Below are positions 1-32,000 of a stretch of 32,000 nucleotides of DNA, piece after piece; position 1 is the first letter of the stretch; each line of letters begins with the position of its first letter. The notes under the pieces were generated by a model. That model searched no databases, had not been told where the DNA came from, and saw only the letters and a program-made list of their open reading frames with translations. A program made the translations under genes and the position numbers. This stretch comes from Kineococcus radiotolerans SRS30216 = ATCC BAA-149 (GTDB lineage Bacteria; Actinomycetota; Actinomycetes; Actinomycetales; Kineococcaceae), in contig NC_009664.2 of assembly GCF_000017305.1 (NCBI RefSeq), positions 3,300,001 to 3,332,000 of the forward strand. Reading direction: 5' to 3'.

Positions 1-965
1 GCGACGCCGAGGCGGTCGCGCTGCTGGGCGCCGACGGGGCGGAGCTGGAGGAGCTGGCCGGGCTCGCGGACGCGGTGCGCCGGGCCCGGGTGGGCGAGGA
101 CCTGACGTTCGTGGTGAACCGCAACCTCGACGGCACCCGCGTGGGCGACCCGGCCGCGCGCGGCCTCCTGCACGACCTCGTGCAGGAGGCCGCCGCGCTC
201 GGGGCGACCGAGGTCTGCGTGCAGGGGCCGGTGCCGGCCTCCGCGGGGCCGGAGGGCTACCTGGAGCTGGTCGAGGCCGTCGCGCGGGCGGCACCGGGGA
301 TCCACCTGCACGCCTTCCGGCCCCCGGAGCTGCTGGAGGCCGCGCACCGCCGCGGGTCGAGCCTGCGCGCGTTCCTCGTCGCGGCCGCGGGGGCGGGGCT
401 GGGGTCGGTGCCCGGCACGGCCGCGAAGGTCCTCGACGACGACGTCCGGACCGCGCTGAACGGCGGGGTGCCCGACCTGCCGGTGGCGCGCTGGGTGGAG
501 ACGGTCGTCACCGCGCACGAGGTGGGGCTGACCTCCACGAGCACCCTGGTCCACGGCGGTCCGGAGACCCCGGCGCAGCAGGTCGCGCACCTGCGGCTGC
601 TGGCCGGCGTGGCCGCGCGGACGGGGGGCTTCACCGAGTTCATCGCCATGCCGTCCCCCGCCGGCCCCGGCCCGTCGCCGCGCGCCACGCGGGCGCTGCA
701 CGCCGTGGCGCGGCTGCTGCTGGACGGGTACGTCGACCACGTCCAGGCGGCCTGGCCCAAGCACGGCCCGGACCTGACCGAGCAGCTGCTGCGCGGCGGG
801 GCCGACGACCTCGGCGGGTTGCTGCTCGACGGTTCGCTGGACCCCGCGGCCGGCCAGGAGGCGGGCACCACCCTGAGCCGCGAGGGGGCCGCGGCGCTCG
901 CGGACCGGCTGGGCCGGCCGCTGCGCCAGCGCACGACCCGCTACGGCGAGCCCGCGGTCCCGTGA
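1..965 (+). CDS. FO-synthase CofH / FbiC C-terminal-domain homolog (5' end outside window); radical-SAM Cys triad absent
   Basis: Frame 3 is open from nt 3 to TGA 963-965; track ORF 75..965 is only the part after the first GTG. Translation ...EDLTFVVNRNLDGTRVGD...LGATEVCVQG...IHLHAFRPPE...GLGSVPGTAAKVLDDDVR...TGGFTEFIAMP...GADDLGGLLLDG...RTTRYGEP is collinear with the CofH/FbiC-C family as I recall it. GC3 is near-saturated. The stop overlaps the next gene's GTG (GTGA). Confidence 0.75.
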   Translation, partial: DAEAVALLGADGAELEELAGLADAVRRARVGEDLTFVVNRNLDGTRVGDPAARGLLHDLVQEAAALGATEVCVQGPVPASAGPEGYLELVEAVARAAPGIHLHAFRPPELLEAAHRRGSSLRAFLVAAAGAGLGSVPGTAAKVLDDDVRTALNGGVPDLPVARWVETVVTAHEVGLTSTSTLVHGGPETPAQQVAHLRLLAGVAARTGGFTEFIAMPSPAGPGPSPRATRALHAVARLLLDGYVDHVQAAWPKHGPDLTEQLLRGGADDLGGLLLDGSLDPAAGQEAGTTLSREGAAALADRLGRPLRQRTTRYGEPAVP

Positions 966-2425
966 CCGGCGCCTCGGCCGGTCCCGCGACCGAGGTCGAC
1001 GTCGCGGTCGTCGGTGCGGGGTTCGCGGGGATCGGCGCGGCTCTGCGGCTGGCCCGCCGCGGCCGGGAGAGCTTCGTCGTCCTCGAGCGCGGGGACGACG
1101 TGGGCGGCACCTGGCGGGACAACACCTACCCCGGGGTCGCCTGCGACGTGCCCTCGCACCTGTACTCGTTCTCCTTCGCCCCCAAGCCGGACTGGTCGCG
1201 GGTGTTCGCGCCGGGGGCGGAGATCCAGGAGTACCTGCGGGCCTGCGCCCGGGAGGTCGCGGGGAACCTCCGGCTGCGGACCGAGGTGCTGCGGGCGCGG
1301 TGGGAGGGTTCCCGCTGGGTCCTGACCACCTCGACGGGGCCGGTGCGGGCGCGCGTCCTGGTCCTGGCGGCGGGGCGCCTCACCGAACCCCGCACCCCCG
1401 CGCTGCCCGGTCTGGACGGGTTCGACGGGCCGGTGTTCCACACCGCGCGCTGGGACCACGCCGTCGACCTCGCCGGGGCCCGGGTCGGGGTCGTCGGGAC
1501 GGGGGCCTCCGCGGTGCAGGTCGTGCCCCGGATCGCGGGGACCGCGGCCCACCTGACCGTCTTCCAGCGCAGCGCGCCCTACGTCGTCCCGCGCGGGGAC
1601 CGGGAGTTCAGCGCGGAGGAGCTGGCGGGGTTCGTCGCCGACCCCGCCCTGCCGGCGGCGCTGCGGGAGGAGACGTTCACCGAGATGGAACGGGGCCTGG
1701 CCGCGCGCCGCCTCGTGGCGCAGGCCCTGGACCCGTTGCGCCGCAGGGCGCTGGACCACCTCGCGGCGCAGGTCCCGGACCCGGTCCTGCGGGCCGCGCT
1801 GACCCCGGACTACGAGGTCGGGTGCAAGCGCGTCCTGCTCTCCGACGACTTCTACCCGGCGCTGGGCCGCGACGACGTGACGCTGGTCGCCTCGGCGCTG
1901 CGCGGGTTCGAGGGCCGGACGGCGCGCGCCGCCGACGGTTCCCGCCACCCCCTCGACGTGCTCGTGCTGGCGACGGGCTTCCACGCCGCCCGCCAGCCCT
2001 ACGCGCGCCGCGTGGTGGGGCGCGGGGGGCTGACCCTGGACGCGGCGTGGTCGGGGGGGATGGTGTCGCACGCCTCGACGGTGGTGCACGGGTTCCCGAA
2101 CCTGTTCGTCCTCGACGGCCCGAACGCGAGCCTGGGGCACAACTCCGCGCTGCACGTCATCGAGAGCCAGTTGGGGTACCTGCTGGGGGCGCTGGAGCAC
2201 CTGGAGCACCACGCCGGGGCGCTGGAGGTGTCCGCGGCCGCGCAGCGGGCCTACACCGCCGACGTCGACGCGATGGCGGCGGCGTCGGTGTGGCTGCGGG
2301 GCGGGTGCTCCAGCTGGTACGTCGACGCCCGCAGCGGGCGGCTGACGCTGCTGTGGCCGGACACCGCGGGGGAGTTCCGGCGGCGCAACGGGACCTTCGA
2401 CCCGGCGCCGTTCCTGGCGGGCTGA
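962..2425 (+). CDS. Type I Baeyer-Villiger / class B flavoprotein monooxygenase
   Basis: 487-aa ORF with two dinucleotide-binding motifs (VAVVGAGFAG; VGVVGTGASA), DDVGGTWRDNTYPGVACDVPSHLYSFSF, and the BVMO fingerprint FDGPVFHTARWD (FxGxxxHxxxWD). GTG start overlaps the upstream stop. Confidence 0.9.
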   Translation: MTGASAGPATEVDVAVVGAGFAGIGAALRLARRGRESFVVLERGDDVGGTWRDNTYPGVACDVPSHLYSFSFAPKPDWSRVFAPGAEIQEYLRACAREVAGNLRLRTEVLRARWEGSRWVLTTSTGPVRARVLVLAAGRLTEPRTPALPGLDGFDGPVFHTARWDHAVDLAGARVGVVGTGASAVQVVPRIAGTAAHLTVFQRSAPYVVPRGDREFSAEELAGFVADPALPAALREETFTEMERGLAARRLVAQALDPLRRRALDHLAAQVPDPVLRAALTPDYEVGCKRVLLSDDFYPALGRDDVTLVASALRGFEGRTARAADGSRHPLDVLVLATGFHAARQPYARRVVGRGGLTLDAAWSGGMVSHASTVVHGFPNLFVLDGPNASLGHNSALHVIESQLGYLLGALEHLEHHAGALEVSAAAQRAYTADVDAMAAASVWLRGGCSSWYVDARSGRLTLLWPDTAGEFRRRNGTFDPAPFLAG

Positions 2426-2442
2426 CGCGCCGGTCCGGTCCG

Positions 2443-2880
2443 TCAGGCGGGGCCGCGGCGGGCCCACCACGACCGCGCGGCGCGCCAGGCCCCGGTGGGC
2501 CACAGCGCCCACGCGACGAGCACGGGCTGGAACAGCAGCCGCACGGCCCGCGCGGTGTCGCTGTCGAGGCCGAAGGCGTCGGTGCGGGTGACCAGCTGGG
2601 AGACGTTCCCGGGGAGGACGGCGACGAAGAAGACCGCGGCCGCGGCACCGGCGAGCGGGCGGGCGGGGCCGCGCCAGGCGAGGAGCAACGCCCCGCCGAG
2701 AGCCAGCTCCACCACCCCGGAGGCGACGACGACGAGGTCGGGGTCCAGCGGCACCCACGGCGGGACCTGCGCCTGGAACTCCCGGCGCAGGGTGGTGAGG
2801 TGACCGGTCCCGGCGGTCAGCAGCACCAGCCCCAGGCCGCCCTGGGCGAGCGCGCGGGCCGCGCTGCGGACGGTGGGCAC
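2443..2880 (-). CDS. DoxX-like integral membrane protein
   Basis: 145-aa ORF whose GTG start lies 6 nt after the moaD stop (operon-like). Four hydrophobic helices (GLGLVLLTAGTGHL, LVVVASGVVELALGGALLLA, AAAAVFFVAVLPGNV, LLFQPVLVAWALW). The GHL...E...PGN pattern recalls the DoxX/DoxX_2 family; this assignment is from memory only. Confidence 0.55.
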   Translation of the reverse strand: MPTVRSAARALAQGGLGLVLLTAGTGHLTTLRREFQAQVPPWVPLDPDLVVVASGVVELALGGALLLAWRGPARPLAGAAAAVFFVAVLPGNVSQLVTRTDAFGLDSDTARAVRLLFQPVLVAWALWPTGAWRAARSWWARRGPA

Positions 2881-2886
2881 CGCGGC

Positions 2887-3141
2887 TCAGCCCCCGGCGA
2901 AGGGGGGCAGCACGTCGAGGGTGACCCCGGGGGTGAGCTCGTCCCCGGGCCGGGCCGCCACGGCGTCGAGGAGGAAGCTGGAGGCGGCCAGCACCTTCGC
3001 GAGGTCCGGCCCGCGCCCGGCGAGGCGCTCGACGAGAGCGTCCAGCGTCGTCCCGGCGGGGACGGGGAGCTGCTCCTCCTCCCGGCCGGCCGCCGCGGCG
3101 GCCCCGGCGAAGAACCGGACCCGCACCACGACCTCGTTCAC
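2887..3141 (-). CDS. moaD: MoaD/ThiS-family sulfur-carrier protein
   Basis: C-terminus ...DVLPPFAGG (Gly-Gly) and N-terminus VVVRVRFFAG...AG are typical of beta-grasp carriers. GTG 3141 is preceded by GAGGTGGA. The track ORF extends to an alternative GTG at 3180 that would overlap the moaA stop. Confidence 0.8.
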   Translation of the reverse strand: MNEVVVRVRFFAGAAAAAGREEEQLPVPAGTTLDALVERLAGRGPDLAKVLAASSFLLDAVAARPGDELTPGVTLDVLPPFAGG

Positions 3142-3172
3142 CTGCGGTCCACCTCGCACCTCCACGCCGGGT

Positions 3173-4279
3173 TCACCCACCGATCGCGCTCATCGGGCGG
3201 GTGGGGTGCAGGAAGGCCGGGTCGTCGATGTCGTGCCCGGCCAGCTTGCCCCACATCGCCGACCGCCAGGTGGCGGCGAGCGCCGCGTCGTCGGCCCCGC
3301 CCCGCATCGCGTGGAGCAGGTCCGTCTCCGAGGTCGAGAACAGGCAGGTCCGCACCTGACCGTCGGCGGTGAGCCGGGTGCGGTCGCAGTCGCCGCAGAA
3401 GGGCCGCGTCACCGAGGCGATGATCCCCACGTCGCCGAGCACCCCGTCCGGGCCGCGGCCGCCGGGACCGAGCACGTCCCAGGTCTCGGCCGGGGCGGCC
3501 CCCCGCGCCGCTCCCGGGCGCGGGCGCAGGGTGAACTCCCGCTGCAGGGCGGACAGGATCTCCTCGGCGGTGATCATGTCCTCCCGGCGCCACGTCCCGT
3601 GCGGGTCCAGCGGCATCTGCTCGATGAAGCGCAGCCGGTAGCCCCCGGCCAGCGCCCAGCGCAGCAGGTCGGCGGCCTCGTCGTCGTTGGTCCCGCGCAG
3701 CAGGACGGCGTTCACCTTGACCGGGGCCAGCCCGGCCGCGGCGGCGGCCTCGACGCCGGCCAGGACGTCGGCGTGCCGGTCCCGGCGGGTGATCTCGGCG
3801 AAGCGGTCCGGGCGCAGGGTGTCCAGCGACACGTTCACCCGGGTCAGGCCCGCGTCGGCCAGGGCCCGGGCCCGGTGGTGCAGGCCGATGCCGTTGGTCG
3901 TCAGCGAGGTCCGCACGGGTTCGCCCTCGTCGGTGCGCAGGGCCGTCGTCGCGGCCACGATGCGCTCCAACCCCTTGCGCAGCAGCGGTTCTCCGCCGGT
4001 GAAGCGCACCTCGCGGACCCCGAGGTCGCGTACGGCGAGGCGCACGAGGCGCACGACCTCCTCGTCGTCGAGCACCCGGGCGCGGTCGAGCCAGGGCAGG
4101 CCCTCGGGCGGCATGCAGTAGTGGCAGCGCAGGTTGCAGCGGTCGGTGAGGGAGACCCGCAGGTCGCGGGCCGTGCGGCCGTGCTGGTCGGCCAGGGGGC
4201 CGGACCCGAACCGCGCCGCGTCCGCACCGTCCCTCGGCGGACGCCGGAGGCGGGGCAGGCCCAGGCTGACGGTGGTCAC
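3173..4279 (-). CDS. moaA: GTP 3',8-cyclase MoaA (radical SAM)
   Basis: RVSLTDRCNLRCHYCMP (CxxxCxxC), FTGGEPLLR, and C-terminal FCGDCDRTRLTADG (second cluster). Start set to GTG 4279 because codons between 4280 and the track start 4444 lose the GC3 bias (TCA, CCT, GGA, CAT, ACT, CGA, AGA, CAA, CTA, ACA). Confidence 0.9.
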   Translation of the reverse strand: MTTVSLGLPRLRRPPRDGADAARFGSGPLADQHGRTARDLRVSLTDRCNLRCHYCMPPEGLPWLDRARVLDDEEVVRLVRLAVRDLGVREVRFTGGEPLLRKGLERIVAATTALRTDEGEPVRTSLTTNGIGLHHRARALADAGLTRVNVSLDTLRPDRFAEITRRDRHADVLAGVEAAAAAGLAPVKVNAVLLRGTNDDEAADLLRWALAGGYRLRFIEQMPLDPHGTWRREDMITAEEILSALQREFTLRPRPGAARGAAPAETWDVLGPGGRGPDGVLGDVGIIASVTRPFCGDCDRTRLTADGQVRTCLFSTSETDLLHAMRGGADDAALAATWRSAMWGKLAGHDIDDPAFLHPTRPMSAIGG

Positions 4280-4433
4280 GGGGCCAGCGTAAGCGCGGTC
4301 GCCGTTCCCACCTCCCCAGCGGTCCGTCGTGATCCTCCGTGTGGTGCTGGTCACTAGGGGTTGAGTTCTGCCTCGAGTCGCCCGATGCTCTCCTGACCGG
4401 TAAGGTGAACGGCAGATGAACAGGAGGTGGCAC

Positions 4434-4586
4434 ATGAACAACACTCAGACCAAGGCCGCGTCGACGGTGGGCAGCACGCCCACGGCGCAGTGGATCGAGG
4501 TCCGCGACGCGTCGGGCCGCCGGCACATGGAGATGCGCTGGAGCGTCCCCGGTGCCCAGCCCGCCCCGCTGGCCCACGCCGCCTGA
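4434..4586 (+). CDS. Small hypothetical protein, 50 aa (not in ORF track)
   Basis: ATG 4434 preceded by AGGAGG (4422-4427) at 6-nt spacing. Translation MNNTQTKAASTVGSTPTAQWIEVRDASGRRHMEMRWSVPGAQPAPLAHAA, stop TGA 4584-4586. 48 of 50 sense codons end in G/C, matching the genome's coding bias. Two GC-rich hairpins follow. Confidence 0.6.
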   Translation: MNNTQTKAASTVGSTPTAQWIEVRDASGRRHMEMRWSVPGAQPAPLAHAA

Positions 4587-4597
4587 GACGGTCCCCC

Positions 4598-4669
4598 CCG
4601 TCGACGCCCGCGCGTCGACGGACCCGGCCGCACCGCGCGGCCCCGCACCGGACGCGGGGCCCGCGGTGC
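4598..4669. terminator. Two tandem GC-rich hairpins between convergent small ORF and WXG100 gene
   Basis: Hairpin 1: CCGTCGACGC / GCGTCGACGG, 10-bp stem with 4-nt loop (4598-4621). Hairpin 2: GCACCGCGCGGCCCCGC / GCGGGGCCCGCGGTGC, about 16 bp with one bulge and loop ACCGGAC (4630-4669). No U-tract, as is common in high-GC actinobacteria. Confidence 0.5.
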
Positions 4670-4683
4670 CGCACCCGGGCCCC

Positions 4684-4974
4684 TCAGGGCGTGAACATCC
4701 GGGCGTTGGCGCTCTCCACGTCAGCGTACTGCCGCCCGGCCTGGGCCAGCGCGCGCTGGATGTCGTCCAGCGCGCTCCGCACCCGGTCCTGGGTGCCGCG
4801 CCACTGCCCGGACAGCGCCTGGAACCCGGCGGCGGCCTGACCCTTCCAGCACGACTCCAGGTCCAGCAGGTGCCGCACCATGGCCTCGACCTCCGCCGCG
4901 ATGCTGCTGGACGACCTGGCGACGGCCGCGCTGGCCTGCTCCACGCGCGCGCTGTCGACCTCGAACCGGCTCAT
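4684..4974 (-). CDS. WXG100-family (Esx-like) type VII secretion substrate
   Basis: 96 aa from ATG 4974, preceded by GGAGGAAGAGGA. Central WKGQAAAGF (W-x-G) lies between two helical halves. C-terminal YADVE fits the YxxxD/E export motif. The track ORF start at 5097 is an upstream in-frame extension with no support. Confidence 0.85.
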   Translation of the reverse strand: MSRFEVDSARVEQASAAVARSSSSIAAEVEAMVRHLLDLESCWKGQAAAGFQALSGQWRGTQDRVRSALDDIQRALAQAGRQYADVESANARMFTP

Positions 4975-5150
4975 GGGATCCTCTTCCTCCTCGCGGGACC
5001 CGCCCGCGGACTCGTGAACGGCCGGACCACCCGAAGGCCCGGTGCACGAGGGAACGTAGGTCCCCGCCCGAGGAGCCCCGCCGCCGTTGTCCACCACCCC
5101 GCCGCCGCACGGTCCCCGGTCCCCCCTGTGGACCCGCGGATGACCCGCCC

Positions 5151-5702
5151 GTGACCGTCCTCGTCGACAGCGCGCGCTTCCCCGCCCACGGACGGTGGTG
5201 GGCCCACCTCGCCAGCGACACCTCGACGGCGGAGCTGCACGAGTTCGCCGCCCGGCTCGGGATCGCCCGGCGCGCCTTCGAGGGCGACCACTACGACGTC
5301 CCCGCCGAGCTCGTCGACGCCGCCGTCGCCGCCGGCGCCCACCCGGTCCCCACCCGGGAACTGCTGCGCCGGTTGCAGGTCGCCGGCCTGCGCACCCCGA
5401 AGCGGCGCGGCGAGAAGGTCCTCGCGACCGGCGTCGAGGACGGCCGGCGCGTCGACGTCGTCCGCGCCCGCGCCGTCCCCCTCCCGCACGGCACCCACCA
5501 CCTCGTGCTGGAGGACGGGGGAGCGCGCGTCACCGCCGAGCTCACCGGCCGCGTGCTGGGCTTCCGCCGCCGCTGGACGCGCACCGCCGCCGGGACCGCG
5601 GTCGTCCACGACGGGCTGTGCGCCCCCGACGGGCCCCTCCCGCCCGCCGGGTCGGCCCGGGCCGGGGACTGGTGGGCCCCGCTGCTCGTCCCCGAGGCCT
5701 GA
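5151..5702 (+). CDS. DUF4031 domain protein with about 100-aa C-terminal extension
   Basis: N-terminus MTVLVDSARFPAHGRWWAHLASDTSTAELHEFAARLGIARRAFEGDHYDVP...TRELLRRL matches the DUF4031 pattern as recalled (HL.SD.S..ELH.FA..LG.PRR.F..DHYD.P). GTG start. Confidence 0.8.
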   Translation: MTVLVDSARFPAHGRWWAHLASDTSTAELHEFAARLGIARRAFEGDHYDVPAELVDAAVAAGAHPVPTRELLRRLQVAGLRTPKRRGEKVLATGVEDGRRVDVVRARAVPLPHGTHHLVLEDGGARVTAELTGRVLGFRRRWTRTAAGTAVVHDGLCAPDGPLPPAGSARAGDWWAPLLVPEA

Positions 5703-5747
5703 ACCCGGGCCCGAGGACCGGGCAGCCCGAGCACGAGGCCCCGGACG

Positions 5748-5788
5748 CGCGCAGGCCCCGCCCCGAGCACCGGGACGGGGCCTGCGCG
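5748..5788. terminator. Hairpin between convergent DUF4031 and pepD-like genes
   Basis: CGCGCAGGCCCCG (5748-5760) pairs perfectly with CGGGGCCTGCGCG (5776-5788): 13-bp stem, 15-nt loop. Confidence 0.5.
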
Positions 5789-5795
5789 GGTCCGC

Positions 5796-7256
5796 TCAGC
5801 CCTCCGCGCGGGCCGCCAGCGTCACCCGCAGCGTCTGCTCGGCCCCGTCGCGCACCACCGTCAGCTCCACGGTGCTGCCCACGGCCTTGCCGCGGATCGT
5901 CGCGGTCAGCGACTCGTACCCGTCGACGGTCCGGCCGTCCACGGCGGTGACGACGTCGCCCGCCCGCACCCCCGCGCCGGCGGCGGGGGCGCCGTCGGTC
6001 ACCGCGGCGACCTGCGCGCCCTCGCGGGTCACGTCGCCCACCGTCACCGACGCCGGCTGCTCGGCCAGGCTCACCCCGAGCCACGCGTGCTGCGCCGTCC
6101 CCGACTCCACCAGCTGGTCGGCGATCATCCTCACCTCGTTGGAGGGGATCGCGAAGCCCAGGCCGATGCTGCCCGACTGGCTGGAGCTGGAGGCCGAGCT
6201 CAGCGAGGCGATCGAGGAGTTGACCCCGATGACCTTGCCCGAGGAGTCCAGCAGCGCCCCGCCGGAGTTGCCCGGGTTGATCGCCGCGTCGGTCTGGATC
6301 GCGTTGGTGGCCGCGGTCTCCCCGGTCGTCGGCTGCTGGCCGAACGGGCTCTGCGACGGCGCCTGCTCCTCCGCCGAGGTCAGGACCGGCCGGTCCAGGG
6401 CGGAGACGATGCCCGTCGTGGCGCTGCCGGAGAGCCCCAGCGGGTTGCCCAGCGCCATCACGGCCTGCCCGGCGACGACGTCGTCGGAGTCGGCGAAGGT
6501 GGCGGCCACGAGGTCGGCGGGCGGGTCGGTGAGCTGGATCACCGCGAGGTCCGTCGCCGGGTCGGTGCCCCTGATCGTCGCCTCGTACTGGCGGCCGTCG
6601 TCCAGGGTCACGGTGATGGTCGCGCCGCTGCCCAGCCCGGCGACGACGTGGTTGTTCGTCACCACGTGGCCCGCGGTGTCGTAGACGATGCCCGAGCCCT
6701 CGGCGCTGCCGGAGGCGCCCTGCACGGTCACGGCGACGACGCTGGGGGCGACCGCGCTCACGACGGCCTGCCAGTTCACCGTCGTCTCGCTGACCCCCTG
6801 GACGCGGGTGCTGCCCGAGCTGGTCGAGGTGGTGGCCGCGGTGCCCGCGGTGTCGTCGAAACCCCCCACGAGGGCCCCGGTCAGCGCGCTCGCGGCCAGG
6901 GCGCTCGCGATCGCGGCGCCGGCCACCCCGAACCAGCCCGGGGAGCGGCGCGGGCCGCGCCCACCGCCCCCGCCGCGGCCGTGGTCGTCCCCCCCGCCGC
7001 CGGGCGGGGTCGGGCCCCCGGGGGTGGCCCACGGGTCGCGCTGGCCGTGCTGCGGGCCGGGGGACTGGTCCTGCGGGTGACCGGGCCGGTCGTACCCGGC
7101 CCGGTTCCAGTCCCACGCCTGGGGCTGGGTGGGGGCCGCGTCGTGGCCGCGGGCGCCGTCCTCGCCGCGGGCCCAGGTGGAGACGACCCCGCCGGCTGCG
7201 CCGGACGGGACGTGCTCGCCGCCCTCGGGGGTGTGGCGCTGGTGGGAGCCGTTCAT
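5796..7256 (-). CDS. HtrA/PepD-like trypsin-fold serine protease with C-terminal PDZ domain
   Basis: GSGIVYDTAGHVVTNNHVV (His), TDLAVIQL (Asp), INPGNSGGALLD (Ser), then a PDZ-like tail (GAQVAAVTDGAPAAGAGVRAGDVVTAVDG). The N-terminus is a Gly/Pro-rich disordered segment plus one TM helix (WFGVAGAAIASALAASALTGALVGG). Lies downstream of the RR-HK pair, as in mprA-mprB-pepD. Confidence 0.9.
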   Translation of the reverse strand: MNGSHQRHTPEGGEHVPSGAAGGVVSTWARGEDGARGHDAAPTQPQAWDWNRAGYDRPGHPQDQSPGPQHGQRDPWATPGGPTPPGGGGDDHGRGGGGGRGPRRSPGWFGVAGAAIASALAASALTGALVGGFDDTAGTAATTSTSSGSTRVQGVSETTVNWQAVVSAVAPSVVAVTVQGASGSAEGSGIVYDTAGHVVTNNHVVAGLGSGATITVTLDDGRQYEATIRGTDPATDLAVIQLTDPPADLVAATFADSDDVVAGQAVMALGNPLGLSGSATTGIVSALDRPVLTSAEEQAPSQSPFGQQPTTGETAATNAIQTDAAINPGNSGGALLDSSGKVIGVNSSIASLSSASSSSQSGSIGLGFAIPSNEVRMIADQLVESGTAQHAWLGVSLAEQPASVTVGDVTREGAQVAAVTDGAPAAGAGVRAGDVVTAVDGRTVDGYESLTATIRGKAVGSTVELTVVRDGAEQTLRVTLAARAEG

Positions 7257-7370
7257 CCTCGTTCACCTCGCGGAGTCGCAGGTCTGGGTCTCGTGCCGGG
7301 CGCGGGGACCGCGCTCACACCACCCAGTAACGGCCACCAGCCTGCGGGGCCACCCGGAGCCGCCTGGAAC

Positions 7371-8957
7371 CTAGCTGTGAATCGGCGAGGCACCCCGGGG
7401 CTCCCCGCCGTCCACCCCGTCGTCGGCGTCCTCGTCACCCAGGGGGTCCGGGCCCGCGGCGCGGAACCGCACCCGGAAGGTGGCGCCGCCGCCCGGCGTG
7501 GGGACCACCGCGACCGTCCCGCCGTGCACCTGCACCACCGTGGCCACGATGGCCAGGCCCAGGCCGGAACCCCCGCCCGTCCCGCGCCGGCGCGAGGAGT
7601 CCACCCGGTAGAAGCGCTCGAAGACCCGCTCGGCCTGCTCCGGGGTCAGGCCCGGGCCGTGGTCGCGCACCTCCACCACCGACTCCGGCCCCGAGGGCCC
7701 CGGCACCCGCCCGACCGCCACCTCCACCGGCGTCCCCGCCGGGGTGTGGTGCACGGCGTTGGCCAGCAGGTTCGTCAGGACCTGGCGCATCCCGGACTCG
7801 TCGGCGAGCACCACCGCGGACCCCGGGCCCACCCCCTCCGCCACGCCCACCAGCCGCACGGCCCGGTCGGGGGCCAGGGCCCGCGCGTCGTGCACGGCGT
7901 CGGAGGCGACGACGGCCAGGTCGACGGGTTCGCGCACCACCGCCCGCCGCCGCTGCGCCTCGTCCAGGCGCGCCAGCGCGAGCAGGTCCTCCACCAGCCG
8001 GCCCAGCCGCGTCGACTCGCCCTCGATGCGGCCCATCACGTGGGCCACGTCGTCGGGTTCGCGGACCGCGCCCTGGCGGTACAGCTCGGCGAAGCCGCGG
8101 ATCGCGGCCAGCGGGGTCCGCAGCTCGTGGCTGGCGTCGGCCACGAAGCGGCGCATCTGCTCCTCGGAGCGCTGCTGGGAGCGGAACAGCGCCTCGATCT
8201 GGGTCAGCATGGTGTTCAGCGCGGTCGAGAGCCGGCCGATCTCGGTGCCCGGCGGGGCGCCGGGCACCCGCTGGGACAGGTCGCCGGCCGCGATGGCCGA
8301 CGCCGTCCGCTCGATGTCGTCCAGCGGGCGGAAGCTGCGGCGGACGGCCAGGGCCGCGGCGAACCCGCCGAGGACGAGCACCGCGACCGAGACGGTGAGG
8401 GCGATGGTGCGGAAGTCCGACACCGTGCGGCTGGCCCCGGACAGCGGCAGCGCGACGGCGACGTTGACGGCCGCCCCCGTGCCCGTCACCGCGGCGGGGA
8501 AGACCAGCACCCGCCACGGGTCCCCGCCCCCGTCGTCGGGGACGGTGAACGCGCCGCCCTGGTGGGTGGCGACGTAGTCCGCGGTCAGCCGGGCCAGGTC
8601 CGGGGCGTTCACGCACGGGTCCGAGGGGCGCGCCCGCGTGCACTTCTCGACGGCGTTCGCGCCGTCGGCGTCGGCGAACTGCACGTAGTAGTCCGACAGC
8701 AGCAGCGACTCCGCGGACTGGTTGAAGGCCGGCCACGCGCTCTGGACCGCGGCCTTGCCCTTCTGCGCGAGCTGCTCGTCGACCTGGGTGCGCAGGTTGT
8801 TCTGCAGCAGGTGCAGCGACACCAGGCTCGTCACCGTCATCGCCGTCAGCAGCAGCAGGACCACGATGACCAGCAGGCGCACCCGCAGCGGCAGGCGCGC
8901 CTCGGCGGCCCGCACCCGCGCCCCGGCCGCCCGCCACCGGGGCGGGAGGGGACTCAT
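7371..8957 (-). CDS. Sensor histidine kinase (MprB-like)
   Basis: ATG 8957 overlaps the RR stop (ATGA). Two TM segments (LLVIVVLLLLTAMTVTSLVSL; IALTVSVAVLVLGGFAAALAV) flank an extracytoplasmic domain of about 150 aa. HAMP domain, H-box ADASHELRTPLAAIRGF, N box LLANAVHHT, G boxes DHGPGL and GGSGLGLAIV. The track shows this inside a spurious 1177-aa ORF. Confidence 0.9.
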   Translation of the reverse strand: MSPLPPRWRAAGARVRAAEARLPLRVRLLVIVVLLLLTAMTVTSLVSLHLLQNNLRTQVDEQLAQKGKAAVQSAWPAFNQSAESLLLSDYYVQFADADGANAVEKCTRARPSDPCVNAPDLARLTADYVATHQGGAFTVPDDGGGDPWRVLVFPAAVTGTGAAVNVAVALPLSGASRTVSDFRTIALTVSVAVLVLGGFAAALAVRRSFRPLDDIERTASAIAAGDLSQRVPGAPPGTEIGRLSTALNTMLTQIEALFRSQQRSEEQMRRFVADASHELRTPLAAIRGFAELYRQGAVREPDDVAHVMGRIEGESTRLGRLVEDLLALARLDEAQRRRAVVREPVDLAVVASDAVHDARALAPDRAVRLVGVAEGVGPGSAVVLADESGMRQVLTNLLANAVHHTPAGTPVEVAVGRVPGPSGPESVVEVRDHGPGLTPEQAERVFERFYRVDSSRRRGTGGGSGLGLAIVATVVQVHGGTVAVVPTPGGGATFRVRFRAAGPDPLGDEDADDGVDGGEPRGASPIHS

Positions 8958-9673
8958 CCCGCCGATTGCGCGACCCGCAGGACGTACCCCACGCCGCGCT
9001 TGGTGTGGATGAGCGGTTCCAGGCCCTCGGTGTCCAGCTTGCGGCGCAGGTAGGAGATGTAGCTCTCCACGATCCCGGCCTCGCCGTTGAAGTCGTAGTC
9101 CCACACGTGGTCGAGGATCTGCGCCTTCGACAGCACCCGGTTGGGGTTGAGCATCAGGTACCGCAGCAGCTTGAACTCGGTGGGCGACAGCTCCACCTCC
9201 CGCCCGGCCCGGCGCACCTCGTGGGAGTCCTCCTCCAGCTCCAGGTCGTGGAACACCAGCCGCCCGGTGTCCGGCCCGTCCACGCCCCCGGTGCGGCGCA
9301 GCACCGCGCGGATGCGGGCCACGACCTCCTCCAGGCTGAAGGGCTTCGTCACGTAGTCGTCGCCGCCGACGGTCAGGCCCGCGACCTTGTCGGCGGTGTC
9401 GTCGCGGGCGGTGAGGAACAGGACCGGGACGGCGCGCCCGCGCTCGCGCAGCTTGCGCGTCACGGTGAACCCGTCGACGTCGGGGAGCATCACGTCGAGG
9501 ACCACGAGGTCGGGGCGGAAGTCCTCGGCCAGCTTCAGGGCCTCGGCGCCGTCCCCGGCCGAGGCGACCTCGAAGCCGGCGAAGCGGAGGCTGGTGGCCA
9601 GCAGTTCGCGGATGCTCGGCTCGTCGTCGACGACGAGCAGCCGGGCCTCCGGGGAGGAGCTCGCAGATCTCAC
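8954..9673 (-). CDS. OmpR/PhoB-family response regulator (MprA-like)
   Basis: Receiver domain (RLLVVDDEPSIRELL...DLVVLDVMLPDVDG...PVLFLTARD) plus winged-helix output (LSPTEFKLLRYLMLNPNRVLSKAQILDHVW...HTKRGVGYVL). GTG start with no SD upstream, so possibly leaderless. Confidence 0.92.
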   Translation of the reverse strand: MRSASSSPEARLLVVDDEPSIRELLATSLRFAGFEVASAGDGAEALKLAEDFRPDLVVLDVMLPDVDGFTVTRKLRERGRAVPVLFLTARDDTADKVAGLTVGGDDYVTKPFSLEEVVARIRAVLRRTGGVDGPDTGRLVFHDLELEEDSHEVRRAGREVELSPTEFKLLRYLMLNPNRVLSKAQILDHVWDYDFNGEAGIVESYISYLRRKLDTEGLEPLIHTKRGVGYVLRVAQSAG

Positions 9674-9696
9674 GGGACCCAGTCTGCGCCGCCATC

Positions 9697-9714
9697 CTGG
9701 GAGAGCGCTGGGGA
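9697..9714. promoter_or_regulatory. Direct repeat CTGGGA-n5-CTGGGGA (11-bp phase) in divergent mprA-like / kinase promoter gap
   Basis: CTGGGA at 9697-9702 and CTGGGGA at 9708-9714, one helical turn apart, inside the 70-bp gap between GTG 9673 (-) and GTG 9744 (+). The geometry fits OmpR-family tandem half-sites; the binding protein is not established. Confidence 0.25.
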
Positions 9715-9743
9715 CCCGCCCGGCGGGGTGGGAGGATCACCGG

Positions 9744-10529
9744 GTGCTGAGGACGGTGACCGCCACCCGCTACGTCGCGCCCCTGCGGGAGGGCGGGAGC
9801 CTGCCGGGGCTGTGCGAGGCCGACGACCTCGGGACCTACGTGGTGAAGTTCCACGGCGCGGGGCAGGGCCGGCGGGTCCTGGTCGCCGAGGTCCTCGCCG
9901 CCTCCCTCGCCGGCGCCCTGGACCTGGCCGTCCCCGAGCTCGTCGTCGCCGTCGTCGACCCCGTCATCGGCCGCGGCGAGCCCGACGAGGAGGTGCAGGA
10001 CCTGCTCCTGCGCTCGCCGGGGGACAACCTCGGGATGGACTTCCTGCCCGGGTCGCTGTCCTTCGACCCCGTCGTGGACCCCGTCGACGCCGGCTGGGCC
10101 GCGCGGGTCCTGTGGTTCGACGCCCTCGTCCTCAACGTCGACCGGTCCTGGCGCAACCCGAACTCGCTGTGGTGGGGCGGCAGACCCTGGCTCATCGACC
10201 ACGGCGCCGCGCTGTACTTCCACCACGACTGGTCCCGCGCGGGTGCGAGCGTCGACCGGCCGCTGCGCCACGCCGAGGACCACCTGCTGCTGGCCGCCGC
10301 GGCCGACGTCGCCGACGTGGCCGACGCCTGCGCGGCCGCCCTCACCGACGACGTCCTGCACGCCGCGGTCACCGCGGTCCCCGACGGCTGGCTGGAGGGC
10401 GAGCCGGGCTTCGGGAGCGCCGACGACGTCCGCGCCGCCTACCTGGACTGGTTCAGCGCCCGGCTGAGCGGGCCCCGGACCTGGGTCGCGGAGCTGGCCC
10501 GGGTGCAGCGGGAGGCGCGTCGTGGCTGA
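9744..10529 (+). CDS. HipA-like / protein-kinase-fold small kinase (261 aa)
   Basis: GTG 9744 preceded by GGAGGA (9731-9736). Motifs: YVVKFHGAGQG (Lys + Gly-rich loop), VLNVDRSWRNPN (catalytic-loop-like D-x4-N), WLIDHGAAL (DxG-like). The N-terminus TRYVAPLREGGSLPGLCEADDLGTYVVKF matches proteins I recall annotated as HipA family kinase. Track ORF 9387.. is an upstream extension. Confidence 0.7.
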   Translation: MLRTVTATRYVAPLREGGSLPGLCEADDLGTYVVKFHGAGQGRRVLVAEVLAASLAGALDLAVPELVVAVVDPVIGRGEPDEEVQDLLLRSPGDNLGMDFLPGSLSFDPVVDPVDAGWAARVLWFDALVLNVDRSWRNPNSLWWGGRPWLIDHGAALYFHHDWSRAGASVDRPLRHAEDHLLLAAAADVADVADACAAALTDDVLHAAVTAVPDGWLEGEPGFGSADDVRAAYLDWFSARLSGPRTWVAELARVQREARRG

Positions 10530-10914
10530 GGCGCTGCACGTCTTCGAGTACGCCGCGGTGCGGGTGGTGCCCCGGGTGGACCGCGGGGAGTTCCTCAACG
10601 CCGGGGTCGTGCTGTGGTGCCGTCCCCTGGACCACCTGGCCGCCCGCACCGCGCTGGACGTGACCCGCCTGCGGGCGGTCGCCCCCGACCTCGACGTCGA
10701 CGCCGTCAGCCGCCACGTGCTGGCCTGGGAGGCGGTCTGCGCGGGCGCGCCCGCCGCGGGCGCGGCCGCGGCGGAACCCCCCGGCGTGCGCTTCCGCTGG
10801 CTGGTCGCCCCGCGCTCGACGGTCGTGCAGACCTCCCCGGTGCACTGCGGTCTCACCGCCGACCCGGTCGCGGAGCTGGACCGGCTGCTGCGCGCCCTCG
10901 TCACCGGCCCCTGA
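10522..10914 (+). CDS. DUF3037 domain protein
   Basis: 130 aa. The GTG start overlaps the kinase stop by 8 nt (GTGGCTGA). FEYAAVRVVPRVDRGEFLNAGVVLWC fits the DUF3037 N-terminal signature as recalled. Confidence 0.75.
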   Translation: MAEALHVFEYAAVRVVPRVDRGEFLNAGVVLWCRPLDHLAARTALDVTRLRAVAPDLDVDAVSRHVLAWEAVCAGAPAAGAAAAEPPGVRFRWLVAPRSTVVQTSPVHCGLTADPVAELDRLLRALVTGP

Positions 10915-10952
10915 CGCGGCCGGGGCGGCCGGGGGAGCCGCAGCTCCGCCCG

Positions 10953-10968
10953 ACCGCCCCGGGGCGGT
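10953..10968. terminator. GC palindrome between convergent DUF3037 and phoX genes
   Basis: ACCGCCCCGGGGCGGT is a perfect 16-nt palindrome, equivalent to about a 6-bp stem with a 4-nt loop as RNA. Confidence 0.3.
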
Positions 10969-10975
10969 GCGCCGG

Positions 10976-12985
10976 TCAGGCCCGGCGGACCTGCACGACC
11001 GACGGGCGCGGCTGGCCCGTGCCGTCGTAGGGGAAGGTCGAGGCCGGGTCGTCGATGGTCGCCCCGTCGACCTCACCGGGGTGCTGCACGGCGACGAACA
11101 CCGTGCGCCCGTCGTCGGCGATGACCGGCCCGCAGGTCTCCGCGCCCGTCGGCACCGAGAGGAACTGCCGGACCTGGCCGCGGTTCGGGCCGTCGACGAC
11201 GACCTCGTACAGGCCGTCGTTGGAGCCCAGCGTGTTGCCGTCGGTGGAGATCCACAGGTTGCCCGTGGTGTCGAAGGCCACGTTGTCCGGGCAGGAGATC
11301 GGCGAGACCTGCGCGGGGTCGAAACCGCCGAAGTAGGTGCTCTGGTCCTCCGGGTCGCCGCAGACGAGGACGAGGTTCCACGAGAACGTGGTCGCCGCGG
11401 CGTCGTCGCGCGCCTCGACGATCTCCACGACGTGCCCGTCCTTGTTGAGCGGGCGCGGGTTCGCCTCGTCGACCCCGGGCTGGCCCAGGGTGCCGCGGCG
11501 GGTGTTGTTGGTGCAGGCGACGTACACGCGGCCGTTGACGGGGTTGCGCTCGACGTCCTCGGGGCGGTCCATCTTGGTGGCGCCCACGACGTCGGCGGCG
11601 GCGCGGGTGTTCACCAGCACCTGGTCGATCGACATGCCCGGCACCACCGAGCGGCCGCCGCGGGTCAGCTGCACCCAGCGGCCGCGGCCGTCGTAGCGCT
11701 CGTCCTCGATGCCGTCGCCCTCGAAGACCGCGACGTAGAGGTCGCCGTCCTCCAGCAGGCGCATGTTGTGCTTCCGGTCGCCCTCGCGGTACGTGCGCTT
11801 GGAGACGAACTTGTAGAGGTACTCGAAGCGCTCGTCGTCGCCCATGTACGACACCACGCGGCCGTCGGCGGCGAGGGAGACGGTGGCGCCCTCGTGCTTC
11901 ATGCGCCCCATGGCGGTGTGCTTGCGCGGCGTGGAGGTCGGGTCGGAGGGGTCGACCTCGACGATCCAGCCGAAGCGGTTGGCCTCGTTGGGCTCGTTCT
12001 CGGCGCTGAAGCGCGGTTCGACGCGCTCCCAGGCGCGCCCGCCGCTGCCGTAGACGCTGTAGCGGTCGCTCTGGCCGCCCTCGACCTCGGGGGAGGAGAA
12101 GTAGCCGTTGAAGTTCTCCTCGCCCGACAGCACCGTGCCCCACGGCGTCGTGCCGCCGGCGCAGTTGCCGAAGGTCCCGACCGGCGTGCGCCCCTGCGGG
12201 TCGGCCTCGGTGCGCAGCGCCTTCGCGCCGGCGGCGGGGCCGGTGAACCGCATCGGGGTCATGGGCGTGATGCGGCGGTTGAAGTCCGAGCCGCGCACGT
12301 AGCCCCACGGGGAGTCCGCGTCCGCCCGGCGCAGTTCGACGACGGACATGCCGTGGGCGGCCAGCGAGATGCGCAGCTGCTCGTCGGTGGCGCTCTGCGC
12401 GTCGACCCAGTCGCGGAACATGAGTTCCTCGTTGGTGTACTCGTTGTTGCACACCAGCAGGGCCCGGTTCGGGTCCTGCAGGGGGACGATGGTGGTGTAG
12501 TCGTTGTTGTAGCCGAACTGCCCCAGCTGGGCCTCGGCGGTCTGGTTCTCGAAGTCGAAGTCCGGGGCGCCGGGCAGGATCGGGTCGCCCCAGGAGATCA
12601 GCGGCGCCCAGGTCCAGCCCGCGGGGACGTCGAAGGAGTCGACCTCCGCGGACACCGGGGCGATGACGTCGAAGTCCACGACGTGACCGGGGTCGAACGG
12701 GTCGGCGAGCAGGTTCACGTCGTCCCCGCCGCCGAAGGCGCTGGCGGGCTGGGCCTGCGCCACGGCGGCCCCGGCGACCCCCAGCCCGACGAGGCCGGCC
12801 AGCACGCCGCGCCGCGACACCGCGGCGCGCACGACGTCGCCGAAGTAGGCGTTGCCGGAGTGGTTGGGGGCGGGGACCGCGCACGAGGTGGCGCAGCGGT
12901 AGTGGCACGTCATGGGGCTGCGGCGGCCGGCGGGGGAGTACGGCAGCAGGTCCAGCAGCGGGCGGCGGTCGTCGGTGGCGGTCAC
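10976..12985 (-). CDS. phoX: PhoX-family (DUF839) Tat-exported alkaline phosphatase
   Basis: GTG 12985 preceded by AGGAGA. Twin-arginine motif SRRGVLAGLVGLGVAGAAVAQAQPASA. Family blocks: GWTWAPLISWGDP, GYNNDYT, NCAGGTTPWGTVLSGEEN, FGWIVEVDP, MGRMKHEG, TKMDRPEDVERNPVNGRVYVACTNN, NVAFDTTGNLWISTDG. The track embeds it in a spurious 1335-aa ORF. Confidence 0.9.
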   Translation of the reverse strand: MTATDDRRPLLDLLPYSPAGRRSPMTCHYRCATSCAVPAPNHSGNAYFGDVVRAAVSRRGVLAGLVGLGVAGAAVAQAQPASAFGGGDDVNLLADPFDPGHVVDFDVIAPVSAEVDSFDVPAGWTWAPLISWGDPILPGAPDFDFENQTAEAQLGQFGYNNDYTTIVPLQDPNRALLVCNNEYTNEELMFRDWVDAQSATDEQLRISLAAHGMSVVELRRADADSPWGYVRGSDFNRRITPMTPMRFTGPAAGAKALRTEADPQGRTPVGTFGNCAGGTTPWGTVLSGEENFNGYFSSPEVEGGQSDRYSVYGSGGRAWERVEPRFSAENEPNEANRFGWIVEVDPSDPTSTPRKHTAMGRMKHEGATVSLAADGRVVSYMGDDERFEYLYKFVSKRTYREGDRKHNMRLLEDGDLYVAVFEGDGIEDERYDGRGRWVQLTRGGRSVVPGMSIDQVLVNTRAAADVVGATKMDRPEDVERNPVNGRVYVACTNNTRRGTLGQPGVDEANPRPLNKDGHVVEIVEARDDAAATTFSWNLVLVCGDPEDQSTYFGGFDPAQVSPISCPDNVAFDTTGNLWISTDGNTLGSNDGLYEVVVDGPNRGQVRQFLSVPTGAETCGPVIADDGRTVFVAVQHPGEVDGATIDDPASTFPYDGTGQPRPSVVQVRRA

Positions 12986-13034
12986 GCGATCTCCTGGAGT
13001 GGGGGGGAGCAACCGGGAACCGGTCTCACCGCGG

Positions 13035-13090
13035 ACGGTAGGGAAGGGCGCACCCCGGCCCGGTGTCCTGCGGGTGCCCTGCCGGTGAAC
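13035..13090 (-). promoter_or_regulatory. PHO-box-like 11-nt direct repeats plus candidate -10 upstream of phoX
   Basis: Minus strand reads GTTCACCGGCA GGGCACCCGCA GGACACCGGGC (13090->13058), three contiguous 11-nt units sharing xxxCACC. After a 17-nt spacer comes TACCGT (13040->13035, TAnnnT). A fourth, 10-nt unit GTCCACAGCT lies just upstream (13100->13091). Confidence 0.4.
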
Positions 13091-13177
13091 AGCTGTGGAC
13101 CGCTTGCGAGCATGGTGAGGCTCTCCTGAGCCGGTGCCGGCGCGCCCGCACCCGGGCCGGTGGGGCAGCATGCCCGC

Positions 13178-15226
13178 ATGAGCCCCCTCGCCGCGGACAA
13201 CCCCTTCGCCGCCCCCAGCGACCTGCCGTTCGCGGTGCCGCCCTTCGACCGGATCCGCGCCGAGCACTACGCCCCGGCCTTCGAGGCGGGGATGGCCGAG
13301 CACCTCGCCGAGGTCGACGCCCTCCTCGCCGCCGACCTGGACGCCGCGGCCTTCCTCGACGCCCTGCAGTCGGCGGGGCAGCTGCTCGGGCGCGCGGAGG
13401 CCGTGTTCCACAACCTCGTCGGCACCGACGCCGACGACGCGCTGCGCGCGGTGCAGGAGGAGTTCTCCCCGCGGCTCTCCGCCCACCACGACGCCGTGCG
13501 CCTGGACCCCCGGGTCGTGCAGCGGGTCCGGGAGCTGCACGAGGACCCCGCCCCCGACCTCGACCCCGAGCAGCGGCGGCTGCTGACGGAGCTGCACCGC
13601 GACGCCGCGCGCTCCGGGGCCCTGCTCGACGAGCCCGGCGCCGCCCGGCTGCGGGAGCTCAACGAGGAGCTCTCCCGGCTCACCACCCGGTTCGACGTCG
13701 AGCTGCTCGCCGACACCAACGCCCTGGCCGTGCACGTGGACGCCGCCGCCGACCTGGAGGGGCTCGGGGCGGGGGAGCTGGCCCGCGCCGCCGCCGCGGC
13801 GGGCGAGCGCGGCGGGTACCTCCTCCCGCTCGTCCTGCCCACCGGGCAGCCGGTGCTGGAGTCCCTGCGGCGCCGGGAGACCCGCCGCCGGGTCCACGAG
13901 GCGTCGGTCTCGCGCGGCGGGCGCGGCGGGGAGCACGACACCCGCGCCGTCCTGCAGCGCATCGCCGCGCTGCGCGCCGAGCGGGCCGTGCTGCTCAGCC
14001 ACCCCGACCACGCCTCCTGGGTCATCGCCGACGAGACCGCCGGGGACGTCGAGGCCGCCGCCGGCATGCTGCGCCGCCTCGCCCCCGCGGCGGTCGCCAA
14101 CGCCCGCCGCGAGGAGGCCGAGCTGACCGGGCTGCTGCTCGCCGACGGCGAGGAGGGACCCCTGCGGCCGTGGGACTGGGCCTACTACGCCGAGCGGCTG
14201 CGCCGGCAGCGGTTCGCCGTCGACGCCGAGGCGCTGCGGCCGTGGTTCGAGCTCGAACGCGTCCTCGTCGACGGGGTCTTCGCCACCGCCACCGCCCTGT
14301 ACGGGCTGACCTTCACCGAACGCACCGACGTGCCGGTGTTCTCGCCCGACGTGCGCGCCTTCGAGGTCGCCGACGAGTCCGGTCCCCTCGGCCTCTACCT
14401 CTTCGACCCCTACGCCCGGGAGTCCAAGCGGGGCGGGGCGTGGATGAGCTCCTTCGTCGAGCAGTCCCGGCTGCTGGGGCAGCGGCCCGTCGTCGTGAAC
14501 TGCCTCAACGTCGCGAGGCCCGCCGCGGGCGATCCGGCGCTGCTGAGCGTCGACGAGGTCGAGACCCTCTTCCACGAGTTCGGCCACACCCTGCACGGCC
14601 TGCTGTCCGACGTGCGCTTCCCCCGGTTCTCCGGCACGAGCGTCCCGCGCGACTTCGTCGAGTTCCCCTCCCAGGTCAACGAGTTCTGGGGGTTCGAACC
14701 CGAGGTCCTGGCCCGCTACGCCCGCCACGTCGAGACGGGGGAACCGCTGCCCGCCGACGCCGTCGACGGCCTGCGCGCGGCCCGCGGCTACGGCCAGGGC
14801 TTCGCCACCACCGAGTACCTCGCCGCCGCCCTGCTCGACCAGGCCTGGCACCGCCTCGCCCCCGGGGCCCTCGACGGGGCCGCGCCCGAGGACGTGGAGC
14901 GGTTCGAGGCCGAGGCCCTGGCCGAGGCCGGGGTCGCGCTGGAGACCGTCCCCCCGCGCTACCGCAGCACCTACTTCCACCACGTCTTCGGCGGCGGGTA
15001 CGCGGCCGCCTACTACTCCTACGTGTGGAGCGAGGTCCTCGACGCCGACACCGTGGAGTGGTTCGCCGAGAACGGCGGCCTGCGCCGGGAGAACGGCGAC
15101 CGCTTCCGGGCCGCGGTGCTCTCCCGCGGCGGCAGCGTCGACCCCCTGGAGGCCTACCGGGAGTTCCGCGGCCGCGACGCCCGCCTGGAACCCCTGCTGC
15201 GCCGTCGCGGCCTCGACGGGGCCTGA
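13178..15226 (+). CDS. dcp: Peptidyl-dipeptidase Dcp (M3 zinc metallopeptidase)
   Basis: HEFGHTLHG zinc site. Collinear with E. coli Dcp as recalled (NPF...LPF..PPFD.I...HY.PAFE.GM; WDWAYYAE; GGAWMSSFVEQS; PRDFVEFPSQ; PPRYRSTYFHHVFGGGYAAAYY). ATG 13178 chosen; the in-frame GTG 13160 is an alternative. Confidence 0.92.
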   Translation: MSPLAADNPFAAPSDLPFAVPPFDRIRAEHYAPAFEAGMAEHLAEVDALLAADLDAAAFLDALQSAGQLLGRAEAVFHNLVGTDADDALRAVQEEFSPRLSAHHDAVRLDPRVVQRVRELHEDPAPDLDPEQRRLLTELHRDAARSGALLDEPGAARLRELNEELSRLTTRFDVELLADTNALAVHVDAAADLEGLGAGELARAAAAAGERGGYLLPLVLPTGQPVLESLRRRETRRRVHEASVSRGGRGGEHDTRAVLQRIAALRAERAVLLSHPDHASWVIADETAGDVEAAAGMLRRLAPAAVANARREEAELTGLLLADGEEGPLRPWDWAYYAERLRRQRFAVDAEALRPWFELERVLVDGVFATATALYGLTFTERTDVPVFSPDVRAFEVADESGPLGLYLFDPYARESKRGGAWMSSFVEQSRLLGQRPVVVNCLNVARPAAGDPALLSVDEVETLFHEFGHTLHGLLSDVRFPRFSGTSVPRDFVEFPSQVNEFWGFEPEVLARYARHVETGEPLPADAVDGLRAARGYGQGFATTEYLAAALLDQAWHRLAPGALDGAAPEDVERFEAEALAEAGVALETVPPRYRSTYFHHVFGGGYAAAYYSYVWSEVLDADTVEWFAENGGLRRENGDRFRAAVLSRGGSVDPLEAYREFRGRDARLEPLLRRRGLDGA

Positions 15227-15251
15227 CCGCCCGCGGGTCCCGGACGCGAGA

Positions 15252-15285
15252 GGTGCCCGGCCCGGCGCGAGCCGGACCGGGCACC
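15252..15285. terminator. Strong hairpin between convergent dcp and nuclease genes
   Basis: GGTGCCCGGCCCGGC / GCCGGACCGGGCACC: 15-bp stem with one mismatch, loop GCGA. Confidence 0.55.
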
Positions 15286-15301
15286 GTTCCCGGGGAGCGG
15301 G

Positions 15302-17908
15302 TCAGGACCAGGGGCCCTCCGGGTCCTCGACGCCCTGGCCGCGGCCCTGGTCGAGCACGTCCACGCCCGCCCCGCCGAGGAGGCGGTCGGAACCGTTGTC
15401 CCCGTTCAGGACGTCCTTCCCCGTCCCGCCGACCAGGACGTCGTCGCCGTTGCCGCCGGAGATCCGGTCGTCCCCGTCGCCGCCGCAGAGCACGTCGTCG
15501 CCGTTGCCGCCGGTGATGACGTCGTTCCCGCCCAGGCCCACGACCACGTCGCGGCCGTTGGTGCCCTTCAGCACGTCGTCGCCGGCGGTGCCGCGGATCG
15601 TGGGCACCAGGCCCTGGCAGCGCTCGTCGAGGTCGATGCCGAACACGACCGGGTCGTGGTCGCTGGAGCGGTACGGGTTCGGCGCGTACAGCGCCGGGTC
15701 ACCGGTGTACTGGTACGCGAAGGACTCCACCGAGTTGATGTTCCAGTGGGTGGCGTCGGTGACCTTCGCCGTCAGCTCCGCGCTGGCCAGCGCGTGGTCG
15801 AGGGAACCGGACAGCGCGTCGAAGACGTAGCTGTAGCGGCCCGCGTCGAACCGCTCACCGAGGTCGACCAGGCCCGCGTCGGTGCGCAGGACCTCGATCG
15901 GGTCCTCCTGCGTGTAGGCGTTGAAGTCGCCCAGCGCCACCACGTCGGCATCGCCCGTGCTCTCGCGCAGGCGGGCGAGGAACCCGGCCAGCGACTGCGC
16001 CTGGCGGACGCGGTCGCCGTTGAAGGAACCCTGCCCGGTGTCGGCGTTGTCACCGGTGCCGGTGCCGCCCTTGGACTTGAAGTGGTCGGCCACCACGGTG
16101 AACGCGTCGCCGTCCTTGACGAACGTCTGCGCGATCGGCTCGCGGGCGTTGGACCACACGGTCTCGTCGACCAGGCCGACGGGCTCGCCGACCGGCTGCA
16201 CGACGTCCTGCTTGTAGATGATCGCGTTGCGGATGACGTCGCGGTCCACCGCGTACAGCTCGGCCGGCATCGGCACGTACGCCCACTCCTGGGACCCGGC
16301 CGCGGTGTTCAGCCGCCGCACCAGGTCCTCCAGCGCGAGGTCGGCGTTCCCGGGGTTCCGGCCGGTGGAGGCGGTGTCCTCGATCTCCATGAGGGTCACC
16401 ACGTCCGCGCCCAGCGCGCGGATCGCGGGCACGATCTTCCCGGCCTGCTCCTCCAGCTCGGCCTGGCTCGTGGCGCCGCGACCGGCCCCGCCGAGGGTGA
16501 GGAAGTAGTTCAGCACGTTGAACGCGCCGACCTGCACGTCGCCGCCGACGGCCTCGGGGGCCTGCGGGCGGGTGTCCTGCGGGGCGAAGACGCCGTCGGC
16601 GGTGCCGTCCGCCGGCTGCAGCCGCCACGCGTCGAAGCCGTACCCCAGCACCAGCGGCTCGGTGAAGCTGACCTCGTCCCCGACGCGCACGGGCGTGGTC
16701 GGGCTCAGGTACGGGCGGGCGGTGACGCTGGCGCGGGCGCTGACGGCGTCGTCGAGGACGATGCTGCGCCGGGCGTTCTCCTCGGCGATCGCCTGCGCGC
16801 CGGCGCCGGGACGGGCCAGTTCGGTGGGCTGCACGAGCACACCCCCCTCGGAGAGGGTCAGCTCGCCGAAGGACGTCAGGTCGAACACCTCGCTGACCGT
16901 GAGGCGGTCGGCGGGGACCACGCGCATCCCCTCCAGCCGCTCGCGGGCGGCGGCGTCGGCGGGCAGGTCCAGCGCGGCGGGCGCGGGCAGGTCGGAGGCG
17001 CCGCCCTCGGCGACGACCGCGACGCCGGAGGCGCGGACCTGCGTCTGGCCGCCGAACTCCTGCGCCTGGCCGGTCACGGTGACGGTGTCGCCGAGGTCCA
17101 CGGCCGCGGCGCTGAAGACGAACACGCCGTCGGAGGTGGCCGGGTCCCCGTCGCCGTCGCGGTCCTGCAGGTAGAACCCGGACAGGCCCGGGGTGTCGCC
17201 GACGACGACACCGGTGACGGTGACCTGCTGCCCGGCGAGCGGCGTCGTCGCGCCGGTGCCCTGCACGGCGCCGATCTCGACGGCCCGGCCGGGGGCGGGC
17301 GGCTGGGGGGTGGCGGCCGGGGCGTTGACCGCGCCGCGAGTGGCCGCGGCGGGGCCGGACCAGGTCGAGGTGCCGTCGGCGGTGACGGTGCGCGAGAGCG
17401 ACTGGCCGGCCGGCTCGGTGCCCGCCTCGGAGACGCCGATGTCGGTGCTGGTGCGCCCCGCGGCCGGGCCGTTCGTCGCGGCGAAGGTGCCCTCGTAGGA
17501 GAGGAACTCGAGCACCTCGCCGCCGCGGACGAGCGCGACGGCGTCGGGGGAGCCGTTCTGGACGCCGTTCGCCGGGTAGTCGACGACGGCCACGGCCGGC
17601 GCGTCGGCGGGCGCGGTGACCGCGGGCAGGGCGTCGGTGTCGTAGGTGGCGCCGGTGCCGCCGTTGTAGAGCACCACCGACAGGCCGGCCGAGCTCGTGC
17701 CCGCGGGCAGCTGCACCTCGACGAACTCACCGGAGTCGGTGCCGGCGTTGTCGTAGTGCAGCTCGGAGACGAAGGGGGTCGTCGGTGCGGCGGCGGAGGC
17801 GGGGGCCGCGGCGATCGCGGGCAGGCCCAGCGCCGTCAGCGAGACGGCGGCGGCACCGACGGCGGCGCGGCGGGCGCGGGGGCCCAGGCAGCCGGGGGGG
17901 AGGAACAT
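15302..17908 (-). CDS. ExeM/NucH-type secreted nuclease (LTD + endonuclease/exonuclease/phosphatase fold + Ca-binding repeats)
   Basis: Signal peptide (RARRAAVGAAAVSLTALGLPAIAAAPASA). LTD-like FVSELHYDNAGTDSGEFVEVQ. EEP core blocks (VGAFNVLNYF, VVTLMEIED, ALGDFNAY, SSDHDPV). C-terminal GGxGxD nonapeptide repeats. ATG preceded by GGAAGGA. Confidence 0.88.
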   Translation of the reverse strand: MFLPPGCLGPRARRAAVGAAAVSLTALGLPAIAAAPASAAAPTTPFVSELHYDNAGTDSGEFVEVQLPAGTSSAGLSVVLYNGGTGATYDTDALPAVTAPADAPAVAVVDYPANGVQNGSPDAVALVRGGEVLEFLSYEGTFAATNGPAAGRTSTDIGVSEAGTEPAGQSLSRTVTADGTSTWSGPAAATRGAVNAPAATPQPPAPGRAVEIGAVQGTGATTPLAGQQVTVTGVVVGDTPGLSGFYLQDRDGDGDPATSDGVFVFSAAAVDLGDTVTVTGQAQEFGGQTQVRASGVAVVAEGGASDLPAPAALDLPADAAARERLEGMRVVPADRLTVSEVFDLTSFGELTLSEGGVLVQPTELARPGAGAQAIAEENARRSIVLDDAVSARASVTARPYLSPTTPVRVGDEVSFTEPLVLGYGFDAWRLQPADGTADGVFAPQDTRPQAPEAVGGDVQVGAFNVLNYFLTLGGAGRGATSQAELEEQAGKIVPAIRALGADVVTLMEIEDTASTGRNPGNADLALEDLVRRLNTAAGSQEWAYVPMPAELYAVDRDVIRNAIIYKQDVVQPVGEPVGLVDETVWSNAREPIAQTFVKDGDAFTVVADHFKSKGGTGTGDNADTGQGSFNGDRVRQAQSLAGFLARLRESTGDADVVALGDFNAYTQEDPIEVLRTDAGLVDLGERFDAGRYSYVFDALSGSLDHALASAELTAKVTDATHWNINSVESFAYQYTGDPALYAPNPYRSSDHDPVVFGIDLDERCQGLVPTIRGTAGDDVLKGTNGRDVVVGLGGNDVITGGNGDDVLCGGDGDDRISGGNGDDVLVGGTGKDVLNGDNGSDRLLGGAGVDVLDQGRGQGVEDPEGPWS
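15350..15565 (-). repeat. RTX/hemolysin-type Ca-binding nonapeptide repeats (coding, about 8 units)
   Basis: GTNGRDVVVGLGGNDVITGGNGDDVLCGGDGDDRISGGNGDDVLVGGTGKDVLNGDNGSDRLLGGAGVDVL. At DNA level ACGTCGTCGCCGTTGCCGCCGG recurs 54 nt apart (15438 and 15492). Confidence 0.75.
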
Positions 17909-17941
17909 GCGGGTCCTTCCAGGGGGACGACGGTCGGCCGC

Positions 17942-17985
17942 ACGCTAGGTGCGACGTGTGACACCACCGTGTCCAGCAGGTGAAC
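17942..17985 (-). promoter_or_regulatory. PHO-box-like 11-nt direct repeats plus candidate -10 upstream of nuclease gene
   Basis: Minus strand reads GTTCACCTGCT GGACACGGTGG TGTCACACGTC (17985->17953), three contiguous 11-nt units with xxxCAC in phase. TAGCGT (17947->17942) is a TAnnnT -10 candidate about 34 nt upstream of ATG 17908. Confidence 0.45.
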
Positions 17986-18010
17986 CGGAATCCGGCGGGG
18001 CCCGCGGGGG

Positions 18011-19069
18011 TTGCCGACGGTCGTGAAGTCGATCATCCACACCGAGACCGGTCCCGCCTCCGTCCTGCGCCTGGAGGAGCGGCCCCTGCCCGTCCCCGGC
18101 GCCGGGGAGGTCCGCGTGCGCGTCGTCGTGTCGGGCGTCAACCCCACCGACTGGAAGTCCCGCCGCGGCCGCGGCAACGGGCAGGCGCTCGCCTTCCCCG
18201 AGATCACCCCGAACCAGGACGGGGCCGGGGTCGTGGACGCCGTGGGTCCCGGGGTGAGCGACCTCGCCGCGGGCGACCGGGTGTGGACGTGCATGGCCGC
18301 CCAGGGCCGCCCGACCGGCACCGCGCAGGAGTTCACCGTGCTGCCCGCCGAGCGCGTGGTCCGGCTGCCCGACGGCGTCTCCTTCGACGTCGGGGCCTCG
18401 CTGGGCGTCCCGGCCGTCACCGCGCACCGGGCGCTGACCGTCGCCGAGGACGGCCCCCGGCGGCTGGCCCCCGGCGCCCTCGCCGGGCGCACCGTCCTCG
18501 TCTCCGGCGGGGCCGGGGCCGTCGGGCACGCCGCGATCCAGCTCGCCCGCTGGGCCGGGGCGAGGGTCGTCACCACCGTCAGCGGCCCGGAGAAGGCCCG
18601 CCTCGCCACCGCCGCCGGCGCCGACCACGTCGTCAACTACCGCGAGGGCGACCCCGCCGCCGCGATCCGCGAGGTCGCCCCCGAGGGCGTCGACCTCGTC
18701 GTCGAGGTCGCGATCGCGCCGAACCTGGAGTTCGACCAGGCCGTGGTCCGTCCCCGCGCCTCCATCGCCAGCTACGCCAACAACGGCGGCGACGACGTCC
18801 GCGTCGACATCCGCGCCCACATGGTCCTCAACACCCGGCTGCAGTTCATCCTCATGTACACGATGGGCGACGAGGCGCTGAGCGCCGCCTTCGAGGACAT
18901 CACCGCCGCCCTGCGCGACGGGGCGCTGCCGGTGGGGGAGGAGCACGGCCTGCCGCTGCTGCGCTTCCCGCTGGAGCGGACCGCCGCGGCCCACGAGGCC
19001 GTCGAGGGCGACGCCGTCGGGAAGGTCCTGGTCGACGTCGCCGACCCGGGCTCCGTCGTCCCCGCCTGA
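18011..19069 (+). CDS. NADPH:quinone oxidoreductase / zeta-crystallin-type MDR
   Basis: GEVRVRVVVSGVNPTDWKSRRG, cofactor loop VSGGAGAVGHAAIQLARWAGARVV, tail GKVLVDV. The track start 18011 is TTG; GTG 18023 (VKSIIHTETG...) is an equally plausible start. Confidence 0.88.
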   Translation: MPTVVKSIIHTETGPASVLRLEERPLPVPGAGEVRVRVVVSGVNPTDWKSRRGRGNGQALAFPEITPNQDGAGVVDAVGPGVSDLAAGDRVWTCMAAQGRPTGTAQEFTVLPAERVVRLPDGVSFDVGASLGVPAVTAHRALTVAEDGPRRLAPGALAGRTVLVSGGAGAVGHAAIQLARWAGARVVTTVSGPEKARLATAAGADHVVNYREGDPAAAIREVAPEGVDLVVEVAIAPNLEFDQAVVRPRASIASYANNGGDDVRVDIRAHMVLNTRLQFILMYTMGDEALSAAFEDITAALRDGALPVGEEHGLPLLRFPLERTAAAHEAVEGDAVGKVLVDVADPGSVVPA

Positions 19070-19082
19070 GGTCCGGCCCGGT

Positions 19083-19128
19083 CCCCGCCGCGGCGCCACC
19101 CCCGGACGGGTGAGGCGCCCCGGCGGGG
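19083..19128 (+). terminator. Long imperfect hairpin after oxidoreductase gene
   Basis: CCCCGCCGCGGCGCC (19083-19097) pairs with GGCGCCCCGGCGGGG (19114-19128): 15 bp with one mismatch and a 16-nt loop that can itself pair (ACCC/GGGT). Confidence 0.35.
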
Positions 19129-19220
19129 CTTCAGGCCGTCCCGGCACGTGCCGAAGGCTCCTCGGAGCACGCGCCGGGGCAGCCCACCGGCACTCGATCC
19201 GAGCAGGGCGGAGACCCCTG

Positions 19221-20126
19221 GTGACCATCGACAGCAGCTTCCCGACCAGCACCCCGGCGGCGGGCCCACCCCTCGTCATCGCCCACCGCGGGTACTCCTC
19301 CGTGGCGCCGGAGAACACGCTCGCCGCGTTCGAGGCCGCCCTGCGCTGCGGCGCGGACATGGTCGAGACCGACCTGCACCCCGCCGCGGACGGCTCCGCG
19401 GTCCTCATCCACGACGCCGAGGTCGACGCCACCACCGGCGGCAGCGGCCGGGTCGCCGACCTCGCCCGCGCCGACCTCGCCCGCCTCGACGCCGGGGCGT
19501 GGTTCTCCGCCGCCTACCGCGGCCAGCGCGTCCCGCTGCTGGCCGACCTGCTGGACCTGCTGGCCCAGCACCCCGGCGCCCAGCTGCTGCTGGAGCTGAA
19601 GGGCGTCTGGGGCCGCGCGCAGGTGGAGGGGGTCCTGCGGGAGGTGCGCCGCAGCAGCGCCCTGGAGCAGGTCGTGCTGCAGAGCTTCGAGGTGAGCACG
19701 CTGACGACCGTGCAGCAGCTGGCCCCGCGCGTGCGCCGGGCCGTCCTGCTCGACGACCTGGAGGCCGACGCCCTCGCGCAAGGCCGCGCCCTGCGCCGCG
19801 ACCTCGGCGTCATCGCCTGCAACCCCTCCGTGGCCGCCCTGGCGGCGCGGCCCGCCGCGGTGGCCGAGCTGCACGCGGCCGGGCTGGCGGTGTGGCCGTG
19901 GACCGTGGACGAGGCGGCGCTGTGGCGGGTGCTGGTCGAGGCCGGGGTCGACGGCGTCATCACCAACCGCCCCGACGGCCTCCTCGGGTGGCTCGAGGCG
20001 CGCGAGGACGCGCGCCCCGAACCCGCCGACCTGCTGCTGGCCGCGCTGGCCCAGCGCGGGCGGGCCCTGCCGGGTCCCACGACCCCGCAGGACGTGCCCG
20101 AGCCCTTGCCCGCGGCCGCGCGCTAG
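19221..20126 (+). CDS. Glycerophosphodiester phosphodiesterase (GDPD family), no signal peptide
   Basis: PLVIAHRGYSSVAPENTLAAFEAALRCGADMVETDLH (HR...EN...E.D catalytic pattern), later LLLELK and VWPWTVD. Start set to GTG 19221; the upstream part of track ORF (19110..) is Arg/Gly-rich and overlaps the hairpin. Confidence 0.85.
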   Translation: MTIDSSFPTSTPAAGPPLVIAHRGYSSVAPENTLAAFEAALRCGADMVETDLHPAADGSAVLIHDAEVDATTGGSGRVADLARADLARLDAGAWFSAAYRGQRVPLLADLLDLLAQHPGAQLLLELKGVWGRAQVEGVLREVRRSSALEQVVLQSFEVSTLTTVQQLAPRVRRAVLLDDLEADALAQGRALRRDLGVIACNPSVAALAARPAAVAELHAAGLAVWPWTVDEAALWRVLVEAGVDGVITNRPDGLLGWLEAREDARPEPADLLLAALAQRGRALPGPTTPQDVPEPLPAAAR

Positions 20127-20144
20127 GCGGGCCCCCGGCCCGCC
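20126..20144. terminator. Short hairpin between convergent GDPD and xpb genes
   Basis: GGCGGGCC ccc GGCCCGCC: 8-bp stem, 3-nt loop, filling most of the 24-nt gap. Confidence 0.3.
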
Positions 20145-20150
20145 CCCGCC

Positions 20151-21824
20151 TCAGCCGGGCAGGACCCCGTCGGCGTCGGGGACGCCGCCGTCGATGTCGT
20201 CGGCGTCCACGATCCGGTAGGCGTAGCCCTGCTCGGCCAGGAACCGCTGCCGGTGCGCGGCGTAGTCCTGGTCCTTGGTGTCGCGCGAGACGACGGTGTA
20301 GAACCGCGCCGAGCCGTGGTCGCCCTTGGGGCGCAGCACCCGGCCCAGGCGCTGGGCCTCCTCCTGGCGGGACCCGAACGAACCCGACACCTGGATGGCG
20401 ACCTTCGCCTCGGGCAGGTCGATGGAGAAGTTCGCGACCTTGCTGACCACCAGGGTCGTGATCTCGCCGTGGCGGAAGGCGTCGAACAGCCGCTGCCGCT
20501 CCTTGACCGTGGTCTCGCCCTTGATCACCGGGGCGTCCAGGCGCGCGGCGAGGTCGTCGAGTTGGTCGATGTACTGGCCGATGACCAGCGTCGGCTCCCC
20601 GGCGTGCTGGGCCACGAGCTTCTCCACCACCCGGGACTTCGACAGCGAGGTCGAGCAGAGGCGGTACTTCTCGTCGTCCTCGGCGGTGGCGTAGGCCAGC
20701 CGCTCCGCGTCGGGCAGGGTGACCCGGACCTCGACGCAGTCGGCGGGGGCGATGTAGCCCTGCGCCTCGATGTCCTTCCACGGCGCGTCGTAGCGCTTGG
20801 GCCCGATGAGGGAGAACACGTCGCCCTCGCGGCCGTCCTCGCGCACCAGCGTCGCCGTCAGCCCCAGGCGGCGGCGGGCCTGCAGGTCCGCGGTCATCCG
20901 GAAGATCGGGGCGGGCAGCAGGTGGACCTCGTCGTAGAGGATGAGGCCCCAGTCGCGGGCGTCGAAGAGCTCCAGGTGCGGGTAGACGCCCTTCCGCTTC
21001 GTCGTCACGACCTGGTACGTCGCGATCGTCACCGGGCGGATCTCCTTGCGCGCACCGGAGTACTCGCCGATCTCGTCCTCGGTCAGCGACGTGCGCTTGA
21101 GCAGTTCGTCGCGCCACTGCCGCGCCGAGACGGTGTTCGTCACCAGGATCAGCGTCGTCGCGCGGGCCTTGGCCATGGCGGCCGCCCCGACGAGGGTCTT
21201 GCCGGCCCCGCAGGGCAGCACGACGACGCCGGAGCCGCCGTTCCAGAAGTTGTCGACGGCCTCGGACTGGTACGGGCGCAGCGCCCAGCCGTCCTCGGCG
21301 AGGTCGATGGCGTGCGCCTCGCCGTCGACGTAGCCGGCGAGGTCCTCGGCCGGCCAGCCGAGCTTCAGCAGGACCTGCTTGAGGTTGCCGCGCTCGCTGG
21401 GGTGCACGAGCACCGCGTCCGGGGCGATGCGGGTGCCCAGCAGCGGCGCGGACTTCCGGCTGCGCAGCACCTCCTCCAGCACCGCCGGGTCCAGGGAGCG
21501 CAGCACGAGACCGTGCTCCTCGTCCTTCACCAGCTGCAGCCGGCCGTAGCGGGCCATCGTCTCGGCCACGTCCACGAGCAGGGCGTGCGGGACGGAGTAG
21601 CGGGAGAACTCCAGCAGGGTGTCGACGACCTGCTCGGCGTCGTGACCCGCGGCGCGCGCGTTCCACAGCCCCAGCGGCGTCAGCCGGTAGGTGTGGACGT
21701 GCTCGGGGGCGCGTTCCAGCTCGGCGAAGGGGGCGATCGCCGCCCGGCACGCGCCGGCGCGGGGGTGGTCGACCTCGAGCAGCAGGGTCTTGTCGCTCTG
21801 GACGATGAGGGGGCCGTCGGTCAC
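20151..21824 (-). CDS. xpb: XPB/Ercc3-type SF2 DNA helicase
   Basis: N-terminal XPB-type domain (LIVQSDKTLLLEVDHP...HTYRLTPLGLWNARAAGHDAEQVVDTLLEFSRYSVPHALLVDV). Helicase motifs VVLPCGAGKT (I), LILYDEVHLL (II, DEVH), GLTATLVRED (III), and a C-terminal RecA2 domain. GTG start. Confidence 0.92.
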   Translation of the reverse strand: MTDGPLIVQSDKTLLLEVDHPRAGACRAAIAPFAELERAPEHVHTYRLTPLGLWNARAAGHDAEQVVDTLLEFSRYSVPHALLVDVAETMARYGRLQLVKDEEHGLVLRSLDPAVLEEVLRSRKSAPLLGTRIAPDAVLVHPSERGNLKQVLLKLGWPAEDLAGYVDGEAHAIDLAEDGWALRPYQSEAVDNFWNGGSGVVVLPCGAGKTLVGAAAMAKARATTLILVTNTVSARQWRDELLKRTSLTEDEIGEYSGARKEIRPVTIATYQVVTTKRKGVYPHLELFDARDWGLILYDEVHLLPAPIFRMTADLQARRRLGLTATLVREDGREGDVFSLIGPKRYDAPWKDIEAQGYIAPADCVEVRVTLPDAERLAYATAEDDEKYRLCSTSLSKSRVVEKLVAQHAGEPTLVIGQYIDQLDDLAARLDAPVIKGETTVKERQRLFDAFRHGEITTLVVSKVANFSIDLPEAKVAIQVSGSFGSRQEEAQRLGRVLRPKGDHGSARFYTVVSRDTKDQDYAAHRQRFLAEQGYAYRIVDADDIDGGVPDADGVLPG

Positions 21825-21863
21825 CTGGTCTTCAACTCCGCAGCTCTCGGCGAACTTCCACGA

Positions 21864-22604
21864 TCAGGCACCGAACCCGGTGTCCAGCCCGTTCGAGTCG
21901 TAGGCCGAGGGGGAGTCGAACCAGCCGCCGGCGCCCAGGACCCCCACGGCCACGACGACGAGGAGGACGAGGAGGACGGTGAGGCCGATGTTGACCCAGG
22001 CGCAGATCTTGCCCGCGAGCAGGAACCCGAGGCCCCGCTTGGCCCCGCGCGCCTCGAGGATCTCCCGGCGCGCTCCCGGGACCAGGGCCAGCGCGACGAT
22101 CGAGGCGATCCAGCCGAGGGCGCCCAGGGACAGCAGGGACAGCGCCAGCCCCCCGACGGCGGTCCACAGCACGGCGTGGGCCGCGCCCGCCACCGGCGGC
22201 TGCTGCTCGTGGCCGTAGCCGGCGGGCCCGGGGTACTGCTGGTTCGGCAGCCCCGGGTACCCGGAGCGCGGGTCCGGCCACGACGGCTGCGGCGGCCCGT
22301 ACGACGGGGACCCGGACGACGGCGGCCCGTACGGCGAGGACCCCTGCGACGACCCCTGGGGCGACGACCCGTAGGGCGAGGACCCCTGCGGCGAGGAGCC
22401 GTGGTGCGGCTGATCGGGCTGGGGGAGGTGCTCCGTCGGCGGGACCGCGGTGCCCGGGTCGACCGGGGGGAGCCGGTACGGGTCGTCCGCGTCCTGGCCG
22501 GCCCGGTCCCCGGACGTCGCCCGGTAGGGGTCCTGCGGGGTGGGCTCCTGGTCGGGCTTCTCCCACCAGGACCGCCCCGCACCGCCCTGACCGCTGTCGC
22601 TCAT
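21864..22604 (-). CDS. DUF4190-like membrane protein with Pro/Ser/Gly/Tyr-rich N-terminus
   Basis: ATG 22604. N-terminal 135 aa are low complexity (SSPQGSSPYGSSPQGSSQGSSPYGPPSSGSPSYGPP). The C-terminus has two TM helices around ...LVPGARREILEARGAKRGLGFLLAGKICAWVNIG..., typical of DUF4190 as recalled. The track shows it as the tail of a spurious 873-aa ORF. Confidence 0.75.
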   Translation of the reverse strand: MSDSGQGGAGRSWWEKPDQEPTPQDPYRATSGDRAGQDADDPYRLPPVDPGTAVPPTEHLPQPDQPHHGSSPQGSSPYGSSPQGSSQGSSPYGPPSSGSPSYGPPQPSWPDPRSGYPGLPNQQYPGPAGYGHEQQPPVAGAAHAVLWTAVGGLALSLLSLGALGWIASIVALALVPGARREILEARGAKRGLGFLLAGKICAWVNIGLTVLLVLLVVVAVGVLGAGGWFDSPSAYDSNGLDTGFGA

Positions 22605-22699
22605 GCTGGTTCGCGCTCCCGTGACGTCTCGTACCGGTGTCCTGCTCGCGCCTGCGCGCCTGCACGACGCTAACCCACGTCGCCGACGGGGACCTCCGC

Positions 22700-25069
22700 T
22701 CAGGCCCCCGCCTCGGCCACCCCGGTGACCCGGTGCACCGAGTAGGACCGCACGGAACGCTCCTCGTGGTCGAAGGCCGTGATGCGACCGCCCTCCACCC
22801 CCAGCGGCTCGACCAGGTGCCGGCTCGCCGAGCCGCTCGCGTCGACGTACCCGATCCACACCGCGCGCCGCCGCCCCACCGCGTCGCGCAGCAGCGCGAT
22901 CGACGTCGAGGGGTCCATCGCCGGCAGCGCGGGCGCCTCCCGGTTCCGGTCCCGGCGCCGTTCGTTCTCCGCCGCGTCCTCGTCCCCGGCCCGCACCGTC
23001 TGCACCGCCGCCGCGAGCAGCGCCGCCCCCGGGGCCGGGGGCTCGCCCGTCACCGGTCGCGGGGAGGGGCGCGGTCCCGAGCGCAGCGCCGTCGGGCGCC
23101 GCAGCACCAGCTCGCCGTCGGGGCCCTCCGCCGCGGGGGCCACCCCGACCTCGCGCAGCACCGACAGGACCTCGTCCGGGTCCGCCGCCGCCACCAGCAC
23201 CGTCGGGGCGAGCCGGCGCAGGCGGAGCGCGGTGCAGCGCTTGTCGGCGACGAGCTCGGCGAGCAGGGACGGGTCCTCGGCGCGGACGTAGGCCCCGGCC
23301 CGGCCCACCCGGACCCGGCCGTGGCGCCGGGCGACGTCGCGGACGAGGTACTCCAGCGGCTGCGGCACCCCCGTCGAGGACAGCGCCGCGAGGAAGTCCA
23401 GGGCCTCGTCGGCGGTCTGGCCGTCGTCGAGGCCGCGGCGCACCGACGCCGCGTCGAAGCGGTACACCGTCGCGCCGCCGCGGCTCTCCACCCGGGCCAG
23501 CGACTCCAGGCGGCGGGCCAGGTGCGTCTCCAGCGGCCCGGGCGCGACCGCGGTGAGGTCGGCCTGCAGCAGCACCTCGCGCACCGGGCGCGGCAGCGCC
23601 GCGGCCAGCGCGGCCGCGGCGGCGACCTCGTCGTCGACCAGCAGCGCCCGCCCGGCCGGGGACAGGGCCCCCGCGCCGAGCACCCCCAGCCAGGAGGCGT
23701 CGCGCACGGTCCAGCCCACGAGGTCGTCGCGCAGCTTGCTCGCCCGCCGCGGGGCCTGCCAGCGCAGCCGCGCCACCAGCGACTCGGGGCTCGCGGCCAC
23801 GTCCGGCGCCAGCCCGGCCAGCTCGCCCAGCACCGCCCGGCGCACCGCGAGCGCCGAGGCGCGGTCGAGGTCGGGTCCCAGGGCGTTGCGCGCGGAGTCC
23901 TTCGCGTCGCGGGTGCCGACCATCGCCGGCACCCGGGTGCCGGTCAGCCAGCAGCTGGCGAGGTGGACCCACCGCTGCGGCAGGTCGTCCTCCACCCACG
24001 TGTCGTAGGCCGGGGTCGGCAGCCACCGCGGCTCGACCTCGCCGTCGTCGGCGACCAGCCCGGCGACCCACGCCGTCTCCACGACGAGCGCGGCGGTGGC
24101 CTCGTCGACCTCCAGCGCCGCGGCCGTCCGGCGCAGCTCCCGGACCCCCAGACCGCCGGCGCGCAGGACCGGCGGCCCGGCGCTGCCCCACAGCCGGCCC
24201 AGCTCGTCGACCAGCCGGCACGCCTCCGCCGCGGCTCCCGCGGACGCGCCCAGCACGGCCTCGGGCCGGCGCGGTGTCGTCGCCAGCTCCGGCGGTCGGC
24301 GGTCGGGGGCGCGGTGCACGCGGCCGCCGCGCAGGGCCAGCCCCACCTCGCGCGGCAGCACGACGGTGCCCGGGCCCGACACCGCCAGCAGGCCGCGGGA
24401 GAGCAGCCAGTCCACCGGCCCGGTCGACGTCGCGGTCCGCACCTGCCGGTCCGCGCGCTCGACGGCACCCGTCGGCGGTCCCCACGTCAGCTTCTCCAGC
24501 ACCGTCCGGACCCCCTCGGGGGCGTCGACCAGCAGCGTCTCCACGGTGTCGGCCGCGGCGAGGTGCGCGCTCAGCCGGGTCAGCGCCACCTCGGGGTCGT
24601 GGCTGACCTCCAGGCCGAGGTCCTCCAGCAGGTCGGCCAGCCGCTGCGGGGAGCGGCGGCCCAGCGCGTCGGCCAGGGGCGGGCCGAGCCCCGCCGGGTG
24701 CGGGCCGAGCAGGTCGCGGACGGCGGAGACCAGGTGCAGCCGGCGGTCCGGTCCCCAGAGCAGGGCCCGCCGGCGCAGCTGCGCGACGACGTCACCGGCC
24801 TTGGCGCCCCACGCCCTCGACACCGCGGTCACGCTCGTGGGGTCCGGCAGCACCGCGAGCACCTCGGCCACCTGCAGCGCCGGGGTGTCCAGCCGCTCCA
24901 GGGCCCGCTGGGTGCTGGCGCGCGTGGTGGCGCGCGTGGCGAGGGCGGTGGAGGACGTCGGCAGGGGCGCGGCGAGGTCGGGGCGCTGGGAGAAGAGGAC
25001 GACGAGGTCCTCGTCCGCGCGCGAACGCAGGTCCTCGGCGAGGGTGCGCGGAGCTGGGGCCGTGGGCAT
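22700..25069 (-). CDS. XPB-associated large protein (helicase-associated; XPB-N-terminal-like domain + WYL-like C-terminus)
   Basis: 789 aa from ATG 25069. N-terminus MPTAPAPRTLAEDLRSRADEDLVVLFSQRPDLA...ATRATTRASTQRALERLD matches the partner gene found next to actinobacterial xpb, as recalled. Internal segment VYRFDAASVRRGLDDGQTADEALDFLAALSSTGVPQPLEYLVRDVARRHGRVRV parallels XPB residues TYRLTPLGLWNARAAGHDAEQVVDTLLEFSRYSVPHALLVDVAETMARYGRLQL. Confidence 0.8.
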   Translation of the reverse strand: MPTAPAPRTLAEDLRSRADEDLVVLFSQRPDLAAPLPTSSTALATRATTRASTQRALERLDTPALQVAEVLAVLPDPTSVTAVSRAWGAKAGDVVAQLRRRALLWGPDRRLHLVSAVRDLLGPHPAGLGPPLADALGRRSPQRLADLLEDLGLEVSHDPEVALTRLSAHLAAADTVETLLVDAPEGVRTVLEKLTWGPPTGAVERADRQVRTATSTGPVDWLLSRGLLAVSGPGTVVLPREVGLALRGGRVHRAPDRRPPELATTPRRPEAVLGASAGAAAEACRLVDELGRLWGSAGPPVLRAGGLGVRELRRTAAALEVDEATAALVVETAWVAGLVADDGEVEPRWLPTPAYDTWVEDDLPQRWVHLASCWLTGTRVPAMVGTRDAKDSARNALGPDLDRASALAVRRAVLGELAGLAPDVAASPESLVARLRWQAPRRASKLRDDLVGWTVRDASWLGVLGAGALSPAGRALLVDDEVAAAAALAAALPRPVREVLLQADLTAVAPGPLETHLARRLESLARVESRGGATVYRFDAASVRRGLDDGQTADEALDFLAALSSTGVPQPLEYLVRDVARRHGRVRVGRAGAYVRAEDPSLLAELVADKRCTALRLRRLAPTVLVAAADPDEVLSVLREVGVAPAAEGPDGELVLRRPTALRSGPRPSPRPVTGEPPAPGAALLAAAVQTVRAGDEDAAENERRRDRNREAPALPAMDPSTSIALLRDAVGRRRAVWIGYVDASGSASRHLVEPLGVEGGRITAFDHEERSVRSYSVHRVTGVAEAGA

Positions 25070-25122
25070 CGGGGGGAGTCTAGGCGCCCGCCCCGGCCGG
25101 GCACCGCCGCCGCGGACCGGGC

Positions 25123-26088
25123 TCAGGCGGGCGGGGTGCGGGGGATGCCGAAGAGGTCGAACAACCGGGTGTCCAGGAACGAGGTGATCCGCACGATCCG
25201 GCCCCCGGCCAGCTCCAGCGCCTGGATGGCGAACGGCACGAGCTCGCCCTGCGCCCCGACGGGCTTGTAGTGCGCGTAGGCGGCGGAACCGTTGACCGTC
25301 ACCGGGACGAGCCGGGACCCGCGGCACAGGTGGCCGGGGCCGAGCATCCAGGCGGCGATGTCGTCGGCGCCCTGCAGCCACAGCTCGAACGGCGGCATGT
25401 TCTGGGTGACCTCGGCCGCGAGCAGCTGCACGAAGGCGTCGATGTCGTAGGCCTCGAAGGCCCGGACGTACTCCTCCAGCAGCGCGCGGTGGCTGTCGTC
25501 GAGGGGCTGGGCCCGGTCGACGTCGGGGCGCTCGGCGAGGGTGGCGCGGGCCCGCTGCAGCGCGCTGTTGACCGACGCCGTCGTCGTCTCCAGCAGCGTC
25601 GCGACCTCCTCGGCCCGCCAGCGCAGCACGTCGCGCAGGATGAGGACCGCCCGCTGGCGGGGCGGCAGGTGCTGCAGCGCGGCGACGAAGGCGAGGCGGA
25701 CCGACTCCCGGGCGACGGCGATGTCGGCCGGGTCACCCGCCTGCGGGAGCACGCGGTCGTCGACCATCGGCTCCAGCCAGGTGTCCTCGGAGCGGCGGTG
25801 GGCCAGCGACGCCTCGACCGGTTCCCAGGCGCTGGCCGAGAGGTCCATCGGGCGGGCCCGCTTCCCGCGGCTCTCGATCATCGTGAGGCAGACGTTGGTG
25901 GCGATCCGGTAGAGCCAGGACCGCAGCCCCGAGCGCCCCTCGAAGCCGTCGATGCCCTTCCACGCCCGGACCATGGTGTCCTGCACGGCGTCCTCGGCGT
26001 CGAAGGCGGAACCGAGCATGCGGTAGCAGTAGCCCCTCAGCTCGGCCCGGTGGTCGGCGAGGCGGGGTTCGAGCTCGAACGTCGTCAT
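25123..26088 (-). CDS. ECF sigma factor, SigG-type, with fused C-terminal SnoaL/NTF2-like domain
   Basis: Region 2 is ELRGYCYRMLGSAFDAEDAVQDTMVRAWKGIDGFEGRSGLRSWLYRIATNVCL. Region 4 is PPRQRAVLILRDVLRWRAEEVATLLETTTASVNSALQRARATL. An extension of about 130 aa follows (LLEEYVRAFEAYDIDAFVQLLAAEV...GRIVRITSF). ATG 26088 chosen; in-frame GTG 26109 is an alternative. No SD at either. Confidence 0.88.
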   Translation of the reverse strand: MTTFELEPRLADHRAELRGYCYRMLGSAFDAEDAVQDTMVRAWKGIDGFEGRSGLRSWLYRIATNVCLTMIESRGKRARPMDLSASAWEPVEASLAHRRSEDTWLEPMVDDRVLPQAGDPADIAVARESVRLAFVAALQHLPPRQRAVLILRDVLRWRAEEVATLLETTTASVNSALQRARATLAERPDVDRAQPLDDSHRALLEEYVRAFEAYDIDAFVQLLAAEVTQNMPPFELWLQGADDIAAWMLGPGHLCRGSRLVPVTVNGSAAYAHYKPVGAQGELVPFAIQALELAGGRIVRITSFLDTRLFDLFGIPRTPPA

Positions 26089-26222
26089 CGGCGTGTCGGA
26101 GGTCGTCACGGTGCACAGCACAGCACGGACCACCGACACGGCGGGAGACCCCGCGAGCACCTCCCGCCGGCCCCCGCCCACGGCGGCGGCGGTGACGGCG
26201 GCGGCGACGGGCGGCGCCCGGT

Positions 26223-27224
26223 TCAGCAGGTCGCGAAGGCGTCCACCACCGCGTCCCGGTCCATCCCCGCCGCCAGGCACAGCGACAGCAGGATCCGCGC
26301 CTGCGGCGGGGAGAGGGTGTCGCTGCCGACCAGCCCGCGCTCCGCGAAGGCCCGCCGGTGCGTCACCCGGCCGGTGGCCGCGCGGCTGCCGACCACCACG
26401 ACCACTCCGGCCGCCACCGCCCGGCTCATCGCCACCTCGACCGCCGGGGGGTTCATCCCCGGCGGCAGCGAGGCCACCACCAGCCCGCGCGCGCCGTCGG
26501 CGACGGGCCGCTCGACGACGCGCCCGTCGGCACCGGCCCACACGGGCACCACCTCGACCCGCGGCCAGCGGGGGGCGGGGTCGGCGGAGAAGGGGGAGCC
26601 GAGGGTGTGCCGACGCAGGAGCCGGCGGTAGAACCAGACCCCGCCGTAGGGGTCGACGTCGCCGAGCGCGCCGTGGTCGCGGGCGCGGAAGGCGTCCAGC
26701 CCGCCGTTGGACGTCTTGACCACGTCGCGCGCGGACAGGACCCGGTCGTCCATCACCACCAGCACCCCGTGCCCGCGGGCGGCGGGGGAGGCCGCGACCC
26801 GCACGGCGTTGAGCAGCCCGACCTGGGCGTCGGAGCCGAGGGCGGTAGGCGGGCGCTGGGCCCCCACGAGCACGACCGGCAGGTCGGTGGCCAGGGTCAG
26901 GTGCAGGACGTAGGCGGTCTCCTCCAGGGTGGCCGTGCCGTGGGTGACCACGACGCCGGCGACGTCCGGCTCGTCGCGGGCCACGGCCAGCACCCGGGCG
27001 CGCAGCTGCGCCCAGAACCCCTCGTCGACGAGGGTGCTGGGGACGCGGGCGACCCGCCGCGCCGACACCTCGACCTCGTCGGGGAAGCGGTAGAGCGCCA
27101 GCGCCTCCTCGTCGTCCAGGGCGCGGCCGTCGTCGACGTAGTCGAGGCGGTCGAGGTCGTCGCCGCCGGCGGTGCCGATCGTCCCCCCGGTCAGCAGGAG
27201 GACGACCCGGGGCCGGGCGTTCAC
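26223..27224 (-). CDS. L-asparaginase/glutaminase family protein
   Basis: VVLLLTGGTIGTAG (TGGTI nucleophile motif), VVVTHGTATLEETAYVL (HGTDT-type motif with D->A), ARDVVKTS (Lys). GTG start. Confidence 0.88.
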   Translation of the reverse strand: MNARPRVVLLLTGGTIGTAGGDDLDRLDYVDDGRALDDEEALALYRFPDEVEVSARRVARVPSTLVDEGFWAQLRARVLAVARDEPDVAGVVVTHGTATLEETAYVLHLTLATDLPVVLVGAQRPPTALGSDAQVGLLNAVRVAASPAARGHGVLVVMDDRVLSARDVVKTSNGGLDAFRARDHGALGDVDPYGGVWFYRRLLRRHTLGSPFSADPAPRWPRVEVVPVWAGADGRVVERPVADGARGLVVASLPPGMNPPAVEVAMSRAVAAGVVVVVGSRAATGRVTHRRAFAERGLVGSDTLSPPQARILLSLCLAAGMDRDAVVDAFATC

Positions 27225-27261
27225 CGCCCCCGCCGCGTCTGGGTCGTGCCCGGTCGCGGCC

Positions 27262-29541
27262 TCACCCGATCGAGGCCATCCCGGCGGGCAGGGGCTCGGC
27301 GTGCAGGACGTGCAGCTCCTGCGTGGCGCGGGTCAGGGCGACGTAGAGGTCGTTGGCCCCGCGCGGGCGGCGCAGCACGGCGCCCGGCTCGACGAGGACG
27401 ACGACGTCGAACTCCAGCCCCTTGGCCCGCTGCACGTCGATCACCGAGACCGGCGCGTCGAGGTCGTCGGGGGAGGTCGCGACCGCGCCGGGCGGCAGCG
27501 CCGCCGCGACCGCGGCGCGCAGCGCGTCGGAGCCCAGGTCCCCGCGGACCTCGGCGGTGATGAGCGCGATCCGGCCCTCGTCCAGCGACGCGAAGCGCGC
27601 GCGGACCACCTCCACGACCCGCGCGGCGTCCCCGCCGTCCCCGGCCAGCGCCACCGCGACCGGGTCGTGCTCGCCCTCGCGCACCGGCGTCGGCGGGTTC
27701 GCGGAGATCCCCGCGGCGCGCAGGACGTCGGCCGCGACCCGGGCGATGCGGGCGGGGGTGCGGTAGTTGACCGTCAGCTCCTCCAGCCGCCAGCGGTCGT
27801 CCACGACGGGCTTGAGGGCCTGCGCCCAGCTGCGGGCCCCGGCGGGGTTGGAGGTCTGGGCGACGTCGCCGACGAGGGTCATCGACCGCGACGGGCAGCG
27901 CCGCTCGACCAGCCGCCAGGCCATCGCGGACAGCTCCTGCGCCTCGTCGACGACGACGTGGCCGTAGGCCCAGGTGCGGTCGGCGGCGGCGCGCTCGGCC
28001 ACGGTGCCGGTGGGCCCGTCGGTGGAGAAGCGGTCGGCGAGCAGCTCCGGGCTCACCAGCGGGTTGCCCACCCCGGAGGCCTCGAAGTCCTCCAGCACCT
28101 TGCGGGCGTAGGCGACCTGCTCCTCGCGGTCGGCGTCGCGGCGGGCCCGGCCGGCGGACTCCTCGACGGGGCCGAGCAGCTCGGCGAGCTCGTCGAGCAG
28201 CGGGACGTCGGCCTCGGTCCAGGCGGTGGGGTCCTCCCGGTGCAGGGCCGCGCGCTCGGCCGCGGACAGCTGCGGGGCGACCCGCTCCAGCAGGCCGGGG
28301 TCGCGGTAGAGGCCGGCGAGGACCTTCTGCGGGGTCAGCGGCATCCAGCACAGGTTGATCTCGCGCCGGACGTCGACGTGCTCGCGCAGCTCGGTGACGA
28401 GGTCGTCGCGCTCCTCGTTCAGGTCGACCCCCCGGGAGCGGGCCAGGGAGGTGACCAGGGTGTTGAGCAGCTCGCGCACGAACGTCACCCGGGCCGCGTT
28501 GTGCGGCTTGCGGCTGCGCCGGGCGCGGGTGCGGGCGGCGGCGACCGCGTCGGGACGCAGCAGCAGCCGGGTGCCGTCGACGTCGAAGCGCAGCGGCCGC
28601 GCGGGGACCCGCTGGCGGTCGGCGACGGCGGCGTCGAGGACGTCGACCATCCGCAGCGAGCCCTTGACCCGCGCCGCGGCGGGGGGCTCGTCGCCGCGGC
28701 CCACGACCCCGGGGAACAGCTCCGCCAGCGTCATCGTCACCACGCCCGTCTCCCCGAGCGCGGGCAGGACCTGCTCGACGTAGCGCAGGAACACCGGGCT
28801 GGGGCCCAGCAGCAGCACGCCGCTGCGGGCGAGGCGGTCGCGGTGGGTGTAGAGCAGGAACGCCGTCCGGTGCAGGGCGACGGCGGTCTTGCCCGTGCCG
28901 GGTCCGCCCTGGACGACGAGGACCCCGCGCTCGGAGGCCCGGATGACCCGGTCCTGCTCGGCCTGGATGGTGGCGACGATGTCGCCCATGCGCCCGGTGC
29001 GGGGGGCGGTCACGGCCGCCAGCAGGGCCGCGTCCCCGGTGGTGCGCTCGCCCTCGGCGGCCACCAGCACCTCGTCGTCGACGCCGGTGACGCGCCGGCC
29101 GGAGGTCAGCAGGTGCCGGCGGCGCACGACGTCGCGGGGGGCGGCGGCGGTGGCCTGGTAGAAGTCCTGGGCCGCGGGGGCGCGCCAGTCGACGAGGACC
29201 TGGTTGCCGCGCTCGTCGGCCAGCCCGAGGCGGCCCACGTAGCGGCGGGGGTCCTCGGTGCCCGGCTGCAGGTCCAGGCGCCCGAAGCACAGGCGGTTCT
29301 CCACCGACCACAGCTGGGAGAGCCGGTCCTCGTAGAGGGTGGCGAAGGCGTCCCGCTCGAAGCGGCTCTGGTGGGTGCCCGTGGCCAGGGTGCGGCGCAC
29401 CTCGGCGAGCTGGTCGGCGGTCTGGGCGCGCAGCACGTCGAGGCGGGCGTAGAGGGTGGCGACGTGGGCGTCCTCGAGGGCGACGGCCGACGCGACGTCG
29501 GGGGAGACCCCGGACCCGGTCGACCCGGTGGACTGGCTCAC
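27262..29541 (-). CDS. helR: HelD-class II / HelR-type RNA-polymerase-associated UvrD-like ATPase
   Basis: GTG 29541 preceded by AGGAGAGAG. N-terminal coiled segment ...LYARLDVLRAQ...SRFERDAF...VENRLCFGRLDL...RYVGRLGLADERGNQVLVDWRAPAAQDFYQAT...VVRRRHL. Walker A VVQGGPGTGKTAVALHR; VVDEAQEL; C-terminal KGLEFDVVVL...DLYVALTRATQEL. Confidence 0.88.
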   Translation of the reverse strand: MSQSTGSTGSGVSPDVASAVALEDAHVATLYARLDVLRAQTADQLAEVRRTLATGTHQSRFERDAFATLYEDRLSQLWSVENRLCFGRLDLQPGTEDPRRYVGRLGLADERGNQVLVDWRAPAAQDFYQATAAAPRDVVRRRHLLTSGRRVTGVDDEVLVAAEGERTTGDAALLAAVTAPRTGRMGDIVATIQAEQDRVIRASERGVLVVQGGPGTGKTAVALHRTAFLLYTHRDRLARSGVLLLGPSPVFLRYVEQVLPALGETGVVTMTLAELFPGVVGRGDEPPAAARVKGSLRMVDVLDAAVADRQRVPARPLRFDVDGTRLLLRPDAVAAARTRARRSRKPHNAARVTFVRELLNTLVTSLARSRGVDLNEERDDLVTELREHVDVRREINLCWMPLTPQKVLAGLYRDPGLLERVAPQLSAAERAALHREDPTAWTEADVPLLDELAELLGPVEESAGRARRDADREEQVAYARKVLEDFEASGVGNPLVSPELLADRFSTDGPTGTVAERAAADRTWAYGHVVVDEAQELSAMAWRLVERRCPSRSMTLVGDVAQTSNPAGARSWAQALKPVVDDRWRLEELTVNYRTPARIARVAADVLRAAGISANPPTPVREGEHDPVAVALAGDGGDAARVVEVVRARFASLDEGRIALITAEVRGDLGSDALRAAVAAALPPGAVATSPDDLDAPVSVIDVQRAKGLEFDVVVLVEPGAVLRRPRGANDLYVALTRATQELHVLHAEPLPAGMASIG

Positions 29542-29660
29542 TGGTGCGGCTCTCTCCTGTGCGCGGTGCCCTGCGTGCCGCGAAACGGCACCGCAGAAGC
29601 CTAGTCGCGTCCGTGCGGGCACCGTTGGCGGGTTCGGTTCGTTGGCCTAACGTGGGGCTG

Positions 29661-29678
29661 CTGCGGAACCGTTCGCAG
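29661..29678. promoter_or_regulatory. Near-palindrome CTGCGGAAC C GTTCGCAG in helR/desaturase divergent gap
   Basis: 18-nt imperfect inverted repeat (arms CTGCGGAAC / GTTCGCAG, one extra G). It is flanked by GGTTCGGTTCG (29631-29641) and GGAACCCGAAC (29680-29690), which are themselves near inverse copies. Confidence 0.3.
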
Positions 29679-29778
29679 TGGAACCCGAACACCGCTGTGT
29701 CTGATCACGGGCCCACTCCCCGGACACTGCGCGAGGACGCGCCGCCCGGTCGTCCTCCACACGCCCGCGAGGAGACCT

Positions 29779-30852
29779 GTGACGACCCTGTCCACCGAAG
29801 AGCCGACGTCGCGCCCGCGCCGTTCGACGCCGTACGCGATGCTGACCGCCGCCGTCCAGGAGGCCGGGCTGATGCGCCGGCGGACCGGGCACTACTGGTG
29901 GCGCATCGCGTTCACTACCGTGGCCTTCGCCGTGGTCGTGGCCGGCACCGTCCTGCTCCGCGACTCCTGGCTCGTGCTGCTCACCGCCGTGCCGCTGGCC
30001 CTGGTGCTCACCCAGTTCGCCTTCCTCGGCCACGACGGGGCGCACAAGCAGATCTTCGCCTCCCACCGCGGCAACGAGTGGGCGGCGCGGATCTTCGCGG
30101 CGCTGCTGACCGGCCTGAGCTACGGCTGGTGGATGGGCAAGCACACCAAGCACCACCAGGCCCCCAACGCGCGCGGGATCGACACCGACATCGAGTCCGA
30201 GGTCGTCTCCTTCCACGAGGAGGCCGCGGCGAGCCGTCGCGGGCTGCTGCGCTGGGCCACGTCCAAGCAGGGCTACTGGTTCTACCCGCTGCTGCTGCTG
30301 GCCGGGCTCAACCTGCACGCCGACTCGACGAAGTCGCTCATCACGGGCCGCCGGACGAAGAAGCGCTGGATCGACGCCTCGCTGATCGTCGTGCACTGGG
30401 CCGTCTACCTCAGCGCGCTGGTGCTGCTGCTGGGCCCGGCCCGCGGGGCCGCCTTCTTCGCCGTCCACATGGGCGCCTTCGGGGTCTCCATGGGCGGGGC
30501 CTTCGCCCCCAACCACGTCGGCATGCCCATCGTGGCGCGCGAGACGAAGGTCGACTTCATCCGCCGCCAGGTGCTGATGTCGCGCAACATCTCCGGCGGC
30601 TGGTTCGTGGACCTCTTCATGGGCGGGCTGAACTTCCAGGTGGAGCACCACCTCTTCCCCAGCCTGCCCCGGCCCAACCTGCGGGCCGTGCAGCCCTTCG
30701 TGCGCCGCTTCTGCGCCGAGCACGGCATCGACTACACCGAGACGTCGCTGCCGCAGGCGCTGCGCGACATCACCACCTACCTCAACGAGGTCGGGCTGGC
30801 CGCGCGCGACCCGTTCCGGTGCCCGCTGGTGTCCCAGCTGCGCAGCAACTGA
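29779..30852 (+). CDS. Membrane fatty-acid desaturase (front-end-type histidine boxes)
   Basis: His boxes HDGAH, HTKHH and QVEHH in canonical order and spacing, with four hydrophobic spans. GTG preceded by GAGGAGA. Confidence 0.9.
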   Translation: MTTLSTEEPTSRPRRSTPYAMLTAAVQEAGLMRRRTGHYWWRIAFTTVAFAVVVAGTVLLRDSWLVLLTAVPLALVLTQFAFLGHDGAHKQIFASHRGNEWAARIFAALLTGLSYGWWMGKHTKHHQAPNARGIDTDIESEVVSFHEEAAASRRGLLRWATSKQGYWFYPLLLLAGLNLHADSTKSLITGRRTKKRWIDASLIVVHWAVYLSALVLLLGPARGAAFFAVHMGAFGVSMGGAFAPNHVGMPIVARETKVDFIRRQVLMSRNISGGWFVDLFMGGLNFQVEHHLFPSLPRPNLRAVQPFVRRFCAEHGIDYTETSLPQALRDITTYLNEVGLAARDPFRCPLVSQLRSN

Positions 30853-31036
30853 CGTCCCCGCCGCGGGGGGTTGCGCACCCCGGACCTGATCGTGGTAGCT
30901 TTCTCTCAGTCGCAGTTTCTCGACGTGCATGATGCGCCCCGGGGACTAACTCGAGGGTCCAGCACGCTTTCCAGACAGGTCAGCCCCTCGGCGACGAGTT
31001 CCACTCCGGTGGAGCGCATACCTTGAGGAGGCCTTC
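30853..31036 (+). promoter_or_regulatory. csp promoter/long 5' leader region (locally lower GC)
   Basis: 184-nt gap noticeably less GC-rich than its surroundings. Candidate TTGCGC (30871-30876) - 19 nt - TAGCTT (30896-30901). SD GAGGAGG 31025-31031. Confidence 0.35.
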
Positions 31037-31240
31037 ATGGCTCAGGGAACTGTCAAGTGGTTCAACGGCGAAAAGGGCTTCGGCTTCATCGCCCCGACTG
31101 ACGGCGGCCCGGACGTCTTCGTCCACTACTCCGCGATCGCCGGCAACGGCTTCCGCAACCTGGAAGAGAACGACCAGGTCGAGTACGAAGTGACCCAGGG
31201 CGCCAAGGGCCCCCAGGCCTCGAACGTCACGCGTCTCTGA
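31037..31240 (+). CDS. cspA: Cold-shock protein, CspA family
   Basis: [20 protein letters not shown] (RNP1 KGFGFI) and DVFVHYS (RNP2), 67 aa, strong SD. Confidence 0.96.
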
Positions 31241-31251
31241 TCTGCAGACGC

Positions 31252-31306
31252 TGACGGTCTGACCGTCACGCGATCCCCGTCCCGGCTCCGGCTGGGGCGG
31301 GGATCG
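31252..31306 (+). terminator. Two hairpins downstream of csp
   Basis: TGACGGT ctg ACCGTCA (31252-31268). CGATCCCCG...CGGGGATCG (31271-31306) has additional inner pairing and is followed by TCGCGTTCGGGGG. Confidence 0.5.
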
Positions 31307-31323
31307 TCGCGTTCGGGGGTCCT

Positions 31324-31830
31324 TCAGCGCCGGTCGAGGACGCCGCGCACGAAGGCCGCCTGCCCGGCGTGCTCCAAGTCGTCGTCCAGGACGCTGACCA
31401 GCCGCACGCCCAGGGTGACCGGCGGGTCCCAGGCGTCGTCGACGACGCGGTCGAGGTCGGCGCCGGTGAGGCCCCGCAGGTACTGCGCGGTCCGGGCCGA
31501 CACCGCGTCGAGGTACCCGGTGAGCAGGTCCGCCCCCGCCCGCACCCGCCCGACCTGCTCCGCGCTGAAGCCGTAGCCCGTCTCGCCCGGCCCGAAGGGC
31601 AGCCCGAAGCGCTCCGCCCACCCGTCCGCGGTCCAGGTCTGCTCGTGCCCCGCGACCTCGCTGACGTGGTCGTCCTGCACCCGGGTCAGGTGCCACACGA
31701 GCCACGCGATGGAGTTCGCCCCCTCGTCCAGGCGCATGCTCAGCGCCTCCTCGTCCAGGCCCTCGACCGCCGCGTGCACCACGGGGGAGATGCGGCCGTA
31801 GCCGTCCAGCAGGATGTCTGCGATGTCCAC
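31324..31830 (-). CDS. DinB/DinB_2-family (mycothiol-transferase-like) protein
   Basis: 168 aa. SIAWLVWHLTRVQDDHV and C-terminal DDLEHAGQAAFVRG give the His-containing four-helix-bundle pattern of DinB_2 proteins as recalled. GTG start. Confidence 0.85.
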   Translation of the reverse strand: MDIADILLDGYGRISPVVHAAVEGLDEEALSMRLDEGANSIAWLVWHLTRVQDDHVSEVAGHEQTWTADGWAERFGLPFGPGETGYGFSAEQVGRVRAGADLLTGYLDAVSARTAQYLRGLTGADLDRVVDDAWDPPVTLGVRLVSVLDDDLEHAGQAAFVRGVLDRR

Positions 31831-31931
31831 GCCCCCTGCCTAGTCCCCCCGGACCGCTCCCGCACCCGCGGCCCCGCCCGTGCCGGCCCCGGCGCCGTGC
31901 CGATCGACCCCCGGCACGGCAGACTCCTGAC

Positions 31932-32000
31932 GTGCCCCGTCCCGACGTCCGCCTGCGCCTGCCCCGCAGGCGGCCGCTGTCCCCGCTGGTGGCCATCGCC
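31932..32000 (+). CDS. Possible 5' end of an unidentified gene running off the window
   Basis: GTG 31932 followed by 22 codons (VPRPDVRLRLPRRRPLSPLVAIA). 22 of the 23 codons end in G/C. Too short to identify; no clear SD. Confidence 0.2.
   Translation, partial: MPRPDVRLRLPRRRPLSPLVAIA

What the first reader, a model, noticed from the sequence alone, without database searches (positions are those of the whole stretch)
9744..10914. Translationally coupled HipA-like mini-kinase + DUF3037 pair: candidate undescribed two-gene system
Seen in the sequence:
- A 261-aa ORF with good SD (GGAGGA) carries an apparently intact kinase motif set: VVKFHGAGQG, LNVDRSWRNPN, LIDHG.
- Its TGA lies inside the start of a 130-aa ORF (GTGGCTGA, 8-nt overlap), which implies coupled translation and fixed stoichiometry.
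- The second protein has the FEYAAVRVVPRVDRGEFLNAGVVL signature I associate with DUF3037, a family with no assigned function and no visible HTH.

Established: HipA-family kinases are toxins of hipBA/hipBST modules and phosphorylate aminoacyl-tRNA synthetases.

Inference: this module differs from the canonical architecture. The kinase comes first, it is only about 260 aa so the HipA N-subdomains are missing, and the partner is not an Xre-type antitoxin. To my knowledge the role of this pairing (growth control, defence or signalling) is undescribed. It also sits back-to-back with the MprAB-like envelope-stress operon, with a 70-bp gap.
Basis: partly seen in the sequence, partly recalled or inferred. 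Interest (0 to 1): 0.72.

Follow-up and report, generated by a model that had tools for sequence, protein, structure and literature searches.

The report
Short HipA-like kinase plus DUF3037 operon
Two overlapping genes in Kineococcus radiotolerans encode a small protein kinase and a partner protein of unknown fold. The pairing is already catalogued, and distant relatives have been shown to defend against phages, but this compact, chromosomally stable version has never been tested.

Summary
ORF A (9744-10529, 261 aa) is a Pfam HipA_2 kinase with all catalytic residues intact. ORF B (10522-10914, 130 aa) is a full-length DUF3037 protein. The two overlap by 8 nt.

The claim that the pairing is undescribed is out of date. 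Both proteins hit PADLOC candidate system PDC-M66. Homologous pairs have been validated as kinase-dependent anti-phage systems: DS-6/HipAD in E. coli and the HipA/DUF3037 genes of the Retron-Sda1 operon. In the retron operon, deleting DUF3037 was toxic.

The window still holds a distinct, untested variant:
- The partner is DUF3037 alone and lacks the basic C-terminal half of DS-6B.
- Kinase followed by DUF3037 was found at 160 of 160 testable loci, and 72 of 81 examined genome junctions have a 4-nt overlap.
- In Kineococcus the pair sits in a conserved housekeeping block and diverges at the same rate as its neighbours.
- It is almost absent from plasmids and absent from the phage collections.
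- The kinase is only distantly HipA-like (not HipA_C; nearest solved fold is CtkA).
- DUF3037 gives a confident model with no solved structural relative.

Best reading (about 0.5): DUF3037 restrains a toxic kinase. Main rival (about 0.3): a non-toxic housekeeping kinase-partner pair. This is a new variant of a known kind, of moderate interest.

The parts
9731..9736 (+). Shine-Dalgarno-like GGAGGA, 7 nt upstream of the kinase GTG start
   Evidence: Read directly from the sequence.
9744..10529 (+). HipA_2-family protein-kinase-like gene (261 aa, kinase core only). Predicted elements: Gly-rich loop R15-E16-G17-G18-S19, beta3 Lys K35, alphaC Glu E49, catalytic loop N131-V-D133-R-x-x-R-N138, and Mg-binding D152-H-G.
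   Evidence: - Pfam HipA_2, E 1.4e-14.
- PADLOC PDC-M66A, E 1.7e-18.
- PHROG phrog_3162, E 1.9e-16.
- The listed residues are invariant in 75 homologues.
- AF2 model has pLDDT 94.7.
- Best PDB fold matches are CtkA 3AKK (E 1.2e-4, TM 0.57) and PI4KII-alpha.
- hhalign to validated DS-6A: probability 96.6%, E 5e-10. D133 aligns with DS-6A D139, whose D139A mutant lost defence.
10522..10529 (+). 8-nt overlap GTGGCTGA between the DUF3037 start codon and the kinase stop codon (translational coupling junction)
   Evidence: - Read directly from the sequence.
- In 81 junctions examined, 72 have a 4-nt ATGA/GTGA overlap, 5 have 8 nt, 3 have 14-17 nt, and 1 is a frameshift artefact.
10522..10914 (+). 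DUF3037 gene (130 aa; the single domain makes up the whole protein). Signature motifs are F8-E-Y-A-x-x-R14-V-V-P17-R-V-x-R21-x-E23-F-x-N26-x-G28 and R90-F-R-W-L-x-A-P-R-S99-T-x-x-Q103-x-S-P-V-H108-x-G.
   Evidence: - Pfam DUF3037, E 1.6e-41, positions 1-118 of 118.
- PADLOC PDC-M66B, E 6.6e-9, but covering only profile positions 3-129 of 281.
- AF2 model has pLDDT 95.1.
- No PDB structural relative: best E 1.5, TM at most 0.22.
- No PDB sequence relative.
- hhalign to DS-6B residues 5-133: probability 88%, E 3e-6.
9674..9743 (.). 70-bp divergent intergenic region shared with the response-regulator gene. It contains the direct repeat CTGGGAG (9697-9703) / CTGGGGA (9708-9714), 11 bp apart.
   Evidence: - The repeat is conserved in alignments of three Kineococcus species.
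- No sigma-70-type promoter or intrinsic terminator was found by the simple scan.
- Its function is not tested.

Best explanation
The two genes form one translationally coupled operon. It belongs to the HipA_2-kinase / DUF3037 two-gene family, known as PADLOC PDC-M66 and represented experimentally by DS-6 (HipAD).

Proposed mechanism:
1. The kinase is a catalytically competent protein-kinase-like enzyme made only of the kinase core.
2. DUF3037 is made in fixed proportion from the overlapping reading frame. It binds the kinase through its universally conserved N-terminal beta-hairpin motif (RxxPxxxxxEFxNxG) and keeps it inactive.
3. When the partner is lost or displaced, for example by phage infection or stress, the kinase phosphorylates an essential cellular target and arrests growth.

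The Kineococcus version is a minimal form. It lacks the basic C-terminal half that in DS-6B is predicted to bind DNA. Any autoregulation must therefore work differently, possibly through the divergent promoter shared with the MprAB-like regulator.

Shown here: homology of both proteins to the validated system, intact catalytic residues, strict gene order and overlap, and vertical inheritance.

Inferred, not shown: binding, inhibition, toxicity, the target and the trigger.
For: - Family membership. HipA_2 and DUF3037 hits. PDC-M66A and PDC-M66B hits. DS-6A and DS-6B hit the same Pfam and PADLOC models.
- Profile alignments to the validated pair. Kinase: probability 96.6%, E 5e-10, with window D133 aligned to DS-6A D139. 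DS-6A D139 is the Asp of the NADR motif. DUF3037: probability 88%, E 3e-6.
- Published experiments on homologues. DS-6 defence is lost in the DS-6A catalytic mutant, and AF3 predicts an A-B complex (PMC13092281). In the Retron-Sda1 operon, deleting the kinase abolished defence and deleting DUF3037 was toxic (PMC12548924).
- Same gene order and start/stop overlap as DS-6, which has a 4-nt overlap.
- The kinase lies immediately upstream on the same strand in 80/80 testable genome loci and 80/80 metagenome loci. Overlaps of 4-17 nt occur in 80 of 81 junctions.
- Catalytic residues are invariant, and the kinase fold is predicted with confidence.
- An invariant Ser in the Gly-rich loop (S19; Thr in DS-6A) recalls the autophosphorylated P-loop Ser150 of HipA. 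That HipA fact is established knowledge recalled, and the parallel is an inference.
Against: - No short-form pair has been tested. The window proteins are only about 25% (kinase) and 21% (DUF3037) identical to DS-6.
- The partner lacks half of the PDC-M66B profile.
- Residues invariant in the short forms (R90, P97, R98, S99, H108) are not conserved in DS-6B. This suggests a partly different job.
- The genomic behaviour is unlike a typical toxin-antitoxin or defence gene:
  - Synteny with housekeeping genes is conserved across Kineococcus and within Streptomyces.
  - Divergence equals that of flanking core genes.
  - There is no GC anomaly and no tRNA, and no defence genes lie nearby.
  - Only 7 of 72,556 plasmid records carry it. 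There are 0 hits in 50,697 phage records and none in IMG/VR.
- No DNA-binding element is available for autoregulation.
Confidence: 0.5

Rival explanations
1. The pair is a housekeeping signalling or regulatory module, not a toxin-antitoxin or defence system. The short-form kinase and DUF3037 work together as enzyme plus obligate partner (activator, adaptor, substrate or reversing enzyme) in normal physiology. The mobile anti-phage long forms (DS-6/HipAD) would then be a derived offshoot that gained a DNA-binding tail.
For: - The position is syntenic and vertically inherited in Kineococcus. Neighbours are also conserved within lineages among the sampled Streptomyces and Streptosporangiales loci.
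- Divergence is in the same range as flanking core genes: kinase 78% and 86%, DUF3037 68% and 73%, against 67-97% for neighbours.
- Cross-order identity is 57-65% and cross-phylum identity about 45%.
- In Parabacteroides the context is housekeeping genes: ribD, pyrE, argH, gltA.
- The pair is essentially absent from plasmids, phages and IMG/VR.
- Short forms are far more numerous than long forms: 3178 versus 121 word-indexed hits.
- DUF3037 carries a constellation of invariant polar residues (R14, R21, E23, N26, R90, R92, S99, Q103, H108). This looks more like an active or ligand-binding site than a simple inhibitor surface.
Against: - The only experiments on the family point to a toxic kinase neutralised by DUF3037.
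- Strict stop/start overlap and an autonomous two-gene unit that moves between unrelated neighbourhoods across orders are typical of toxin-antitoxin modules.
- No conserved third gene or pathway context suggests a physiological role.
Confidence: 0.3
2. The kinase phosphorylates a small molecule or lipid rather than a protein, and DUF3037 is a partner enzyme or carrier in that chemistry.
For: - The nearest solved folds include the lipid kinase PI4KII-alpha (E 1.8e-4) as well as the protein kinase CtkA.
- Metagenomic DUF3037-NUDIX and DUF3037-Fic fusion proteins hint at nucleotide-linked chemistry.
- DUF3037 has invariant polar residues.
Against: - The best structural match is a Ser/Thr protein kinase.
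- The validated homologue behaves as a toxin whose catalytic Asp is needed for defence.
- The fusions are single cluster representatives and were not checked for assembly or gene-calling errors. Other apparent fusions in the same list proved to be frameshift artefacts.
- No metabolic genes are consistently linked.
Confidence: 0.1
3. The pair is a canonical HipA-family toxin, as framed by the first reader. The kinase would be a trimmed HipA that phosphorylates an aminoacyl-tRNA synthetase. DUF3037 would stand in for HipB or HipS.
For: - The Pfam family name HipA_2 ('HipA-like kinase').
- The nearest solved fold is CtkA, which I recall as HipA-like.
- A weak local match to the HipA helix NEYYCLLLAKELGLNVPD.
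- A Ser in the Gly-rich loop, analogous to HipA Ser150 (inference).
Against: - No HipA_C or Couple_hipA hit at E up to 1, and HipA does not hit HipA_2.
- The profile search against PDB sequences finds no HipA or HipT.
- hhalign probability against HipA is 1.9%.
- HipA is not among the top 50 Foldseek hits.
- The DUF3037 model has no similarity to any PDB chain, so HipS and HipB, if represented there, are excluded.
- The target is unknown even for DS-6.
Confidence: 0.05

Closest known systems
DS-6 / HipAD of E. coli (DS-6A WP_000389051.1 + DS-6B WP_000210934.1). Sources: DefensePredictor, PMC13092281; Brenes & Laub 2025, cited there but not held in the library.
   Same: - Kinase of Pfam HipA_2 followed by a DUF3037 protein, with start/stop overlap.
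- Both window proteins align to the DS-6 proteins by profile comparison.
- The catalytic Asp is equivalent: D133 in the window, D139 in DS-6A.
- Both pairs hit PADLOC PDC-M66A and PDC-M66B.
   Different: - Identity is only about 25% (kinase) and 21% (DUF3037).
- DS-6B is 275 aa. It has a basic C-terminal half (assigned to DUF1829, pI 9.2) that is predicted to bind DNA. The window partner is 130 aa and is DUF3037 only.
- Relatives of DS-6B are few (121 hits) and scattered among Enterobacterales and Pseudomonas, and DS-6 was found on prophages. The window clade is abundant, chromosomal and syntenic.
- The short-form signature RFRWLxAPRSTxxQxSPVH is not kept in DS-6B.
PADLOC-DB v2 candidate system PDC-M66
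   Same: Both window proteins hit the two models of this candidate: A at 1.7e-18 and B at 6.6e-9. The retron paper reports PDC-M66 calls across many DUF3037 neighbourhoods.
   Different: PDC-M66 is a bioinformatic candidate, not a mechanism. The B model is 281 positions long, and the window protein covers only positions 3-129. Whether PADLOC itself would call this locus was not run.
HipA-like kinase / DUF3037 genes of the Retron-Sda1 operon (PMC12548924)
   Same: A kinase plus DUF3037 acting as a self-sufficient pair. In that operon the kinase was needed for defence against phage Bas51, and deleting DUF3037 was toxic.
   Different: That DUF3037 protein has a C-terminal region similar to the DNA-binding protein of type III-A1 retrons, and it sits next to a retron RT and ncRNA. 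The window has no RT, no ncRNA and no such tail.
hipBA / hipBST toxin-antitoxin systems (E. coli HipA, HipT)
   Same: - Protein-kinase-like fold.
- Like HipT, a kinase reduced to the core.
- A small co-translated partner protein.
- Likely growth-arrest logic.
- A Ser in the Gly-rich loop.
   Different: - Different Pfam family: HipA_2, not HipA_C.
- No detectable sequence-profile relation to HipA.
- Gene order is kinase first.
- The partner has no HTH and an unrelated fold with no solved relative.
- The target is unknown.
Helicobacter pylori CtkA (PDB 3AKK/3AKJ)
   Same: It is the best structural match of the kinase model: E 1.2e-4, TM 0.57.
   Different: Identity is 12-13%. CtkA is a secreted stand-alone kinase with no DUF3037 partner (the biology is recalled from general knowledge, not tested here).

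Membership tests
HipA_2 kinase / DUF3037 two-gene family (PDC-M66; DS-6/HipAD) | First gene encodes a HipA_2 (PF20613) kinase | tested here: met
   Pfam E 1.4e-14, 54.4 bits against a cut-off of 27. PDC-M66A E 1.7e-18. hhalign to DS-6A gives probability 96.6%.
HipA_2 kinase / DUF3037 two-gene family (PDC-M66; DS-6/HipAD) | Second gene encodes a DUF3037 (PF11236) domain, immediately downstream on the same strand and overlapping or abutting | tested here: met
   Pfam E 1.6e-41 over the full domain. The overlap is 8 nt. Adjacency holds in 160/160 testable loci.
HipA_2 kinase / DUF3037 two-gene family (PDC-M66; DS-6/HipAD) | Catalytic residues of the kinase are intact (the Asp equivalent to DS-6A D139) | tested here: met
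   D133 aligns with D139. K35, E49, D133, N138 and D152 are invariant in 75 homologues.
HipA_2 kinase / DUF3037 two-gene family (PDC-M66; DS-6/HipAD) | Partner protein carries the C-terminal (DUF1829-like / DNA-binding) half seen in DS-6B and in the PDC-M66B model | tested here: not met
   The window protein is 130 aa and covers only positions 3-129 of the 281-position PDC-M66B profile. DS-6B covers 6-271. No room exists for a third gene: 61 bp separate it from the convergent phoX.
HipA_2 kinase / DUF3037 two-gene family (PDC-M66; DS-6/HipAD) | Kinase toxic when alone and neutralised by DUF3037; kinase-dependent protection against phage | not testable with these tools
   Shown only for distant long-form homologues in the literature. 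Genetics in an actinobacterial or surrogate host are needed.
HipA family proper (hipBA / hipBST) | HipA_C (PF07804) catalytic domain | tested here: not met
   No HipA_C hit at E up to 1. E. coli HipA hits HipA_C at 8e-52 and does not hit HipA_2. hhalign probability is 1.9%. The profile finds no PDB HipA or HipT.
HipA family proper (hipBA / hipBST) | HipA N-terminal subdomain (Couple_hipA), or a separate HipS protein supplying it | tested here: not met
   There is no Couple_hipA hit. The kinase is core only, 261 aa. The DUF3037 model matches no PDB chain, so it does not resemble any HipS or HipA structure represented there.
HipA family proper (hipBA / hipBST) | HTH (Xre-type) HipB antitoxin/repressor encoded in the operon | tested here: not met
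   The operon has only two genes. DUF3037 has no HTH Pfam hit and no structural match.
HipA family proper (hipBA / hipBST) | Phosphorylation of an aminoacyl-tRNA synthetase | not testable with these tools
   No target is known even for DS-6.
Defence-island / mobile-element cargo (typical context of anti-phage systems) | Location among defence or mobile-element genes, with patchy and horizontally mobile distribution | tested here: not met
   - Neighbours are RR/HK/HtrA, PhoX, an M3 peptidase and an ADH.
- Synteny is conserved in Kineococcus.
- Divergence equals that of flanking genes.
- No GC anomaly and no tRNA.
- 7 of 72,556 plasmid records, 0 phage records and 0 IMG/VR contigs carry it.

The most novel reading that the evidence does not exclude
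The short-form HipA_2-DUF3037 pair is not a toxin-antitoxin or defence module. It would be an ancient, vertically inherited kinase-partner unit with a physiological role. In this reading DUF3037 is a protein with no solved structural relative and an invariant polar site (R14, R21, E23, N26, R90, R92, S99, Q103, H108). It would act as an enzyme, ligand sensor or substrate of the kinase. The phage-borne anti-phage HipAD systems would then be a recent offshoot that added a DNA-binding tail.
Probability: 0.3. Interest if true: 0.6.

Novelty: new variant of a known kind. Interest (0 to 1): 0.4.

Why it matters
The HipA_2-DUF3037 family has only just entered the list of validated anti-phage systems. 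Neither the kinase target nor the role of DUF3037 is known.

The window shows the minimal and far more common form of the family. It has two small proteins, both predicted with very high confidence, and no accessory DNA-binding domain. That makes it the simplest version in which to ask how DUF3037 controls the kinase and what the kinase phosphorylates.

Its core-like, syntenic behaviour also raises a broader question. Was a mobile immune system recruited from a housekeeping kinase pair, or did it become domesticated into one?

If the short form proves toxic and defensive, systems of this kind are being missed because they lie outside defence islands. If it does not, annotating every HipA_2-DUF3037 pair as PDC-M66 or HipAD defence would be wrong for most of the family.

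Tried and rejected
- HipS-like or HipB-like nature of DUF3037. Rejected: the pLDDT 95 model has no PDB match (best E 1.5) and no sequence-profile match.
- Direct HipA homology of the kinase. Not demonstrable, so I treat 'HipA-like' as a fold or clan-level label only.
- Natural kinase-DUF3037 fusions as evidence of interaction. P0342, P0321 and P0305 looked like fusions. Their sequences contain garbled low-complexity stretches between good segments, so I judge them frameshift artefacts. L041 is the same kind of artefact.
- A conserved third gene or pathway. Neighbour clustering in 80 loci found only lineage-specific synteny.
- Mobile-element origin. No GC anomaly, no tRNA, and no hits in the phage collection or IMG/VR.
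- NCBIfam. No model hit either protein, although NCBI names the kinase 'HipA family kinase'.
- Simple sigma-70 promoter and terminator scan. It found nothing, which is uninformative in a 76% GC actinobacterium.
- The first diverse alignment (A1) was too divergent for the locus scan.
- Literature dead ends. The Brenes & Laub paper could not be read. The Payne 2024 preprint does not mention M66 or HipA. Gerdes et al. 2021 (abstract and section list only) names no DUF3037-type antitoxin. DefensePredictor Table S3, part 1, held nothing useful.
Full report
**1. Observation**

The window is 75.9% G+C. It comes from Kineococcus radiotolerans: both proteins are 100% identical to records of that species.

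The ORF at 9744-10529 (+) starts with GTG, 7 nt after GGAGGA (9731-9736). It encodes 261 aa. Homologues align from residue 2 (LRTVTATRYV), which supports that start.

Its TGA (10527-10529) lies within GTGGCTGA. The next ORF starts at GTG 10522, the first possible start in that frame. It is preceded by GGGAGG and encodes 130 aa ending at 10914.

Pfam assigns the first protein to HipA_2 (PF20613, E 1.4e-14). It assigns the second to DUF3037 (PF11236, E 1.6e-41, full domain). The one correction is that the neighbouring two-component operon is divergent (head-to-head, 70-bp gap), not back-to-back.

**2. Is the pairing real and conserved?**

A scan of one genome per species found at least 598 species with a close relative of the DUF3037 protein. 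The best 80 were all Actinomycetota: Streptomyces, Actinomadura, Micromonospora, Nocardia, Geodermatophilus, Rubrobacter and others.

With HMMs built from the homologue sets, the kinase lies immediately upstream on the same strand in 80 of 80 loci that have room for it. That set is 78 of the 80 scan loci plus the Streptomyces tsukubensis and Actinoallomurus loci fetched. The two scan loci without a kinase hit are cut at the contig end.

Junctions across 81 examples:
- 72 have the 4-nt ATGA/GTGA overlap.
- 5 have the 8-nt overlap seen in the window.
- 3 have 14-17 nt.
- 1 is a frameshift artefact.

A second scan used low-G+C short-form sequences against metagenomes. It gave 80 more loci (G+C 29-73%), and the kinase was adjacent in 80 of 80.

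Annotated records confirm the pair in Bacteroidota. In Parabacteroides distasonis it is 260 + 127 aa and lies between argH and gltA. The kinase is also present and annotated in Bacteroides finegoldii and Chondrinema litorale records, where I did not check for DUF3037.

**3. The pairing is already described**

- Both window proteins hit PADLOC-DB candidate system PDC-M66: A at 1.7e-18 and B at 6.6e-9.
- PMC12548924 reports that DUF3037 is 'strongly associated' with HipA-like kinases and that PADLOC calls the pair PDC-M66. In the Retron-Sda1 operon the pair defends against phage Bas51 without the retron parts. Deleting the kinase abolished defence, and deleting DUF3037 was toxic.
- PMC13092281 validates DS-6, renamed HipAD and credited also to Brenes & Laub 2025. 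DS-6A is a HipA-related kinase. DS-6B carries DUF3037 plus DUF1829. A catalytic mutant loses defence, and AF3 predicts A-B and B-DNA contacts.
- The supplementary tables gave me the DS-6 sequences, their gene order (kinase then DUF3037, 4-nt overlap) and the mutant (D139A).
- DS-6A is a strong HipA_2 member (1e-76) and hits PDC-M66A. DS-6B fills the whole PDC-M66B model.
- Profile comparison links the window proteins to DS-6. For the kinase, probability is 96.6% and E 5e-10, with window D133 aligned to DS-6A D139. For DUF3037, probability is 88% and E 3e-6.

So 'undescribed' no longer holds.

**4. What is different here**

(a) Architecture. The window partner is DUF3037 and nothing else. It covers only positions 3-129 of the 281-position PDC-M66B model. 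The missing part corresponds to the basic half of DS-6B (pI 9.2), which is predicted to bind DNA. There is no space for a third gene.

(b) Abundance. The short form dominates. Among the 150 best 50%-identity cluster representatives, nearly all are 120-145 aa. Word-indexed searches gave 3178 relatives of the short protein against 121 of DS-6B. All 121 are about 270-283 aa, mostly in Enterobacterales and Pseudomonas.

(c) Sequence signature. All short forms, from both high- and low-G+C lineages, keep RFRWLxAxRSxxxQ and mostly H108. DS-6B has FFRYFTNKKESIFQ at that place. The N-terminal hairpin motif RxxPxxxxxEFxNxG is shared by both forms.

(d) Genomic behaviour.
- In K. gynurae and Kineococcus sp. 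NBC_00420 the pair sits in the same block: MoaA, WXG100, DUF4031, HtrA, HK, RR | kinase, DUF3037 | M3 peptidase, and so on. Only phoX comes and goes.
- Identities to K. radiotolerans are 78% and 86% for the kinase and 68% and 73% for DUF3037. The flanking genes span 67-97%, so the pair falls within the same range.
- In the genome sample, 42 Streptomyces loci share the same downstream SDR gene. Streptosporangiales share a different set. Nothing is shared between orders.
- There is no G+C anomaly and no tRNA. The neighbours are ordinary genes.
- Only 7 of 72,556 plasmid records carry the kinase, and most of those are chromosome-sized or chromosome-like. None of 50,697 phage records does. No IMG/VR contig carries the short DUF3037.
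- PHROGs does contain related families, one of them 279 positions long. This fits the prophage-borne long form.

**5. The proteins**

Kinase. The model is confident (pLDDT 94.7). Its nearest solved folds are H. pylori CtkA (E 1.2e-4, TM 0.57), PI4KII-alpha and Fam20. HipA is not in the top 50. No PDB sequence matches the family profile, and hhalign against E. coli HipA finds only a 24-column stretch at 1.9% probability. HipA itself is HipA_C + Couple_hipA and does not hit HipA_2.

The kinase is thus a protein-kinase-like enzyme that is 'HipA-like' only at the fold level. From the model and the alignment I read these elements, all invariant in 75 homologues:
- Gly-rich loop R15-E-G-G-S19.
- alphaC Glu49.
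- Catalytic D133 and N138, within NVDRSWRN.
- D152 of LIDHG.

The Ser in the Gly-rich loop (Thr in DS-6A) recalls the autophosphorylated loop Ser of HipA and HipT. That parallel is an inference.

DUF3037. The model is also confident (pLDDT 95.1). It has three N-terminal strands, a helical middle, two short strands and a C-terminal helix. It has no structural relative in the PDB (best E 1.5, TM at most 0.22). It is therefore neither HipS-like nor HipB-like, and no solved structure represents its fold. Four uncharacterised viral proteins in BFVD share the fold (TM 0.55-0.64).

**6. Mechanism**

The best-supported reading carries the experimental picture of the long forms over to this pair:
- DUF3037 is made in fixed ratio through the overlapping stop/start.
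- It binds and silences a kinase whose activity is otherwise growth-arresting.
- Release lets the kinase phosphorylate an essential target.

I give this about 0.5. Homology, gene order, coupling and catalytic integrity are shown. Toxicity, binding, target and trigger are not. The core-like behaviour and the clade-specific invariant residues argue for caution.

The main rival (about 0.3) is a non-toxic physiological kinase-partner pair, from which the mobile defence version would derive. Minor rivals are a small-molecule kinase (about 0.1) and a canonical HipA-type synthetase kinase (about 0.05).

**7. Verdict**

The finding is real and well observed, but it is not a new system. It is a new, minimal, chromosomally fixed variant of a recently recognised kind. 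It is useful as the simplest model of that kind, and as a warning against labelling all such pairs as defence. Interest is 0.4.

Noticed in passing
window 9697-9714 (intergenic 9674-9743): The direct repeat CTGGGAG / CTGGGGA, spaced 11 bp apart, lies between the divergent response-regulator and kinase genes. It is conserved in three Kineococcus species. It may be a binding site for the OmpR-family (MprA-like) regulator. If so, the regulator could control both its own operon and the kinase operon.
   Followed up: partly
window 10976-~13000 (-): The phoX alkaline phosphatase gene (Pfam PhoX, E 9e-160, with a Tat-like signal) lies convergent to the pair. It is present in K. radiotolerans and K. 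gynurae but absent at the same spot in Kineococcus sp. NBC_00420. It is the only variable gene in an otherwise syntenic block.
   Followed up: partly
proteins P0267 and P0375: Two metagenomic cluster representatives fuse DUF3037 to other domains: NUDIX with Nudix_N (332 aa) and a Fic domain (385 aa). These hint at nucleotide-linked chemistry. I did not check whether they are assembly or gene-calling errors.
   Followed up: partly
BFVD entries A0A516KTX2, A0A6J5NRF1, A0A6G5YJM1, A0A516KZK0: Four uncharacterised viral proteins (125-287 aa) share the DUF3037 fold, with TM 0.55-0.64 and E 8e-4 to 8e-3. They could be prophage HipAD-type partners or phage-encoded mimics that neutralise the kinase.
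   Followed up: no
proteins P0342, P0321, P0305; locus L041: These apparent kinase-DUF3037 fusion proteins contain stretches of Arg/Gly/Pro-rich nonsense between good segments. That pattern is typical of frameshift errors in high-G+C assemblies, so they are not true fusions.
   Followed up: yes
window 6087-9053 (+), 7371-10904 (-), 8966-10663 (+), 10453-11076 (-): Very long ORFs run antisense to or out of frame with the real genes, including a 1177-aa ORF across the whole locus. GC3 analysis shows they are by-products of the 76% G+C content and not genes.
   Followed up: yes
window 15302-17944 (-): An 880-aa protein combines an endonuclease/exonuclease/phosphatase domain with four RTX calcium-binding repeats. 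Together with PhoX this suggests a cluster of secreted phosphate-scavenging enzymes.
   Followed up: no
database names of kinase homologues: Older records call this kinase 'aminotransferase class I and II'. No result here supports that name, and newer records use 'HipA family kinase'.
   Followed up: partly
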